From assembly GCA_963820405.1 (NCBI GenBank), contig CAWFZZ010000013.1, positions 10,510 through 74,509 of the forward strand: a DNA stretch of 64,000 nt. Direction: 5' to 3'. Below are positions 1-64,000 of this stretch, in pieces; within the stretch, counting starts at the first letter, position 1; every line of letters starts with the position of its first letter. Source of the DNA: Bryobacterales bacterium. Its GTDB lineage: Bacteria; Acidobacteriota; Terriglobia; Bryobacterales; Bryobacteraceae. The notes under the pieces were generated by a model, which had not been told where the DNA came from, did no database searches, and worked only from the letters and a program-made list of their open reading frames with translations. The position numbers were made by a program, and so were the translations under genes.

Positions 1-304
1 AGGCTTCCACTTCTGCCTGAAACATAGCAGGCCGAGGACCAGGCTTCGGTTCAAAACCGGCCAGCCGCTCGTTGACGTACGCAAAAAATCCCCGTTTTCC
101 TTGCTCGCCGTCGGTGGGAATATCGATGCCGCAATCCATCTGCTGGCGAACGATCTCAGAGACCGCGCTCCGAACCCGCGCGTCATACGCTTCGGGATCG
201 TAAGCGTCGCCCTGAATCTTCGCCTTCATCAGATCCAACAGGTCTGAGGGACGCGGCAGACTGCCGCAATGCGTGGTCAGGATGCGAGTGGCGCTGCGAT
301 GCAT
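1..304 (-). CDS. MetE-like (cobalamin-independent methionine synthase family, COG0620-type) protein, 5' part only; runs off the window start
   Basis: Manual minus-strand translation from ATG at 302-304: MHRSATRILTTHCGSLPRPSDLLDLMKAKIQGDAYDPEAYDARVRSAVSEIVRQQMDCGIDIPTDGEQGKRGFFAYVNERL... The THxGSLPRP N-terminus is typical of this family. Absent from the ORF track because there is no stop inside the window. Confidence 0.5.
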   Translation of the reverse strand, partial: MHRSATRILTTHCGSLPRPSDLLDLMKAKIQGDAYDPEAYDARVRSAVSEIVRQQMDCGIDIPTDGEQGKRGFFAYVNERLAGFEPKPGPRPAMFQAEVEA

Positions 305-346
305 AAACGACAGCTAAGTTTACATCAAGATGATAAACTCACATCA

Positions 347-1849
347 ATGAATGACGACCATCCAACCCGCCGCGAAGCCCTGGCCGGCCTGGCTGCCGCG
401 TCTCTGGCTACCGGGACTCTGAAGGCGGCCGCTGCCCCCGACCTTTGTTTTATGAGCACCGTAGAGATGGCCAAACTGATCCGCGCCAAAAAGCTGTCGG
501 CGCGTGAAGTGCTGGCCGTGCATCTGAAGCAGATCGAGCGTGTGAACCCGAAAGTGAATGCCATCGTGACTCTGGTGCCGGAAATGGCCACCGAGGCCGC
601 CGCTAAGGCCGACGAGATGCAGGCGCGCGGAGAAAAGTTGGGGCCGCTGCATGGTCTTCCGGTCGCGCACAAGGATCTTATGGAAACCCGCGGCATCCGG
701 ACCACCTTTGGATCGCTGCTCTACAAAGACTACATCCCCACCGAAGACGATCTGGACGTCATACGGATGCGGCAAGCCGGCGCGGTCATCGTCGGCAAAA
801 CCAATACGCCCGAATTTGGCGCTGGATCGCAGACCTTCAATAAAGTCTTTGGCGCGACGCATAATCCTTATGACTTGACCAAGACCTGCGGTGGATCCTC
901 CGGCGGCGCTGCCGTGGCGTTGGCCTGTGGCATGGTGCCTGTTGCCACGGGCTCCGACAGCGGCGGTTCACTTCGCAATCCCGCCGCATTCTGCAATGTG
1001 GTCGGCTTTCGGCCTTCCATCGGCCGCGTACCGGCTCCGAAAGCAGCATTCGCATGGTCGACGCTGAGTACCTCGGGATGCCTCGGACGTTCGGTGGCCG
1101 ACTTGGCGTTGGGGCTGAGCACCATCGCCGGGCCTGATCCGCGCGCTCCGCTCTCCATCCAAGAGCCCGGAGAACTCTTCGCGCGCCCGCTCGATCGCAG
1201 CTTCAAAGGTGTACGCGTGGCCTGGTTCAAGGACTTGGGCGGCGTGCCCTTCGACCCTCGCGTGCGCAATGTGGTGGATGGGCATCGAGCCACGTTTGAG
1301 TCGCTCGGGTGCATCGTCGAGCAGGCCGAGCCGGACTTCGCTCCCGCCGAAATCTCCTTTCGCATAATCCGCGCGTGGAGCTCTGCGAATGCGCACGGCG
1401 CGCAGCTGCGGGAACATCCGGACGCTTTCAAGGACACGCTGAAAGCCGAGATTGAGGAAGGGCAGCGGCTGAGCGGCGCCGATCTGGCACGCGCCGAGAC
1501 CGCCCACGCCCAGATCTGGCGGCGGTTTCAAGCCTTTCTCGAAAAGTACGAATACTTTGTTCTTCCCACCACGCAGCTGCCGGCTTTCGACATCAACACG
1601 CCCTATCCGACCGAGATCGCGGGTGTGAAATTCCCGAGCTACATCGACTGGATGAAGTGCTGTTGGTATATATCGGCGACGGGCAATCCCGCAGCCTCCG
1701 TGCCGGGCGGTTTCACACCGGAAGGGCTTCCGGTTGGAGTGCAGATCGTGGGCCGCGACAAACAAGACTTCAGCGTTCTGCAAATGGCCCACGCGTTCGA
1801 ACAGGCCACTGGCTTTGGCAAGAAGCACCCGGCCATTGCGCTCGGCTAA
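347..1849 (+). CDS. amidase-signature family amidase with Tat-type signal peptide
   Basis: ORF 269..1849. GGSSGG motif (TCGGSSGGAAVALA) and GSDSGGSLRNPA are typical of the amidase signature. Start placed at MNDDHPTRREALAGLAAASLA (twin-arginine leader) because the upstream part overlaps the divergent gene at 1..304. Confidence 0.85.
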   Translation: MNDDHPTRREALAGLAAASLATGTLKAAAAPDLCFMSTVEMAKLIRAKKLSAREVLAVHLKQIERVNPKVNAIVTLVPEMATEAAAKADEMQARGEKLGPLHGLPVAHKDLMETRGIRTTFGSLLYKDYIPTEDDLDVIRMRQAGAVIVGKTNTPEFGAGSQTFNKVFGATHNPYDLTKTCGGSSGGAAVALACGMVPVATGSDSGGSLRNPAAFCNVVGFRPSIGRVPAPKAAFAWSTLSTSGCLGRSVADLALGLSTIAGPDPRAPLSIQEPGELFARPLDRSFKGVRVAWFKDLGGVPFDPRVRNVVDGHRATFESLGCIVEQAEPDFAPAEISFRIIRAWSSANAHGAQLREHPDAFKDTLKAEIEEGQRLSGADLARAETAHAQIWRRFQAFLEKYEYFVLPTTQLPAFDINTPYPTEIAGVKFPSYIDWMKCCWYISATGNPAASVPGGFTPEGLPVGVQIVGRDKQDFSVLQMAHAFEQATGFGKKHPAIALG

Positions 1850-2030
1850 TCGCAGCGGGATTTCCATGACCTTAAGATAATCCCGCGCAACAACAATGCC
1901 AGGGCGATCGGCACTTGGTTGGCCGGGAGCCGCTCCCGAAAAATTTTGCGAATGATGGGACTGAACTGGACTATGGCACCTAGTGGCGTGTCGCAGCGAG
2001 TTCGTTAGCATCGGGAAAAATACCCGGAGC

Positions 2031-2074
2031 GTTCACACGATTGTGAACGCGGCACGCAGGAGTGCGTGCGCCAC
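2031..2074 (+). repeat. REP-A dispersed double-hairpin repeat, copy 1
   Basis: gttcacacgattgtgaacgcggcacgcaggagtgcgtgcgccac, between convergent gene ends. The short shared prefix aaatacccgg-gc is also seen at copy 2. Confidence 0.9.
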
Positions 2075-2087
2075 AATTTGCATTCCG

Positions 2088-3515
2088 CTAGCGAGCTCCG
2101 GGTGGGGCAGGAGCCGGTTTCGTGCCACTCTGCGCTATCAATTGCCGCAGGAGATTTGCCGTTCCTTCGCGCACCGTCGGCGGCCCGCCTGCATGCCCGT
2201 GCAGGCCAATGCCTAGCGCCATCTCGACCGGCGTGCGGCCCTGCGCGTCCTTGACATCCAACCTGGCCCCGTGCGCAGCCAGAAATTTGACGATGTCGTC
2301 CGACGCGTGGGCGGCGAAATGCAGCGGAGTTTGCCCGGTCTCGCTTACGGCATTCACGTCCGCGCCGGCAGTTACCAAAACTTTCACCGACTCCAGAAGC
2401 TCAGCTTCGGTTGCATAGTCGTTCGCAAAGGTACCCGTACCATATCCAAGGCCTGAGGCGAACATGAGCGCCGTTGTTCCGTTCTTGGCTGCGAGGTTGG
2501 GAACGGCGCCGTGATCGAGCAGCAGCCGCAGCGCCGGAGCGTCGCCATTCTTAGCCGCGCGCATCAGAGGTGTCGAACCTGTGTTCAGCGACGGCTCGCC
2601 CGGCGTGTGGGCACGCTGCGTGGCCGGCGTTTTCAAGCGCGCGTTCGGGTCCGCTCCATGCGCCAGCAAAACCTGCATCAGATCCAGCGCCGTTATTTTG
2701 CTGGTAGCGGGGCGCGCGGGATGCCCGTACACTTCGCCGAGCGTGTGCATATCCACCGCCGCGTACATCGCGGCCATTCCTGAGGCGTCGGCGATATTGG
2801 GGTCGGCTCCCTTTTCAGTGAGCAGGGCAGCAGTATCGTAATGACTATTTATGATGGCAAGCAGCAGCGCGGTTGACCCGTCCGGATCGGTCAGATTCAG
2901 ACTCGCTCCCGCATCCGCGAGAGTACGGGCTGTTTCGAGCGAACCTTGCCGGGCCGCGTACATCAGCGGGGTCCAATTCCCATGCGGAAGAATCGTGAGC
3001 ACTCCCTCCAGGCCGAAACGATCTTTCGCACGTTCCAGCGGATTGGTGCGGGCATTCACATCGGCGCCATGTGCGATCAATACCTGAGCCGTCTCGGCGT
3101 GATTCTGCTCGGCCGCCCAGACCAGCGCGGTTTCGCCATACACTTCCTCTTTCGCATTCACGTCCGCGCCGTGCGCGATCAGAAGCCGCACGATTTCCGG
3201 ATTCCCGGTGCGCGCCGCCGTCATGAGGATCGTGACGCCGCCAGAAACCTTGGCGTTGGCATCCGCGCCGGCTTTCAACAGCGCCTCTGCCATGGCCGCG
3301 TTCCGGTTCGTGGCGGCCAGCGAGAGCGGTGTCACGCCGTAGCGATTGGCGGCTTTAGCGTCTGCACCCGCGCGAAGCAGTCGCTGCGCTGTTGGGAGGT
3401 CGTCGTTATAAACGGCCCATTCAAGAGGCGTGGTGCCATCCGCGTCCGCGGCATGAACCGCCCGGCCGCCGGCGAAGAATACTGCGGTCAGGGCTGCCAG
3501 TCTAAACCAGAACAT
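2088..3515 (-). CDS. ankyrin-repeat protein, secreted (signal peptide)
   Basis: 475 aa. N-terminal MFWFRLAALTAVFFAGGRAVHA leader. Many repeats of the form G.TPL..A...G....V..LL..GADVNA. Confidence 0.85.
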   Translation of the reverse strand: MFWFRLAALTAVFFAGGRAVHAADADGTTPLEWAVYNDDLPTAQRLLRAGADAKAANRYGVTPLSLAATNRNAAMAEALLKAGADANAKVSGGVTILMTAARTGNPEIVRLLIAHGADVNAKEEVYGETALVWAAEQNHAETAQVLIAHGADVNARTNPLERAKDRFGLEGVLTILPHGNWTPLMYAARQGSLETARTLADAGASLNLTDPDGSTALLLAIINSHYDTAALLTEKGADPNIADASGMAAMYAAVDMHTLGEVYGHPARPATSKITALDLMQVLLAHGADPNARLKTPATQRAHTPGEPSLNTGSTPLMRAAKNGDAPALRLLLDHGAVPNLAAKNGTTALMFASGLGYGTGTFANDYATEAELLESVKVLVTAGADVNAVSETGQTPLHFAAHASDDIVKFLAAHGARLDVKDAQGRTPVEMALGIGLHGHAGGPPTVREGTANLLRQLIAQSGTKPAPAPPGAR

Positions 3516-4830
3516 CGGTTTTCCCTGTGCTGTCGCCGAACTTTTCCATGGGCCGACCGAATTTTTCCGCGACGTTCAGCCAGAAATTTCCCACCGGCGT
3601 TCGCTCCGGCAACTGGACGTGCCGATGTCCCGCGCCCACGCCTCCTCCAATGGCCACTAGCGGAAGCGGGTCTGTCGCATGGACGTTGGAGTCGGCCATC
3701 CCAGCGCCATAGATGATGAGAGAATGATCGAGCAGCGATCCGTCTCCATCTGGAGTGGCGCGCAACTTGTCCAGGAATTTCGCATACATTCGGGCGTAGT
3801 AGGTGTTGATTTTCACCACCTGCGCCATCTTTTCCGGATTGTTCTGGTGATGGGAAACGGAATGGTGCTGCTCGGTAACTCCAATCTGCGGATAGGTGCG
3901 CTGGCTGAGCTCGCGCGACATCATGAAGGTGAAGACGCGCGTGATGTCGGCCTGATAAGCGACAGCCAGCAAGTCGAACAAAATTGCAACGTGCTCGTCG
4001 AACGAGTCGGGCACGCCGATAGGAGCATCCGGAACGTCCACCTGAACGGCGCCGCGAGCTTCCTGCTTCTGGATGCGCCGCTCGATTTCGCGAAGATTAT
4101 CCAGGTAATCTTGCATTCGAACGCGATCGCGCGCGCCCAAGCCGTGTCCCAAGCCGCTCGATTCGGCGACCACGGAGTCGAGAATGCTGCGCTCTTTTTC
4201 GCTGCGCGCCTGGCGCTCGGCGGACGTGCCGGTGGCGCCAAACAAGCGCTCAAAAACAGCTCGAGGATTGATCTCCATGGGCAGCGGCGTGGATGGGGTG
4301 CTCCAGGAAATGGTGTTCAAGTAGGCGCAACTGAAGCCAGGCGAGCAGCCTCCCACGTAGCCGGTGAAATCTTCAGTGGCCACTTCGAGCGACGGGAGCG
4401 GCGTGTCCTGTCCGATCTGGCGGGCGACCACCTGGTCGATGGTGGTGTTGGCGAGCACGTCCTCGGCTTCGGTGCGTTTGGGCCAAACTCCGGTCAAGAA
4501 TCCAGCGGCGCTCACGGCGTGATCGCCGAACTGGCTGCCGGGGTGGGATCGCGTGAGATTGGTCACGATCAGCAAAGAATCGCGGAACGGTTCCAGCGGC
4601 TTCAGAATTGGCGTGAACTCAAAGCCTGAGCCAACTGTCTTGGGAGTAAGCTGCTGCATGATTGCGCCGTTGGGGAAATAGACGGCGCCAAATCGCAGGC
4701 GAGGCTTCGCGGCGGCTTTGGCCAGCGGAACGAATGCGGGGAACATGGCGTCCAGGAGCGGCAGCGCTATGGCCGTGCCGGCTCCGCGCAATATGGTGCG
4801 GCGAGATAGTGACTTCTTGCGAAGGAACAT
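3502..4830 (-). CDS. DUF1552 family protein (Tat signal)
   Basis: ORF 3502..4860. Start moved to MFLRKKSLSRRTILRGAG (ATG 4828-4830) because the first 10 codons lie inside the shared aaatacccgg-gc prefix flanking REP-A copy 2. It lies immediately downstream of a DUF1592-type gene, which is the usual pairing of these families. Confidence 0.7.
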   Translation of the reverse strand: MFLRKKSLSRRTILRGAGTAIALPLLDAMFPAFVPLAKAAAKPRLRFGAVYFPNGAIMQQLTPKTVGSGFEFTPILKPLEPFRDSLLIVTNLTRSHPGSQFGDHAVSAAGFLTGVWPKRTEAEDVLANTTIDQVVARQIGQDTPLPSLEVATEDFTGYVGGCSPGFSCAYLNTISWSTPSTPLPMEINPRAVFERLFGATGTSAERQARSEKERSILDSVVAESSGLGHGLGARDRVRMQDYLDNLREIERRIQKQEARGAVQVDVPDAPIGVPDSFDEHVAILFDLLAVAYQADITRVFTFMMSRELSQRTYPQIGVTEQHHSVSHHQNNPEKMAQVVKINTYYARMYAKFLDKLRATPDGDGSLLDHSLIIYGAGMADSNVHATDPLPLVAIGGGVGAGHRHVQLPERTPVGNFWLNVAEKFGRPMEKFGDSTGKTDVLV

Positions 4831-4854
4831 GGCGCTAGGAGAAATACCCGGCGC

Positions 4855-4898
4855 GTTCACACGAGTATGAACGCGGCACGCAAGAATGCGTACGCCAC
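4855..4898 (+). repeat. REP-A repeat, copy 2 (slightly diverged)
   Basis: gttcacacgagtatgaacgcggcacgcaagaatgcgtacgccac, between two co-directional minus-strand genes. Confidence 0.85.
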
Positions 4899-4935
4899 AA
4901 TTGTATCCTGGTAACGATTTCGCTGCTACAGGCCA

Positions 4936-7281
4936 CTAGTCTCCCTCAGAGGTTCTCATTTGAAAAGGCGTGCTGTGCGCGATGCCCAGTATTAACGCGG
5001 AGAATCGATAATTATCGCGAGAGGCATCGCGCAAAATTGCCCGTACGGTGGGCATGTCGCGATAATCGAGCCCACGGCCTAGCGCGTAGATCAACAGTTT
5101 TTCAGTCAGAGCGCCGGCAAACAGCTCCGGGCGGCTGGTCAGCGCATTGCGCAATGAAACGACGCCGTCCACATGAGTGCCGTCGGCAAGTTCGCCGCTG
5201 GCGTCGATGGGTTGGCCGGAGTCTTGCGCGCGCGATGCGCCCACCGCGTCAAAATTCTCCATCGCGAAACCGATCGAATCCATGGCCTTGTGGCAGCTTG
5301 CACACACCGGGTTGGCGCGATGCTCGGCCATCTGTTCGCGCATGGTTCGAGGTTTCTGTCCTTCTTGATTTCCTTTGAGCGGCGGCACATCAGGCGGAGG
5401 CGGCGGCACGGGCGTACCCAAAATGTTTTCGAGAATCCATTTGCCCCGCACCACGGGCGAGGTCCTCTCGGCGTGCGAGGTGAGAGCCAGAATGCTGCCT
5501 TGTCCGAGCAAACCGCGGCGGGCGTCATCGGTAATCGGGACGCGGCGGAAGCGGCTCCCATAGATGTCCGGGATGCCGTAATGGCGTGCCAGGCGCTCGT
5601 TGACGAAGGTGTAGTTGGCGGTCAGAAGATCGAGAACACTGTGGTTTTCCTGGACAATGCTTTCAAACAACAGCTCTGTTTCGCGCTGGAACGACTGGCG
5701 CAGGTTGTCGTCGAAATCGGGAAACAGATCGGTGTTGGGCTGCACGTTGCGGAGATTGCGAAGCTGCAGCCACTGACCAGCGAAGTTGTCCACCAGCGCC
5801 TGCGACTTTGGGTCGGCCAGCATGCGGCGCACCTGGCGATCGAACACGGCGGGATTCCTGAGCTGCCCTTCACTCGCCAATCGGAGCAGTTCCTCATCGG
5901 GAATGCTGCTCCATAAGAAGAATGACAGGCGAGAGGCCAATTCGAAGTCGCCCAGGCGGTAGCAAGTGGCGGAAGTCACTCCTGCCGGGTCGCGCTCGAC
6001 ACGGAACAAAAACTTCGGGCTGGCCAAAACCCGCTCCAGCGCCAGCTCAACGCCCGATTCAAAGCCACCGTCGCGCTTTCCGGATTGATAAAACGTCAGT
6101 AGCGTGTCCAAATCCGATGGAGAGACTGGCTGGCGATAGGCCCTGCGCGCCAATGTGGCGAGGACTTGCCGCGCACAGGCATCCTCGCTGATCTTTTCGC
6201 CGGGATGACAGACAAAAAGGCGACGACGGCTGGGCGTGTCGGTCGCGCTTCCGGGATGAAATGGACCACTGATGGTCAGCGATTGAAGATGCGGCGATCC
6301 CGACCAATCGAAATTGTCGACGGAGCTACGGATGTAGGGCTCGAGGCGCGCGGGCTCCACTTCCCCTGGGTCGTCGAGAAAAGCTACGGTGACTGCATGC
6401 GGACCGGCCTTTACAGGAACGCGAACGCGCAACCGCGCATCCACCGCGTCGCCGGTGTCGGTCGGTTTCTGAAACAGCGCCGCCAGATCTTCGTTTCCGC
6501 CCAGCGATGCGAGGTGAATGCGCTGGCCATCCACGGAGAATTCCACCTGATGGGGGGATTCGAGGCCGCGCATAATATTCAGATTGGTGCGATACAGTTT
6601 CGCTTGAAACGTATACTCGCCATCCAGGGGAAAGTTGTAGCGCACCGAAGTTCCGCCGATGGTACCGAGCGGCAGCCCATTCACGTGCTGGTCTTGGGAA
6701 AGATCCTGCCGGATGCGCCAAGTTTCGCTGCCGGGCGCGATCTTGGGATCGCCTACCGCGAGAGCGCCGATCTTCAGCGCGGCGTCGAGATAATGCTCCT
6801 GCAGAGACGGCGACAGGCCGAGGGCGTCAGAGATGTTGTCGAAGCCAAACGCTGAGTCGTCTGGCGGGAGCAGGGAAGCCGCGTCGATGTCGAGGGCTAG
6901 AAGATCGCGGATCGCATTGGCGTACTCAGAACGGTTGAGACGATGTAGGATGGGGCGGCCCGCATAAGGCTGGGAACCTTGATCGATTTGCGCTTCGAGC
7001 CAGCCGGCCAGACTGCTGTATGTAGCCGCGTCGGGCCGCGGCATTCCGGCCGGGGGCATGGTGCCCGATCGCAACTTGCGGACCACCTTTTCCCAAACTT
7101 CGGCCTGAGCCGGAACCTTCCCGAGGTCCATGTTATCCAGGGTGAGTCCGCCGGTCTTGAGGCGCTGGTTATGGCAGGTGACGCAATACTTGTCGAGCAC
7201 AGCGCGGTAGGCCGGGTCGGCGAATAATCCGCTCGATGCGGCGACCAGCCACAGCCCCAGCGCTACGCCCTGCTTTAGCAT
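4936..7281 (-). CDS. DUF1592/DUF1595/DUF1588/DUF1585-type large secreted protein with cytochrome-c motif
   Basis: ORF 4936..7656, trimmed to MLKQGVALGLWLVAASSGLFA (ATG 7279-7281). The upstream 125 codons translate a heptamer array and G-rich repeats (PATNHQPPITNHQPP). CVTCHN heme motif near the N-terminus and NPVCASCHKAMDSIGFAMENFDAVG near the C-terminus. Confidence 0.75.
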   Translation of the reverse strand: MLKQGVALGLWLVAASSGLFADPAYRAVLDKYCVTCHNQRLKTGGLTLDNMDLGKVPAQAEVWEKVVRKLRSGTMPPAGMPRPDAATYSSLAGWLEAQIDQGSQPYAGRPILHRLNRSEYANAIRDLLALDIDAASLLPPDDSAFGFDNISDALGLSPSLQEHYLDAALKIGALAVGDPKIAPGSETWRIRQDLSQDQHVNGLPLGTIGGTSVRYNFPLDGEYTFQAKLYRTNLNIMRGLESPHQVEFSVDGQRIHLASLGGNEDLAALFQKPTDTGDAVDARLRVRVPVKAGPHAVTVAFLDDPGEVEPARLEPYIRSSVDNFDWSGSPHLQSLTISGPFHPGSATDTPSRRRLFVCHPGEKISEDACARQVLATLARRAYRQPVSPSDLDTLLTFYQSGKRDGGFESGVELALERVLASPKFLFRVERDPAGVTSATCYRLGDFELASRLSFFLWSSIPDEELLRLASEGQLRNPAVFDRQVRRMLADPKSQALVDNFAGQWLQLRNLRNVQPNTDLFPDFDDNLRQSFQRETELLFESIVQENHSVLDLLTANYTFVNERLARHYGIPDIYGSRFRRVPITDDARRGLLGQGSILALTSHAERTSPVVRGKWILENILGTPVPPPPPDVPPLKGNQEGQKPRTMREQMAEHRANPVCASCHKAMDSIGFAMENFDAVGASRAQDSGQPIDASGELADGTHVDGVVSLRNALTSRPELFAGALTEKLLIYALGRGLDYRDMPTVRAILRDASRDNYRFSALILGIAHSTPFQMRTSEGD

Positions 7282-7342
7282 CCCTATGAAAAGTCTATCC
7301 CAACTTGCATGCAAGCAGCGCCAGCGGAAGGGGGGTGGGGAA

Positions 7343-7391
7343 GTGGTTGGTGGTTGGTGATTGGTGATTGGTGGCTGGTGATTGGTGGCTG
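7343..7391 (+). repeat. heptanucleotide tandem array, 7 units (GTGNNTG)
   Basis: gtggttg gtggttg gtgattg gtgattg gtggctg gtgattg gtggctg, read directly, in the long intergenic region upstream of the DUF1592-type gene. Confidence 0.9.
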
Positions 7392-7698
7392 GACGGGATC
7401 GGCATAATGGCGTGGGGAAAGCTGATGCTACTTTGAAATCTTGTCCAGCGCGCCAGCGGAAGGGGGTGGGGTATGCGGTGTCGGCGGTGCATAAAAAAAT
7501 CGGGATTGGTGAGATCGGGAGGCGCATCAGGGTACTTTTTGTGTTTGGTGGCGCAATTTTTTTGGTTTTCGATTGAGAGGCGGGACGGGCGGATGGGAGC
7601 GGGGCTGGTTCGAGGGTAGCAGGCGGTCGCGGCCGCGGGCAGGCGCGGGATGGCAAGTGGTTGGAATTGGGGAGGAATGAAATTGGGGAGGGCCGTCA

Positions 7699-8334
7699 CT
7701 ACTTCGAAATCTTGTCCAGACAGATGTCCTCCTGCAGTTTTTCGCCTGGACGGAACGAGAAGCTGCTGCTGGATGTCCAGGTTTGAGTGTACGCGCCTGG
7801 ATCGTCGATGGTGACTTCGTATTTCATTGCCAGCGGGCCGGTCCGGGTGAATCTTTCGATCACGTGCAACTGCTCGGTGTGAGGATGGCCAGCGTCGTCG
7901 AGCCATGTCTGGTCGTTGAAGCCGATGGAATCGACCACTAAGGTGGCTCCTTCCCAGTGGCCGATGGAATGCCCCAGCCAGTTGGGATTGGGGTCTTTCG
8001 GCTGTCGACGGCCATCCATCCAGACCTGTCGCCAGACATGCGCGCCGCCTTCGTACACGAACACGATTCGGTTGGGCGTTTGAACGATCTCGAAAGGACG
8101 CGCCATGAGCATAATTCGCGGAACACCGGGCGGCAGGCAGCGGGCAGCAGGGTCGCTCTGTTTGGTGGCGTGGTTTTCTTGAAATTTCAGTTTGGCCCAG
8201 GGCTGGAAGGGGACATTGGGGTTAGGAGCCAGGTCCGGTATGGGACGAGGGAGCCAGACGCCATCGCCGCTCAGGTCGGGAACTTGCGCCTGCGCTGAGA
8301 TCAGCGCGAGGGAGAAAAGAAAAAAACATTTCAT
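7699..8334 (-). CDS. secreted protein, uncharacterised paralog family X (copy A)
   Basis: 211 aa with signal peptide MKCFFLFSLALISAQA. Shares CLPPGVPR, WLGHSIGHWEGATLVVD, GHPHTEQLHVIERF, TIDDPGAYTQTW and a C-terminal Cys with four other ORFs in this window. Confidence 0.7.
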   Translation of the reverse strand: MKCFFLFSLALISAQAQVPDLSGDGVWLPRPIPDLAPNPNVPFQPWAKLKFQENHATKQSDPAARCLPPGVPRIMLMARPFEIVQTPNRIVFVYEGGAHVWRQVWMDGRRQPKDPNPNWLGHSIGHWEGATLVVDSIGFNDQTWLDDAGHPHTEQLHVIERFTRTGPLAMKYEVTIDDPGAYTQTWTSSSSFSFRPGEKLQEDICLDKISK

Positions 8335-9146
8335 TACTTTTTCGTGCTGCCGATCATGTGGATCGAGCTTTTTTCGTCTTCCTGGCAGATGGACTCCATG
8401 AGCTCCATGCCAGGACGCCAGTGGACTGTATTGTAAGTGGTCCAGGGTTTCGAATATGCCTGGGGATCGTCGATGGTAACTTCATACTTCAGCGTGATCG
8501 AGTCGGTGCGAGTATAACGTTCGATCAGGTGCAGTTTGGCCGAAGTGGCATGGCCAGCCTGGTCCAGCCATGCGAGGCCGTTGAAACCGATTACGTCGAC
8601 CACCAGGGTATCGCCTTCGTAGTGGCCGACGGCATCGCCCAGCCAGGTGGGCTTGAGATTCTTGGGATGCGTCCCTTTCGGATCGATGGTTATGATGCGC
8701 CACAGGTAGTTGTCTCCCTCGAAGACGAATAGGACTTGATTGCGCGTTTGAATCATCTGAAATGGATAGGGATCGAACATGAAGCGCGGCACGCCCACCG
8801 GCAGGCATTTGGCCTCCGGGTCGTCCTTGGAGAGGCTTTCGACGCGCTGGTTGTAGGTCTGGAGGGTCCAGGGAAGGAACGGGACGTCGACATGTTGGTC
8901 GGCGCTTTTCACTCCTTTCCATTTGGTCTCGGCGACGTTGCCGTTGAAGCCGGGATACCAGGCGCCGTCTCCGCCAAAGTCGGGGCGGCCGTCGGGCAGG
9001 TGTGGCGTGGGGCCGGCTACTTGCTTCGGCACTTTGTCTTCCGGGAAGTCGCTGGCTGGAAGGAACGGGCCAGGGTCTTTCGCCAGGGGCGGTTGTTGGG
9101 CACAGGCGAGGCAGGCCAGGGCAATAAGAAGGGGCGTCGCTTTCAC
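8334..9146 (-). CDS. secreted protein, paralog family X (copy B)
   Basis: 270 aa with leader MKATPLLIALACLACA. Motifs CLPVGVPR, WLGDAVGHYEGDTLVVD, ERYTR and TIDDPQAYSKPW. Its stop overlaps the start of copy A by 1 nt (TAATG). Confidence 0.7.
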   Translation of the reverse strand: MKATPLLIALACLACAQQPPLAKDPGPFLPASDFPEDKVPKQVAGPTPHLPDGRPDFGGDGAWYPGFNGNVAETKWKGVKSADQHVDVPFLPWTLQTYNQRVESLSKDDPEAKCLPVGVPRFMFDPYPFQMIQTRNQVLFVFEGDNYLWRIITIDPKGTHPKNLKPTWLGDAVGHYEGDTLVVDVIGFNGLAWLDQAGHATSAKLHLIERYTRTDSITLKYEVTIDDPQAYSKPWTTYNTVHWRPGMELMESICQEDEKSSIHMIGSTKK

Positions 9147-9191
9147 TTTTCGATCCTATATTTAATCGATGTTTTGGTCAACGGGTGAGGC

Positions 9192-9235
9192 GTTCACACG
9201 AGTGTGAACGCGGCACGCACGAGTGCGTGCGCCAC
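9192..9235 (+). repeat. REP-A repeat, copy 3
   Basis: gttcacacgagtgtgaacgcggcacgcacgagtgcgtgcgccac. Confidence 0.9.
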
Positions 9236-9257
9236 AACACAACACAGCACAACACAA
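9233..9257 (+). repeat. pentanucleotide tandem array (CACAA x5, one CACAG)
   Basis: cacaa cacaa cacag cacaa cacaa, directly abutting REP-A copy 3. Confidence 0.85.
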
Positions 9258-9258
9258 T

Positions 9259-9693
9259 CTACTTTTGAGGCTGATCGCGATAGACTTTGTGGCAGTTGTC
9301 GCAAGCCTGGCTGAGGGAGTCGGTACAATTGGTGACGGCGTCCTGGTTCTTGACCAGGGCGGCCTTCAGGCAATCCCTTCCAGCGGGCGCCAGCGCGGCG
9401 GCGAACTTGGCGTAATCGGCGGCCTGCACCGGAACCGGCTGACCGTTGGAGCGGATGCGGCCCGGTATCATGATCAGATTGTAGGTCTCCTCGATCGCTA
9501 CGGCGGCGTTCACCACGGCCTGCCACTCCATGTCGTTCTTGGGGGGCTTGGACTGGATCGCGAAGATGATATCGGAATTGGGCAACGCCACACTGCGCAT
9601 CACTTGCTTGAGATTGCCGTAGGGCTTCGGAGTAAAGGAGGGGGCTTGGGCGGCGGCTGCGGCGGCTACGAAGAACCAAGCGAGCGTTCGCAT
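9259..9693 (-). CDS. class II cytochrome c (cytochrome c-prime/c556-like), periplasmic
   Basis: 144 aa with a signal peptide. A single heme motif CDNCH lies about 10 residues from the C-terminus, and the size is about 125 aa after cleavage. This is the classic four-helix-bundle class II layout. Confidence 0.65.
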   Translation of the reverse strand: MRTLAWFFVAAAAAAQAPSFTPKPYGNLKQVMRSVALPNSDIIFAIQSKPPKNDMEWQAVVNAAVAIEETYNLIMIPGRIRSNGQPVPVQAADYAKFAAALAPAGRDCLKAALVKNQDAVTNCTDSLSQACDNCHKVYRDQPQK

Positions 9694-9737
9694 TCGTTAG
9701 GAGATTAGCACGACTTCAGTTATTCCGCGGAAACTGC

Positions 9738-10130
9738 GTGCCAACAGTTCTCGCCTTTTTTGATGCGATCAATCAACACGACATCGACAAACTTGCGGGG
9801 TTGATGACGGGGGATCACGTCTTCATTGACGCGCTGGGTACGTCCAACCGCGGCCGCGAAACAATGCGGACCGGGTGGCGAGGATATTTCGCAATGTGTC
9901 CGGACTATCGCGTTTCGCACGAAGACATTTTTCACAGCGATCACATCGTCGCCGCGTTCGGATCGGCTGGCGGAACCATCCGGGTGAATGAGAAAATGCC
10001 GCCTGAAAACAAATGGACAACGCCCGCCGCCTGGAGAGTAGTTGTCCGCGACGGCCTGATTCAAGAATTTCGCGTTTATGCGGACAATAAGCCGGTTAAT
10101 GACATTTTGGCGAAAGCGGAAAGACGGTAG
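9738..10130 (+). CDS. SnoaL-like / NTF2-fold protein
   Basis: 130 aa starting FFDAINQHDIDKLAGLMTGDHVFIDALG, which is typical of the SnoaL-like N-terminus. GTG start. Confidence 0.6.
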   Translation: MPTVLAFFDAINQHDIDKLAGLMTGDHVFIDALGTSNRGRETMRTGWRGYFAMCPDYRVSHEDIFHSDHIVAAFGSAGGTIRVNEKMPPENKWTTPAAWRVVVRDGLIQEFRVYADNKPVNDILAKAERR

Positions 10131-10163
10131 CGCTACTGTGTCAAAATCAGTGCAGAGGGACTA

Positions 10164-11270
10164 TTGGCACAGGAAGGCAGCACTCCGGGAGCCGCCACTT
10201 CGGGCTCCGTCGGGTCGGTACGATTGCTGGGCGTTCCGGTTCGGCTGCATTTCACCTTCGTTCTGCTGCTGATTGGTCTGGTGGTGATTGGCCTGAGCAG
10301 TAACCAGTCGCCCGGTAATTACACGTTGTTCGTGATGGCTGTGATCGCATCGGTGTTGCTGCATGAGTTCGGCCACGCCTTCGTCAGCTCGCTGTACGGC
10401 ATACGCACACTCGAGATCGTCATGTATCCCATTGGCGGGGTGGCGCGGCTGGAACGTCCGCCGAAGCCGTGGGAGGAATTCTGGATCGCGCTCACTGGAC
10501 CGGCCGTCAATCTGGCGATCGCCGGTTTGATCTTCGCTTTCCTTTATTCCGAAAAGCGCGCCATCAATCTCTTCGCGCTGGTACAGCCGGATGCTAATTT
10601 GGCCGATCGGATCGCGGTCGCGAATCTGGTGCTGGCGGGATTCAATTTGCTGCCGGCGTTTCCCATGGACGGCGGACGCATGCTGCGCGCCGTTCTTTCG
10701 CGGCTGAAGTCGGAATACGAAGCCACGCGCATCGCCACCTGGTCCGGCCGCATGCTGGCCATCAGCATGGGACTTTATGGATTTATCAATAAGCCGATGC
10801 TGGCCTTCGTCGCGTTCTTCATCTACCTGGGCGCGGCTAATGAAGGCGCGGCATCGCGCGGGAGATCGCTGACGCAAGGCATCCCGGTGCGGGCCGCCAT
10901 GATGACCGAATATAAAACGCTGGCCCACGGCGCCACTATTCGTGAAGCCGCGAACCTGCTGCTCTCCACCTCGCAGCAGGATTTCCCGGTGGTGCTGGGC
11001 GGGCAGGTGCTGGGCCTGCTGGGCCGCAATGCGCTGTTGCGGGGAATGGCGCAGGAGGGACCCGATTCTTACATCGCGGGATACATGCAGCGTGAGTTTT
11101 CCAGCGTACCGCCGGAGAAGGATCTGGCGGATGTGCTGCCGCTCATGGCCCACGCCGGAGCCTGCGTGCTGGTGATGGAGGACGACAAGCTGCTCGGACT
11201 ATTGAGTTCGGAGAACCTGTCGCAATTTCTGCTTTTGCGCAGCGTTGGTCTGCAGCCCGCGGACGGTTAG
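10164..11270 (+). CDS. site-2 protease family (M50) metalloprotease with CBS pair
   Basis: HEFGHA (HExxH), NLLPAFPMDGGR and a C-terminal CBS-like region (DFPVVLGGQVLGLL, VLVMEDDKLLGLLS). The start is uncertain (TTG at 10164). Confidence 0.8.
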   Translation: MAQEGSTPGAATSGSVGSVRLLGVPVRLHFTFVLLLIGLVVIGLSSNQSPGNYTLFVMAVIASVLLHEFGHAFVSSLYGIRTLEIVMYPIGGVARLERPPKPWEEFWIALTGPAVNLAIAGLIFAFLYSEKRAINLFALVQPDANLADRIAVANLVLAGFNLLPAFPMDGGRMLRAVLSRLKSEYEATRIATWSGRMLAISMGLYGFINKPMLAFVAFFIYLGAANEGAASRGRSLTQGIPVRAAMMTEYKTLAHGATIREAANLLLSTSQQDFPVVLGGQVLGLLGRNALLRGMAQEGPDSYIAGYMQREFSSVPPEKDLADVLPLMAHAGACVLVMEDDKLLGLLSSENLSQFLLLRSVGLQPADG

Positions 11271-11273
11271 GGT

Positions 11274-12083
11274 ATGCGGAAGCTCTGTTATTTGTTTTTC
11301 GCTTTTGGCTTTTTGGCTAGCGCCGAGAACGTCAAGCTCTATCTGAAGGACGGCAGCTATCAACTGGTGCGCGAGTACAAGGTGGTGGGCGATCGGGTGA
11401 GTTTCTATAGCCTGGATCGCGATGACGAGGAAGAAGTGCCCCTTGCGCTGGTGGACCTGGATAAAACCAAGGCCGAGATCAAAGCGCGGGCCGATTCTAT
11501 CCGCGCCGATGCAGCGGCCCAGGACGCCGAGGACAAGGCCGAGCGTGCCGCTCGCAAAGAGGTGGCAAGCGTCCCGCAGGAACCGGGAGTTTACCTGATT
11601 GACGATCAGAAGCCGGCGCCTGGGAGCCTGGCGCCCCCGAAGCTGACGGCAATGAAGGTAGGCGAATCGAAGGTGGTGAACAACAAGCGCCGCAGCATCC
11701 TCAAGGCCATTAGTCCCGTGCCACTGGTTCCGGGCAAAGCGACGCTGGAGCTGGATGGGTCGCACTCCTCGCAAGGCACCGCGAATCGCAGCCCCGAATT
11801 CTACATACGACTCTCGGAAGAGGAGCGCTTCGGCATCGTGCGCCTGGGCGAGCACAAAGGCAATCGAGTGGTGGAGAAGCTGACCATAGAGCCGGTGGTC
11901 AAAGAAATTATGCAGGAGCCGGATTTAGTGGAGGTGTTTCGCCAGCAAGTGGGTGACGGGCTTTTCAAGATCTGGCCGCAAAAGCCGCTCGATCCGGGAG
12001 AGTATGCGGTGGTTCAATATACGATGGAGAAGCTGGATATGCAGGTTTGGGATTTTTTTATTGCGCCGGGTACGGGGCAGTGA
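11274..12083 (+). CDS. hypothetical secreted protein
   Basis: 269 aa with leader MRKLCYLFFAFGFLASA. No family recognised. Confidence 0.5.
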   Translation: MRKLCYLFFAFGFLASAENVKLYLKDGSYQLVREYKVVGDRVSFYSLDRDDEEEVPLALVDLDKTKAEIKARADSIRADAAAQDAEDKAERAARKEVASVPQEPGVYLIDDQKPAPGSLAPPKLTAMKVGESKVVNNKRRSILKAISPVPLVPGKATLELDGSHSSQGTANRSPEFYIRLSEEERFGIVRLGEHKGNRVVEKLTIEPVVKEIMQEPDLVEVFRQQVGDGLFKIWPQKPLDPGEYAVVQYTMEKLDMQVWDFFIAPGTGQ

Positions 12084-12099
12084 AGAGCCACGGCCAGGC

Positions 12100-12143
12100 G
12101 TTCACACGAGTGTGAACGCGGCACGCAAGAGTGCGTGCGCCAC
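12100..12143 (+). repeat. REP-A repeat, copy 4
   Basis: gttcacacgagtgtgaacgcggcacgcaagagtgcgtgcgccac, between convergent gene ends. Confidence 0.9.
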
Positions 12144-12210
12144 GATGTTCAGCTAATGGAGAGATGGACTGGCTAGAGCTGGGCTGGTAATAGAAAGCGG
12201 GGCAGGCAGG

Positions 12211-13278
12211 TTAGCGAAGGCGGTGGAAGAACTCCAGGCTCTTGCGGGCGCTGTTTTCCCAACGGTAATGCTGGGCGCGTACTTTGCCGGCCTCGCCGAG
12301 TTTTTGCCGCAGCGTTGGGGACGTAAGCAGCTTCTCGAGGGCGGTCCGGATTTCGGTGGGACTGCGGGGATCTACCAGCAGAGCGCTGTCGCCTGCGACT
12401 TCGGGCAGGCACGAGGTATTAGATGTGATCACTGGAACGCCCGCCGCCATGGCTTGAGCGACTGGAAGACCGAAGCCTTCATAGAGCGAAGGATAAACGA
12501 AAGCGGCTGCGCCCGCGGTTAATCCCGGCAACGCCTCTTCTGGCACATAACCGAGGTAGCGTACGCCAGGTGGTTGTGACGCGAGCCGCGCTCGCGTCTG
12601 GCCGGCCGCCCATCCGAGGGGACCCGCGATCACCAGATCGAATTCGTCGCGAAGCCGGGAGTCCTGCCAGGTATCCAATAATGTATCGAGGTTCTTGCGC
12701 GGCTCGATGGTTCCGATGAAGAGCGCGTAGGGCCGGGCGGATGGCTGCGGCGGCGCGTGGAAATAGATGTCGGGCACACCGGGGTAAATCACTTCGATGC
12801 GGCGGGGGTCCAAGCCTAGCATGCGAACGGCATCCTGTTTAGTGTGGTCGGAAATCGCGATCAGTCCGGCGGCTTTTTGGAAGACGTTTTTCGCCAGGCT
12901 TTCGTCAGCGCGGAGATTCGCGGCGGTGTGCAGTTCCGGCATCAGGCGGGTGGTCATGTCATAGAGCGTCGCCGTCAGCTTCCTATTTCGTGGAGGGTCT
13001 CGGATCTGATTCGATACATGGAACACGTCGGAGCGGGGAATGGTCCACTTCAAGAACGGCAGCAGGTAGACGCTTGCCAGATGAATGAATGTCGGCGCAG
13101 GGCCGAGAACCGACCGCTCATGGTTTAACGGCGGCAGTTCCGGCATGGGCGGCCATGTCAGGATCCGATCTGTTCCCGATTGCCGCCGCAGATATTGAAT
13201 CCAGTAGTATGTGTAGTTCTTGACGCCCGCGCTGCGGAGGAGCAGCGGAGTGGCGTCAATCAAAATCTGCATGGGCAC
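12211..13278 (-). CDS. glycosyltransferase family 4 (GT-B, group 1)
   Basis: C-terminal EGFGLPVAQAMAAGVPVITSNTSCLPEVAGDSALLVDP signature. Confidence 0.8.
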   Translation of the reverse strand: MPMQILIDATPLLLRSAGVKNYTYYWIQYLRRQSGTDRILTWPPMPELPPLNHERSVLGPAPTFIHLASVYLLPFLKWTIPRSDVFHVSNQIRDPPRNRKLTATLYDMTTRLMPELHTAANLRADESLAKNVFQKAAGLIAISDHTKQDAVRMLGLDPRRIEVIYPGVPDIYFHAPPQPSARPYALFIGTIEPRKNLDTLLDTWQDSRLRDEFDLVIAGPLGWAAGQTRARLASQPPGVRYLGYVPEEALPGLTAGAAAFVYPSLYEGFGLPVAQAMAAGVPVITSNTSCLPEVAGDSALLVDPRSPTEIRTALEKLLTSPTLRQKLGEAGKVRAQHYRWENSARKSLEFFHRLR

Positions 13279-13316
13279 GGAAAGATTAGCACGCTAGAAT
13301 AGTCAAGGCCACTCGA

Positions 13317-14423
13317 ATGAACATTGTCAAAGCTACACGCTCGTACGAAACGTGGCTGGGGAGGCACCTCCATCTGCTGCCCGGTGATCTTCAGCGGAAG
13401 CATCAGGCCATGGCGCAGGATTTGTTTCCGTTTCTGCGCGCTACTTTTTATCGCTGGATGCAACTCTGGCCTAAGGTCTGCGCCGATGCAGCGCGGGCCC
13501 CGCGTGTGCTCGCCGTGGGAGATCTGCACGTGGAAAACTTCGGCACCTGGCGCGATATCGAAGGGCGCCTGGTGTGGGGAATCAACGATTTCGATGAAGT
13601 CTATGAGATGCCCTACAGCGTGGATCTGGTGCGCCTGGCCGCAAGCGCGCACATTGCCATTCGCGAGATGCGCCTGGCGATCGCCGCGAAGGACGCGTGC
13701 GTAGCGATACTGGCCGGATACAAGAAAGGCCTCGAGATGGGCGGCGTTCCCTACGTTTTGGCGGAAGAACATGAGTGGCTGCGTCATATGGTAACTGGGG
13801 TGGAACGCGACCCGGTCCAGTTTTGGCAGAAGCTGGACAGCTTGCCCACGTTGCGAGGCCGCGTTCCCAAAAGCGCGCGCCGCGCCATCGAGCGGCTACT
13901 GCCGGAGCCGGGACTCGATTACCGGATCGCTCACCGCATCGCCGGCCTGGGGAGCCTGGGACGGGAGCGCTACGTTGCCATCGCGAATTGCCGAGGCGGG
14001 CGAGTGGCGCGCGAAGCCAAGGCGCTGGCCCCTTCAGCATGCGTTTGGGCCGCCACCGCAAGGGCGTCGGAACGCATCCGCTATCAGGAAGCGCTGGACC
14101 GTTCGGTGCGTGACCGGGATCCTTTCGTAAAATTGCGTGGAAAGTGGATCGTCCGCCGCCTGGCGCCTTATTGCTCGCGCGTGGAGCTGGCGTCCATGCC
14201 CAAGGAGCGCGACGAGTCCAAGCTGCTGCGCGCCATGGGATTCGAAACCGCCAACGTACATCTGGGCACGCCGGGCGCGGCCAAAGCGATTTTGCGCGAT
14301 CTGGGCAAACGTCCGATTGATTGGCTGCACGAGGCTGCCACGGCCATGGTCAAGGCCACCACCGCCGACTGGCGTGAGTGGCGCAAGACGAATCGCCCGA
14401 AGCCGAGAAAAGCCTTAAAATAA
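13317..14423 (+). CDS. DUF2252 family protein
   Basis: 368 aa. The VGDLHVENFGTWRD motif and overall layout are typical of DUF2252. Confidence 0.6.
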   Translation: MNIVKATRSYETWLGRHLHLLPGDLQRKHQAMAQDLFPFLRATFYRWMQLWPKVCADAARAPRVLAVGDLHVENFGTWRDIEGRLVWGINDFDEVYEMPYSVDLVRLAASAHIAIREMRLAIAAKDACVAILAGYKKGLEMGGVPYVLAEEHEWLRHMVTGVERDPVQFWQKLDSLPTLRGRVPKSARRAIERLLPEPGLDYRIAHRIAGLGSLGRERYVAIANCRGGRVAREAKALAPSACVWAATARASERIRYQEALDRSVRDRDPFVKLRGKWIVRRLAPYCSRVELASMPKERDESKLLRAMGFETANVHLGTPGAAKAILRDLGKRPIDWLHEAATAMVKATTADWREWRKTNRPKPRKALK

Positions 14424-14426
14424 ACA

Positions 14427-15515
14427 TTGCTCCTTAGATTTGTTTTGGTTGCAGTTTTTCCGGTCCTGCTGCTGGGCCAAGGACCCGACTCGGTGCTGGT
14501 GGTAGTGAATGAACCCTCGGCGCTTTCGCGCAAGATCGGCGAATATTACGCCGAGCGGCGCCGAATTCCCGCTTCGAATATTTGCCGTCTCAATGCGGGC
14601 ATGGACGAAGAGATCTCCCGTTCGGCTTTCAACGATCAGATCGCCCGGCCGATTGAAAACTACTTGCGCGGCCACAATCTCACTGAAAAAGTGCTCTACA
14701 TTGTTACTACCGGCGGAGTCCCGTTGAAGATCCGCGGCAATTTAGGTATGTCTGCCGAGGCAGCTTCGGTGGATTCGGAACTGACGCTCGCGTACTTCGA
14801 TTTGCACGGCCGGTCTCATTCCGCTCCGGCCGGCATCGCCAATCCTTTTTTCGGCAAAATCACTGCGCAGTTTCGTCATCCCGACTTTCCGATCTATCTG
14901 GTGACCCGTCTGGCAGGATTTGATTTTGACGACGTCAAGGGCATCATCGACCGGGCGCTCATCGCCCGCAATCGCGGAAAATTCGTGATCGATCTAAAAG
15001 GGAGCGATAACACGCGCGGCAATTCCTGGCTGCTGCAGGCCGCCAAGCAGCTTCCGCGCGACCGCGTGGTGCTGGATTTGTCGCGCAGCGTGATTTCTCA
15101 CGAGTCCGATGTCATCGCCTACGCCTCCTGGGGCTCCAACGATGGAGATCGCAAGGATCGGCATCTGGGTTTCAGGTGGCTTCCCGGCGCCATCATGACT
15201 GAATATGTGTCCACCAACGGACGCACTTTCGCGCGACCTCCGGAAAGTTGGAACATCGGGGCATGGGGCGATGCGAAGGCTACTTTCGCAGGAACGCCGC
15301 AAACTTTGACTGCCGATTACATTCACGACGGCGTGACCGGCGCCTCCGGCCACGTTTACGAACCGTATCTCGAGTTCACGCCTCGGCCGAACATTCTGCT
15401 GCCCGCTTATTATCATGGCCGTAATCTTGCGGAGAGTTACTATCTGGCGATTCCGCTGCTCAGTTGGATGAACATCGTGGTGGGGGATCCGTTGTGCAGT
15501 TTGGGAAAGCCGTAA
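14427..15515 (+). CDS. conserved secreted hypothetical protein (TIGR03790-like)
   Basis: 362 aa. Leader followed by VLVVVNEPSALSRKIGEYYAERRRIPASNI. TTG start. Family assignment is from memory only. Confidence 0.45.
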   Translation: MLLRFVLVAVFPVLLLGQGPDSVLVVVNEPSALSRKIGEYYAERRRIPASNICRLNAGMDEEISRSAFNDQIARPIENYLRGHNLTEKVLYIVTTGGVPLKIRGNLGMSAEAASVDSELTLAYFDLHGRSHSAPAGIANPFFGKITAQFRHPDFPIYLVTRLAGFDFDDVKGIIDRALIARNRGKFVIDLKGSDNTRGNSWLLQAAKQLPRDRVVLDLSRSVISHESDVIAYASWGSNDGDRKDRHLGFRWLPGAIMTEYVSTNGRTFARPPESWNIGAWGDAKATFAGTPQTLTADYIHDGVTGASGHVYEPYLEFTPRPNILLPAYYHGRNLAESYYLAIPLLSWMNIVVGDPLCSLGKP

Positions 15516-15535
15516 AGACGGGGAAGAAGTCGGGA

Positions 15536-15570
15536 GTCAGAATTCAGAATCCAGAATTCAGAATTCAGAT
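15536..15570 (+). repeat. heptanucleotide tandem array, 5 units (TTCAGAA-type)
   Basis: gtcagaa ttcagaa tccagaa ttcagaa ttcagat, ending 18 nt upstream of the ABC-F start codon. Confidence 0.9.
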
Positions 15571-15588
15571 GCGAGAAACTAGAGATAG

Positions 15589-17496
15589 ATGATCCAACTT
15601 TCCGGCGCCGGGAAACGCTTCGGCCCCAAATTGCTTTTTGAAGATCTCAACTGGATGATCACGGCCCAGGACCGTGCCGGCCTGGTGGGGGCGAACGGCA
15701 GCGGAAAAACCACGCTGCTGAAAGTGCTGGCGGGCCTGGAATCGCTGGACTACGGAAGGCTCAGCGTCACGCGCGGCGTCAGTTCGGGCTATCTGCCGCA
15801 GGACGGCCTCTCGCTCTCCGGGCGCAGTGTGTTCGCCGAGTGCATGTCGGTGTTCGCCTCGCTGCAACAGATGGAAGTGGAGATGGAGGAGCTGACGCAC
15901 AAGATGGGCGAGCTGGATCCGGCGAGTCCCGAATACGCGCAAGTGGCCGACCGATTCCATCAGCTGGATAGCGAATTCCGCACGCGCGACGGCTATGCAA
16001 TTGAAGCGCAGGTGGGAACCGTGCTGTCCGGTCTGGGCTTCCCGCATGAGGAATGGAACAAGCGTACCGAGGAATTTTCGGGCGGCTGGCAGATGCGGAT
16101 CGCGCTGGCCAAGCTGCTGCTTGAAAAGCCGAATCTTCTGCTGCTGGATGAGCCGACCAACCACCTGGATCTGGAAGCCCGCAACTGGCTGGAACAATAC
16201 CTGGCCAACTACCCGTTTGCCTACGTGCTGATCTCGCACGACCGCTATTTTCTGGACGTCACGGTAAACAAAATCGTCGAGATCTGGAATCGCGGCGTGC
16301 ATTTCTACTCGGGAAACTACGAGAAGTTTCTGCGGCAAAAGCAGGAGCGCACCGAGCAGCTGGAGGCAGCGTATCGCAACCAACGCGAACGCATCGAACA
16401 GCTGGAAGCCTTTATTAGCCGGTTCCGCTATCAGGCGACTAAGGCGAAACAGGTGCAAAGCCGCATCAAGGAGCTGGAAAAGATCGAGCGCATCGAACTG
16501 CCCAATGAAGAGAAGACCATCCACTTTTCTTTTCCGCAGCCTAAGCCGAGCGGGCGCATCGTGGCCGAGTTTCATAACGTTTCGAAAAGCTATGGTGAGA
16601 AGTTCGTGTTCGGCGGCGTGGATTTCATCATTGAACGCGGGGATCGGATCGCTTTGGTGGGTGTCAATGGGGCGGGGAAGTCGACACTGATCAAGCTGCT
16701 GGCGGGCAGCGAGCCGCTGAGTAGCGGGGAATATCGGCTGGGCCATAACGCAGAGGTGGATTACTTCGCGCAGGACCAATATAAAGAGCTTGACCCCGAC
16801 GCGCGCATGCTGGACGATTTGCAGGGGGAGGCTCCGCGCTCCAGCAAGACCGAACTTCGCAGCCTGCTGGGCTGTTTTCTCTTCTCTGAAGACGATGTGT
16901 TCAAGAAGATCGGCGTGCTGTCGGGCGGCGAGCGCAACCGTTACGCGCTGGCTCGGATGCTGCTGCAGCCGTCCAATTTTCTGCTGCTCGACGAGCCTAC
17001 CAATCACCTGGACATGCGGGCTAAGGACGTGCTTCTGGAGTCGCTCGAAAAATATAGCGGAACGGTGGTCTTCGTCTCGCACGACCGCTACTTCATCGAC
17101 AAACTGGCGACGCGTGTTTTCGAAGTAGGCGCGGGCGAGGTGCACGTTTTCCCGGGCAACTACGAGGACTACATCTGGCGCAAGGAAGGCAAGCAGATCG
17201 ATCTGAGCCTGCCTGCCGCTGGTAACGGCGCAGCGCATCACCAGCCACCAGCCACGAGTCATCAGACCCCTTCGAAGCGGGTAAACCCGATGAAGCTGAA
17301 ACAACGCCAGAATCGCGCGAAAGAGCTGGAATCAGAGATTGCCGCTCTGGAGGCCGAGATCGCGAGTGACGAAGAGAGCCTCGCGAATTTCGTTAGCGCC
17401 GAAGAGAGTATGCGACTTGCTTCGCAATTGGAGAAGCGCCGCGCCACGTTGAACGCTTTGCTGGCCGAATGGGAAGAGGCGTCGCAAGAAGCATGA
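15589..17496 (+). CDS. ABC-F family ATPase (Uup/YheS/EttA-like, two ABC domains, no TMD)
   Basis: Two Walker A motifs (GANGSGKTT, GVNGAGKST), two signature motifs (FSGGWQMR, LSGGERNR) and a C-terminal coiled coil. Confidence 0.9.
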   Translation: MIQLSGAGKRFGPKLLFEDLNWMITAQDRAGLVGANGSGKTTLLKVLAGLESLDYGRLSVTRGVSSGYLPQDGLSLSGRSVFAECMSVFASLQQMEVEMEELTHKMGELDPASPEYAQVADRFHQLDSEFRTRDGYAIEAQVGTVLSGLGFPHEEWNKRTEEFSGGWQMRIALAKLLLEKPNLLLLDEPTNHLDLEARNWLEQYLANYPFAYVLISHDRYFLDVTVNKIVEIWNRGVHFYSGNYEKFLRQKQERTEQLEAAYRNQRERIEQLEAFISRFRYQATKAKQVQSRIKELEKIERIELPNEEKTIHFSFPQPKPSGRIVAEFHNVSKSYGEKFVFGGVDFIIERGDRIALVGVNGAGKSTLIKLLAGSEPLSSGEYRLGHNAEVDYFAQDQYKELDPDARMLDDLQGEAPRSSKTELRSLLGCFLFSEDDVFKKIGVLSGGERNRYALARMLLQPSNFLLLDEPTNHLDMRAKDVLLESLEKYSGTVVFVSHDRYFIDKLATRVFEVGAGEVHVFPGNYEDYIWRKEGKQIDLSLPAAGNGAAHHQPPATSHQTPSKRVNPMKLKQRQNRAKELESEIAALEAEIASDEESLANFVSAEESMRLASQLEKRRATLNALLAEWEEASQEA

Positions 17497-18734
17497 GCGA
17501 CTTTCAGGAACAGCTGGCGCATCTTCGCCGGCGCATCGCCAAGATCGATAAGAAGTACAAAGCTCCCAAACGTCCGCTGCCAGCCCCCAGCCGCGAGCCA
17601 CTGGCTTTTCCCGAGGAGTGGCTGCATGGAGAAGAAGTGGCGACTGCGCAGGGCGTGCACTACGAAACCGAAAGACTCTACGAGCGCCAGCGCCGCCACG
17701 GCAGCGTCGGCATTGTGGATCTGGAAGGGATGTCGCACGATTTGCTGGATCCTATATCGAACGGTCAGATTCGCGGAGTGGCGCCCCAGAAGTGGTGCTT
17801 CCTGGACACTGAAACTACGGGTTTGGCGGGTGGCTCGGGCACCTACGCGTTTCTGGTGGGCGTGGGCCGGATCACTCCACAAGGTTTTCGCGTGCGCCAA
17901 TTTTTTATGCGCGACTTCGGCGAAGAGGCCAGCTTGCTGAGCGCGCTCACCGAACATTTGAAGCAATTCGAGGTGCTGATCACTTACAATGGCCGCACTT
18001 ACGATCAGCCGCTGCTGGAAACGCGCTTTCGCATGACGCGGCAGCGGCCGCCCTTCAGTTCGCTGGAGCACCTGGACCTGTTGTTTGGTGCGCGCCGGCT
18101 GTGGAACTTGCGTTTCGATAGCTGCCGATTGGTGGAATTGGAAAATCAAATTCTGGGCGTGGAACGGCAAGGCGATCTGCCGGGGGAATTGATTCCGTAT
18201 GTCTATTTCGAATACGTGCGGACGCAGGAAATATTCAGCCTGATGCCGGTGTTTCACCACAACGCGATCGACATCCTGACGCTGGCCTGTCTTACCGCCA
18301 TCGTGCCGCGCGCGTTCCATGTGGATAGCGCTGAATTCTCGCACGGGGCCGAAATGGTCGGCCTGGCCCGCTGGTGGCGGCAAGCCGAGCAGCACGAAAA
18401 CGCGCTGGCGCTGTTTCGGCAGGCGATCGAGAAGAATCTTTCCGACGAACTGCTGTTCCGTACCTTGTGGGATATCGCGGCGCTTGAAAAGAAGCTGGGC
18501 CGGGAACATGCGGCGCTTCCGGTGCTCACCGATCTGGTCGCTTCGCACAACCCATGGCGCGCGGCGGCGTTCGTGGAGCTGGCGAAATATTATGAGCGGC
18601 GGGAACGCAACTACGCGCTGGCGTTAGAGATGACGCGGAGCGCGATGGAGTTGGATCCATCCGAAGCGCTCGAGCGGCGGGCGACCCGTCTGGAAAAGCG
18701 GGTGGCGGTTCCAAGAACATCGAGGCTGATATGA
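17493..18734 (+). CDS. RNase H-like (YprB-type) exonuclease-fold protein with C-terminal TPR-like region
   Basis: FLDTETTGLAGGSGTYAFLVGVG and HNAIDILTL motifs. ATG 17493 overlaps the ABC-F stop (ATGA). Confidence 0.65.
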   Translation: MSDFQEQLAHLRRRIAKIDKKYKAPKRPLPAPSREPLAFPEEWLHGEEVATAQGVHYETERLYERQRRHGSVGIVDLEGMSHDLLDPISNGQIRGVAPQKWCFLDTETTGLAGGSGTYAFLVGVGRITPQGFRVRQFFMRDFGEEASLLSALTEHLKQFEVLITYNGRTYDQPLLETRFRMTRQRPPFSSLEHLDLLFGARRLWNLRFDSCRLVELENQILGVERQGDLPGELIPYVYFEYVRTQEIFSLMPVFHHNAIDILTLACLTAIVPRAFHVDSAEFSHGAEMVGLARWWRQAEQHENALALFRQAIEKNLSDELLFRTLWDIAALEKKLGREHAALPVLTDLVASHNPWRAAAFVELAKYYERRERNYALALEMTRSAMELDPSEALERRATRLEKRVAVPRTSRLI

Positions 18735-19135
18735 AAACATTGTTGTTGTTATTTGTCGTGATCATGATGGCGGGATGCGCGCGCTCGCCGGTGCTGGACG
18801 TGAGTTTGAGTCTCGATAAACCAAATGCCGATGTAATCTTCGTGAAGGTGAAAGTGGTGAACACGGAAGATCGCGCCACCGTTCCGATCGCCATCGAAGT
18901 GACCGGGCAGGCGCAGACGAACGGCCATTGGGACAAGGCCAGCACGCTGATTCATCCCGCCGCGTTCGTACTGAACAAGAGGGAACAGCGTGAGATCACG
19001 AAAGTATGGAGAGTTCCGGCCGATACCGCGCGAACCACGCTCACGGTGAAAGAACAGGAAAGCGGGAAATTGTTAAAAACAGAACGGGCCGAGAAGGTAT
19101 TTTCGGCGGGCGGCGCCGCTACAACACAGCCCTAA
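18731..19135 (+). CDS. hypothetical lipoprotein
   Basis: Lipobox [11 protein letters not shown] overlap with the upstream gene. Confidence 0.5.
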
Positions 19136-20231
19136 GCTCGGTCCAAGGAAGGCCCTGCGATTCCGCCACACCGGGATAGGTGATGTGCCCGGCATAGGTA
19201 TTCACGCCCGCGCGAATAGCCGGATTCTCCTGGCAAGCCTGCTGCAGGCCCTTGGCGGCCAACTCGGCGAGGTAGGGAAACGTCGCGTTGGTGAGCGCGT
19301 AAGTGGAGGTGTGGGGGACGGCCGCCGGCATGTTCGAAACGCAGTAATGCAGCACCCCATCCACGAAATAGATGGGATCGGTATGGGTGGTGGCGTGCGA
19401 GGTTTCGAAACAGCCGCCTTGATCGATGGCGACGTCCACCATCACGGCGCCCGGCTTCATGGTCTTCAACATTTCGCGCCGCACAAGTTTCGGCGCCGAC
19501 GCGCCCGGAATCAGTACAGCGCCCACCACCAGATCGGCGTGGCGGACCGCATCGCGCACGTTGAACACGTTCGATGCGAGCGTCACCACCTGGCTGCTGT
19601 AGACGTCGTCCAGGGCGCGCAGGCGATCGAGACTACGATCGATGATGGTGACGGCGGCGCCCAGGCCGACGGCCATTTTCGCGGAATTGTGGCCCACCAC
19701 ACCGCCGCCCAAGATGACGACATTGGCGGGCGCGACGCCGGGCACGCCGCCGAGCAAAATCCCACGGCCTCCGTTAGGCCGCTCCAGATACACCGCGCCC
19801 ACCTGCACGGCCATGCGTCCAGCAACCTCGCTCATGGGCGTGAGCAAAGGCAGCGAGCCATCGGCTTCGCGAATGGTTTCGTACGCTACCGAGCTGACTT
19901 TGGATTCCACCAGCTGGTGCGTCAGCTCGGGGAGCGGCGCGAGATGGAGATAGGTGAACAGGATCAAGCCAGGACGGAAGTGCGCGTATTCGGAAGGCTG
20001 CGGCTCCTTGACCTTGATGACGAGTTCGGCCTTATTCCAAACGTCGCGAGCGGTGGGCATGATTTCCGCGCCCGCTTCGACGTATTCGCTATCCGGGATG
20101 GAGCTGCCGGTACCGGCCTGGGTCTCGACGAGCACGCGATGGCCGGCTTCGCGCAACGCGGTTACGCCGCTCGGAACCAACCCGACGCGCGTTTCGTGAT
20201 CTTTAATTTCCTTGGCGACGCCGACGATCAT
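19119..20231 (-). CDS. ald: alanine dehydrogenase
   Basis: ORF 19119..20411 trimmed to [18 protein letters not shown] (ATG 20229-20231). NAD site [10 protein letters not shown]. Full-length similarity to Ald. Confidence 0.9.
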
Positions 20232-20728
20232 TGAGGATTGGAAGGGGGCGGGGGAGGGGTGACGGAAGGCGTTGCGGCATCCGATTTCGCGGTGAGGCGT
20301 TTGGGACCCAGCCCCAAGGCGATGAGAGAAAGCGAATTGATTTTGCCGTCGGGCATAAGATTCTGGTCGGCTTGAAAGCGCTTGAGCGCGTCGGCGGATT
20401 CGGGACCCCACTGACCATTTGGTTCGCTCTGGAGATAACCCTTGCTTGCGAGCGCCTGTTGGATTTCCTTGTAGCGATCCGGCGTGGGGGCTTGTTGGTA
20501 GGACCTGGCGGGCACGCGAGCGATTTTTCCCTTACGGCGGGCGGCGACAGTTTTCGATCCCTTAACGGGACTCGATTTTGCGCCCGCTATGGCGGGCTTG
20601 CGCGCGTGGGTAACGGAGACGGTTGTTGTCGCCGGTTTGCGGCGTTTATGTGGTTTGGCCGGAGTTGCGGCCAGCGAAGAACACGCGATCGCGAAAATCG
20701 CCAGGGCTGGAACGATCGATTTGAGCAC
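20228..20728 (-). CDS. peptidoglycan-binding (PG_binding_1) domain protein, secreted
   Basis: C-terminal [39 protein letters not shown]. Signal peptide. 4-nt overlap with ald. Confidence 0.65.
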
Positions 20729-20736
20729 TTAACTAC

Positions 20737-20787
20737 ATTGTAGAACGGCCAAGGGATTGTAGAACGGCCAAGGGATTGTAGAACGGC
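20737..20787 (+). repeat. 19-bp tandem direct repeat, 2.7 copies
   Basis: attgtagaacggccaaggg x2 plus attgtagaacggc, 9 nt upstream of the minus-strand gene starting at 20728. Confidence 0.9.
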
Positions 20788-20810
20788 GCTGAAGACCGGC
20801 GGGCTGTTTA

Positions 20811-21248
20811 TCAGTTTGAAGTTCTTGGAAAGCCGATTCTCTTCATCCCGACCACGTAGCTCCCACAATTGTCTGGATAGGGTAATGCAAGCATGATAAG
20901 CAGCCCCCGCTTGCATTGCTTTGCAGGATTGGCCACCACGATTGGAGACCTGAATTGCCGGAAACCGTCTAAGTGCGCGCTAAGTTCGTAGCTACCGGGC
21001 TTCATCTCATCAAAGATAAAGTTGCCATGACTGTCGGTTTCCTTTGTGGCGACGTCTGTTCCGCCCTTAGTCACCTTCACTGTGACGCCCGAAACAGGCC
21101 CACCAACCGGATCGATGAGTTGGCCGCATACGCACCGAACTGGCTTAAGAGGACGCTCTTTTTCGCAAACCACTTCGGCCCTCGAATCGGTCTGGATAAG
21201 AATAAGCCCAACTAATATCGCCGCAAGCAGGTGCCGCTTGTTTTTCAT
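20811..21248 (-). CDS. carboxypeptidase-regulatory-like (CarboxypepD_reg) domain protein, secreted
   Basis: VSGVTVKVTKGGTDVATKETDSHGNFIFDEMKPGSYELSAHLDGF. Start set at MKNKRHLLAAILVGLILI. Confidence 0.6.
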   Translation of the reverse strand: MKNKRHLLAAILVGLILIQTDSRAEVVCEKERPLKPVRCVCGQLIDPVGGPVSGVTVKVTKGGTDVATKETDSHGNFIFDEMKPGSYELSAHLDGFRQFRSPIVVANPAKQCKRGLLIMLALPYPDNCGSYVVGMKRIGFPRTSN

Positions 21249-21423
21249 CCCGGCCAAGAGTTTAGCATGCACGTTGGTTTGTGCCATAATCCAGGCAATC
21301 CAGGCAATTGCCGCCGGCGTTGACAACCGCCTTTGGGAGATCAAAGACGTCGTGGATATGACCGCAGCTTATGAAAAGTCAAACTGATACACTACCGACC
21401 GGCGGCTGACGGCCTTAGAGTTT

Positions 21424-21912
21424 TTAACGCTTGCGCTGCTCTTCGAGAGTACGGCGCAGGATGGGAAGCACGGCGCGATCCTTCTCGCCGCCCAGCTCTT
21501 CCTTGATCGCGATGAGCGTTTCCAGATCGAGCATGCGGATGCGAAGTTCTTCGCTAATGAGTAGCTCGACGGAGTGAGGGATCAAGTCTTGATAGCCAAG
21601 ACCCTGGCCGATTGTCCCTAAAAGATCCAGAGGGCCATAGCGTGTTATCAGATTCAAGTGGCCCGTGGAGGAGAGATGAGACGCGTTGGGCTTGAGACGC
21701 CTCTCGGGTTGAATACGGAAGACTGCGTCCAGCGCGTCCAGCACGGGCAGCAGACGGTGGATGTTGCCCGGATCCCGAGAGTGGACGACGTCGACGTCGA
21801 AAGTGTTAATTGGAGCGCCGCTTAGCACCGCCGCCAATCCACCGACCAAGATAAAATCGACGCCACCTTCGCTGAGGGCGCCGAGCGTTGCGGTGTATCT
21901 AAGCTCGGGCAT
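21424..21912 (-). CDS. nucleotidyltransferase-fold protein (possible TA-system component)
   Basis: 162 aa with GGLAAVLSG...DVDVV, resembling minimal NTase proteins. A short overlapping upstream reading frame (..LIRWMLSLTPAERLNLAEQSANEILAIRELNARA) could be a partner, but I could not fix its start. Confidence 0.4.
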   Translation of the reverse strand: MPELRYTATLGALSEGGVDFILVGGLAAVLSGAPINTFDVDVVHSRDPGNIHRLLPVLDALDAVFRIQPERRLKPNASHLSSTGHLNLITRYGPLDLLGTIGQGLGYQDLIPHSVELLISEELRIRMLDLETLIAIKEELGGEKDRAVLPILRRTLEEQRKR

Positions 21913-22052
21913 TCAGTTCGCGAATCGCAAGAATCTCGTTCGCGCTTTGTTCGGCGAGGTTCAAGCGTTCGGCGGGTGTGAGGGAGAGCATCCAGCGAAT
22001 TAGCGTCAGATCGACGCCATCCGGGCTGTAGTCGGTGAGGCCGGTCTGGTGG

Positions 22053-22463
22053 TTACTTGTGGATTGGCTTGGCGTTGAACTCTGCATCGGTGACTTCGGC
22101 GAGCCAGGTGATGCCGCCGCGGCTGATGTTAAATTGCGTGCCGCCTTCTTTGGGCGATGCGCCGTGCCAGTGGACCACGCCGGGCGGACAGTAGTGGGTT
22201 TCACCGGCGCGTAATTCGACTACCGGTCCGCCCTTTTCCTGGTACAGGCCGACGCCATCCTCCACCAAAATGATTTGGCCGCCTTCGTGGCTGTGCCACT
22301 TGGTGCGCGCGCCGGGCGAAAAGTAAAAGTGGGCGGGCTTGCCGTCGGAGTTTTCCTTGATGGTCTTGACTTCTCCGCCGGTGAAATTGGGATTCGGCTT
22401 GTCCTGCGAATACGCGAGCACGCAGGCAGAGAGCAAGATGGTGAGCTTTAGATTTCGTGTCAT
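22053..22463 (-). CDS. cupin domain protein, exported
   Basis: Start at MTRNLKLTILLSACVLAYS. Cupin motifs WHSHEGGQIILVEDG and PPGVVHWHGA. Confidence 0.7.
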   Translation of the reverse strand: MTRNLKLTILLSACVLAYSQDKPNPNFTGGEVKTIKENSDGKPAHFYFSPGARTKWHSHEGGQIILVEDGVGLYQEKGGPVVELRAGETHYCPPGVVHWHGASPKEGGTQFNISRGGITWLAEVTDAEFNAKPIHK

Positions 22464-22503
22464 GCTATCAGCTTCAGCGGAAAGCATAGCATATCAGCCG
22501 TGC

Positions 22504-22609
22504 GTTCACACGAGTATCGGCCAGGGGCATGCACTAGACCAATACTTGTCAGCGGACAAGCAGAGGCATGGAGAAAGCCTGTAGCCGGCGGCACGCAGGA
22601 GTGCGTGCG
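22504..22609 (+). repeat. REP-A repeat, copy 5, split/degenerate
   Basis: Left part gttcacacgagtat (22504-22517) and right hairpin ggcacgcaggagtgcgtgcg (22590-22609) are separated by about 70 nt of unrelated sequence. Confidence 0.6.
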
Positions 22610-22612
22610 TTA

Positions 22613-23707
22613 CTACGCCATTACTTCGGTGAACACTTTGCGGAACTTCGCCATCTCGGCGTCGGTGCCGATGGAGACGCGAATCATGGTGGTGAGTGGC
22701 GGGAAACGCCGGCCAATGGCAACGCCCTTTTCAAGCATCGCCGACTGCACGTCGCCGGCGTCACGTCCAGTCTCAATCATGACGAAGTTGGCCTGTGGCG
22801 GGATGAATTTAATATTCTTCTGAGTCATCCAGGAACACAGCTCTTCGCGAGTATGAACGATCTTAGCCTTGCGTTCCTCCAGCATCTTGGGGCCGAGATC
22901 GAACGCGGCCAGTACGGCGCGCACGCTCACTATGCTGATCACATTGTTGCGGTACGGCTCCATCTTCTTGATAAGTTCGGCGGGAGCCGCGACGTAGCCG
23001 ACGCGCAAACCAGCCATTCCATAGATCTTCGAAAACGTCCGCGCGACGATGACGTTCTTGCCCTCTTTCACGTAGCGGAATGAGGAGGAGACTTCGGGAG
23101 ACGTGGCGTAGTGAATGTAAGCTTCGTCCACCAGGACATTGGTGTTCTTCGGAAGATTCGCCACCAGCCACGACAGGTCGTCACTGGTGGTGATGGTGGA
23201 CGTGGGATTATTCGGGTTAACGATGTAAATGAGGCCTCCGCCAGCCTTCTGGGCTTCGGCGGCCAGACGGTGCACATCGGGCGCCATCTTCGAATTGAGG
23301 GGCGTCTCAATGACAGGAAAACCTTTGTAGCGCGTAAGCTCAGGAGCCGCCTCATAGGTGGGCATCGGAATGATGAGCGGGAGGGTGGGGGAGGTAAACG
23401 CTTCCACCGCCGCGTGCAGCGGTTCACTCGATCCCGCGCCTACCAGGATCTGGTCGGCGGTGAGGCCTTCATGGGCGGCGAGCTTGGCATAGAAGGCGGG
23501 AAATTCCTGATAGTGATATCGGTTGGAACTCCCGATGACCTTCGCCATGGCTTCGATGGAAGCTTGCGGCGGGCCTTCGGGAAATTCATTCCCGTTGATC
23601 CAAACCGTGTCGGCGGGTGCGACGCCGGAAAGCTTGGCGCGCTGCGCGAACGCGGCCTCTGTGAGGCCGGCCGCTATCATTCCTGCAAAAGCTCGTCGAG
23701 AAAACAT
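22613..23707 (-). CDS. HisC-like class I/II PLP aminotransferase with twin-arginine signal
   Basis: VDEAYIHY and RTFSKIYGMAGLRVGY (PLP lysine). The N-terminus MFSRRAFAGMIAAGLTEAAFA matches the Tat motif S-R-R-x-F. Confidence 0.75.
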   Translation of the reverse strand: MFSRRAFAGMIAAGLTEAAFAQRAKLSGVAPADTVWINGNEFPEGPPQASIEAMAKVIGSSNRYHYQEFPAFYAKLAAHEGLTADQILVGAGSSEPLHAAVEAFTSPTLPLIIPMPTYEAAPELTRYKGFPVIETPLNSKMAPDVHRLAAEAQKAGGGLIYIVNPNNPTSTITTSDDLSWLVANLPKNTNVLVDEAYIHYATSPEVSSSFRYVKEGKNVIVARTFSKIYGMAGLRVGYVAAPAELIKKMEPYRNNVISIVSVRAVLAAFDLGPKMLEERKAKIVHTREELCSWMTQKNIKFIPPQANFVMIETGRDAGDVQSAMLEKGVAIGRRFPPLTTMIRVSIGTDAEMAKFRKVFTEVMA

Positions 23708-23857
23708 AGATCGTGCTCCTAACGCCTGGATATGGGCGGAAAATTATGCAGAGCAACTTTGGCTGCCAGAGTCGACGGGGGCTCTTTCAGGCCAGAATAG
23801 CACACCTGCCGGCAGTCTGGAGCGCGCGAATGGAAAGCGAGGAACTAAACTAGGAGC

Positions 23858-24763
23858 ATGACATCGGAACGCACTTTGTTCGTAACCGGGGCCTCGGGAC
23901 ACTTGGGCCGGAGAGTTGTGGAGATCCTTTTAAAACAGGGGCTGGGGAAAATTGTGGCGGGGACGCGCAAGCCCGAAAAATTGGCTGACTTGGCCGCGCG
24001 CGGTGTGGTTGTGCGCCAGGCGGATTTCGACGATCCGAAGGGACTGGAAGCGGCATTGGCGGGAGTGGACCGGCTGCTGATCATTAGCACCGACGCGATC
24101 GATCGGCCGGGGCGGAGGCTGAAGCAGCATCAGGCGGCGGTGGCGGCGGCCGTGAGCGCGGGCGTGAAGCACGCGGTATATACATCCATGCCGAATCCGG
24201 AAACTTCGCCGGTGGTGTTTGCGCCGGATCATTTAGGGACCGAGGAAGCGCTGAAAGCGAGCGGGATGGGTTGGACGATTCTGCGAGATTGCTGGTGGAT
24301 CGACTACCAGATTCCGGGCCTCGCGGCGGCGGTAGCGTCGGGCAAGCTGATCGCCGCAACGGGGCAGGGAGGCGCACCGTTTGTGACGCGCGAGGATTGC
24401 GCGTACACCGCCGCGGCGGCATTGGCATCAGCGGACACGAGCAATAAGACGTGGAACATCACTGGGCCGGATTTGGCCACTTATGGCGAGTTGGCTAAAA
24501 TGGCGAGCGAGTTGTCTGGCAGGCCGGTGGAATTTGTCGCGGTGACGCCTGAAGAGCGCACTGCGCAATTCATCGCGGCCGGAACGCCGGAGCCGATTGC
24601 CAAGCTGCTGGTGTCGAGCCAGGTGGCGATCTCGCAGGGGAAAATGGGGACGCCGACGACGGCGGTGAAGGAACTGACTGGTCGTGATCCGATGAGCGTT
24701 CGTGAGTTTCTGGCGGCGCATCGTGCGGCGCTGCTGCCTGCCACCCAGACGGCAGCGCGATAA
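23858..24763 (+). CDS. NmrA-like / atypical SDR NAD(P)H-binding protein
   Basis: N-terminal VTGASGHLGRRVVEILL Rossmann motif; about 300 aa. Confidence 0.7.
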   Translation: MTSERTLFVTGASGHLGRRVVEILLKQGLGKIVAGTRKPEKLADLAARGVVVRQADFDDPKGLEAALAGVDRLLIISTDAIDRPGRRLKQHQAAVAAAVSAGVKHAVYTSMPNPETSPVVFAPDHLGTEEALKASGMGWTILRDCWWIDYQIPGLAAAVASGKLIAATGQGGAPFVTREDCAYTAAAALASADTSNKTWNITGPDLATYGELAKMASELSGRPVEFVAVTPEERTAQFIAAGTPEPIAKLLVSSQVAISQGKMGTPTTAVKELTGRDPMSVREFLAAHRAALLPATQTAAR

Positions 24764-24803
24764 GGTGCAATATTGCATGTGATATCATCAATTAGCGGGC
24801 CGG

Positions 24804-25241
24804 ATGCGGTTGGTTCTTGACACCGATGTCTTGGTGGCTGCTCTGCGTAGTGATAAAGGCGCATCGCGGCAACTGTTGCTGGCAGCGCTGGAGCTTCGAG
24901 TAGTGATGCTAATTTCGGTTCCGTTGATGCTCGAGTATGAGTCCGTGCTGACACGGCCTGAACAGCTGCAGGTCATTGGTCTTACGACTGGGGAAGTAAA
25001 CAGTATTTTGGACGCGATCGCCTTCGTCGCCGAACCAGTGACATTCCGATTCTTGTGGAGGCCGCAACTGGAGGATCCTTCGGACGAGATGGTGTTGGCA
25101 ACAGCCGTGAACGGTAATGCCGACTACCTGGCGACGTTCAATTTGCGGCATCTGCTGGAACCCTCCGCTCTGTTCGGGATTAGGGCGGCTGTGCCGGGAC
25201 AAATCTGGCGAACAATCAGGAGCAACGATGAGAAAGAGTAA
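24804..25241 (+). CDS. PIN-domain toxin
   Basis: MRLVLDTDVLVAAL N-terminus with acidic residues downstream. Overlaps the following small gene. Confidence 0.7.
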   Translation: MRLVLDTDVLVAALRSDKGASRQLLLAALELRVVMLISVPLMLEYESVLTRPEQLQVIGLTTGEVNSILDAIAFVAEPVTFRFLWRPQLEDPSDEMVLATAVNGNADYLATFNLRHLLEPSALFGIRAAVPGQIWRTIRSNDEKE

Positions 25242-25476
25242 TGTGGCGCTTCGTCTGCAGCCTTCGTTGTACGAGGAGGCGAAGCGGGTGGCTGAAGCCG
25301 AAGGCGTGGCGTTGAATCAATTGATCAACGTTGCGGTGGCGGAGAAACTTTCCGCGCTCCGAACCGACGATTATTTTCGCGAGCGAGCAGCGCGTGGCAA
25401 CGTGGCCAAAGCGAAGCGGATTCTAAAGCGCGCAGGGACGGGAAAGTCGCCTGTCCGCGGTGACGAAATCGAGTGA
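25228..25476 (+). CDS. antitoxin-like DNA-binding protein (RHH / HicB-C-terminal-like)
   Basis: Start at ATG 25228 (MRKSNVALRLQPSLYEEAKRVAEAEGVALNQLINVAVAEKL). 14-nt overlap with the PIN gene. Confidence 0.55.
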   Translation: MRKSNVALRLQPSLYEEAKRVAEAEGVALNQLINVAVAEKLSALRTDDYFRERAARGNVAKAKRILKRAGTGKSPVRGDEIE

Positions 25477-26240
25477 GCGGATATCGGAAAGTCATTTATA
25501 GCGTCGAACGCGGCATCGCAAGGATTGCCTTGAACCGTCCGGAACGGCGCAACGCGCTCGATCAGGAGCTGCTGGCTGAACTTCGGGACGCGTTGCGGGT
25601 GGGGGCGGCCGATCAGAGCGTGCGGGTGGTGGTGGTGACAGGCGCGGGCAAAGACTTCTGCTCGGGCATGGATCTGCGCGCGTTCGCGGAAGATGGAGCC
25701 GGCGACCTCGCAAAATTTCAGGCTGAGGCGCGCAACATGGCCGGGTTGCTGCTCGACATGCGGCGTCATCCCAGGCCGATTGTGGCGGCGGTCGAGGGAC
25801 GGGCGCTGGGCGGCGGGTGCGGGATTGCGACGGCGGCGGATATGGTTCTGGCGACCGATTCGGCGCAATTCGGTTATCCCGAGATCGCCATCGGATTTGT
25901 GCCGGCGATCGTGATGGCGATTTTGCGGCGCTCAGTTTCCGAAAAACGCGCGTTTGAGATGATCACATCGGGCGAGGCGATTTCCGCGCAGACAGCGCTT
26001 GAATACGGAATGATCAATCGCGTTTTTGGAGCGGAGGTATTCGGAACAGAAGTGGAGGAGTTCGTCGCGCGGCTGGCTACCAAGTCTTCGTCGGGACTGA
26101 TGCTGGCGAAGGAATTGTTTTATCGGACAGACGCGATGCAGTTTGAAGCCGCCATCGAAGCGGGCGCGGATGTGAACGCACTGGCGCGCACTACGGAAGA
26201 CTTCAAGCGCGGGGTGGAAAAGTTTCTGAAGAAAAGCTAG
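25473..26240 (+). CDS. enoyl-CoA hydratase/isomerase (crotonase) family
   Basis: VVVTGAGKDFCSGMDL and IAAVEGRALGGGCG crotonase motifs. GTGA overlap with the upstream gene. Confidence 0.85.
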   Translation: MSGYRKVIYSVERGIARIALNRPERRNALDQELLAELRDALRVGAADQSVRVVVVTGAGKDFCSGMDLRAFAEDGAGDLAKFQAEARNMAGLLLDMRRHPRPIVAAVEGRALGGGCGIATAADMVLATDSAQFGYPEIAIGFVPAIVMAILRRSVSEKRAFEMITSGEAISAQTALEYGMINRVFGAEVFGTEVEEFVARLATKSSSGLMLAKELFYRTDAMQFEAAIEAGADVNALARTTEDFKRGVEKFLKKS

Positions 26241-26241
26241 T

Positions 26242-26285
26242 GTTGGCACGAGTGCCAACACGGCACGCAGGAGTGCGTGCGCCAC
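26242..26285 (+). repeat. REP-A repeat, copy 6, with compensatory changes in hairpin 1
   Basis: gttggcacgagtgccaacacggcacgcaggagtgcgtgcgccac. TTCACA/TGTGAA is replaced by TTGGCA/TGCCAA, so pairing is kept. Confidence 0.85.
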
Positions 26286-26291
26286 ATTTGA

Positions 26292-26903
26292 TCAGGAAGA
26301 CCTGACCAGAAACACCGCGACCTCCGAAAGAAGATTCGGGAGCAGGGTGATTTGCCTTGCGCCCTGCAGGAAGATGCGCTTTTCGATGGTCCAGTGTTGC
26401 GACTGGACCAAACCCTCGAAGTCGTCGACGGTGAAGAAGTGGATATTGGGCGAATCGAACCAGTCGTGCGGAAACAACTTGGTTTTGGGGGCGCGGCCGG
26501 TGAACAGATGCGCCAGGCGTACGCTCCAGTGGCCGAAATTGGGGAACGCGACGATCGCGCGGCGCCCCACGCGCAGCATTTCGCGCAGCACTTTGAGCGG
26601 GGCGCGGGATTCCTGCAGGGTCTGGCTCAGGATCACATAATCGAAGGCCTGATCGGGAAGATCGGCGAGCGCATCCTCGATGTCGCTGTGAAAAACCGAG
26701 ACGCCGCGGGAAATGGCTTGCTGGACTTTGGAGCCTTCGATCTCCACGCCGCGCGCATCCACGCGCTTGTTTTCGGCGAGCCAGGCCAGCAACTCGCCCT
26801 CGCCGCAGCCGAGATCGAGCACGCGGGCTTTGGGCTCGATGATGGCGCTGATGATGGCGTAGTCGCTGCGTCCGAGCAACTTGGGGACGAATGCTTCGGA
26901 CAC
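26292..26903 (-). CDS. metW: methionine biosynthesis protein MetW
   Basis: 203 aa with RVLDLGCGEGELLAWL. Lies directly downstream of metX. Confidence 0.85.
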   Translation of the reverse strand: MSEAFVPKLLGRSDYAIISAIIEPKARVLDLGCGEGELLAWLAENKRVDARGVEIEGSKVQQAISRGVSVFHSDIEDALADLPDQAFDYVILSQTLQESRAPLKVLREMLRVGRRAIVAFPNFGHWSVRLAHLFTGRAPKTKLFPHDWFDSPNIHFFTVDDFEGLVQSQHWTIEKRIFLQGARQITLLPNLLSEVAVFLVRSS

Positions 26904-26908
26904 CTATG

Positions 26909-27991
26909 TCAAGAACGCTCCCGGAAAGTGCTTGCCAGGAAACCACGGACCAATTCGGTCTGTTCGGCGACGTGCACCAGGAAGGCGTCGTGGCCATAGG
27001 TGGACGGCAGATCGCAATAGGCGACGTCGCAGTTGCGCCCGCGCAACGCGCGCACGATGTCGAGCGATTGATAGCTCGGATACAGCCAATCGGACGAAAA
27101 GCTGATCACCAGGAATCGCGACTTCACGCCGTCGAAGGCGGCGCTGAGCGATGGACGTCCGGCGGTGAGGTCGAAGTAATCCATGGCCTTGGTGATATAG
27201 AGGTACGAATTCGCGTCGAAGCGATCGACGAACTGGCTGCCGCGGTAGCGCAGGTAGCTTTCCACTTCGAACTGATTCTGATCGCGCAGTCGGCGTCCGA
27301 ATTTTTCACGCATGGACGCATCGCTCATGTACGTGATGTGCCCCACCATGCGCGCGACGGCGAGGCCCCTGGCGGGCGGGCGCTTGCCATAGTAGTCGCC
27401 TTCGTTCCAGTCCAGGTCGGCCATGATGGCCTGGCGGCCCACTTCGTTGAAGGCGATCTGCTGCGGGCTGTGGCGCGCGGTTCCGGCGATGGGGATAGAG
27501 GCGGCGACCGCGTCGGGATACGCGACGGCCCATTGCAGCGCTTGCATGGCGCCCATGGAACCGCCCGAGACGGCGAGCAGGCGTTCAATGCCCAGATGCT
27601 CGACCAGCATCTTTTGCAGTCGGACCATATCGGGAATTGTGACGGGCGGGAACGACATCGCGTAGGGGCAGCCGGTTTCCGGATTAATGGAGCCAGGGCC
27701 GGAGGTGCCGCGGCAGCCCCCCAGAATGTTGGAACAAATCACGAAGTATTTGTCGGTATCGAATCCTTTGCCGGGACCGATCATGCTATCCCACCAGCCG
27801 GTGGCCCCGGTGAGTTTGTCGGCGCCCGCTGCGTGCGCATCGCCGGTGAAGGCGTGCAGAACCAGGATGGCGTTGTTCTTGCGCGCGTTCAATTCGCCGT
27901 AGGTTTCATAGGCCACATCCACCGGAGTGAGTGTCGAGCCGCAATCGAGCGCGATCGAATCAAATTGGATGTTTTGTGTTTCGGTGATCAT
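26909..27991 (-). CDS. metX: homoserine O-acetyltransferase
   Basis: [28 protein letters not shown] and [15 protein letters not shown] (nucleophile elbow). Confidence 0.9.
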
Positions 27992-28004
27992 TCAGTAAAG
28001 CTGA

Positions 28005-29060
28005 TCACCGGAAATCTTCCTGCAGACTATCGAGCGCCGCGGCGCCTGGGCAGAGTTTTTGATAGGGAACTTTGGTTAAAGCGATGTCGGGGGTCTTATT
28101 CATTTCGTGCATGTCCGGCACGTTTTCGTCCAGGTACAGCAAGCCTGTTACAACTTCGCCCTTGCCGTGATGCTCTTCCAGATAGTCCATCACCTTGCCG
28201 CGATCAGTGGGATCGTAATTGGGGGGAACGCCTTTGAATCGAACCATACTGCCATCGTGCATGGTAACGTTGACGGCGCCGTTCTGGCCAATCTGCGCGA
28301 GAATCTCACTGGCCGGAGGAACAAAATCGGTCTCGGTTGCTTTAAGCTCGTGCTGGCGCGTGTAGAGATAACTCTTGGTGGAACCCTCGTGATCGTTGAA
28401 GGTGACGCAAGGCGAGATGACGTCGATCAGGGCGAAGCCACGATGCGAGACGGCGGCCTTCAGAATGGGCACCAGCTGGTCCTTATCGCCGGAGAAACTG
28501 CGGGCGATGAAGGTGGCGCCGATGCTCAAGCCGAGCATCACCGAGTCGATGGGCGCCATGCGGTTGGGATCGCCGCGTTTGCTCTTGGTGCCAACGTCGG
28601 CTGAAGCGGAAAACTGGCCCTTGGTGAGGCCGTACACGCCATTATTCTCGATGACGTAGATTAACCGCACGTTGCGGCGGATGGCGTGGCACATGTGGCC
28701 GAGGCCGATGGACAGCGAATCGCCGTCGCCCGAAATTCCGATGTAGATGAGCTCGCGATTTGCGGCGTTGGCGCCGGTGGCGATGGGCGGCATGCGGCCA
28801 TGCGCGGAGTTGAGCCCGTGCGCGCCGTTGACGAAATAGGCGGGCGTCTTCGAAGAGCAGCCAATACCGCTGAGCTTGGCAATCATGTGCGGCTGGGCGC
28901 TCACTTCCCAAAGCGCGCGAGTGAGAGCGGCAGTGATGGAATCATGCCCGCATCCGGCGCAGAGCGTGGACATGGTTCCTTCGTAGTCGCGAATGGTAAG
29001 GCCGAGATCGTTGCGCAGCAGGCTGGGATGGGTGGCGACGGGCTTGACGATGGATGGCAT
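28005..29060 (-). CDS. korB: 2-oxoacid:ferredoxin oxidoreductase beta subunit (TPP-binding)
   Basis: CAGCGHDSI and GDGDSLSIG motifs; 351 aa. Confidence 0.85.
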   Translation of the reverse strand: MPSIVKPVATHPSLLRNDLGLTIRDYEGTMSTLCAGCGHDSITAALTRALWEVSAQPHMIAKLSGIGCSSKTPAYFVNGAHGLNSAHGRMPPIATGANAANRELIYIGISGDGDSLSIGLGHMCHAIRRNVRLIYVIENNGVYGLTKGQFSASADVGTKSKRGDPNRMAPIDSVMLGLSIGATFIARSFSGDKDQLVPILKAAVSHRGFALIDVISPCVTFNDHEGSTKSYLYTRQHELKATETDFVPPASEILAQIGQNGAVNVTMHDGSMVRFKGVPPNYDPTDRGKVMDYLEEHHGKGEVVTGLLYLDENVPDMHEMNKTPDIALTKVPYQKLCPGAAALDSLQEDFR

Positions 29061-29061
29061 G

Positions 29062-30318
29062 TTATTCCTCTACGAGCATTTCACTGGCAGGCCGACCCGC
29101 GGCCACAAATTCGGGCTTATGTTGTAAACCCAGACCTTCTAAAACTCCGTCGATTACGTGGCGCGCGCTCAGCGGAAATCCTCCGTAAACCAGGACCGAA
29201 CGCAGTTTTTCCTTGGGGACATTGGTTTCGAGCGTCAGCAGAGAACGGAGCTGGGCGTCACGGTTCTGTTCGATGACGAAGCAGATTTCGTGATCGGCCA
29301 GGAACGATTCCACGGTGTCGTCGAAGGGGAAGCCGCGCAGGCGCATGAAGTCGCCAACCACGCCACGTTCGGCAAGCAGATCGAGCGCTTCGCGAACCGC
29401 CGGATCACAACCGCCCAGCGTCACAATGCCAAAGCTGGAGCCGGGGCGGCGTTGGATGATGGGGGCGGGAACAAACTTCGCGGCGGCTTTGTGCTTCCGC
29501 AGCAGGCGATCCATGACTTCCTGATATTCGTCGGGGATTTCGGTGTAGCCGCCGAATTTGTTGTGGCCGGATCCGCGAGTGAAGAAAGACCCTTTGGGAT
29601 GCACGCCTGGCAAGGTGCGCGGCGCGATCTGGCTCTCGGTGTCGGCCATGTAGCGCTGGAACTTGTTTAGCTTTTCGATTTCCTCCAGACTCAGGACGGA
29701 GCCCCGATCGGGCTGGTATGCGTCGTCCCATTTCAGGCGCGGGACCACCCAATCGTTCATGCCGATGTCGAGATCGGACATCAGGAAGACCGGCGTCTGA
29801 AAGCGCTCGGCCAAGTCGAAAGCGATGGGCGCCAGTTCGAAACACTCGGCCGGATTGGACGGAAACAGCAAAATATGTTTGGTGTCGCCGTGCGATGCGT
29901 AGGCGCATTCGAGAAGGTCGCCCTGCTGGGTGCGGGTGGGCATGCCGGTGGAGGGGCCCACTCGTTCGACATCGATGATCACGGCGGGGATCTCGGCATA
30001 ATAGGCGAGCCCCAGCAACTCATTCATGAGAGAAATACCGGGGCCGGCGGTGGAGGTGAAGGCGCGCGCGCCATTCCAAGCCGCTCCGATGACCATGCCG
30101 ATGGCGGCCAGTTCGTCCTCGGCCTGAATAATGATGTAGTTATTTTGGCCGGTTTCGGGGTCTTTGCGGTATTTTTCGCAAAAAACCTTGAACGCGTCCA
30201 TAGCGGACGTAGAGGGCGTGATGGGATACCAGGCCGCCACCGTGGCGCCGGCGTAAACGCAGCCCAGCGCGATCGCGGTGTTTCCATCGATCAGGATCTT
30301 GTCGCCGTTGGCGTCCAT
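29062..30318 (-). CDS. korA: 2-oxoacid:ferredoxin oxidoreductase alpha subunit, C-terminal (alpha-domain) piece
   Basis: ILIDGNTAIALGCVYAGATVAAWYPITPST. The same frame, read upstream of the ATG, encodes a further conserved segment (see finding). Confidence 0.8.
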   Translation of the reverse strand: MDANGDKILIDGNTAIALGCVYAGATVAAWYPITPSTSAMDAFKVFCEKYRKDPETGQNNYIIIQAEDELAAIGMVIGAAWNGARAFTSTAGPGISLMNELLGLAYYAEIPAVIIDVERVGPSTGMPTRTQQGDLLECAYASHGDTKHILLFPSNPAECFELAPIAFDLAERFQTPVFLMSDLDIGMNDWVVPRLKWDDAYQPDRGSVLSLEEIEKLNKFQRYMADTESQIAPRTLPGVHPKGSFFTRGSGHNKFGGYTEIPDEYQEVMDRLLRKHKAAAKFVPAPIIQRRPGSSFGIVTLGGCDPAVREALDLLAERGVVGDFMRLRGFPFDDTVESFLADHEICFVIEQNRDAQLRSLLTLETNVPKEKLRSVLVYGGFPLSARHVIDGVLEGLGLQHKPEFVAAGRPASEMLVEE

Positions 30319-30367
30319 TTTTTCGAGATGAAACGGCAGCGGACAATCGAAATGATCGCGGGCATAA

Positions 30368-30916
30368 TCATAGCCCAGGCGCAGGGCCCGGGTATTGGAT
30401 TCGCTCAGCTTCTTCTTGCCTGCGTATTTCTCCTCCAGCAGCGTGAGCCACGATATCCATATCCACTTCGAGCGCGGCCACCAGGGTTCCGGCGTACGCG
30501 ATGTTCTTCATCAGGATGCGTTCCCTGGGATCGCGGAAATTGTCGTTGCACAATTGCGCGAAGGGAACGCCCAAAAACTGCACGTCAGGGCGCAGAAGCT
30601 CCGGATCGAGCGGCCAGCTGGAATCGTACAGCAAATAGCCGCCCTGGCGGACCTCTTGAATGTCGCGCGCGTAGCTCTGCGAGTTCATCGCCACCATCAG
30701 ATCGTAATCCAAGGATCGCGCGGTGTAGCCGTTTTTGTTGACGCGAATCTCGTACCAGGTGGGCAGGCCCTGGATGTTGGAAGGGAACAGATTCTTGCCG
30801 GATACAGGAATGCCCATCCTAAAAATGGCCTGCATGAGCAGACCGTTGGCGCTGGCCGATCCGGTTCCATTTACATTTGCCAGCTTCAGAGCAAAATCGT
30901 TTACGCGGTTACGCAT
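30368..30916 (-). CDS. korA: 2-oxoacid:ferredoxin oxidoreductase alpha subunit, N-terminal (gamma-like domain) piece
   Basis: ALKLANVNGTGSASANGLLMQAIFRMGIPVSGKNLFPSNIQGLPTWYEIRV is typical of the POR gamma domain that is normally fused to KorA. The ORF ends in a non-conserved tail after a frame change. Confidence 0.75.
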   Translation of the reverse strand: MRNRVNDFALKLANVNGTGSASANGLLMQAIFRMGIPVSGKNLFPSNIQGLPTWYEIRVNKNGYTARSLDYDLMVAMNSQSYARDIQEVRQGGYLLYDSSWPLDPELLRPDVQFLGVPFAQLCNDNFRDPRERILMKNIAYAGTLVAALEVDMDIVAHAAGGEIRRQEEAERIQYPGPAPGL

Positions 30917-32688
30917 GACTCGGTGTTGACCGGCCTCCCGGCATAAGAAATGAGCAGCTCAAACTTCTGCATGTCCCAGGCTGCCGTGGGACAGCGCTCG
31001 GCGCAGAGCCCGCAATGCACGCACAGGTCTTCGTCCTTGGCCATGATGCGCGCGGTTTGCGGCAACGGGGCGGAGACGTAGAGATCCTGCGTGAGATTGA
31101 TGGCGGGAGCTGAAAGGCGCTGGCGCAGATCGTCTTCTTCGCCGTTGCGCGTGATGGTGAGGCACTGCACCGGACAGATGTCGATGCAGGCGTCGCACTC
31201 GATACAGCGCGGCGCGACAAAGGCCGTCTCGACATCGCAGTTCATACAGCGCAGCACTTCGCGCGCGGTCTGCTCGGCGGAAAAGCCAAGCTCCACCTCA
31301 ATGTTCATCTGCTGGAAGCGGCGCGTCAGATCGACGTGCTGCATCTTCTGGCGCTTCGACGGATTGTAGTCGTTGTGATAGCTCCACTCGCTGATCCCCA
31401 TCTTCTGGCTGATGAGGTTCATGCCCTGGGGCAGGCGCTCGGTAACGGGAATGCCGTGGCAGTAATTATGGATCGAGATGGCGGCCTGATGGCCATGCTC
31501 GGCGGCCCATATGATGTTCTTCGGTCCCCAAGCCGAGTCGCCTCCAAAGAAGATGCCATCGCGGGTACACTGCATGGTTTTCTCATCCACGACGGGCATG
31601 TCCCATTTGTCGAATTCGATTCCGATGTCGCGCTCGATCCAGGGAAACGCGTTTTCCTGTCCAATGGCGAGGATCACGTCGTCCGCCGGGAGAAAAACAT
31701 TGTCGAGAGTTTTTGATTTCTTGGCTTGCGCGTCCCATTCCAGGCGCTCAAAGTCCATGCCGATCAGCTTGCCGTTTTCGATGACGAAACGCACGGGCGC
31801 GTGATTGATCAGGATCTCGACGCCCTCTTCTTCGGCGTCCTCGAGCTCCCAGGGCGAAGCCTTGAAGAATCCGCGCGGGCGCCGCGCCATCACCTTGATA
31901 TCTTTCCCACCCAGGCGGCAACTGGAGCGGCAACAGTCCATGGCCGTGTTGCCGACTCCGATGATCAGCACCTTTTCGCCGACCGTGGAGGTGTGTCCGA
32001 AAGCGATGGACTCCAGCCAATCGATGCCGATGTGGATGCGATCGGTGTCGTGACGGCCGGGGATGTCGAGCTCTTTGCCGCGCGGAGCGCCGGTGCCGAC
32101 GAAAACGGCGTCGAAGCCTTGGGGCAGCAGCGCCTGCATGCTGGTGATTTCCGAGTTGTAGCGGATCTCGACACCCATGTCGAGAATCTGGTTGATCTCG
32201 TCCATCAGGACGCTTTCGGGCAGGCGAAACGCCGGGATATTGGTGCGCATCAAGCCGCCCGGCCGGTCGTACTTTTCAAAGATGACGACTTGGTAGCCCA
32301 GAGGCATCAGGTCGTTCGCCACGGTGAGGGAGGCTGGCCCGGCGCCGATGCAAGCGATGCGCTTTCCGTTTTTTTGACTGGGGATTTTCGGAAGGCGGTC
32401 CGTGATGTCGTCGCGCAGATCGGCCGCCACGCGCTTGAGCCGGCAGATGGCGACGGGCTTGCCATCCACGCGGCCACGGCGGCAGGCCGGCTCGCACGGA
32501 CGATCGCAAGTACGGCCGAGAATCGCGGGAAAAACATTCGACTCGCGGTTGAGCATGTAGGCGTCGGTATAACGGCCTTGCGCGATCATCCGGATGTATT
32601 CAGGAACGTTGGTGTGGGCCGGACAGGCCCATTGGCAGTCCACCACTTTGTGGAAGTAGTTCGGATTGTTGACGTCGGTGGCCTTCAA
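30901..32688 (-). CDS. GltD-like NAD(P)H-dependent FAD oxidoreductase fused to a 2x[4Fe-4S] ferredoxin domain
   Basis: N-terminal Cys cluster (CQWACPAHTNVPEYI, CDRPCEPAC), IACIGAGPASL dinucleotide site, C-terminal CIECDACIDICP and CVHCGLCAERCP. Confidence 0.75.
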   Translation of the reverse strand: MKATDVNNPNYFHKVVDCQWACPAHTNVPEYIRMIAQGRYTDAYMLNRESNVFPAILGRTCDRPCEPACRRGRVDGKPVAICRLKRVAADLRDDITDRLPKIPSQKNGKRIACIGAGPASLTVANDLMPLGYQVVIFEKYDRPGGLMRTNIPAFRLPESVLMDEINQILDMGVEIRYNSEITSMQALLPQGFDAVFVGTGAPRGKELDIPGRHDTDRIHIGIDWLESIAFGHTSTVGEKVLIIGVGNTAMDCCRSSCRLGGKDIKVMARRPRGFFKASPWELEDAEEEGVEILINHAPVRFVIENGKLIGMDFERLEWDAQAKKSKTLDNVFLPADDVILAIGQENAFPWIERDIGIEFDKWDMPVVDEKTMQCTRDGIFFGGDSAWGPKNIIWAAEHGHQAAISIHNYCHGIPVTERLPQGMNLISQKMGISEWSYHNDYNPSKRQKMQHVDLTRRFQQMNIEVELGFSAEQTAREVLRCMNCDVETAFVAPRCIECDACIDICPVQCLTITRNGEEDDLRQRLSAPAINLTQDLYVSAPLPQTARIMAKDEDLCVHCGLCAERCPTAAWDMQKFELLISYAGRPVNTESCVTA

Positions 32689-32744
32689 ACGGGGATCCTT
32701 TCGATCTCAACCACGGTCAGGGCATCACTTCGGAGATAAGCGAA

Positions 32745-33154
32745 TTAGTATGGTTTTATTCTACATCCGGACTGGCGGGAAGGGCGCGCGGCCCATTGGG
32801 CTACCAAAGCGAGGATGCGAAGACCCTGGATGGCGCGGAAGTGCCCGTCCCGCGTGACGAGTGGCATGCGATGATGCCGGGCCAGGGCGGCAATCCAGAG
32901 GTCATTGGTCGGAATGGGGGTGCCGGCGGCCCTCAGCTCCCGGCGGATCTCGGAATAGCGCTCGGCGGTTTCGCGAACGATCGGAAGAAGATCGAAGAAG
33001 GGAAGATTCGCTTGCAGCCAGGACTGGTAGGAGGCTTTGAGCCGCGATTGCTGAATTCCGAAGAGGTATTCGCCGAGTACAATCGCCGGAAGCCCAGTTT
33101 TTCGTCTCACCCGGCGAAGGCCGATAAAGCGTTCGTGTCGAAGATTACTGCCAC
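32745..33154 (-). pseudogene. vapC: vapC (PIN) toxin, apparently frame-disrupted at the 5' end
   Basis: The canonical N-terminus VAVIFDTNALSAFAG is encoded from GTG 33152-33154 (overlapping the antitoxin stop) and hits TGA after 15 codons. The rest of the PIN domain (LPAIVLGEYLFGIQQSR, TNDLWIAALA, LVTRDGHF) is in another frame (ORF 32745..33167). Confidence 0.55.
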
Positions 33155-33420
33155 TCGTCCCGCTCAATCTGTTCGAACTCGCGATCTAAAGTCCGATTGA
33201 TCTTCTTGGTCTCTTTACGCAGATGGCGAAGTCCTCCGAAGGCAACCATCCATGCTGGTGACGGTGGGGCCGACTTGTTCTTCTCAGCATCGCCAGCGCC
33301 CCGCTCGATATGTTCCCTCAACGCGTCGGTCAGAAGGACCTTGAGGGACACCCCCTGCTCGGCTGCGGCGGACTTGGCCTTGCGAAAGAGCGCGTCGGGT
33401 ATCTCGATCGTGGTTTTCAT
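33145..33420 (-). CDS. vapB: VapB-type antitoxin
   Basis: MKTTIEIPDALFRKAKSAAAEQGVSLKVLLTDALREHI; 91 aa, directly upstream of the PIN gene. Confidence 0.6.
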   Translation of the reverse strand: MKTTIEIPDALFRKAKSAAAEQGVSLKVLLTDALREHIERGAGDAEKNKSAPPSPAWMVAFGGLRHLRKETKKINRTLDREFEQIERDEWQ

Positions 33421-33435
33421 CTGATCCTATTTTGC

Positions 33436-34371
33436 CTAATCCGAATACAAGAATCGCGGGTAGCGCGTCACGGGTAGGGCCGAGCGTTTCACAGCCACGC
33501 AATAGGTCTGTTCGCCACGCAGCGAAGTGTTGTAGCCATGCTCCTCCAGAAAATTCCACATGGGTCGATTCATCTCGAATTCGGCGATCGGTTCGGTGAA
33601 AAAAGCTTCTATCTGGAAACCGCTCGCTTCTATGGCGGTGCGAAGCTCAAAGGCCGTATATTCACGCACGTGCGGAGCCTCGCCGGGCGAATCGGGGTTC
33701 GGCCGGGGGTAGTCCGAACTGATCTGCGGATTGTTGTAACCGTGCAGGACGCGCGCCACGCTGGTGAGGCTCGCGATGTTCGGAGTTGTAACGATGAGCC
33801 GTCCTCCTTCTTCGAGAATGCGGCGGCATTCCAGAAGAAGGTGCATCGGATCCCGGAGTAGATGCTCGATCAGCTCGCACGCCAGCACGGTTTCAACGCT
33901 GCCGTCGGGGTAGGGAAAGCGATCGCGCTCGGCGTCGAACAAATCGACCGGAACTTCAAACTGCTGGCCGCGCACGCTCGCAGTCCGTCGATCGGTGCGG
34001 CCCAGCGGCCCGTAATAGGCGCCTCGGACTTCTCGATATCCGCACCAGTGTTGGAGAAATGGCGTGATGTGCATATAGCAGCCGAGTTCCAGGATGCGTC
34101 CACTGCCGCGTGGTTTCGGCACCAGCGTGAGGGTGCGCGCCAGCCGAGGCAAATGCTTGTGGAAGTACTCCCGGATTTGGACTTCAGGCAGATCGAGCCC
34201 GCGGAGCTGCTCGGTGGCTTCATCCAATTCATCGGAACGCTCCGCGACCGGCATGGGATTTCCGCGCGCCACCGAAGATTCATAACGCCGGCTCAAGTAA
34301 GTGTTCATCCGCCGCAGCACCGCACGGACGGCCCGCAGGTGCAAGGGCAGCGGTTTGGCGCGTTTAGTCAA
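33436..34371 (-). CDS. class I SAM-dependent methyltransferase
   Basis: RILELGCYMHITP (motif I) and GGRLIVTTPN. Confidence 0.7.
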   Translation of the reverse strand: MTKRAKPLPLHLRAVRAVLRRMNTYLSRRYESSVARGNPMPVAERSDELDEATEQLRGLDLPEVQIREYFHKHLPRLARTLTLVPKPRGSGRILELGCYMHITPFLQHWCGYREVRGAYYGPLGRTDRRTASVRGQQFEVPVDLFDAERDRFPYPDGSVETVLACELIEHLLRDPMHLLLECRRILEEGGRLIVTTPNIASLTSVARVLHGYNNPQISSDYPRPNPDSPGEAPHVREYTAFELRTAIEASGFQIEAFFTEPIAEFEMNRPMWNFLEEHGYNTSLRGEQTYCVAVKRSALPVTRYPRFLYSD

Positions 34372-36577
34372 GGCCCGATATTACCAACTGCGCGGTATTG
34401 CTCGTGTTCCCTCCGATGGTGACCATCAGCGGATAAACTCCGCTCCCGAGCGCGGGTACTTTTAGATTCATCTGCGCGACGCCGGGGTAGAGCGGAGCCA
34501 GTCCGGTAAATTGGATCTGAGCCGGAAGGCCGCCGATGGTTGCCGATGGGGTCGATGTAGCGGACACTATGATCCCGGAGGGTGGGGACGCGCCGTCATC
34601 CACAGCGGTTGTCAGTGGGCCTTGTCCAGTAAAGAAGACCGAAATGACGCTGCCGGACGGGGCGGGATTTTGCTGGGAATTTACGGAGCCATCGGCATTG
34701 AGCGCCGCAGCGCCGCCGTTCTGACCGGTGAAAAGTCCGGGCGCAGCGGGCTGAATGGTGACGTTCACCGGGGCAGACCAAGCTCCACGAGTTCGCACCG
34801 CAATGGTGGCCGGACCCGCGGGAACCTCCCAAGGTACCTGCGCGTTGATCTGCTCCGGCGACTCGTACAAAAGAGGCGCCGGCACGCCGTTTACGGTGAC
34901 GGACGTATCGGCGATGGACATGGGCAGAGGAACGGAAGGCGCGCCGGCGGTGATGGCAGCCAGGTTCGAACCGAAAAGGGATATCAGCGATCCCGGCGAA
35001 ATCGCAGCAGTGGAGTAGCTGGCCGCGTTCGCAACCGCGGAGATGGCGGGAGCAAGGGGCGTCGAGTCTCCGTAAATTGCAACGCCGCCTTCGGCCGCGG
35101 CAAACACCTTGCCATCCGCGATGGTGGGCACGGAAAACTCCACATAGCCAGGCAGCTGATCGGACGCCAGTGCGTGGCTGTCATACAGCGTGGTCAAATC
35201 ACTGGCCTGGTACGCCAGCAGCCGGCCGCCGTCATCCGCCGTGATCGCCCATACGATTCCAGCGCTCGTGCCGTTGGAGGAAATACTCGGTGTCGCGCCG
35301 GGATAGCCGTTTGGATTCGAAGCGGAAGCCGAAGGCGCCGGCCCGAGTGATGCGCCGGCCACGGGGATAGCCAACAGCGGAGAATTCACCGGCCCAAGAT
35401 AGATGGCGCCGTTGAAATATCCAGCGGCGCCAAAGGTGGCATGCGACCCCGAGACCGTAAGCGATGCCAGCGCGCCCGAGTCCGAACCCGTTTGGACACC
35501 TCCCAGGGTTTGACGATCCAACAGGTACATCCGGCCCTCCTTACCGGAAGTGAACAGCAGATGAGGATGAGTCGAGCTGCCGGCTTCGTCCGGCAATAGC
35601 AGCGCGCCAGAGGAGCCAAGATCCAGATCTTGCTCGTCCAGGATCAGCTTGTTGAACGGCGTGAATTGATCAGATACCAGCAAACCCGGGAACGTGAGCC
35701 TTAGCACGGATTCATCGTATCCAGCCAGCGCCTGATCGCCGTCGAAATCACCGTTGGCCGACACCACGTAGATGTCGCCCTGTGCATCCGATGCAGGGCC
35801 CGCGCCGCCGTTCCAGAAGGAGGCTCCGTGGTCGTCGGGTGAATCGTTGAAGAAGCCCACCAGCTTTAAAGTGGAGGCGTCGTGCGCCATCACCCAGCCA
35901 TGGTAGGTTCCCAGATCGCAGTTGCCGGACCACGCCGAGTAAACAACCCCGTTCGATAGCAGCAGCGCCGACCGCTGCTTGTGAGCCAGGGGTACAAAAC
36001 CCGACGGCTGAATTTCGACTGGACTGCCCGGGCGCTCGGCTCCGCTGGTCACGTCGATGGCATGGAGATGGTAGACGTATTGGTCTTTGGCTTCCTTCGT
36101 AAAAGCGATCAGGTAGATAGTTCCGGAATCCGGATCGATTACGGGGGTTCCGGTAATGCCGAGCTCTGGAATCACACTGCATCCGACATCGGTTTCAGAA
36201 ACGGTGGACACACCCTTAGCTGCATCGAGAAAACTGACTTTCCAGAGCGGCGGGGAAGCGGGATCGTCGGCGTCAAACGCGTAGAGACTGTCGTGCGACG
36301 TAGCCACGAACACAACGTTGTGAAATCCATCAGCGGCGATCTTCACTCGGGATAAATACAGAGGCTGTGCGTATACGTCGCCATCCACCGCAAGGAAGTT
36401 GCGCTTAGCGAACCGGCCGGTTTCGAGACTCGCCGGCGTTAACAGAGTCTCATCGAGATACTGCCCCGTGCGCGCATTGTCGTTATGGTACGTGGTGACA
36501 CTGGTCTGTGCGGCGAGGGTGAGCGCGCCGGGAAGCAGCGCGGCAATTAAGCTAGCGGTTCTTCCGTACACGGACAA
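34364..36577 (-). CDS. secreted beta-propeller protein with C-terminal TIGR03437-like (Solibacter C-terminal) domains
   Basis: Signal peptide. N-terminal TTYHNDNARTGQ...DGDVYAQPLY..VFVATSHDSLYAFDA. C-terminal AVANAASYSTAAISPGSLISLFGSNL...PLLYESPEQINAQVPWE...PVNVTIQPAAPGLF. Confidence 0.65.
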   Translation of the reverse strand: MSVYGRTASLIAALLPGALTLAAQTSVTTYHNDNARTGQYLDETLLTPASLETGRFAKRNFLAVDGDVYAQPLYLSRVKIAADGFHNVVFVATSHDSLYAFDADDPASPPLWKVSFLDAAKGVSTVSETDVGCSVIPELGITGTPVIDPDSGTIYLIAFTKEAKDQYVYHLHAIDVTSGAERPGSPVEIQPSGFVPLAHKQRSALLLSNGVVYSAWSGNCDLGTYHGWVMAHDASTLKLVGFFNDSPDDHGASFWNGGAGPASDAQGDIYVVSANGDFDGDQALAGYDESVLRLTFPGLLVSDQFTPFNKLILDEQDLDLGSSGALLLPDEAGSSTHPHLLFTSGKEGRMYLLDRQTLGGVQTGSDSGALASLTVSGSHATFGAAGYFNGAIYLGPVNSPLLAIPVAGASLGPAPSASASNPNGYPGATPSISSNGTSAGIVWAITADDGGRLLAYQASDLTTLYDSHALASDQLPGYVEFSVPTIADGKVFAAAEGGVAIYGDSTPLAPAISAVANAASYSTAAISPGSLISLFGSNLAAITAGAPSVPLPMSIADTSVTVNGVPAPLLYESPEQINAQVPWEVPAGPATIAVRTRGAWSAPVNVTIQPAAPGLFTGQNGGAAALNADGSVNSQQNPAPSGSVISVFFTGQGPLTTAVDDGASPPSGIIVSATSTPSATIGGLPAQIQFTGLAPLYPGVAQMNLKVPALGSGVYPLMVTIGGNTSNTAQLVISGLD

Positions 36578-36653
36578 AGCACTGGGACGGCAGGCCGCAT
36601 CGCTTTGGTTACTTTGCGCGGCGGGCTTTTACCAAGCTTTACGCGTGCCGCGG

Positions 36654-37967
36654 CTAGGAGCGGGCCACCTCCAAGATTATGGGGGACAGCGCGCGGCCGG
36701 AAATCGAGATATCCAGCCGCCGGTCCCCGTTTTTCACTTTGGGCGAGGGGTGAAAAGCGAATTCGTAAGTGGATGTAATCGGATCGATGGATACGTATTG
36801 CTGGTGTTCTACCGCGCGGCCGTCGATAAGAAACGACACTTCCTCGGGGCGCTCGAGGTCTTCGATGGTGACCTTCACCCCGCCCTGTTCGATACGGAAA
36901 TTGGAAAGAATGTTTATGCCGTCCGTAACTGAAATAACTTTTGGGTTCCAGGGCGGCCCGGCAATCACCTCAATCGGCACGGGTCCGGCAAGCAGGGTCC
37001 CCTGGTGATCGTGCAGTGTGACCGGCACAGAGCCGGTGCGGACGCCACTCGGGAACACGGCGTCGAACTGGCAGCCGCCGTTTTCACCGATGGGCGAGAT
37101 GTAGCAGCCTGGCCGCAGGACTCCATCGAAGCCCGCGACAAGCACGGCCAGATCGGATGACTCCGGCATGCCTTCGATCCAAAAGCTGACAGCGGCTTCG
37201 CGGCCACGCTGGGGCACCGAATGTTTTCCGCTGCTGGCCGCGGTGACGGCCTTCAAGACGAGATGCGAGAAATCCGGGTGCGGTAAAAAAGCAGGCGGTT
37301 TGCGCAACGTCACCCACATGTATTGAGTTTGAAGACCGGACAAGCTCACAAGTTGCAAACCGTGTTGGCGCGCGAAGGCAGCCACTTGTTCGCCGCTGAA
37401 GTGGCACCCTGTCCAGGTGGACGTCTCGCGCGCCATTTCGGAATCGAGCGGCGGCGTTCCACGTAGCTGGCAGCGCAGGATGCCGCCTGGTTTGAGCACG
37501 CGCCCGGCCTCGCGCATATAGTTTAAGACCACCTCGCGGTTCGGAATGTGCTGAAAAACGATGAAGGAGTAAACGAAATCGAAAGAGCCGTCGGCGAACA
37601 TGCTGAGGCTGGAATCGGGTGTGACGTGCGCGTGGGCATGCGGAATATCCTTGAGCCGGTCGATGGCCAGACGAATCATCTCATCGGAAATATCCACCCC
37701 GTGGATTTCGCCGAAGTGCCGGCTCATGGGCCGCATCAGCCGGCCTGGACCACATCCGATCTCGAGTGCGCTGCGTGCTTCAGGTGGAGCTGGTGGAAGG
37801 CGCGAGAATTCCGTTTCCAGTGAGCTGGTAACTTCGGCCGCGCTCGCCAGGAACTCCTCTTCCTGCTGGCTGCGCCGTCCGAACGCCACATAGAAATGCA
37901 CGTCTTCGCGGGCGCGGCGGTTCCAGTCGGACCGCATTTGCTCGTTCACGTCCATGCTTGTATCCAT
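36654..37967 (-). CDS. SAM-dependent methyltransferase with C-terminal beta-sandwich domains
   Basis: ORF 36654..38690 trimmed to MDTSMDVNEQ (ATG 37965-37967) because the upstream part is antisense to pntAA. ALEIGCGPGRLM and VLKPGGIL motifs. Confidence 0.65.
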   Translation of the reverse strand: MDTSMDVNEQMRSDWNRRAREDVHFYVAFGRRSQQEEEFLASAAEVTSSLETEFSRLPPAPPEARSALEIGCGPGRLMRPMSRHFGEIHGVDISDEMIRLAIDRLKDIPHAHAHVTPDSSLSMFADGSFDFVYSFIVFQHIPNREVVLNYMREAGRVLKPGGILRCQLRGTPPLDSEMARETSTWTGCHFSGEQVAAFARQHGLQLVSLSGLQTQYMWVTLRKPPAFLPHPDFSHLVLKAVTAASSGKHSVPQRGREAAVSFWIEGMPESSDLAVLVAGFDGVLRPGCYISPIGENGGCQFDAVFPSGVRTGSVPVTLHDHQGTLLAGPVPIEVIAGPPWNPKVISVTDGINILSNFRIEQGGVKVTIEDLERPEEVSFLIDGRAVEHQQYVSIDPITSTYEFAFHPSPKVKNGDRRLDISISGRALSPIILEVARS

Positions 37968-38121
37968 GCTCCATGGTAAGCGCGCCCGGCAATATTGCGG
38001 AAATGGGAGTATGATCTTCAAAGAAGTTTTTGGAGAGCATCCGGCCGTAAGACGCCCTGGCGCGTGAGAGGCGAGGGTGAAATCTTGGGGCATGCCTGTC
38101 CTCCGACACAGGAGGTAACTC

Positions 38122-39306
38122 GTGGCTCTGACGATTGGAGTGCCGCGCGAGACCTTCCCTGGCGAGCGGCGCGTTGCGGTGACGCCACGCGCGTGCGAGA
38201 GCCTGGGGAAGCTGGGCGCCGGCGTAATCATCGAAGAGTCGGCTGGTGTCGACGCGGGTTTTCCAGACCAACTATATGTCGCCCGGGCGGCACGTGTTGG
38301 CACCCGCGCCGACGTTTTCGCGCAAGCCGACATTATTGTGCAAGTGCGTTCGCTCGGTGCGAATCCGGCCGATGGACGCGCGGACCTGCCGCTGCTGCGG
38401 GAGGGGCAGATCGTGGTGGGCTTCGGGGAGCCACTCACGGCGGCGGATGAGATGGCGGAGCTGGCGAGAGCCGGCGTTTCGTTTTTTTCCATGGAGCTGA
38501 TGCCGCGTATCACGCGCGCGCAGAGCATGGATGCGCTTTCGTCAATGGCCACCATTGCGGGATATCGCGGCGTTTTGCTGGGGGCCCAGGCGCTGCCGAA
38601 AATCTTTCCGATGCTGATGACAGCGGCTGGAACCATCACCGCAGCCCGGGTGCTGATTCTGGGAGCCGGAGTAGCGGGCTTGCAAGCCATCGCGACGGCG
38701 CGGCGGCTGGGCGCGGTGGTTTCCGCTTATGACGTGCGCAGCGCGGTGAAGGAGCAAATCGAGAGCTTGGGCGCGAAGTTCGTGGTGCTCGACCTGGAAA
38801 CCGGCGCTTCGGAAGGACAGGGCGGCTACGCCAAGGCGATGGACGAGGAGTTTTACCGGCGGCAGCGCGCCGCGCTCCAGGAGGTGATCCGCGAGCAGGA
38901 CGTGGTAATCACCACGGCCGCCGTTCCGGGCAAGAAAGCCCCGATTCTCGTGACCACCGAGATGGCGAGTGCGATGGCCACCGGCTCCGTGATTGTGGAT
39001 ATCGCGGCCGAGCGGGGAGGCAACTGCGAGCTGACGCGGCCGGGCGAGACCGTGATGCACCAAGGCATCTCGATTCTAGGCCCGCTGAATCTGCCTTCCA
39101 CGGCGCCTTATCACGCCAGCCAAATGTACGGATCGAACATCGCTGCGTTTTTGAAATTGATGGTGAAGAACGGCGAACTGACCATGAATCGCGAGGATGA
39201 GATTATTCGCGAGACGTTGGTCACGCACGGGGGGCAGGTTGTGAACGCGCGGGTGAACGAGCTATTGGGGATGGCGAGTGCGGCTCCGGCTGGAGAGAGG
39301 CGATGA
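38122..39306 (+). CDS. pntAA: NAD(P) transhydrogenase alpha subunit part 1
   Basis: MALTIGVPRETFPGERRVA and LILGAGVAGLQAIATARRLGA; 394 aa. Confidence 0.9.
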   Translation: MALTIGVPRETFPGERRVAVTPRACESLGKLGAGVIIEESAGVDAGFPDQLYVARAARVGTRADVFAQADIIVQVRSLGANPADGRADLPLLREGQIVVGFGEPLTAADEMAELARAGVSFFSMELMPRITRAQSMDALSSMATIAGYRGVLLGAQALPKIFPMLMTAAGTITAARVLILGAGVAGLQAIATARRLGAVVSAYDVRSAVKEQIESLGAKFVVLDLETGASEGQGGYAKAMDEEFYRRQRAALQEVIREQDVVITTAAVPGKKAPILVTTEMASAMATGSVIVDIAAERGGNCELTRPGETVMHQGISILGPLNLPSTAPYHASQMYGSNIAAFLKLMVKNGELTMNREDEIIRETLVTHGGQVVNARVNELLGMASAAPAGERR

Positions 39307-39307
39307 T

Positions 39308-39604
39308 ATGGGCAGTTACGAATTTGATTTGTGGGTCTTTATGCTGGCGGCATTCCTGGGCTTCCAGCTGATTCGCGGCGTCTCGCCTTTGCTGCACACT
39401 CCGCTGATGTCGCTCACCAATGCGATCTCCGCAATCACGGTAGTAGGCGCCATTCTGCTTACGGGCCAAAGGGACGCGAGCACGCTGTCCCGCATCCTCG
39501 GCTTCTCGGCCGTTTTTCTGGCCGTGCTCAACGTAGTAAGCGGGTATCTGATCACCGATCGCATGCTGAAAATGTTCAAAAGACGGGAGCCAGAGAAAAA
39601 ATGA
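39308..39604 (+). CDS. pntAB: NAD(P) transhydrogenase alpha subunit part 2 (membrane)
   Basis: Start at MGSYEFDLWVFMLAAFLGFQLI. TPLMSLTNAISAITVVGA. Confidence 0.85.
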   Translation: MGSYEFDLWVFMLAAFLGFQLIRGVSPLLHTPLMSLTNAISAITVVGAILLTGQRDASTLSRILGFSAVFLAVLNVVSGYLITDRMLKMFKRREPEKK

Positions 39605-41001
39605 AACTCGACGATACTCTTCTTCCGGTTCTTTACATGCTGGCGGCCATCGGATTCATCCTGGCCATCAAATGGATGAACTCTCCGGCGACCGCGCGGC
39701 GCGGCGTGATTGTCGGCGAGATCGGCATGCTTTTGGCCGTGGTGGGCACGTTGCTGCGGTTTGAGGTGGTCAATTACCAGTGGATTCTGGTGGCGTTCTT
39801 CCTGGGCACGGCGGTAGGCATTCCGATCGCCTATATCATGCCCATGACGGCGGTGCCGCAGCGGACCGCGTTTTCGCACGCTTGCGGCGCTCTGGCTTCG
39901 GCGTTGATCGGAACAGCGGAGTATTACAAGGGGCTGGATCAGGGCACGGAAATGTCAAAAGTGGTGATGATTGCCCTGGTGGTTGAAACGCTGCTCGGCT
40001 TTCTGACCTTCACCGCCAGCATGATGGCATTCGGAAAATTGCAGGAGGTTTTGGCGCAGCGGCCGATTACTTACAAGGGCCAGAACTTCGTCAACCTGGG
40101 AGTTTTCGCAGCGGCGGCCGGCGTTGGGCTGGCCTTGATTGTTTCGCCCGAGCGTAGCGTGCTATTTCCGGTTTTCGCGGCGCTGTCGCTGCTGTTCGGC
40201 GTGCTGCTCATCATACCCATCGGCGGCGCGGACATGCCAACGGTGATTGCGCTGCTGAATTCGTACGCCGGGTTGTCGGCCAGCGCGATGGGATTTGTGC
40301 TGAACAATAAGCTGCTGATCGTGGCGGGCGCGCTGGATGGATCGTCGGGGTTTATCCTTTCGATCATCATGTGCCGGGCCATGAACCGCTCCTTCACCAA
40401 CGTGCTGTTCGGTGCGTTCGGCCAGTTGCAGACTACCGCCGTCGCCGGGGGCGAGGCCAAGCCGGTGCATTCGGCTACGCCCGAGGACGCGGCGCAAATT
40501 CTGGATTCCGCGCGCAACGTGGTGGTGATTCCTGGCTATGGAATGGCGGTGGCGCAGGCGCAACACAAACTGCGAGAAATGTTCGATATGCTGACGCGCA
40601 GGGGCGTGGACGTGCGCTTTGCGATCCATCCGGTGGCGGGGCGCATGCCGGGCCATATGAACGTGCTGCTGGCCGAAGCCGACATTCCTTACGACAAGCT
40701 GTGGGAGATGGACGACATCAATCCGGAAATGTCGAATGTGGATGTGGCGCTCATCATCGGCGCAAACGATGTGGTGAACCCGGGAGCCGAGACTGATCCG
40801 AACAGCGCGATCGCCGGCATGCCGATCATTCAGGCTTATAAAGCGCGCACCGTGATGGTGATCAAGCGCAGCATGAATCCGGGATTCGCGGGCATCGACA
40901 ACGACCTGTATTACAGGGACAACACGCTGATGCTGTTTGGGGACGCCAAGGCGTTTTTGTCGAGCATCGTGAAGGAACTGGGTGCGTTGGTGAAGGCTTA
41001 A
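39601..41001 (+). CDS. pntB: NAD(P) transhydrogenase beta subunit
   Basis: ATG 39601 overlaps the pntAB stop. C-terminal VVVIPGYGMAVAQAQH, HPVAGRMPGHMNVLLAEA and GANDVVNP. Confidence 0.9.
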   Translation: MKLDDTLLPVLYMLAAIGFILAIKWMNSPATARRGVIVGEIGMLLAVVGTLLRFEVVNYQWILVAFFLGTAVGIPIAYIMPMTAVPQRTAFSHACGALASALIGTAEYYKGLDQGTEMSKVVMIALVVETLLGFLTFTASMMAFGKLQEVLAQRPITYKGQNFVNLGVFAAAAGVGLALIVSPERSVLFPVFAALSLLFGVLLIIPIGGADMPTVIALLNSYAGLSASAMGFVLNNKLLIVAGALDGSSGFILSIIMCRAMNRSFTNVLFGAFGQLQTTAVAGGEAKPVHSATPEDAAQILDSARNVVVIPGYGMAVAQAQHKLREMFDMLTRRGVDVRFAIHPVAGRMPGHMNVLLAEADIPYDKLWEMDDINPEMSNVDVALIIGANDVVNPGAETDPNSAIAGMPIIQAYKARTVMVIKRSMNPGFAGIDNDLYYRDNTLMLFGDAKAFLSSIVKELGALVKA

Positions 41002-41005
41002 GAGC

Positions 41006-41049
41006 GTTCACACGAGTGTGAACGCGGCACGCAGGAGTGCGTGCGCCAC
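41006..41049 (+). repeat. REP-A repeat, copy 7 (consensus)
   Basis: gttcacacgagtgtgaacgcggcacgcaggagtgcgtgcgccac, between convergent ends. Confidence 0.9.
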
Positions 41050-41065
41050 ATCTAGTATTTCAGGA

Positions 41066-42655
41066 TTATCTGGTGACCTGTTTCTCGGCCGGTATGGGCT
41101 TCGGCATGGGGACGCGAGGCAGCATTTCCGGGCGCATCGCGGTGTTGTAGACGAACGCAGCCATGATGGCCGCGCATTGCATCATGTCGCCGGGCTGCAC
41201 GCGATCGTAGACGTCCATGTTGGAGTGATGAGTGCGCGTACTGTAGTCCATTGGATCCTGAAGAAAATTGAAGCCCGGCAGGCCCACGAAATCGAAGGAT
41301 GTGTGGTCGGTGGAACTGGGGCGCGGGGCCGATGCCGAAGTGACGCGCATCACCGCGGTGGCGCCGAGATCGTTGAAAGGTTTCAGCCATTCCTGAAAGA
41401 TGGGCTGCACCTCATCGTTGCCGGGCGCGACGATTCCGCGGAAGCGGCCGGTGCCCGTATCGTCGTTGTAGTATGCGGCCAGCTTGAAATATTCGGGTTT
41501 GGGTTGCATGGTCTCGCGATCCGCGAAGTGCTGGGTCACATAGGCTTTCGAACCGAGCAGCCCCTCCTCTTCGCCGCCCCACAGGGCGATGCGCACAGTC
41601 CGATCCATCTTAAGATTCAGAGCCTTTAAAATGCGCACGGCCTCGATGGCTACCGCCGAGCCGGTGGCGTTGTCCGTGGCGCCGGTGCCGCCATGCCAGG
41701 AATCCAGGTGCGCGCCCAGCATGACGATTTCGTCTTTCTTGCGGCCGCCTTCGATCTCGCCGATGACGTTGAATGAATCGGTGGGCGAATCGATGAATTG
41801 CGCTTGAATATCGAACTCCAATTTCACTGGGATGTTGTGATCGAGCAGGCGCACGATGCGGTTATAGTGCTCCGGCGTTACCACCACCATGGGCGGTGGA
41901 ACGGGATCCTTGGGATCGCGCGATCCGCCGGCCTGGCCGAAGACAATGCCAGCGTCGCCGATGTTGCCCGACTGCAAGACCACCGCCGCACCTTCGTCCT
42001 TGAGGAATTGATTCACCTTGTTGCGAAACGCGGCGCGCTTCTGCTGTTCGGGACTTTGCGGCGGACCGAGCGGGCGGAAGAGATTCGGCAGCCGCGCCGG
42101 ATCGATATTCGGGTTCAGCTCGGCGTCGGTGAGCCGGCGTCCGGGTGGATCGGTGGGCATCGCGAGAACGCGGGACTTCATCGAAAGAACAATCTTGCCG
42201 CGCAGCTTGCCTTTGAACTTTTCGAGATCCGCATCGTTTTCAAGCGGCGCGTAGATGGCATCCGCTTCGAGCGGACCCGACGTGCCCGGGCTCCAAGCCA
42301 GCGGGAACCCGATCAGCGGCGCGTAGGCCGGCTCAATCATGTGACCGGCGAAGTGCGTGTAGGTCCAACCGCGACCGAAGGGTCCCCAGGTCTCCTGGTG
42401 GACGTTGGTGAGCCCGTACTCCTCGAGCCGCTTGACCACCCAGTCGCCCGCGGACTTGAAGCCGGGAGAGTTGGTGAGGCGCGGTCCATTCACGTCGGTG
42501 AGATAGAAAACGTGGTCCATCACCTTGGAGTTTTCGAGCGCCTCGGCTTTGATGCGATGAATGACCGAGAGGTCGACGGGTTCTTCCGAATTGGCTGACA
42601 GGGCCGAAAAGGCGACAACGAAGGCGAGGCCGGGCAAGAAGGTGCGGGATGTCAT
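41066..42655 (-). CDS. M28 family aminopeptidase with PA domain, secreted
   Basis: ORF trimmed to MTSRTFLPGLAFVVAFSALSA. GAHLDSWHGGTGATDNATG, WGGEEEGLLGS and STDHTSF metal-ligand motifs. Confidence 0.8.
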   Translation of the reverse strand: MTSRTFLPGLAFVVAFSALSANSEEPVDLSVIHRIKAEALENSKVMDHVFYLTDVNGPRLTNSPGFKSAGDWVVKRLEEYGLTNVHQETWGPFGRGWTYTHFAGHMIEPAYAPLIGFPLAWSPGTSGPLEADAIYAPLENDADLEKFKGKLRGKIVLSMKSRVLAMPTDPPGRRLTDAELNPNIDPARLPNLFRPLGPPQSPEQQKRAAFRNKVNQFLKDEGAAVVLQSGNIGDAGIVFGQAGGSRDPKDPVPPPMVVVTPEHYNRIVRLLDHNIPVKLEFDIQAQFIDSPTDSFNVIGEIEGGRKKDEIVMLGAHLDSWHGGTGATDNATGSAVAIEAVRILKALNLKMDRTVRIALWGGEEEGLLGSKAYVTQHFADRETMQPKPEYFKLAAYYNDDTGTGRFRGIVAPGNDEVQPIFQEWLKPFNDLGATAVMRVTSASAPRPSSTDHTSFDFVGLPGFNFLQDPMDYSTRTHHSNMDVYDRVQPGDMMQCAAIMAAFVYNTAMRPEMLPRVPMPKPIPAEKQVTR

Positions 42656-42681
42656 GGGGACTCCTTCATTAGAGGGTAAAC

Positions 42682-42723
42682 GATGCTGGTGATTGGTGGC
42701 TGGTGGCCGGTGGCCGGTGGCTG
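42682..42723 (+). repeat. heptanucleotide tandem array, 6 units (GTGNNTG family)
   Basis: gatgctg gtgattg gtggctg gtggccg gtggccg gtggctg, 27 nt upstream of the M28 start codon. Confidence 0.9.
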
Positions 42724-42727
42724 GCAA

Positions 42728-43045
42728 GTCACCCCGACTTCGGGTTCCGACCTATGTTGGACCGCGAATGGCGCGCAGGTGTGCTCTCCATAACCGCACG
42801 CAAGATGCGATTGATGCGCGTCTGGTAACCTTTGCCGTTGGACTTGAGCCAATCCAGCACGTCTCGGTCAAGCGAATGGTCAATTGGTGTTTAACCGGAG
42901 GCAGGGGCGCTGTTGCCTTCGCAAAAAACTCGTCGCCAAGCTCCGGAATGTCAGAGTAGTCAATGGGAGCTCGATCCAATCGCCGTGCCTCCACGGGGGT
43001 CAGTTGCCGAGGCTTCTTCTGGTCGAGTCGATAGCGCTTCGTCAT
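42728..43045 (-). pseudogene. brnA: BrnA-type antitoxin, frameshifted, with no adjacent brnT
   Basis: MTKRYRLDQKKPRQLTPVEARRLDRAPIDYSDIPELGDEFFAKA...QLTIRL, after which the conserved RDVLDWLKSNGKGYQTRINRILRAVMES continues in another frame (1 nt missing near 42869). Confidence 0.55.
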
Positions 43046-43094
43046 ACTTCCTCTGTCGCGTTCGTTCGCCTTGTTGGTGCTCTGCCGAAAAACG

Positions 43095-43138
43095 TGTCCG
43101 CAAGAGTGCAGACGCGGCACGCACGAGTGCGTGCGCCA
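43095..43138 (+). repeat. REP-A repeat, copy 8 (hairpin 1 variant)
   Basis: gtccgcaagagtgcagacgcggcacgcacgagtgcgtgcgccac. Confidence 0.75.
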
Positions 43139-43156
43139 CACTGACGGATTACGGTT

Positions 43157-43624
43157 TTAAGCGCCGACGATCTGGACGTTCATTCCCTCGGGATCTTTGA
43201 TATGAAACCCGGCGTCCAGATTTTCTTCAGGGGTTATGCCGAGGGCTTTGAGTTGCTGGGTCACTCGCTCCTTGTTGAAGTTCTCGACGCCGATGGCGTA
43301 GTGATCCACGATGGCGGTGGGATTCTTGTGGTGCAGTGAGACGATAATCTTCCCCGAGCCGAGGCGCGAGATTTCGTTGGGCTTGTCCTCGCTCAAGACC
43401 TTGAGGCCGAAGACCTTTTCATAAAAGGCGATGGCTCGCGGCAGATCGCTCACTTGAATGCTGATGTGATCGATCTTCACGCCTTTGAGACCAGCTTCCT
43501 GAGCTTGCCCGACGGATGCAGCGCCTCCCGCCGCGGTCAGCATCGCGAGGCCTTGAATCAAGCCCCGGCGCGAGAGCGCGCCCTTTTCAAAACGGTTCAA
43601 CAAATCTGAAATTATGGCTTCCAT
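43157..43624 (-). CDS. VOC (glyoxalase/bleomycin-resistance/dioxygenase) family protein with Tat-type leader
   Basis: LSRRGLIQGLAMLTAAGGAASVGQA leader, then IDHISIQVSDLPRAIAFYEKVFGL. Confidence 0.7.
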   Translation of the reverse strand: MEAIISDLLNRFEKGALSRRGLIQGLAMLTAAGGAASVGQAQEAGLKGVKIDHISIQVSDLPRAIAFYEKVFGLKVLSEDKPNEISRLGSGKIIVSLHHKNPTAIVDHYAIGVENFNKERVTQQLKALGITPEENLDAGFHIKDPEGMNVQIVGA

Positions 43625-43651
43625 ACAGCCTCCTGATTGTGATTTGGGATT

Positions 43652-44491
43652 TCAATTCTTTAGATGGGAACGATCCTTTTCGTTCTCGTTGCAGAAGTAT
43701 TCGAAAACATCCGAATCGGCCCACAGCTCCTCGGTGAATTTGATGGTAAAGGGTTTGGTGTAGGTCTGCGGATCGTCGAAAGTCATTTCGACATTCAAGT
43801 GTCCGAAGTCGGGGCGGTGATAGCGTTCCAGGATGCGCAGGGCTTCGCTATGGGGGTGGCCCATCAGATCGAGCGAGGTTTTGTCGTTGAAGCCGGCGGT
43901 TTCCACCACCAGCGTGTCGCGCTCCCACTTGCCGACGGAGTATCCGAGCCAGGACGGCTGCACGATTTCTTTCGGGAGCCCGCGGCCGTCGGTGTAGATT
44001 TGGCGATGCGAACCGTCGGTTTCGTGCAGGATAACGATTTGCCAGGGTGATTGAACGATCTTATTGGGCTCCGAGACAAGGTTGTTGATGGGGATGCCGG
44101 CGGGCAGGCAAGTGCCCAAGGGGTCGGCGTCTGATGGCGGGCGGCGGAACTTTTCTGCAATTTCGGGCCGCATCGGGACCTCTCCCGGCTTGAAGTCCAC
44201 AAAGATATTGATGGCGTATTTGGAAATGGTGTCAATTTCCATGCCGGGCACGTTGGTGAGGCCGACGTTGTCGCCGTAGAGCCGCTTCATTTCCTCGAGC
44301 GAAGTGGGATGAACATGCCAGACGCCGGAGAGATCCGGCTTGCCGTTGGAGGCACGAGGCGCGGGGGCCGCGAGGTTGGGTTTACCGTCGCGAGTGCGGG
44401 GCGTTCCGGGGGTGGGATAGTTCAACCATTGCGCCGGCGCGGCGGAGAGAACGGCGAGCACCAGGAGCAGCCGCTGAAGCGAAATGATCAT
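43652..44491 (-). CDS. secreted protein, paralog family X (copy C)
   Basis: 279 aa. CLPAGIP, WLGYSVGKWERDTLVVE, GHPHSEALRILERY, FDDPQTYTKPF and a C-terminal FCNENEKD. Confidence 0.7.
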   Translation of the reverse strand: MIISLQRLLLVLAVLSAAPAQWLNYPTPGTPRTRDGKPNLAAPAPRASNGKPDLSGVWHVHPTSLEEMKRLYGDNVGLTNVPGMEIDTISKYAINIFVDFKPGEVPMRPEIAEKFRRPPSDADPLGTCLPAGIPINNLVSEPNKIVQSPWQIVILHETDGSHRQIYTDGRGLPKEIVQPSWLGYSVGKWERDTLVVETAGFNDKTSLDLMGHPHSEALRILERYHRPDFGHLNVEMTFDDPQTYTKPFTIKFTEELWADSDVFEYFCNENEKDRSHLKN

Positions 44492-44587
44492 GACCTGTAT
44501 GCTATCGTAAACACCCTGTGGAGGATTTTGATGACTCGATCAACGCTAGTGTTATGTCCCTCGAAAAAAGTGACAATGCTGCCAGGC

Positions 44588-44631
44588 GTTCACACGATTG
44601 TGAACGCGGCACGCACGAGTGCGTGCGCCAC
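44588..44631 (+). repeat. REP-A repeat, copy 9
   Basis: gttcacacgattgtgaacgcggcacgcacgagtgcgtgcgccac, in a divergent intergenic region. Confidence 0.9.
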
Positions 44632-44647
44632 GGTGCTTCAGCAGCTA

Positions 44648-45166
44648 TTGTCAAGTAATAGATGGGACACCACACTAGCTCTCTACGGTTGCCTGGCTCT
44701 GGCGCTGTTGGCCTCGGGGTGCTCTCGACCAATGTCTCCCGATACGATGGCTGCGGATGAGAGCGCAATTAAAGATCAGGACGCGCAATGGGCGAAAGTG
44801 GCGGGCGCGAATGATCTGGAGGCAACGGTTTCCTATTACACGGATGACGCGTCGTTGCTGCCTCCGAACGCTCCTATCGCCACCGGCAAGCAGGCGATTC
44901 GCGCGGTGTGGGCCAACACGATACTGAGCCCGGACGCCACTGTGACGTGGCAGGTGACTAAGGCTGACGCTGCACGGTCCGGCGAGCTGGCCTATGTGAT
45001 GGGCGTTTATCAGATTACAGCGAAAAATCCAAAGGGCAAGTCCCTGGAGGACCGCGGCAAGCTGGTGGAGGTGTGGAAAAAGCAGGCGGACGGTAAATGG
45101 AAAGTGGTGACGGACATTTTCAACTCCGACCTGCCGGTGCCGGCGCCGGTGGAGAAAAAGGAATAA
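44648..45166 (+). CDS. DUF4440/SnoaL-like lipoprotein
   Basis: The ORF track entry 44309..45166 runs through REP-A, so the start is moved to TTG 44648. This gives the leader ..LALYGCLALALLASGC (lipobox). ATG 44732 is the alternative. Body: DESAIKDQDAQWAKVAGANDLEATVSYYTDDASLLPPNAP. Confidence 0.55.
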   Translation: MSSNRWDTTLALYGCLALALLASGCSRPMSPDTMAADESAIKDQDAQWAKVAGANDLEATVSYYTDDASLLPPNAPIATGKQAIRAVWANTILSPDATVTWQVTKADAARSGELAYVMGVYQITAKNPKGKSLEDRGKLVEVWKKQADGKWKVVTDIFNSDLPVPAPVEKKE

Positions 45167-45208
45167 GAGTTTTGCATCTGATATGCTTCCAGTGAGAGTT
45201 TTTGGAGG

Positions 45209-45607
45209 TTGAAAATGAGGGTACCGGCAATCGTCAGTTGCGTGGTGTTGGGGGCGGCAATTTTTCTGACTCCCCTCGCTGAGGCTCACCATAGCAACTC
45301 GGCCTTCTATGTGACGAAAGTCATCACCATTAAAGGCGTTGTAAAAGAAGTGAAATGGGCGAATCCGCATATTTGGGTGATCGTGACCGTGGATGACGGG
45401 AAGGGCAACAAAGTGGACTGGAAGGTGGAGGGGCGCCCGCCCGGAATCTTGATTCGCTCCGGCTGGACGCCGAAGTCCATACAGGTCGGCGAAACGATCA
45501 CCGTCGACTTAAGCCCGGCCAAGGACGACACGGCCTCGGGTCTGATGGCGCGGGTGACGAAGGCAGACGGCACGATTCTCGCCAATGCTCCGCCGCCGAC
45601 GGAATAA
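45209..45607 (+). CDS. small exported protein, DUF6152-like (mature N-terminus His-His)
   Basis: 132 aa. Leader ..FLTPLAEA followed by HHSNSAFY. Paralogous to 61959..62327. Confidence 0.6.
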   Translation: MKMRVPAIVSCVVLGAAIFLTPLAEAHHSNSAFYVTKVITIKGVVKEVKWANPHIWVIVTVDDGKGNKVDWKVEGRPPGILIRSGWTPKSIQVGETITVDLSPAKDDTASGLMARVTKADGTILANAPPPTE

Positions 45608-45616
45608 AGGACGCCC

Positions 45617-46390
45617 ATGAAGTTCGACAAAATTCTTCTCGGCGCCATGGTGGGCATGGCGGGGCTCTACGCCCAGTCGACACCGCCCGATTTTTCGGGC
45701 GTGTATTATCCGATTTCGCCCTTCGGCCGGTTCAGCGGCGGTCCGGCTGCCGGAGCGGCGGGTCAACGCCAGGGACCGCCTCCACGTCCCACCGCCTCGG
45801 CCCCGTTGTCGGATGGATCGCGAGGCCGCACGCCGGATGAGCCCTCGCTCACGCCCGAATACATGGCGAAGTGGGAAATGATCAGCAAAACGCGGATCGC
45901 CGGATCGCCCGAATATGATTTGACGGCTAAGTGCCTGCCGCCCGGAATGCCGGCCATGATGAGCATGGCTTATGGCATGGAGGTGATGCAGAACAAGGAC
46001 AAGATCACCTTCTTCAGCGAGCTGAACGATGCATTGCGGCGGGTGTACCTGGACGGGCGCAAGCCTTCGCAAAAGGTGCTGGATGATCCGACTTACGCGG
46101 GTTATTCGACGGGTCACTGGGAAGGCGACACGTTGGTGGTGGACACGGTGGCGTTGCGCGACAACACCTTCATCGAAGGATTCACGCCGCACAGCGACGC
46201 GATGACCGTACACGAGCGCATTCGATTGAAGGAACCGGGCCTTTTGGAAGATCGCATTACCGTTACCGATCCCAAGGCGCTCACGAAGACTTGGGAGACA
46301 GTGAAAACATATCGCAAGGCGTCGCGGGAGAAAGGGAACGACGAGCTGCGAGAGTTTGCGTGCGCCGAAGGTTTGGGAGAGGCAAAGTGA
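45617..46390 (+). CDS. secreted protein, paralog family X (copy D)
   Basis: 257 aa. CLPPGMPAMMSM, YAGYSTGHWEGDTLVVDTV, TPHSDAMTVHERIRL and FACAEG. Confidence 0.7.
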   Translation: MKFDKILLGAMVGMAGLYAQSTPPDFSGVYYPISPFGRFSGGPAAGAAGQRQGPPPRPTASAPLSDGSRGRTPDEPSLTPEYMAKWEMISKTRIAGSPEYDLTAKCLPPGMPAMMSMAYGMEVMQNKDKITFFSELNDALRRVYLDGRKPSQKVLDDPTYAGYSTGHWEGDTLVVDTVALRDNTFIEGFTPHSDAMTVHERIRLKEPGLLEDRITVTDPKALTKTWETVKTYRKASREKGNDELREFACAEGLGEAK

Positions 46391-47145
46391 GGGCCACAGC
46401 CCTAGCGTTAGGGCTTGCGGCCGCCGGCGCGCTGTGGGGGCAGATGCCGCCCGATTTTTCGGGCGTCTACTATCCGGTGAATCCCTTTGGTCGATTCGCA
46501 GGCGCACCCAAAGCAGGAGCGCCCGCAGGACCGCCGCCCAAACCGACTGCTTCAGCGCCGGTCGGGGATGGCTCTAATGGGAGAAGGCCGGATGAGCCGT
46601 CGCTCAAGGCTGAATACCTGGCGAAGTGGCAAGTGATCAGCAAATCGCTCATCTCAGGTTCTTCCGAATACGACGCGACGGCGAAGTGCCTGCCTCCGGG
46701 CATGCCCTCGATGATGAGCATGTTTTATGGCATGGAGGTGATGCAGAACAAGGACAAAATCACCTTCTTCAGCGAGCTGAACGATGCGATGCGACGCGTT
46801 TATCTGGACGGGCGCAAGCCTTCGCAAAAGGTTCTGGACGATCCCACCTACGCGGGTTACTCGACGGGACATTGGGACGGGGATACGTTGGTAGTGGATA
46901 CGGTGGCAATCCGCGACGATACGTTCATCGAAGGATTCACGCCGCATAGCGATGCGATGACCGTGCACGAACGCATTCGATTGAAGGAGCCGGGTTTGTT
47001 GGAAGATCGGATCACGGTTTCCGATCCCAAGGCGCTGACGAAGTCCTGGGAGACGGTGAAGACTTACCGCAAGGCGAAGCCGGGAACGGGGACGGACGAG
47101 CTTCGGGAGTTCGCATGCGCGGAGGGAATTGCGGACGCGAAGTGA
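46387..47145 (+). CDS. secreted protein, paralog family X (copy E; recent tandem duplicate of D)
   Basis: GTG 46387 overlaps the stop of copy D (GTGA) and gives the leader VRATALALGLAAAGALWG. Near-identical to copy D over most of its length. Confidence 0.7.
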   Translation: MRATALALGLAAAGALWGQMPPDFSGVYYPVNPFGRFAGAPKAGAPAGPPPKPTASAPVGDGSNGRRPDEPSLKAEYLAKWQVISKSLISGSSEYDATAKCLPPGMPSMMSMFYGMEVMQNKDKITFFSELNDAMRRVYLDGRKPSQKVLDDPTYAGYSTGHWDGDTLVVDTVAIRDDTFIEGFTPHSDAMTVHERIRLKEPGLLEDRITVSDPKALTKSWETVKTYRKAKPGTGTDELREFACAEGIADAK

Positions 47146-47377
47146 GGGCCCCGGCGCTTGCGTTGGTGCTGGAGGAGATCCTTGGCACTGCAAAGAATAT
47201 CCGGGCACTTCTCAGCGGAGCAAAGTATGATGTTGAAGCTTTACGATCATAGGAACGGTGAGGTGTCGCTTGATGAAGCCGAACGTATCGTGATTTGAGA
47301 TAGGAAACGCGAGAATTGGGAAACGCCACTCATCGCGTGTCTGGGGTGGGGTTCGCTCGTCTGGGGATCTTCCGAAG

Positions 47378-47716
47378 CTAAACCCACTTGATGGCGTTAC
47401 GCGAAATAAAGAAGTGGCTGCCACATCGATTTGTTGGCTGCCAGAGAGACGGACGTACTGTAATCCGCTTTCCTTCAACGAGGAGATCCCAACGGGGGCA
47501 CGCGTTCTTCATAAGGTTGACGTCAATTCGTGCTCCGCACCTGCATGGGCACTGCAGCACTATCCATCGCGGCACGCCGACCTTCTTCACGATGAACGCC
47601 GCCGCGCCTAAGCGTTTGGGAACTTGGCTCATCGTCGATACGTGGACGATCCGGGAGATCTTCTTCCGCCTTCGCAGCCGAAACCACGTATCCCGGATCA
47701 TTGCGCCGATCTTCAT
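47378..47716 (-). CDS. Cys-rich small protein (DUF6527-like), last gene of the Ubl operon
   Basis: ATG 47714-47716 overlaps the E1 stop (ATGA), giving MKIGAMIRD... Motifs WIVLQCPCRCGARIDVNL and TNRCGSHFFISRNAIKW. The ORF track gives the longer 47378..47767. Confidence 0.6.
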   Translation of the reverse strand: MKIGAMIRDTWFRLRRRKKISRIVHVSTMSQVPKRLGAAAFIVKKVGVPRWIVLQCPCRCGARIDVNLMKNACPRWDLLVEGKRITVRPSLWQPTNRCGSHFFISRNAIKWV

Positions 47717-49095
47717 TCCGGTCTCCAGGTCGTTTCCAGAAAAAGATTTAGGTCTCCTCGGCCCCATTTTGTGCGATCAGCACAAAAGCAATCATCCATG
47801 CTTGGCGTTCGATTCTTGCCGATATGGTTCGCATCGAAGCGGCAAATGATCTCCGTGGAGTTTGCATCCGCTCCCATAAAGCCCGTTAATCGATGGAGCA
47901 TTTGGTTGATCGCCGCGGCGGCCACCGAGGTTGTGAAGGTTATAACGGCTGGGTCAGGTGTTTCTAGTTCTGGCGCGTATCCCTCACGCCGTAGTCTGTC
48001 GGCTTCGTCAGGATTAGTAGCATCGAGAACCTCTGCACGAATGCGATCTGCGTGGATTCGCCCCCGGCAGATTAGACACGCCGCGCCCGGCATTAGGAGG
48101 GTAACGCGGCCTTGGACTGAGCGTATGATTCCGTCGGCCGAGTCGATCTTGACGGCCATATCAAACACTGGGATGAGATAGTAGGTGCTTAAGCGGTTGA
48201 GCAGAGACCGCCCCCATTGATCATCGGTGCATCCAAAAATCAAATCGCAATTCCGAAATTCCTTCAGGGCGGATTCGAAGGTAATCGGCCGGTTCAGCGG
48301 CGTGATGGCCGTACCCAAGCCAATTTCGGAACCGAGCCGGTGAGACAGCGCCACTTTGGATTTACCCGCATCCGTCAGGCGTGATCCATACACTCTTGTG
48401 ACATTCGACTCAACGAGGCACTGCGGATCGGCAACAAGTATCTGACCGACCCCGAGGCGAATAAGCTGCTCAACAACGCTGGAACCGGTTCCCCCGCCTC
48501 CAACGACCCCTATGCTTAGGCTCTTTAGGAGCTGCTGAAGATCTGGACCGAATGCGCGGACCTGTCGGTCATAAATGTTCAAGTCAACGCCGGCTTCGGC
48601 GTTCTGAGAGAAAAACCGAAATCGATCACCAATCACCCGAATAACCTCTAGCGGTACAGCGGCGCCGCCGTCAAGCCAGACGCGGCCCACCGGATTATCG
48701 GGCGCCGAAAACACAATACTTGCGTGTACTCCCTGGCCTCGGATTCGGTTGTATGCTGTTGCGAACAGTGTTCGCTCTTCCCTGTCGTCCTGCCGCGAAT
48801 GCCTGGGGACTTCCGGCGGATGAGAGTGCACAAAAGTGAAGCATTGCTGCGATCGATGTGCCCGCTTCAGGGCACGCAGGAAAGACGGTGCCGCAATCTT
48901 CATGTGTACCGTCGAGGACTCGACGATCTCGCTCTGGTCAACCGGCAGTACGTCCTGTACCAACAGCCGTGTTTCAACATCGCTTTCCGAGATACCGCAA
49001 AGCAGGTAGGCAGCCCGTTCCAACCGCGGAGCCTGGAACAGATGTGTAACGAGGTCTGTGTATTGATCAGCGAGAAACGTAACCGAATACCGCAT
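47713..49095 (-). CDS. JAB/JAMM peptidase - ThiF/E1 adenylyltransferase fusion
   Basis: N-terminal LERAAYLLCG plus FVHSHPPEVPRHSRQDD, an exact HxHx7Sx2D JAMM motif. Central IGVVGGGGTGSSVVEQLIRLGVGQILVADPQ Rossmann/ThiF motif. Cys pairs CLICRG and CFCADR. ATG 49093-49095 overlaps the E2 stop. Confidence 0.8.
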   Translation of the reverse strand: MRYSVTFLADQYTDLVTHLFQAPRLERAAYLLCGISESDVETRLLVQDVLPVDQSEIVESSTVHMKIAAPSFLRALKRAHRSQQCFTFVHSHPPEVPRHSRQDDREERTLFATAYNRIRGQGVHASIVFSAPDNPVGRVWLDGGAAVPLEVIRVIGDRFRFFSQNAEAGVDLNIYDRQVRAFGPDLQQLLKSLSIGVVGGGGTGSSVVEQLIRLGVGQILVADPQCLVESNVTRVYGSRLTDAGKSKVALSHRLGSEIGLGTAITPLNRPITFESALKEFRNCDLIFGCTDDQWGRSLLNRLSTYYLIPVFDMAVKIDSADGIIRSVQGRVTLLMPGAACLICRGRIHADRIRAEVLDATNPDEADRLRREGYAPELETPDPAVITFTTSVAAAAINQMLHRLTGFMGADANSTEIICRFDANHIGKNRTPSMDDCFCADRTKWGRGDLNLFLETTWRPE

Positions 49096-49547
49096 CAAAT
49101 TCCCTTTTCAAGCTCCTTGCGGATCGCTCTTAAGAACGTTTGAAGCGTATCGGTGCCTGGACGCCACGTACCGGAAGGTAAATGTCGCGACCATCGTTGC
49201 CAATTGCGGCCGGCATAAGTCTCATGCACATCTGCTGACTTCGGGCAGGTTCCGTTGGAACACCGGATGTCCGGCGACGTCCAGAACATGTCAGGGTTTG
49301 CGCTGGGATAGCCCGCAGGTATTCGAACGAGCAGATCGCAGACCTGGGGCGCGTAGGCGGCCGGTAAAACGTAGCCTTGTATCATAACGTTCACCACAGC
49401 GCCCTCGGTCTCGATCGTGTATTGATATCCCTTGTCGGCGAGATACTTGGTATCCGCCTCGGGTAAAAGTTGAGTTTCTGGCACGTCGGCCCTTAGTCCT
49501 CCGCCCCGGGATTCAGGTCGCGTTGAGCCGAATAGAAGTGCTGCCAT
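49095..49547 (-). CDS. E2/UBC-like protein (Prok-E2_E-like)
   Basis: YPSANPDMFWTSPDIRCSNG (Asn about 12 residues before a Cys, as in UBC HPN...C) and WQRWSRHLPSGTWRPGTDTL. ATG 49547 overlaps the Ubl gene by 55 nt. The alternative in-frame GTG at 49484 lies 9 nt after the Ubl stop and has GGAGGA upstream. Confidence 0.65.
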   Translation of the reverse strand: MAALLFGSTRPESRGGGLRADVPETQLLPEADTKYLADKGYQYTIETEGAVVNVMIQGYVLPAAYAPQVCDLLVRIPAGYPSANPDMFWTSPDIRCSNGTCPKSADVHETYAGRNWQRWSRHLPSGTWRPGTDTLQTFLRAIRKELEKGI

Positions 49548-49774
49548 TCCTTCAGCTTGATCTCGCGTCCATCGTTCGCAATCAGTTTGTCGTCAATCGG
49601 CCCCGGCTCCTCCTCGTACAGGTCATACCCTGCGGCGACACTTCCGAGCGCGTACAGTGCTGCGCCAGTAGTCGGACTAGGCGACTTGTGCTCCTTCCGG
49701 TCAATGTAGATGGGTACCGGATGATGCCCGTTGTGATGTTCTGCATAAAAACTCCTTTCAAAGTTCCTAGCCAC
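49493..49774 (-). CDS. ubiquitin-like beta-grasp candidate (single Multiubiquitin-type domain)
   Basis: 93 aa: VPIYIDRKEHKSPSPTTGAALYALGSVAAGYDLYEEEPGPIDDKLIANDGREIKLKEWQHFYSAQRDLNPGAED. First gene of the operon. GTG start without an obvious SD (see finding). Confidence 0.55.
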   Translation of the reverse strand: MARNFERSFYAEHHNGHHPVPIYIDRKEHKSPSPTTGAALYALGSVAAGYDLYEEEPGPIDDKLIANDGREIKLKEWQHFYSAQRDLNPGAED

Positions 49775-49796
49775 TTGGCGAGCAGCCAGGAAGCTG

Positions 49797-49876
49797 TTAT
49801 CCTTTTACAGGACAAAGGTATCACCAAACGCTCGGTGGTGTCAACGCCAACAGTACATTGATATCCTATTACAGGA
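49797..49876. promoter_or_regulatory. divergent control region with two 16-nt operator-like direct repeats
   Basis: ttatccttttacagga (49797-49812) and atatcctattacagga (49861-49876) are 14/16 identical. The second overlaps the SD of the XRE gene. Confidence 0.45.
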
Positions 49877-49879
49877 AGT

Positions 49880-50242
49880 ATGATGAACATCTACAAGACG
49901 ATAGGCGAGAAAATACGGGAGCTCCGGACGCACCACAACGGCCGAGGCATCAGCCAGGACGCGTTGGCAGCTGAGATCGGGACCACGCCGAATACGATTT
50001 CGAGATGGGAAACGGCTACGTATAAGCCTTCTGTTTCCGATCTTGAAGTGCTGGCGAAGTTCTTCGGAACGCCGATTTCAGTTTTCTTCCCTGGAATGGA
50101 CACCGATATCAAGGCGCAGGCATTGCTCAGTGCGACCCGAGGGCTGAACGATGAAGAGCTCGACGAACTCACCAAGTATGCGTTGTTTCGCCGCGCGCGC
50201 CAAGAATTGAACAAGACCAAGAAAGTGCGCGGCGGAAAGTAA
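49880..50242 (+). CDS. XRE-family helix-turn-helix regulator (CapH-like position)
   Basis: IRELRTHHNGRGISQDALAAEIGTTPNTISRWETATYKPSVSDLEVLAKFFG is a classic HTH_3. Confidence 0.85.
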   Translation: MMNIYKTIGEKIRELRTHHNGRGISQDALAAEIGTTPNTISRWETATYKPSVSDLEVLAKFFGTPISVFFPGMDTDIKAQALLSATRGLNDEELDELTKYALFRRARQELNKTKKVRGGK

Positions 50243-50248
50243 TGGCTT

Positions 50249-50878
50249 ATGTCGAGTCTCTACGAACAACTGAAAGAACTGGCTCGGAGGAAGCGCGGCG
50301 AGCACAGCGTGGAGACGTCGACGTTCGGATTGCGCAAGGTCCGCGAGATTTACTTGGCGGAGGGTATCATCATTGACAGTCGCGAGCTCTCAGCGACGAT
50401 TCGCGCGGTTTATATGTGTGACGGCGGTGATCCCTCAGTTCTCGTTAATAAAAAGCTACCGACCGAGCCAAGATTGTTCTCGCTGGTGCATGAGTTGAAA
50501 CACCACTACTGCGATCAGGCCGCGATCGAAAATGGCGAGATCCGCTGCGGCGATTACAACGCAAACCGCACGATCGAAATCGGCGCCGAAGTTTTTGCAG
50601 CGGAGTTCATCTACCCCGAGAGTGAATTCCTGAGTCATGCTGACGCGCTCGGATTTGTACGAAACGAGGTATCCGCCGAGGACTTGGTTCGCTTCAAGAA
50701 GTCGTGTGGTGCGCCGGTCAGCTACAAATTCATTCAGAAGCGGTTTGCTTTGTCGGGACACATCGCGAAGGGGCAGTTCGATAAGGTTCAATTTCACAAG
50801 CTCGAAGAAGAGATCTACGGCGTGCCGATTTATAAACAGGCGTGGTTTAAGAAGCGACGTGCTTCCAGCGCCAAGTGA
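50249..50878 (+). CDS. ImmA/IrrE-family zinc metallopeptidase (CapP-like position)
   Basis: HExxH in FSLVHELKHHYCD, with downstream EVFAAEFIYPE. Lies 7 nt after the HTH gene. Confidence 0.8.
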   Translation: MSSLYEQLKELARRKRGEHSVETSTFGLRKVREIYLAEGIIIDSRELSATIRAVYMCDGGDPSVLVNKKLPTEPRLFSLVHELKHHYCDQAAIENGEIRCGDYNANRTIEIGAEVFAAEFIYPESEFLSHADALGFVRNEVSAEDLVRFKKSCGAPVSYKFIQKRFALSGHIAKGQFDKVQFHKLEEEIYGVPIYKQAWFKKRRASSAK

Positions 50879-51001
50879 CAGGCCCACAACGTGACTAGGA
50901 CGAACTACTAGCAGCGCTTACTCCCGAGAAAATCTATTTATCAAGAGTAGAGTGCAGCTGCTTACTACGCGTGAAAGCGGCGCATCCGAGGAGGATCGAT
51001 C

Positions 51002-51427
51002 CTAAGCGGCCACTACCACGACATTCTGAGCGGAGGCCGCCCGTCTTAGGTCTTCGTCGGCCGTCGCTAAGGGCAGACCCTTTCGCATGGCCAAGTCCAG
51101 ATACGCGGCATCATAGGCCGCCAGCTTCCATTTGCGTGCCTGCGCCTCAAGATCAACATTGGTCCATAGATCGCGGATCTCGACCGTTATTGGCAAAGCC
51201 TTGAGCCGGGAGAGGAATTCAGAGATCTGCTCCTCAGTGATTCGTTTCCGTTTTTCAAAAGAGACGTAGAGGCTGTTGGCGATCTCGAAAGCCCAAACCT
51301 CGGGGACCAGAGCCTCTTGCGTCGCCAATAATGACAGAATGCTGCGGCTGTATACGGTGTCCTCGCTTGGATCGCCGGGAAAGCACCAGGAAACGGCAAT
51401 TGAGGCGTCAAGAACGAACACGGCCAT
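51002..51427 (-). CDS. vapC: VapC PIN-domain toxin
   Basis: MAVFVLDASIAVSW, EVWAFEIANSL, AYDAAYLDLA and LATADEDL. Confidence 0.8.
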   Translation of the reverse strand: MAVFVLDASIAVSWCFPGDPSEDTVYSRSILSLLATQEALVPEVWAFEIANSLYVSFEKRKRITEEQISEFLSRLKALPITVEIRDLWTNVDLEAQARKWKLAAYDAAYLDLAMRKGLPLATADEDLRRAASAQNVVVVAA

Positions 51428-51666
51428 TAAAGCCGGTGTCCCTCATGCAAGAGCTTTCGTGTCACGGGCTCGCCGAGACTGAGGTGATATTTGTCGCCGA
51501 ATTCCTGCATGCGCCTGACGGCATCCTCACGTGATGGTGCTTGCCGCTGGCTATTGGGAAGTGCATCGATCGCGGAATTGATGAACTCGTCAACGGAATG
51601 TACCAAGCCGTCCTCAATCGCTTCGCGGATGGCTCTTTCCTGATCCGGTGTGAGCGTGATGGTCAT
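51427..51666 (-). CDS. type II antitoxin (partner of the 51002..51427 PIN)
   Basis: 79 aa. 1-nt overlap with vapC. MTITLTPDQERAIREAIEDG. Confidence 0.6.
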   Translation of the reverse strand: MTITLTPDQERAIREAIEDGLVHSVDEFINSAIDALPNSQRQAPSREDAVRRMQEFGDKYHLSLGEPVTRKLLHEGHRL

Positions 51667-51732
51667 GGGATCTCACTTCTAGACTAGCGCGCCAGTGTAC
51701 CGAGGGGATTGCGGAAGCGAAATAGCGGCGCG

Positions 51733-51771
51733 GCCAAAAACAAAGGCCTCGCGGATGCTCTCCGCGAGGCC
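51733..51771 (-). terminator. rho-independent terminator for the 51796..52860 gene
   Basis: ggcctcgcgga-tgctc-tccgcgaggcc (11-bp perfect stem), followed on the minus strand by TTTGTTTTTGG. Lies 25 nt downstream of the stop. Confidence 0.7.
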
Positions 51772-51795
51772 AAACTGATACCAAGGAGATACTAA

Positions 51796-52860
51796 TTACC
51801 AGCGACGTCCGTAACCCCAGCGTCCTCCGAACCCGAAGACGACTGATGGGCCATAGTAATAAGGGTAGTACGGATACGGGTATGGCGCTGCGTAGTAACC
51901 GTAGTAAGGCGGCGGGGGCCGGTAGCCTGGCCCATAGGCCGATCCATAGCCAGGGCGCGGCGCCGGACGCGCATAGCGCGCGTTGTAGTCGGGCTGCGCG
52001 GGATACTGGAACGCCTGCTGCGAATTGTCGAGCGTGATGGGAGTCTCCATGCTAAACGTCATCGGAGTTTCAGGGCCGACGACTGTTGCGCGTCCGCGAG
52101 TAAACAGAACCCCGATGGTTGAAACCACCAGGCCCGCCGCTGCGCCTACACCCGCTCCAACGCCACCGTTCACTCCAGCGCCGATTGCCGCGCCGGTTGC
52201 GGTTGTCGCGCCGATGGCAAAGGCATCGCGTCCGTAGGAGGTATTGCCTCGCCGGTCGATCAATTTCGTTTTCACTTGAATCTGGCGGCCGTCAGCCAAC
52301 TGGATTCCGGTGAGTTCTAATTTCAGGTGGGAAACGCCCGACACGCGGCCCGCCTTCTGCGCTTCGGTAACGATGCCGGTCACGGTTTCTCCCCGGCGCG
52401 CGATCAGCAATCCATTCGCGACAATTGGTTCGAGCAATGTTCCGGTGAACGCATCGCCGGTTTGATTGTGATCGCTCGACAACCGTTCGTTCAGACGAAC
52501 CGTCACCCACATTCCGGCCGGAAGCGTGATGGTGGTTGGCGCGTAGCGTACCGGTGGAGCGGCTTGTGGAACACCCTGGGCGGGAGGCGGCGGGGGAGCC
52601 TGCTGTTGATCTTGCGGATCGCCGGCAGGGGTCGGCGGAAGAGGATCGGCAGCAACCTGTTGTTGATCCGTTTGCGGATCGAACTTGCGCCATCCCCCGG
52701 AGGGAGCCGAAGGAGCCGGAGGCGGCGCGGGCTGATTCGCGTCCTGGGCGAACCCAACCTGAACCAGACCAGGCAAAGTGCCCACCAGCGTAAGGATTAG
52801 GACCGAAGCGGCAGGCCAAGTAAATCGGGGATTTATTTTCATGTTAGTCATGCCTCTCAA
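51796..52860 (-). CDS. secreted protein with Pro/Gln-rich N-terminal region and Tyr/Pro/Gly-rich tail
   Basis: 354 aa with a signal peptide. Tail YGYYAAPYPYPYYPYYYGPSVVFGFGGRWGYGRRW. No family recognised. Confidence 0.5.
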   Translation of the reverse strand: MRGMTNMKINPRFTWPAASVLILTLVGTLPGLVQVGFAQDANQPAPPPAPSAPSGGWRKFDPQTDQQQVAADPLPPTPAGDPQDQQQAPPPPPAQGVPQAAPPVRYAPTTITLPAGMWVTVRLNERLSSDHNQTGDAFTGTLLEPIVANGLLIARRGETVTGIVTEAQKAGRVSGVSHLKLELTGIQLADGRQIQVKTKLIDRRGNTSYGRDAFAIGATTATGAAIGAGVNGGVGAGVGAAAGLVVSTIGVLFTRGRATVVGPETPMTFSMETPITLDNSQQAFQYPAQPDYNARYARPAPRPGYGSAYGPGYRPPPPYYGYYAAPYPYPYYPYYYGPSVVFGFGGRWGYGRRW

Positions 52861-52976
52861 GTAGAGGCTAATAGCACCTAGCGTGCCAGAGGTAAGTTAT
52901 TGTAAGCAGAAGGCTTGGAATAAATGGCTTTGGCCGAGGATCACCAGGCTGGTGCATTTCGGCCAGTTGCAGGTAA

Positions 52977-53948
52977 TTAGGGCTTGCGGCTTGGGGGCTG
53001 GCGGCTGGCGTAGTAGCCGGCACGAGTTTCCACCTGGAGGCCGGGCTGTTTCGCGGCCAAGTGGATCTTACGATAGCCTAGGGCGTCATCGCGGTTATCC
53101 GACATGTAACCGAGGCTGTATTGGTTGCGCAACTCCTCTTCAAGTTGGGTGTATGCGGCCACGATCGGATTGGCGCTGGAGACTTCGAAAAAAGCGCCTC
53201 CGGTTTCCTGCGAAATGCGCTGGAGAACCTTCTTGCCGGCCGCGCTGGCATAAGCGCCATCGTAGGCTTGGCGGTCGGTAAAGAGGATGGAATAGACCAG
53301 CGAGTCGGCGCGCTTAGCGGATTCCATGGCGCGGGATAAACCGACTTGGCTGCCGTTGTCGACGCCGTCTGTTATCAAAATGAGCGCCTTTCGCCCGGAC
53401 TGCTTTTGCATAACCTCCTCGGCTGCGAGCAATACCGCATCGTAAAGCGTGGTTCCGCCCAGCGCCCAACGGCCGACATCGGGGGAGCCGCGTTTGTGAG
53501 GTGGGCGTTGGGGAGTCTGAAGCCGTGCCAGTGCCTGGTCGAGTTGCTCGCGCGAGGACGTTAGATCCTGCAGCAGCTCTACTTCGCGATCGAAGTGAAT
53601 GACGAATGCACGATCCTTGTCGGGGCGGAGCACCTGACTGAGGAAACGATAGCTGGCGGAGCGTTCTTCGGCGAGGACACGGCGCTGGCTGAGGCTGGTG
53701 TCGATAAGAAGGCCGAGCGTGAGGGGCAGGCCGGATTCTTTTGAAAAATAGCGGATGGTTTGCGGGCGTCCGTCTTCTTCCAACGTGAAATCATCCTGGC
53801 CTAGGTTGGGAACGACGTGGCCCTGGCCATCGCGAACCGTGGCGAAGAGGTTGACGACGCGGACGTCGGTGGAGAAAGTAGTAGCGTCCTGGCCGGAAGC
53901 TGCCGTTGCAAGTAACATTAATGGAAACAATCGTTTAGATGCGAGCAT
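52977..53948 (-). CDS. VWA domain protein (acidobacterial VWFA-related type)
   Basis: ORF trimmed to MLASKRLFPLMLLATAASG (ATG 53946-53948). VVNLFATVRDGQGHVVPNLGQDDFTLEEDGRPQTI and LLIDTSLSQ (MIDAS-like). Confidence 0.7.
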   Translation of the reverse strand: MLASKRLFPLMLLATAASGQDATTFSTDVRVVNLFATVRDGQGHVVPNLGQDDFTLEEDGRPQTIRYFSKESGLPLTLGLLIDTSLSQRRVLAEERSASYRFLSQVLRPDKDRAFVIHFDREVELLQDLTSSREQLDQALARLQTPQRPPHKRGSPDVGRWALGGTTLYDAVLLAAEEVMQKQSGRKALILITDGVDNGSQVGLSRAMESAKRADSLVYSILFTDRQAYDGAYASAAGKKVLQRISQETGGAFFEVSSANPIVAAYTQLEEELRNQYSLGYMSDNRDDALGYRKIHLAAKQPGLQVETRAGYYASRQPPSRKP

Positions 53949-53949
53949 C

Positions 53950-54774
53950 TCAAGTGTTTTCGTACAGGCTCGGCTCGCCTTCCGGACGGGTTTTCCAGCG
54001 GCGATGAATCCACAGCCACTGACCGGGATGCTCGCGGATGACGCCTTCCAGCACCGCGTGCAGGCGGCGGGTGTCGTCCAGAGGGTCGCCAGATATCTCA
54101 AGTGGAGGATGAAATTTGAGGATGTACTTTCCTTCCTCCTCAGACCATATGGCAAAGCCTGGGATGACTGCCGCGCCCGTGCGGGCGGCGATTTTCGCAA
54201 AGGCCGTGTTGGCGCATGCCGGGGTGCCAAAGAAGTCGACAAAAACGCCCTCCTGCAACGAAGTGTTCTGATCGATTAGAATCCCCACCGCCTCGTTTTG
54301 ATGCAGGGCGCGCAGGACAGCTCGCGCGCCCTCCCATTTGACGATGAGATGGTTGCCGGAAAGCTGGCGTCGATCTTCCACCAATCGATCGATGCCGGGG
54401 TTATCCAGCGGGCGGATCATGATGTGCATCGGCTCCGTCATGAGCGCGTGGGCGAAGGCGCTGAGTTCCCAGTTGCCGAAGTGCGCGGTGGCGAAGAGGA
54501 TGCCTCGGCCGGCTTTCTTGGCTTCGAGATAGTGCTCCAAGCCTTCGTAACGGATCCAGTTATGAATGTTTTGGCGATTAAATTGCGGGAAACGCGCGAA
54601 GATCCAGAGCAGGCGTGCGATAGACCGAAAAACTTCGTCGGTGATGGCGTGGCGCTCGGCCTGGGATTTCTCCGGGTAAGCCAGTTCCAGGTTGCGCATC
54701 GCGGTGCGGCGCAGGCGAGGGATCGCGAGATCGAGAAAGGCTGGCATAGAAGCGGGCCAGCCAGAGTGGCGCAT
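53950..54774 (-). CDS. lysophospholipid/lipid A (LpxL/HtrB-like) acyltransferase
   Basis: NLELAYPEKS, ATAHFGNWE (HX4E/D-type) and ILIDQN. The N-terminus looks short. A hydrophobic N-terminal-like segment (LWSLSHAPLWLARFYA) lies in another frame just upstream, so another indel is possible (low confidence). Confidence 0.65.
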   Translation of the reverse strand: MRHSGWPASMPAFLDLAIPRLRRTAMRNLELAYPEKSQAERHAITDEVFRSIARLLWIFARFPQFNRQNIHNWIRYEGLEHYLEAKKAGRGILFATAHFGNWELSAFAHALMTEPMHIMIRPLDNPGIDRLVEDRRQLSGNHLIVKWEGARAVLRALHQNEAVGILIDQNTSLQEGVFVDFFGTPACANTAFAKIAARTGAAVIPGFAIWSEEEGKYILKFHPPLEISGDPLDDTRRLHAVLEGVIREHPGQWLWIHRRWKTRPEGEPSLYENT

Positions 54775-54812
54775 GCGACAGCGACCAGAGCACGGATCGC
54801 CGCTAGCCGCTA

Positions 54813-55915
<1,103 letters not shown>

Positions 55916-55923
<8 letters not shown>

Positions 55924-57079
55924 TGGTATACGTCGGCGAAAGCTTGCGCAACTGCGCGACCGAGCCGGCCACGGCTTCGATCAGCGCGTCCACTTGCTCT
56001 TCATTATTCAAAGCCCCAAGAGAAAAGCGCAAGCTGGCGCGGGCGCGTTCGGGCGGAAGACCCATGGCGAGCAAAACGTGCGATGGCTCGACGGCGCCGC
56101 TGGAACAGGCCGAGCCGCTCGACACCGCGAATCCTTTGAGGTCGAGCGAGATGACCAGTGCCTCGCCCTCCAGGCCGTCGAAATAGATGTTGGTGGTGTT
56201 GGGGGTGCGCGCGACGCCCCCTCCATTCACGCCCGCGTCCGGAACATTCGCCAGGATTCCTGTTTCCAAGCGATTGCGCAGCTCATTTAAACGAGAGGTT
56301 TCAATTGGGAGTGTTTCGCGGGCCATGGCGGCCGCCTTCCCCATCGCGACCGCGCTCGGAACGTTTTCGGTACCGGGCCGGCGTTCGCGCTCGTGCTTGC
56401 CTCCGAACTGGATGGGACGCAGCTTCGTACCAGCTTTCACAAACAACGCACCGATCCCCTTGGGCGCATAAAACTTGTGGCCGCTGATGGAGTAAAAATC
56501 CACGCCAAGAGCCTGGACATCGACGGGGATCTTGCCCGCCGCCTGTACACCGTCGGAATGCATGAGCGCCCCGGCCTGGTGGGTTATGGCGGCGATCTCG
56601 GCAATCGGCTGGATGGCGCCGGTTTCGTTGTTGGCGTGCATCACGCTGACCAGCACCGTTTCCGGCCGGATGGCACGGCGAATGTCGTCCGGGTGAACCA
56701 CGCCAGTGGGGCCTGGGTGGACATAGGTGACCGGCACACCTGAGCGCTCCAGCTCCCGGCAAGGATTCAGGACGGCGGGATGCTCGATCGCGGTGGTAAT
56801 GACGTGTTTTTGAGGCGCGGGGTTGGCCAGGACGGAGCCGAAGATGGCGAGGTTGTCGGCCTCGGTCCCACCGCTGGTAAACACCAGTTCCTTGGGCTCG
56901 CAGCCGAGCAAAGCGGCCACTTCCCGGCGCGCCATCTCCAGTTGCTGCTTGGCTATCTGGCCATCCTGATGGATGCTGGAGGCATTGCCTGGTACCTCAA
57001 GTAGAGCTGTAACCAGTACTTCTAGTACTGAGTGAGATACCGGCGTGGTCGCGTTGTGGTCAAAGTAGAAACGGGGCAC
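55916..57079 (-). CDS. cysteine desulfurase (NifS/IscS class)
   Basis: SGHKFYAPKGIGALF (PLP lysine) and SSGSACSSG (active-site Cys loop). Overlaps the mnmA start by 8 nt. Confidence 0.85.
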
Positions 57080-57124
57080 TTCAATTACCAGTTTAACAGT
57101 GACATCTGCTGGGAAAGATAGCGA

Positions 57125-57886
57125 TTATCGCATTTCCAGATGTTTCAGCCGGGTGTCGATCACCTCTTCGACCCGGCGCAAATAGGACTGCCACATTTCT
57201 CGTATGTCGGCAAAGCGAGCGTCCATGTGTCCCCGAAGATCGTTCAGCCGGGAATTGCTGATCAGAATCCCGCCCAGCACCGCCAGTGTGGGTACACCCA
57301 CTGTGAGTGCCGTTTGAATGGAGGCATCAGCCATTTGGTCTAAGTTTAGCTGACTTCGGCTTCGTGGGGAGAGCTTCCGTGAGCCATGCGAGGCCAAGGA
57401 CGCCTGCTGACATACCGAGCGGCCAGTAAGTTCGGCTCGGTCAACATCGCCCAAGTGAGCCCTATCACCGCGAGCACCAGACACAAGCCTTCTAGAGTTG
57501 ATCGTGGCAACGTGGTCGCGTAGCGCAGAGTCAAAAAAGATAAGTGAAGCCAACAAACCGAGCAGCTCTAAAACCAGCGTCCGGTTTGTCGCCATGTGCG
57601 GAACAGGGACGGTAACACCGAAGATAAGGGCCAGTACAGCCTTCGTGGCGGCGATGAGACTGGCTGCGGAGAGATAGCCCGCCCAGCGGCGGACCGTTAG
57701 GAAGAGGACGGCCCCAGTGCAAGAAACGACTACGATGCCCAAAGCTCTGAAGAGCATCGAATCGTTTTCACGCCGGCCTAGTATCAAATGGCGATCCCGG
57801 CTAGCAGAACCAAGAACGAAACCGCCAGAATGGCGAGCCCGGATCGCTTGTAGATCATAAGATTTCGCTGTCTGGCAGTGCGGCAC
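57125..57886 (-). CDS. hypothetical membrane protein (may be two genes or start further in)
   Basis: Hydrophobic segments (LGIVVVSCTGAVLFL, AVLALIFGV, GVPTLAVLGGILI). AT-richer than the surroundings. No family recognised. Confidence 0.3.
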   Translation of the reverse strand: MPHCQTAKSYDLQAIRARHSGGFVLGSASRDRHLILGRRENDSMLFRALGIVVVSCTGAVLFLTVRRWAGYLSAASLIAATKAVLALIFGVTVPVPHMATNRTLVLELLGLLASLIFFDSALRDHVATINSRRLVSGARGDRAHLGDVDRAELTGRSVCQQASLASHGSRKLSPRSRSQLNLDQMADASIQTALTVGVPTLAVLGGILISNSRLNDLRGHMDARFADIREMWQSYLRRVEEVIDTRLKHLEMR

Positions 57887-57981
57887 ATGGAACTAACATT
57901 TAATACCAAGTTCGCGCTGGGCGTTGCCCTGTAGACACATCAAACTGAAACCGGCGACTATAATGGCACGTAGGAAACAAC

Positions 57982-58953
57982 ATGGGAACAAATTTGGCGT
58001 TCCGCGCGGGCATCCTGCTTCTGGCCGGTGTGGCCGCGGCTGCGGCGCAGAGCTACCACGCCACCATCGTTACCGAAGATGGCTCGCCTCTTCCGACTTC
58101 GCCGCAAATCATTCCTTCTCTTTCCGACCGGCTGGTGCAAGAATGCGTGATCACGAATATTTTCGGCAATGGCAGCGTGCAATACTTGGTGAACTGGCGC
58201 TCCCGGCCGTATGATCCGTCTACCGCCGATGCGTGCGATGTCGGCATCCGATTAAAAGGTTATCAGCCAACCCAAGTCACCTTGCGGAATGACGCGACGA
58301 TTGTGCTGAAGCGAGTGGGACTGCACGAAGGCTCGACGGTTTCCGCGACCGCGCTGAATGCGCCTGAACCGGCCAGGAAGGCCTACGGGAAAGGCGTGAA
58401 TGCGATGACGGACGAAAAATGGCCCGCCGCGCAAAAGAATTTCGAGAAGGCGGTGGAAATCGATCCGGATTACGCTCAGGCGTGGAGCGATCTGGGCGAG
58501 GTTCTCGCGAGACAATCGAAACCAACGGAAGCCCGCGCCGCGTGGGAAAAGGCTGTGCAGTCCGATCCAAAGTACATCAAGCCTTACATCCAGCTGGCCA
58601 GGCTGGATATGGTAGAAAAACATCCAGAGGAGGCGATCACGATTGCCGGTAAGGCAGTGGCTATGAATCCTCTGGAGTTTCCCGAGCTTTACTTCGTTTA
58701 CGCCGCGGCAAATTACAATCAGAAGCACTTAGATGTAGCCGAGGTGAATGCGCGCCGTGCCACGGAACTCGATAAAAACCACGAAGTTCCGCGCGCGGAG
58801 CTATTACTGGGATCGGTTCTGATCGCAAGAGGCGATCGGAATGGCGCTTTGCAGCATTTCAGAAAGTACCTGGAGATTGTGCCGAAAGCGCGGGATGCCG
58901 ATCAAGTGAAGCGAGCCATCGCCCAGCTGGAAGCCCCCGGCGACGCGAAGTAG
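57982..58953 (+). CDS. TPR-repeat protein, secreted
   Basis: Signal peptide. WPAAQKNFEKAVEIDPDYAQAWSDLGEVL and AAWEKAVQSDPKY TPR units. Confidence 0.7.
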   Translation: MGTNLAFRAGILLLAGVAAAAAQSYHATIVTEDGSPLPTSPQIIPSLSDRLVQECVITNIFGNGSVQYLVNWRSRPYDPSTADACDVGIRLKGYQPTQVTLRNDATIVLKRVGLHEGSTVSATALNAPEPARKAYGKGVNAMTDEKWPAAQKNFEKAVEIDPDYAQAWSDLGEVLARQSKPTEARAAWEKAVQSDPKYIKPYIQLARLDMVEKHPEEAITIAGKAVAMNPLEFPELYFVYAAANYNQKHLDVAEVNARRATELDKNHEVPRAELLLGSVLIARGDRNGALQHFRKYLEIVPKARDADQVKRAIAQLEAPGDAK

Positions 58954-58960
58954 GCGCTGG

Positions 58961-59025
58961 TACACGCGGCTTTTAGCCGCGTTGGTATTGTCAACGGCGG
59001 AACGCGGCTGAAGGCACGTCTACCC
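58961..59025. repeat. REP-B hairpin repeat, two inverted copies
   Basis: tacacgcggcttttagccgcgttgg (58961-58985) and gaacgcggctgaaggcacgtctaccc (59000-59025). The latter is the reverse complement of the 61882 copy with 2 mismatches. Confidence 0.7.
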
Positions 59026-59045
59026 TTAGCACACTACACTAGCCT

Positions 59046-59897
59046 CTATTTGCCCTCGACTTCGTTCATCACGCCCGCCGCCTGAATGGTGGTGTGATAG
59101 CTCTCCATCATCATCCAGAGGCCGTCTTTATTGGGCGCAAATACGCGGCTGGACCAATACGGCTTGCCGTTATAAGTGGGCTGGCACATGATGGCGACCA
59201 CGGCGGTTCCAAGATCCCACATGCGGGCAAAGAGCAGCGGGGAGGCGGCCACCTTGGGAGCATTGGGGTCGCGCTTACTGATTCCGTTCCACCGATCCAT
59301 CTTGGTTGCCACGCCATAGGAACCGACCACCACCTGGTCGTCGCCGATGTGCATTCTCCAATGTTCAGGCGTGCCGTCTTCCTGTTCCATCCAGCCTTTG
59401 ATCGCGGCCTTTTCGTTGGCGGTTACGGGTACGTACGGCATCACCTGGCATGGATTGACGCACGGGACGCCGTAAGGAGAGCGCCCGTCGGGATTCTCCG
59501 ACTTGGGACGGGTGGCGATCTCGGAGTTGTGCAGCAGCTTCCAGCCGGTGGGCCGCTCGACCCAGAAGTGAGCAGCGTACTTGTTGCCTTGGTTCTCCTG
59601 GATCCAAACCACTTTGCCGTATTTATGTTCGACGATCTTCACGTCAGCGCCGCTCGGAACCAGTGGCTTTAGTCCCAGCGCGAGGGCATCGTCTTTGGCG
59701 TAGTAAACGCCATCGGTGTCGATCCAGGTAAAGTCCGGGTCGAGGTACTTCTTGACCGTGGCGATGTCGCCCTTTTCGTAAGCTTGAACGAAAGCCTTGT
59801 CGGTGGCCGCCACGGGGTCTGCACCGCCGGTGGGTGGCGCGGTCAGGGCGGGTATGGCGGTCAGGCCAAAAGCCAAAATGTAGTACATTTTTTTCAT
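59046..59897 (-). CDS. exported protein with two NTF2-like (DUF4440-type) halves
   Basis: Start at MKKMYYILAFGLTAIPALTA. ATDKAFVQAYEKGDIATVKKYLDPDFTWIDTDG. Confidence 0.5.
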   Translation of the reverse strand: MKKMYYILAFGLTAIPALTAPPTGGADPVAATDKAFVQAYEKGDIATVKKYLDPDFTWIDTDGVYYAKDDALALGLKPLVPSGADVKIVEHKYGKVVWIQENQGNKYAAHFWVERPTGWKLLHNSEIATRPKSENPDGRSPYGVPCVNPCQVMPYVPVTANEKAAIKGWMEQEDGTPEHWRMHIGDDQVVVGSYGVATKMDRWNGISKRDPNAPKVAASPLLFARMWDLGTAVVAIMCQPTYNGKPYWSSRVFAPNKDGLWMMMESYHTTIQAAGVMNEVEGK

Positions 59898-59921
59898 AAT
59901 CTCTCCTATTATTTTCTGGAC

Positions 59922-59965
59922 GTTCACACGAGTGTGAACGCGGCACGCATGAGTGCGTGCGCGAC
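59922..59965 (+). repeat. REP-A repeat, copy 10
   Basis: gttcacacgagtgtgaacgcggcacgcatgagtgcgtgcgcgac. Confidence 0.9.
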
Positions 59966-59971
59966 AACATG

Positions 59972-61798
59972 TTACTCGGCTGGCGCAAATGCCAGCAATA
60001 CATTTCCGGGGGCGCCGCCGAAGCGTCCATATCCGGAGTTCATAAAGACCATTCCATTGACCACCACGGGCCCGGGTCCGTCGATAGCGCCGCCCTTGGC
60101 TGCGACGCCATTGACGGTGGTGAAATCACGCCGCGTGTCGAAATCCCAGAGCACCTTCCCATCTTCGGCTGCGAAGGCTCGCATGTGGCCGTCCATGGAG
60201 CCGGAGAAGACAATGCCGGGTATCGCGGTGAGCGCCGCCGATTGCGCCGGACTGCAGCCGGGCCGCGATCCGCAGGCTTGCGGCGCATCGTACCAGGCCT
60301 TGGTGCCTTCGGCGACGCGCAGCGCCGTGAGTCCACCGCCTTGATCGGCCGAGAGCACGCGGAACCCGTCCTTGGTGAAGAAGTATGCGTCGGAAGCGGC
60401 TGCATAAACGTACTGACCATCGCTGGCCATGCCCCATTGCACACCGCCGATGATGCCGCCTTTGGCGACGCGCTGGGTCCACGCGATTTCGCCTTTGCGA
60501 TTGGGATCGAGCGCGTAAACCATGCCGGACTTTTGTCCCGCGATAAGTAGATCGCGGGCCTGCGGAGTCTTGACCAGGATCGCCGACGAGCCGAAGTCAT
60601 AATCCGGTCCTCGTTGGCCCTCGTCAGGACAATTCGGTCCGTTGACTCCGGCCACGCAGCCTGAATTGAACACATCGCCTGGCGTCACCTGGCGCGACCA
60701 GAGGATGCGGCCAGTGGCGAGATCGAGCCCCAGCACGGCGTCGCTAGTGGTGGTGGCCGGGGCCGAGTAATTGTCGCCGGTGGTGACATAGAGCATGCCA
60801 CGCTTGGGATCAATGGTGGGCGCCGACCAGATACCCGCGCCGGAAGGGCCTTGCCGGATGGTTCCGATGGAAGTCTTGCCGGTTTGGTGCGGCGCGTCGT
60901 TGATGGTGTAGGTCTTCCAGACTTGCGCTCCATCGCGTACGCGCAGCGCGACCAGGCTTCCGCGAAAACTGCAGCAGGGGTATGCGGGGTTGGTGGCGCG
61001 AGACTCCTCCCATGACGCGATGCCCACGTATACATTGCCCATGTAAACCGTCGGCGAGCCGGTGAGCAAGGCGGCTTCGTGGTCCTCAATTCGCTTCTTC
61101 CAGAGCAGCCGGCCGGTCTCGGCTTCGAGCGCATAGAAAGTTCCGGTGAGGTCGCCGAAAAGCACGGCATGTTTGTTGTCGAGCGGGGCAGTGGCGACTG
61201 CTTCGCGCACCGGTGCGCCGGCCTGGTAGGTCCATTCGACGCAGCCGCTGGAGGCCTCGAGCGCGTAAATCATGCCGGCCGCGCTGCCCAGGAAGATGTG
61301 TCCGTCCACCACCGAGGGCTGCGCGTACGCGGAGATGTCGCCTTCCAGTCCGAAGGCCCATTTGAGTTTGAGCTTGCGCACCTGGCTGATGGAGAGCCGG
61401 GCGACGGAGCCGGATTGGAACCGCGCGTTGTCGAGCGTAGGACTCCAACCGTTCCACGAAAACTGCGGAATTTGTTTTAGGCTGATGGTCCGTTCTTTGC
61501 AAAAGGCTTCGGCTTTAGGTCCGGGCTCCGGGCCAGGCACGCCGAGGTAAGTAGCGACGGTCTCGCGCTCTTCGCGGCGCAGCGGATAAGCCACCGTCAT
61601 CATGGCGCCGGAGTTCATAGCGCGGAGGATTCGCAGCGCCGGCATTTTTTGGAGCGAGGCGCGCGGAGGGATACGTGAGCCGGGTTGATCGTGACAAGCG
61701 GCGCAGTGTTGTTTGTAGAGGGCTTCGCCCGAGGGCGCCTGGGCGTGAGCGCTAAACACACAGACGACGACAGCGAACGGAACACGGTTCATCTGCAT
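59972..61798 (-). CDS. cytochrome c - PQQ-like beta-propeller fusion (quinohemoprotein dehydrogenase-like), periplasmic
   Basis: Start set at MQMNRVPFAVVVCVFSAHA, downstream of REP-A copy 11. CAACHD heme motif. Repeated A.(D/E).(T/D)G..LW propeller motifs (YALEAETGRLLW, LGLDLATGRILW, AFAAEDGKVLW). Vicinal Cys pair in AYPCCSFRG. Confidence 0.7.
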   Translation of the reverse strand: MQMNRVPFAVVVCVFSAHAQAPSGEALYKQHCAACHDQPGSRIPPRASLQKMPALRILRAMNSGAMMTVAYPLRREERETVATYLGVPGPEPGPKAEAFCKERTISLKQIPQFSWNGWSPTLDNARFQSGSVARLSISQVRKLKLKWAFGLEGDISAYAQPSVVDGHIFLGSAAGMIYALEASSGCVEWTYQAGAPVREAVATAPLDNKHAVLFGDLTGTFYALEAETGRLLWKKRIEDHEAALLTGSPTVYMGNVYVGIASWEESRATNPAYPCCSFRGSLVALRVRDGAQVWKTYTINDAPHQTGKTSIGTIRQGPSGAGIWSAPTIDPKRGMLYVTTGDNYSAPATTTSDAVLGLDLATGRILWSRQVTPGDVFNSGCVAGVNGPNCPDEGQRGPDYDFGSSAILVKTPQARDLLIAGQKSGMVYALDPNRKGEIAWTQRVAKGGIIGGVQWGMASDGQYVYAAASDAYFFTKDGFRVLSADQGGGLTALRVAEGTKAWYDAPQACGSRPGCSPAQSAALTAIPGIVFSGSMDGHMRAFAAEDGKVLWDFDTRRDFTTVNGVAAKGGAIDGPGPVVVNGMVFMNSGYGRFGGAPGNVLLAFAPAE

Positions 61799-61819
61799 GA
61801 GACTATCACGTAAAAAGGC

Positions 61820-61840
61820 GTTCACGAGTGCGTGCGCCAC
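61820..61840 (+). repeat. REP-A repeat, copy 11, internal-deletion derivative
   Basis: gttcacgagtgcgtgcgccac, which is the consensus with the segment between the two internal CACGAGTG-like stretches removed. Confidence 0.7.
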
Positions 61841-61881
61841 AATGCTAATGTAGTGTTCGCAAAATAACTAGACAGAAATAA

Positions 61882-61907
61882 GGGTAGACGCGGCTTCAGC
61901 CGCGTTC
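61882..61907 (+). repeat. REP-B hairpin repeat
   Basis: gggtagacgcggcttcagccgcgttc (stem acgcggct/agccgcgt). Confidence 0.7.
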
Positions 61908-61958
61908 TAAAGCCGGGTGTACCGTGCCAATCCGGTGAGTGTCTAGTCATTGATTGGA

Positions 61959-62327
61959 CTAGTTGGAAGTATCGATTTTGAGATCCCGGCCGTCTGCCAT
62001 ATGGATCTTGTTGACCCACAGCGAGGGCGTGCCATTCTTGGCGCGATAGCCGGTGATGGCGAGTTCTTCGCCAGGCTGCACGGTAGCTTCGGTCCAGCCT
62101 TTGGGAGCCAAATGGTTCGCGCTGGTCAGCTCGGCTTTCCAGGTTCGGATTTGGCCCTGGTCGTCCTTCACGTCGAGTTCGATCACGCAATGCGGATTGG
62201 TGAAGTGAAAATCCGATACCGTTCCCTTCAACGTGACCTCCGCCGAGGTGTCGAAGGCCGCATATCCATGGTGCGCGCCGGCCGATCCCGGCAGGAGGAG
62301 AAGCAAACTTAAGAGAAAAGTTTTCAT
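61959..62327 (-). CDS. small exported protein, DUF6152-like (mature N-terminus His-His)
   Basis: Start at MKTFLLSLLLLLPGSAGA, followed by HHGYAAFD. ATGA overlap with the upstream QhpA-like gene. Confidence 0.6.
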   Translation of the reverse strand: MKTFLLSLLLLLPGSAGAHHGYAAFDTSAEVTLKGTVSDFHFTNPHCVIELDVKDDQGQIRTWKAELTSANHLAPKGWTEATVQPGEELAITGYRAKNGTPSLWVNKIHMADGRDLKIDTSN

Positions 62328-63952
62328 TGTGCAGGCCCCGCGTCGATCCAACGATCCAGATCCCGGACATACTGATGTCCATTCAAGGTGTACATCGGAA
62401 CGGTCACCACCATGTAGGACTTGCCCACCAGCGGTTTTCCGTTCTTGCCTTTTTCGCCATTAGCGGTGGCGACCACCCAGACGTCGAAGTTCGCGGCGGG
62501 ATTGGCGGCGGCAGGCGTAAAGAAGCCCGAGCTGCTGATCTTGCCAACGAAATCGGTGCTGGCCCCGGGGCCGGTGTAAAACACATCCAGCGACCAGGCA
62601 ACGTCGGTGGATTTAAGAGGGCCGAGCTCCACGTCGTCGGGGGTGTGCAGTTTGCCGTCCGGGCCCCTTTGGTATCCGATGACTTCGAATTGCTGATAGC
62701 CGCGGACGCGAGAATCGCCGGCGAACGCAGCCATCGCAGAGTCCGGCGCTACTTTGATGTAGTCGACGCGATCATAAATCGCGAGGGCGCCCGGAAGCGC
62801 GGAATGGCGGAAGCGAGCGTCGCGCTTGCCAAGCGCTGCATCGGAGGCGACGTCCAGCTCGGCGACCACCTCGCCGCGGGTGCTCGAAATAATGCTACGA
62901 ACCGTTACGCCGGGTCCGAAGTCGAGATCGGCGGGCACCACGTGGGCGGGGAATCGATCGCCGATCAGTCGAATGCGATTGCCGCTGGAACCGGTCTTGA
63001 GCGCCGATCGATCGAGCAGCAGGAGCGTGGGGTCGTCAGAAGATGCTGCCCGGCGCAGCTTCACATCGAAGCCGAATTCCTGGTACTGCCCCCAGAACCA
63101 GCGGCCCTCGGCGGTCAACTGATCGGGTGCGATCCACAGGGCCTCGCGCGCGTCGCTCCCGACATCATTGGGAGCCGAGCCTTCGGGTTGCGGGCCCTTG
63201 GAACGGCCGCGCCAGGCGTACGATCCGTAGACCACGCTGCGCCCGGTACGGACGATGGTAGACCCGTCGTCCACCGACGTCAGATGCACGGTGGTAGTGA
63301 AGTCGTCATCGGGAGTTGGATCCACCTGCATCTCGCCATAAAACTTGCCGCGGCCGAGCAGCGTCGCAGTCACCAGCCAACGGCCTGCCAGGTTGGTCGA
63401 GCGGGTGCGGGCGCTCCAGGCGTCCCATTCGGGAGTGTGCAGAGGAGCCACTTTGGCCAGGTACGCGATGGCTTCCTCGTCCGGTGGAAGCTTAAAGCGA
63501 GCGGCGTGCATCTCGTCCAGCTGCTTCCAATCGTCCGGCGAGCGCCGCCAGGCTAGGGACTGAGCGAAGGAGTGGCAGCGGGCGCACGCGTGTTGCACAT
63601 GATCGTTGGGAATGTTGGTTTCCGGATGGATGCGACGCTCCACATCGTACAGGATGGGTTTGGCTTCCTCCGGCGCGAGGCCATGCGACGCGCTAAGATA
63701 CTTCACGATCGCCCGCGCCTCCGGGGGAGTGAGCGCGACGCCGTCCGCCAGGATCATTCGTTTCAGCGCCGCCTGCCAACCTTCGGGCGTGCTGCGCTCC
63801 CAGGAAATGCGCTGCATGTTGCCGGACTCATCGCGGGTGTGGCAGGTTCCGCACTTGGCGATCACCACCGGATCGGTGACGGGGATGCCATCTTCGGCAA
63901 AAACGGCCGTGACGGACACCAGGCCGCATAAAAGAGGAAGCGCCGAGTGCAT
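62324..63952 (-). CDS. diheme cytochrome c resembling quinohemoprotein amine dehydrogenase alpha subunit (QhpA-like)
   Basis: Two CxxCH motifs (CGTCH, CARCH). RISWERSTPEGWQAALKRMILADGVALTPPEARAIVKYLSASHGLAPEE resembles the QhpA heme-binding domain. About 350 aa of beta-rich sequence follows. Confidence 0.6.
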   Translation of the reverse strand: MHSALPLLCGLVSVTAVFAEDGIPVTDPVVIAKCGTCHTRDESGNMQRISWERSTPEGWQAALKRMILADGVALTPPEARAIVKYLSASHGLAPEEAKPILYDVERRIHPETNIPNDHVQHACARCHSFAQSLAWRRSPDDWKQLDEMHAARFKLPPDEEAIAYLAKVAPLHTPEWDAWSARTRSTNLAGRWLVTATLLGRGKFYGEMQVDPTPDDDFTTTVHLTSVDDGSTIVRTGRSVVYGSYAWRGRSKGPQPEGSAPNDVGSDAREALWIAPDQLTAEGRWFWGQYQEFGFDVKLRRAASSDDPTLLLLDRSALKTGSSGNRIRLIGDRFPAHVVPADLDFGPGVTVRSIISSTRGEVVAELDVASDAALGKRDARFRHSALPGALAIYDRVDYIKVAPDSAMAAFAGDSRVRGYQQFEVIGYQRGPDGKLHTPDDVELGPLKSTDVAWSLDVFYTGPGASTDFVGKISSSGFFTPAAANPAANFDVWVVATANGEKGKNGKPLVGKSYMVVTVPMYTLNGHQYVRDLDRWIDAGPAQ

Positions 63953-64000
63953 TTTAGAAGTCTAGCGCAAGCGTCGCCGAACGCGCTCGTTCATAGCTTC

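What the first reader, a model, noticed from the sequence alone, without database searches (positions are those of the whole stretch)
47378..50878. Ubiquitin-like conjugation operon (Ubl / E2-like / JAB-E1 fusion / Cys-rich protein) under a divergent XRE + ImmA/IrrE pair
Seen in sequence: four tightly coupled minus-strand genes. (1) A 93-aa beta-grasp-like protein. (2) An E2-like protein with YPSANPDMFW-x7-C (RCSNG) and WQRWSRH..WRPG. (3) A fusion of a JAMM peptidase (upstream Glu in LERAAYLLCG; exact HxHx7Sx2D in HSHPPEVPRHSRQD) to a ThiF/E1 adenylation domain (GVVGGGGTGSSVVEQLIRLG; CLIC and CFC Cys pairs). (4) A 112-aa Cys-rich protein (CPCRCG ... RCGSHF). The stop/start overlaps TGATG at 49093-49097 and ATGA at 47713-47716 argue for translational coupling. 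An XRE HTH gene followed 7 nt later by an HExxH ImmA/IrrE peptidase is transcribed divergently. Established knowledge: Ubl + E2 + E1 + JAB operons were predicted computationally in bacteria (the Multiubiquitin / Prok-E2 / Prok-JAB / ThiF families of Iyer, Burroughs and Aravind). Related modules (CBASS Cap2/Cap3, Bil, Bub) have been shown to act in anti-phage defence by protein conjugation. HTH + ImmA/IrrE pairs (CapH/CapP) de-repress defence operons after DNA damage. Inference: this is an inducible Ubl-conjugation defence system. To my knowledge this specific four-gene variant (single-domain Ubl, JAB fused to E1, DUF6527-like terminal gene, CapH/CapP-like control, acidobacterial host) has no experimental characterisation.
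Basis: partly seen in the sequence, partly recalled or inferred. Interest (0 to 1): 0.92.

Follow-up and report, generated by a model that had tools for sequence, protein, structure and literature searches.

The report
Type I Bub ubiquitin-like conjugation operon
This is a bacterial operon that attaches a small ubiquitin-like protein to other proteins; it belongs to the Bub family, which was catalogued and dissected biochemically in 2024, so it is a new example of a known system and not a new kind of system.

Summary
The four minus-strand genes are a Type I Bub (formerly 6E.1/DUF6527) operon: bubA (one beta-grasp Ubl), bubB (Prok-E2_E), bubCD (JAB peptidase fused to E1) and bubE (DUF6527). A divergent HTH plus M78 peptidase pair sits beside them. 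Ye et al. (bioRxiv 10.1101/2024.11.21.623953) solved Citrobacter BubCD and BubB structures and showed how the pathway works. Their Table S1 already lists this four-gene layout, often with CapH+CapP. The conserved residues are the Bub oxyester set: E1 Tyr373, E2 Ser99/His101/Asp65, and BubE Ser90/His101. E2 Cys75 is not conserved. Details specific to this locus:
- The E2 most likely starts at GTG 49484, not ATG 49547.
- The Ubl carries a 3-residue tail after its invariant Gly.
- The ancestral bubA ATG is one base out of frame.
- The peptidase lacks the GAF domain of canonical CapP.
- A palindrome, TCCTGT-N-ACAGGA, occurs twice in the intergenic region and travels with this regulator type in other loci.
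The biological role of Bub, anti-phage or otherwise, is still unproven.

The parts
49493..49774 (-). bubA: a pro-Ubl with a single beta-grasp domain. This is the longest ORF (93 aa from GTG 49774). The part shared with homologues begins at about 49744. The invariant C-terminal Gly codon lies at 49505-49507 and is followed by a 3-residue tail (AED) and TAA.
   Evidence: 52 standalone homologues of 78-106 aa share an invariant FYSAQxxLNPG motif. The AF2 model has pLDDT 84.9 and its top Foldseek hits are BubA structures. 51 of 52 homologues have variable tails of 1-16 aa after the Gly. The Shine-Dalgarno site GAAAGGAG plus ATG 49744 is one base out of frame compared with L001 and L002.
49095..49484 (-). 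bubB: an E2-like protein of 129 aa starting at GTG 49484. Predicted catalytic residues are Ser99, His101 and Asp65. The longer ORF from ATG 49547 is probably not used.
   Evidence: Pfam Prok-E2_E, E=9.6e-36. PDB match to Citrobacter BubB, E=8e-9, with QRWSRH and DMF aligned. Homologues are 125-135 aa and start just after the Ubl stop. S, H and D are invariant in 12 sequences and Cys75 is not.
47713..49095 (-). bubCD: a JAB/JAMM peptidase (E26, H90, H92, S100, D103) fused to a ThiF-type E1. E1 features are G199-G204, R234, D291 and the crossover-loop Tyr373. Cys340/343 and Cys436/438 probably form a structural zinc site.
   Evidence: Pfam ThiF 2.9e-25 and Prok-JAB 5.2e-7. PDB match to Citrobacter BubCD 9ea4, E=8e-32, over residues 11-407.
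47378..47716 (-). bubE: a DUF6527 Ser-His protease with a zinc finger, 112 aa. Key residues are C56, C58, C60, C98, Ser90 and His101.
   Evidence: Pfam DUF6527, E=2.3e-19. PS and CxSHF are invariant in 10 sequences. The family's function is described.
49880..50242 (+). CapH-like XRE-family HTH repressor, 120 aa (119 aa if it starts at the second ATG, 49883).
   Evidence: Pfam HTH_3, E=7.5e-14. PADLOC capH, E=3.2e-8. It is paired with the peptidase gene in L002, L003, L011, L012, L014 and L016.
50249..50878 (+). CapP-like M78 (ImmA/IrrE-family) zinc peptidase, 209 aa. It has HExxH (H81, E82, H85), an invariant loop Cys100 and Glu114. It has no GAF domain.
   Evidence: Pfam Peptidase_M78, E=2.4e-9. 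PADLOC capP, E=2.1e-9, covering the N-terminal half only. The AF2 model has pLDDT 91.9, with strands only at 41-67. Top Foldseek hits are Deinococcus PprI/IrrE.
49800..49812 (.). Predicted operator site 2, TCCTGTAAAAGGA when read on the minus strand. The consensus is TCCTGT-N-ACAGGA. It lies next to a conserved TTGACA (49839-49844, minus strand) upstream of bubA.
   Evidence: 4 strand-matches in the window against 0.15 expected. It is conserved in L001. The same palindrome occurs in the HTH-operon spacer of L014/L015, L016 and L012/L013.
49864..49876 (.). Predicted operator site 1, TCCTGTAATAGGA when read on the minus strand. It ends 3 nt before the HTH gene's start codon, which suggests autoregulation.

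Best explanation
This is a Type I Bub (bacterial ubiquitination-like, formerly 6E.1/DUF6527) operon of the subtype in which bubA and bubB are separate genes. It sits under a divergent HTH repressor plus M78 peptidase pair.

The proposed mechanism is inferred by homology to the Citrobacter system, except where marked:
1. The HTH protein binds two TCCTGT-N-ACAGGA palindromes in the 105-nt spacer and represses both transcription units. This step is my inference from motif conservation.
2. A stress signal, probably DNA damage or phage infection, activates the M78 peptidase. The peptidase cleaves the repressor, and bubA-bubB-bubCD-bubE are then transcribed and translated in a coupled fashion.
3. 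Pro-BubA ends in NPG-AED. The JAB domain of BubCD trims the tail to expose the Gly.
4. The E1 domain adenylates that Gly (Arg234, Asp291) and takes it onto Tyr373 of the cysteine-free crossover loop as an oxyester.
5. BubA then passes to Ser99 of BubB, assisted by His101 and Asp65, again as an oxyester. From there it goes to lysines of still-unknown targets.
6. BubE (Ser90/His101, Zn finger) removes BubA from conjugates.

The biological output, whether anti-phage defence or a stress response, is suggested only by context.
For: - Family identity: Pfam hits; PDB hits to Citrobacter BubCD (8e-32) and BubB (8e-9); the BubA-like fold of the Ubl.
- Catalytic residues: they map consistently with a +2 chain offset to Citrobacter E28, D104, R227, Y370 and D299, S333, H335, and they are invariant in 10-12 sequences from five phyla.
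- The architecture is already in the literature: definition of the family and its mechanism; Table S1 rows with separate Ubl and E2 genes, a DUB+E1 fusion, DUF6527 and CapH/CapP.
- Split organisation: 9 of 10 related loci are split and 1 is fused (L003). The fused L003 protein shares ...NPGA with the split ones, followed by a linker.
- Pro-peptide tails: 51 of 52 Ubl homologues have them.
- Regulator: PADLOC capH and capP hits and an IrrE/PprI-like fold. The same pair, about 60% identical, sits beside another Bub operon, beside a TIR-E1-JAB-SIR2 operon, and inside an integrase-bearing element.
- Operator: the palindrome is found in each of those spacers.
Against: - No experiment exists on this locus or on any split-type operon.
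- The ancestral SD-ATG start of bubA is out of frame here. The only in-frame start is a GTG with no Shine-Dalgarno site. The same sequence appears in an independent Logan assembly, so BubA may be made poorly and this copy could be impaired.
- The peptidase lacks the GAF domain, which in canonical CapP forms half of the ssDNA groove and docks CapH. The activating signal may therefore differ.
- The consensus promoter scan found no sigma-70-like site.
- PADLOC 2.0 has no model that hits the Ubl, E2 or BubE.
- Anti-phage activity of Bub operons had not been demonstrated in the papers available to me.
Confidence: 0.85

Rival explanations
1. This is a canonical thioester ubiquitin-like cascade. The E1 would use a Cys of the CLIC/CFC pairs, and the E2 would use the Cys of RCSNG.
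For: The Cys residues exist. CLIC and CxC are conserved within this clade of E1s.
Against: - E2 Cys75 is Leu or Arg in most relatives, including sequences 76-79% identical to the window protein.
- CLIC lies before the crossover loop, which corresponds to Citrobacter residues 347-377. The loop itself has no Cys.
- A CxxC...CxC arrangement is the usual structural zinc site of MoeB/ThiF-type adenylating enzymes. This last point rests on my own knowledge.
- The residues that are invariant are the Tyr, the Ser-x-His and the Asp of the oxyester pathway.
Confidence: 0.05
2. This particular copy is a decaying or silent Bub operon. The bubA start has been lost by a 1-nt shift, so little or no Ubl is produced.
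For: - The SD (GAAAGGAG) plus ATG at 49744 aligns with the start codons of L001 and L002 but is one base out of frame. From that ATG the product would be an unrelated 54-aa peptide.
- An independent assembly has the identical sequence.
- Similar decay occurs in relatives. The peptidase gene of L001 is split over two frames, and the E1 gene of L014 is called truncated.
Against: - An in-frame GTG at 49774 keeps a 93-aa ORF open.
- All other genes are intact and retain every catalytic residue.
- Both assemblies may derive from the same reads, so a read-level error is not excluded.
Confidence: 0.2
3. This is a sulfur-carrier or cofactor pathway of the ThiS/MoaD-ThiF type with a JAB peptidase, like CysO-Mec+, and not a protein-conjugation system.
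For: The locus has a beta-grasp protein ending in Gly, a ThiF-family adenylating enzyme (TIGR02356 partial hit, 3.6e-15), and a JAB peptidase.
Against: - All NCBIfam ThiF/MoeB hits are far below their cut-offs.
- An E2 (Prok-E2_E) and BubE are present and syntenic in every relative.
- There are no biosynthetic neighbours.
- The homologous Citrobacter system makes protein conjugates.
Confidence: 0.02

Closest known systems
Type I Bub operon (6E.1), as in Citrobacter sp. RHBSTW-00271 BubAB/BubCD/BubE (Ye et al., bioRxiv 10.1101/2024.11.21.623953; PDB 9ea4, 9eav, 9eae)
   Same: It has the same JAB-E1 fusion, Prok-E2_E E2, DUF6527 protease and BubA-type beta-grasp. All catalytic residues of the oxyester pathway are conserved.
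   Different: - Ubl and E2 are separate genes here. That subtype is already listed in their Table S1, but their biochemistry used a fused BubAB.
- The Ubl has one beta-grasp domain, not three.
- The E1 keeps a CxxC...CxC tetrad that Citrobacter lacks.
- The pro-peptide is 3 residues long instead of being a whole E2.
Type II Bub operon (6E.2): BubA, BubBD (E2-E1 fusion), BubE
   Same: It uses the same protein families and the same oxyester logic, and BubE is present.
   Different: Type II fuses E2 to E1, usually lacks a JAB domain, and has Lys+His instead of His+Asp beside the E2 Ser. The window has a JAB-E1 fusion and the His/Asp set.
Bil (BilABCD) and CBASS Cap2/Cap3 conjugation systems
   Same: They share the Ubl or substrate / E1 / E2 / JAB logic. 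Both are defence-associated and are sometimes under CapH+CapP control.
   Different: Those systems use cysteine thioesters, different E1 architectures (IAD-AAD-CYS, or an E2-E1 fusion) and a separate JAB protein, and they have no DUF6527. The PADLOC E1-E2 (Cap2) models hit only the Rossmann part of the window protein, at 1e-10 or weaker.
CapH+CapP (E. coli MS115-1 / Thauera CBASS regulators; bioRxiv 10.1101/2022.04.27.489752 and 10.64898/2026.05.16.725639)
   Same: - It is a divergent HTH repressor plus HExxH M78 peptidase.
- It has a conserved Cys in the loop between HExxH and the third zinc ligand.
- It is a portable module found next to varied defence operons.
   Different: - The peptidase is 209 aa and lacks the C-terminal GAF domain.
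- There is no sequence-level hit to any solved structure.
- The PADLOC capP hit covers only model positions 6-123 of 242.
ImmR/ImmA (ICEBs1) and DdrO/IrrE (PprI) of Deinococcus
   Same: These are also pairs of an XRE repressor and an M78 peptidase that cleaves it after DNA damage. The best structural matches of the window peptidase are PprI/IrrE.
   Different: IrrE has a GAF domain. ImmA controls mobile-element excision, not an Ubl operon. Sequence identity in the structural alignments is only 16-22%.

Membership tests
Type I Bub operon | JAB/JAMM peptidase fused N-terminally to a ThiF-type E1 (BubCD) | tested here: met
   Pfam Prok-JAB plus ThiF in one 460-aa protein. It aligns to Citrobacter BubCD over residues 11-407, E=8e-32. 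E26, H90, H92, S100 and D103 are conserved.
Type I Bub operon | E1 crossover loop without Cys and with an invariant Tyr (Citrobacter Y370), plus the adenylation Arg (R227) | tested here: met
   Tyr373 and Arg234 align to chain positions Y372 and R229, which are native Y370 and R227. Both are invariant in 11 sequences. The loop segment has no Cys.
Type I Bub operon | E2 of the Prok-E2_E family with an invariant Ser-x-His and an Asp in place of a catalytic Cys | tested here: met
   Prok-E2_E, E=9.6e-36. Ser99, His101 and Asp65 correspond to Citrobacter S333, H335 and D299 and are invariant in 12 sequences. Cys75 is not conserved.
Type I Bub operon | Ubl (BubA) with a beta-grasp fold ending in a conserved Gly that is exposed by proteolysis | tested here: met
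   AF2 model pLDDT 84.9. Top Foldseek hits are BubA structures. Gly is invariant in 52 homologues. Variable tails follow it in 51 of 52. The cleavage itself was not tested.
Type I Bub operon | Ubl encoded as a fusion to E2 (BubAB), as stated in the main text of Ye et al. | tested here: not met
   A TAA stop at 49493-49495 separates the two genes. 9 of 10 related loci are also split. The same authors' Table S1 nonetheless classes such split operons as Type I Bub, so this is a subtype difference and does not exclude membership.
Type I Bub operon | DUF6527 protein (BubE) with a Ser-His dyad and a Cys zinc finger | tested here: met
   PF20137, E=2.3e-19. Ser90, Cys98 and His101 are invariant. C56, C58 and C60 are present. 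The spacing agrees with Citrobacter S92, C99 and H102.
Type I Bub operon | Oxyester intermediates and protein conjugation activity | not testable with these tools
   This needs biochemistry. It is inferred only from conserved residues.
CapH+CapP regulator pair | XRE-type HTH repressor with a C-terminal oligomerisation region, encoded beside the peptidase and divergent from the cargo operon | tested here: met
   HTH_3 at residues 12-68 of 120. PADLOC capH, E=3.2e-8, over residues 3-97. The divergent arrangement is seen. Oligomerisation was not tested.
CapH+CapP regulator pair | HExxH zinc peptidase with a third Glu ligand and a cysteine-switch loop | tested here: met
   H81, E82, H85, C100 and E114 are invariant in 40 homologues. 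The spacing is similar to Thauera H96, E97, H100, C113 and E129. Whether Cys100 ligates the zinc was not tested.
CapH+CapP regulator pair | Three-domain CapP (peptidase, HTH-like linker, C-terminal GAF) with the ssDNA groove between peptidase and GAF | tested here: not met
   The protein is 209 aa. The AF2 model (pLDDT 91.9) has beta strands only at 41-67 and helices thereafter. Canonical CapP has a GAF domain at residues 182-288. I therefore file it as CapP-like, not as CapP.
CapH+CapP regulator pair | Association with diverse defence operons as a portable module | tested here: met
   Homologous pairs (57-62% identical peptidase) lie beside a second Bub operon (L014/L015), a TIR-E1-JAB-SIR2/STALD operon (L016) and an integrase/ParB element (L012).
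Anti-phage defence system | Demonstrated protection against phage | not testable with these tools
   PADLOC 2.0 recognises only the E1 Rossmann part and the regulators. The papers I read state that the targets and role of Bub are unknown.

The most novel reading that the evidence does not exclude
The regulator may be a distinct, very widespread family. It comprises a compact, GAF-less CapP-like peptidase (more than 1000 homologues of about 210 aa at about 60% identity) and an HTH repressor. It has its own conserved operator, TCCTGT-N-ACAGGA, and is plugged in front of different defence cargos (Bub, TIR-E1-JAB-SIR2 and others). Because it lacks the domain that forms the ssDNA groove of CapP and IrrE, it would have to sense its signal in another way. 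In addition, split-type Bub operons would use the JAB domain only to trim a few residues from pro-BubA.
Probability: 0.35. Interest if true: 0.4.

Novelty: new member of a known kind. Interest (0 to 1): 0.25.

Why it matters
It adds a member from an environmental genome, most likely a metagenome-assembled one, to the Bub family. It also shows that the split bubA/bubB subtype, with a short Ubl pro-peptide, dominates among environmental relatives of this locus. That matters for how the role of the JAB domain is understood. The practical leads are modest:
- a predicted operator for a large family of compact CapP-like regulators;
- a natural bubA start-site variant.
It does not open a new mechanism. 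The main open question for Bub remains what it conjugates and why, and this locus does not make that question more tractable than the Citrobacter or E. coli systems already in use.

Tried and rejected
- **Frameshifted BubAB fusion.** I first suspected that the 55-nt overlap of the Ubl and E2 ORFs was a frameshifted fusion, because one extra G in the run cccgggg would give ...NPGGGG-LRADV. I rejected this. The closest homologues have separate 84-85-aa Ubl and 129-133-aa E2 genes, with a stop after NPG plus a short tail.
- **Programmed -1 frameshifting at either junction.** There is no X_XXY_YYZ heptamer in the sequence (read directly).
- **Assembly artefact at the bubA start.** A Logan assembly of run ERR11718638 is 100% identical over 5175 bp. 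The read sets may overlap, so this is not conclusive.
- **Sequence search of the Ubl profile against the PDB.** It found only the E2 part. The structural search was needed to place the Ubl.
- **PDB sequence searches for the two regulators.** They gave nothing useful.
- **Host identification.** Exact look-up of flanking housekeeping proteins found no matches, so taxonomy is unverified.
- **Other features in or around the locus.** I found no tRNA, no Rfam family, no flanking direct repeats, no sigma-70 consensus promoter and no PADLOC hit of note in the neighbours.
- **Newer Bub literature.** The search found only the two 2024 preprints.

Full report
**Observation**

Pfam matches:

| ORF | Family | E-value |
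|---|---|---|
| 49095..49547 | Prok-E2_E | 9.6e-36 |
| 47713..49098 | ThiF | 2.9e-25 |
| 47713..49098 | Prok-JAB | 5.2e-7 |
| 47378..47767 | DUF6527 | 2.3e-19 |
| 49880..50242 | HTH_3 | 7.5e-14 |
| 50249..50878 | Peptidase_M78 | 2.4e-9 |

The 93-aa ORF has no Pfam, NCBIfam or PADLOC hit. All quoted motifs and both start/stop overlaps are present.

**What it is**

The E2 and the JAB-E1 fusion match solved structures named Citrobacter BubB (9eav/9eae, E=8e-9) and Citrobacter BubCD (9ea4, E=8e-32, aligned over residues 11-407). A full-text search for DUF6527 led to two 2024 preprints from one group. Ye et al. (10.1101/2024.11.21.623953) rename the '6E/DUF6527' operons as Bub. They define Type I as a JAB-E1 fusion BubCD, an E2 BubB, a Ubl BubA and the DUF6527 protein BubE. 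Their main findings:
- The pathway runs through oxyesters: E1 Tyr370, then E2 Ser333 with His335 and Asp299.
- BubE is a Ser92/His102 protease with a C4 zinc finger that removes conjugates.
- 31% of 544 Bub operons carry CapH+CapP.

Their main text says that Type I Ubls are fused to the E2. Their Table S1, however, lists about 30 Type I operons with separate Ubl and E2 genes, a DUB+E1 fusion and DUF6527, many with CapH and CapP. That is exactly the layout seen here. No acidobacterial entry appears in that table.

**Test of the Ubl**

A search with the Ubl found 52 standalone homologues of 78-106 aa, none carrying a Pfam annotation. They share an invariant ...FYSAQxxLNPG motif. An AlphaFold2 model built on that alignment has pLDDT 84.9 and a beta-grasp topology. 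Its best PDB matches are the bacterial multi-ubiquitin (BubA) structures from Methylobacterium, Citrobacter and E. coli ZDHYS365 (TM about 0.7, rmsd about 2.1 A), ahead of eukaryotic Ubls.

**Split or fused**

The Ubl and E2 ORFs overlap by 55 nt in different frames, which first suggested a broken BubAB fusion. The relatives argue against that:
- The closest E2 homologues (76-80% identity) are standalone proteins of 129-133 aa.
- In L001 and L002 an 84-85-aa Ubl gene ends ...NPGAEE* or ...NPGAAEA*, and the E2 starts 0-7 nt later.
- Of ten related loci from Acidobacteriota, Gemmatimonadota, Bacteroidota, Bdellovibrionota and Planctomycetota, nine are split and one (L003) is fused. All ten keep the order Ubl-E2-JAB/E1-BubE.

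The E2 here therefore most likely starts at GTG 49484 (129 aa), 8 nt after the Ubl stop. In 51 of 52 Ubl homologues the invariant Gly is followed by a variable tail of 1-16 residues. Here the tail is AED. The Ubl is thus made as a pro-protein, which gives the JAB domain a trimming job even without a fusion. That step is inferred.

**Catalytic residues**

I aligned the window proteins with those of the related loci and the Citrobacter sequences and mapped the numbering.

| Protein | Window residues | Citrobacter equivalents | Conservation |
|---|---|---|---|
| E2 (BubB) | Asp65, Ser99, His101 | D299, S333, H335 | invariant |
| JAB domain | E26, H90, H92, S100, D103 | E26 = E28; D103 = D104 | conserved |
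| E1 domain | Arg234, Tyr373 | R227, Y370 | invariant |
| BubE | Ser90, Cys98, His101 | S92, C99, H102 (matched by motif and spacing) | invariant |

- The segment equivalent to the Citrobacter crossover loop has no Cys.
- The CLIC and CFC pairs flank that loop. They are conserved in this clade and absent in Citrobacter. They resemble the structural zinc site of MoeB/ThiF enzymes; that comparison rests on my own knowledge.
- BubE also carries C56, C58 and C60.

The cysteine-based reading is thus not supported, and the oxyester set is fully present.

**The bubA start**

In L001 and L002 a Shine-Dalgarno site is followed by ATG GAA GAA.... The window has GAAAGGAG-N5-ATG at 49744 in the aligned position, but that ATG is one base out of frame with the conserved ORF. 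From it, translation would give an unrelated 54-aa peptide. The only in-frame start is GTG 49774, which has no Shine-Dalgarno site. This is the 93-aa form that the public records carry. A Logan assembly of run ERR11718638 is 100% identical to the window over 5175 bp, so this is not an artefact of one assembler. Whether this copy makes normal amounts of BubA remains open.

**Regulators**

PADLOC gives capH (3.2e-8) and capP (2.1e-9), the latter over the N-terminal half of the model only. Neither protein matches a solved structure by sequence.

The peptidase belongs to a large family:
- More than 1000 proteins of about 210 aa are about 60% identical to it.
- H81, E82, H85, C100 and E114 are invariant. 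This is HExxH, a Cys in the position of the CapP cysteine-switch loop, and the third zinc ligand.
- Its model (pLDDT 91.9) has three strands in the peptidase core and only helices afterwards.
- Its best structural matches are Deinococcus PprI/IrrE, including the ssDNA complex.

Canonical CapP has a GAF domain at residues 182-288. That domain forms half of the ssDNA groove and docks CapH. The domain is missing here, so I call the protein CapP-like and leave its activating signal open.

Homologous HTH+peptidase pairs sit next to a second split Bub operon (L014/L015), a TIR-E1-JAB-SIR2/STALD operon (L016) and genes in an integrase/ParB element (L012). That is the behaviour of a portable defence regulator.

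**Operator**

The 105-nt spacer between GTG 49774 and the HTH gene (135 nt if counted from ATG 49744) holds two copies of a 13-nt palindrome, at 49800-49812 and 49864-49876. These are the only matches in the 64-kb window, against 0.15 expected by chance. Both copies and an intervening TTGACA are conserved in L001 while the flanks diverge. The consensus TCCTGT-N-ACAGGA recurs in the HTH-to-cargo spacer of L014/L015 (two sites), L016 (one site) and L012/L013 (one site with two mismatches). It is almost absent elsewhere in those loci. The motif tracks the regulator and not the cargo, so it is probably the repressor's binding site. This is an inference. The consensus promoter scan found no sigma-70-type site.

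**Surroundings**

- GC content falls to 0.54-0.56 across about 47-52 kb, against about 0.59-0.62 on either side.
- A PIN-domain gene and a small upstream ORF (51002-51666) flank the peptidase gene.
- There is no tRNA, Rfam match or flanking repeat.
- In L001 the operon lies between an AbiEii gene and UPF0175/DUF3368 genes.
- This context is compatible with a small acquired defence islet but does not prove one.
- The host phylum could not be verified.

**Verdict**

It overrated the novelty, and it picked Cys residues as the chemically important ones, which the conservation data do not support. This is a new member of a known and biochemically characterised family (Type I Bub, split subtype). 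Its locus-specific features are minor:
- a pro-peptide tail on the Ubl;
- a Cys tetrad in the E1;
- a shifted bubA start;
- a GAF-less CapP-like regulator with a predicted operator.

The biological role of Bub operons remains unknown in the literature I could reach.

Noticed in passing
window 49735-49790: The Shine-Dalgarno site plus ATG (49744) that aligns with the bubA start of relatives is one base out of frame with the conserved Ubl ORF. Only an upstream GTG (49774) with no Shine-Dalgarno site is in frame. An independent Logan assembly has the identical sequence.
   Followed up: partly
window 49800-49812 and 49864-49876; L001 5610-5686; L014/L015 6568-6641; L016 6602-6614; L012 6553-6565: The palindrome TCCTGT-N-ACAGGA recurs in the spacer between the HTH gene and whatever operon lies divergent to it, across loci with different cargos. 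It is probably the operator of this regulator family.
   Followed up: partly
L016 2162-6373: The same HTH plus 211-aa M78 peptidase pair sits divergent to an operon with ThsB-type TIR, a 586-aa ThiF/E1 protein, a JAB protein and a SIR2-STALD protein. This is a different conjugation-linked defence cargo.
   Followed up: no
L001 4621-5237; L014 4504-5883 versus L015: There are signs of decay or assembly differences in relatives. The peptidase gene of L001 is split over two reading frames. In L014 the JAB-E1 gene is called as only 240 aa and no BubE is called, whereas the Logan contig L015, with the same coordinates, has intact 459-aa and 117-aa genes.
   Followed up: no
window 51002-51666 (minus strand): A PIN-domain protein (141 aa, PF01850) is preceded by a 79-aa ORF that overlaps it by one base. 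It is likely a VapBC-type toxin-antitoxin pair, directly next to the peptidase gene.
   Followed up: partly
window 43652-47145: This is a cluster of related secreted-looking proteins without Pfam hits (43652-44491, 45617-46390, 46291-47145). The last two are close tandem paralogues. A DUF6152 gene (45209-45607) and a DUF4440/SnoaL-like gene sit with them. Their function is unknown.
   Followed up: no
window 47000-52000: GC content drops to 0.54-0.56 against about 0.59-0.62 on either side. This is compatible with a horizontally acquired islet, but no integrase, tRNA or flanking repeats were found.
   Followed up: partly
L007 4054-4599; L008 4055-4600: In two acidobacterial relatives, BubA has two tandem beta-grasp domains instead of one, within the same operon layout.
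   Followed up: no
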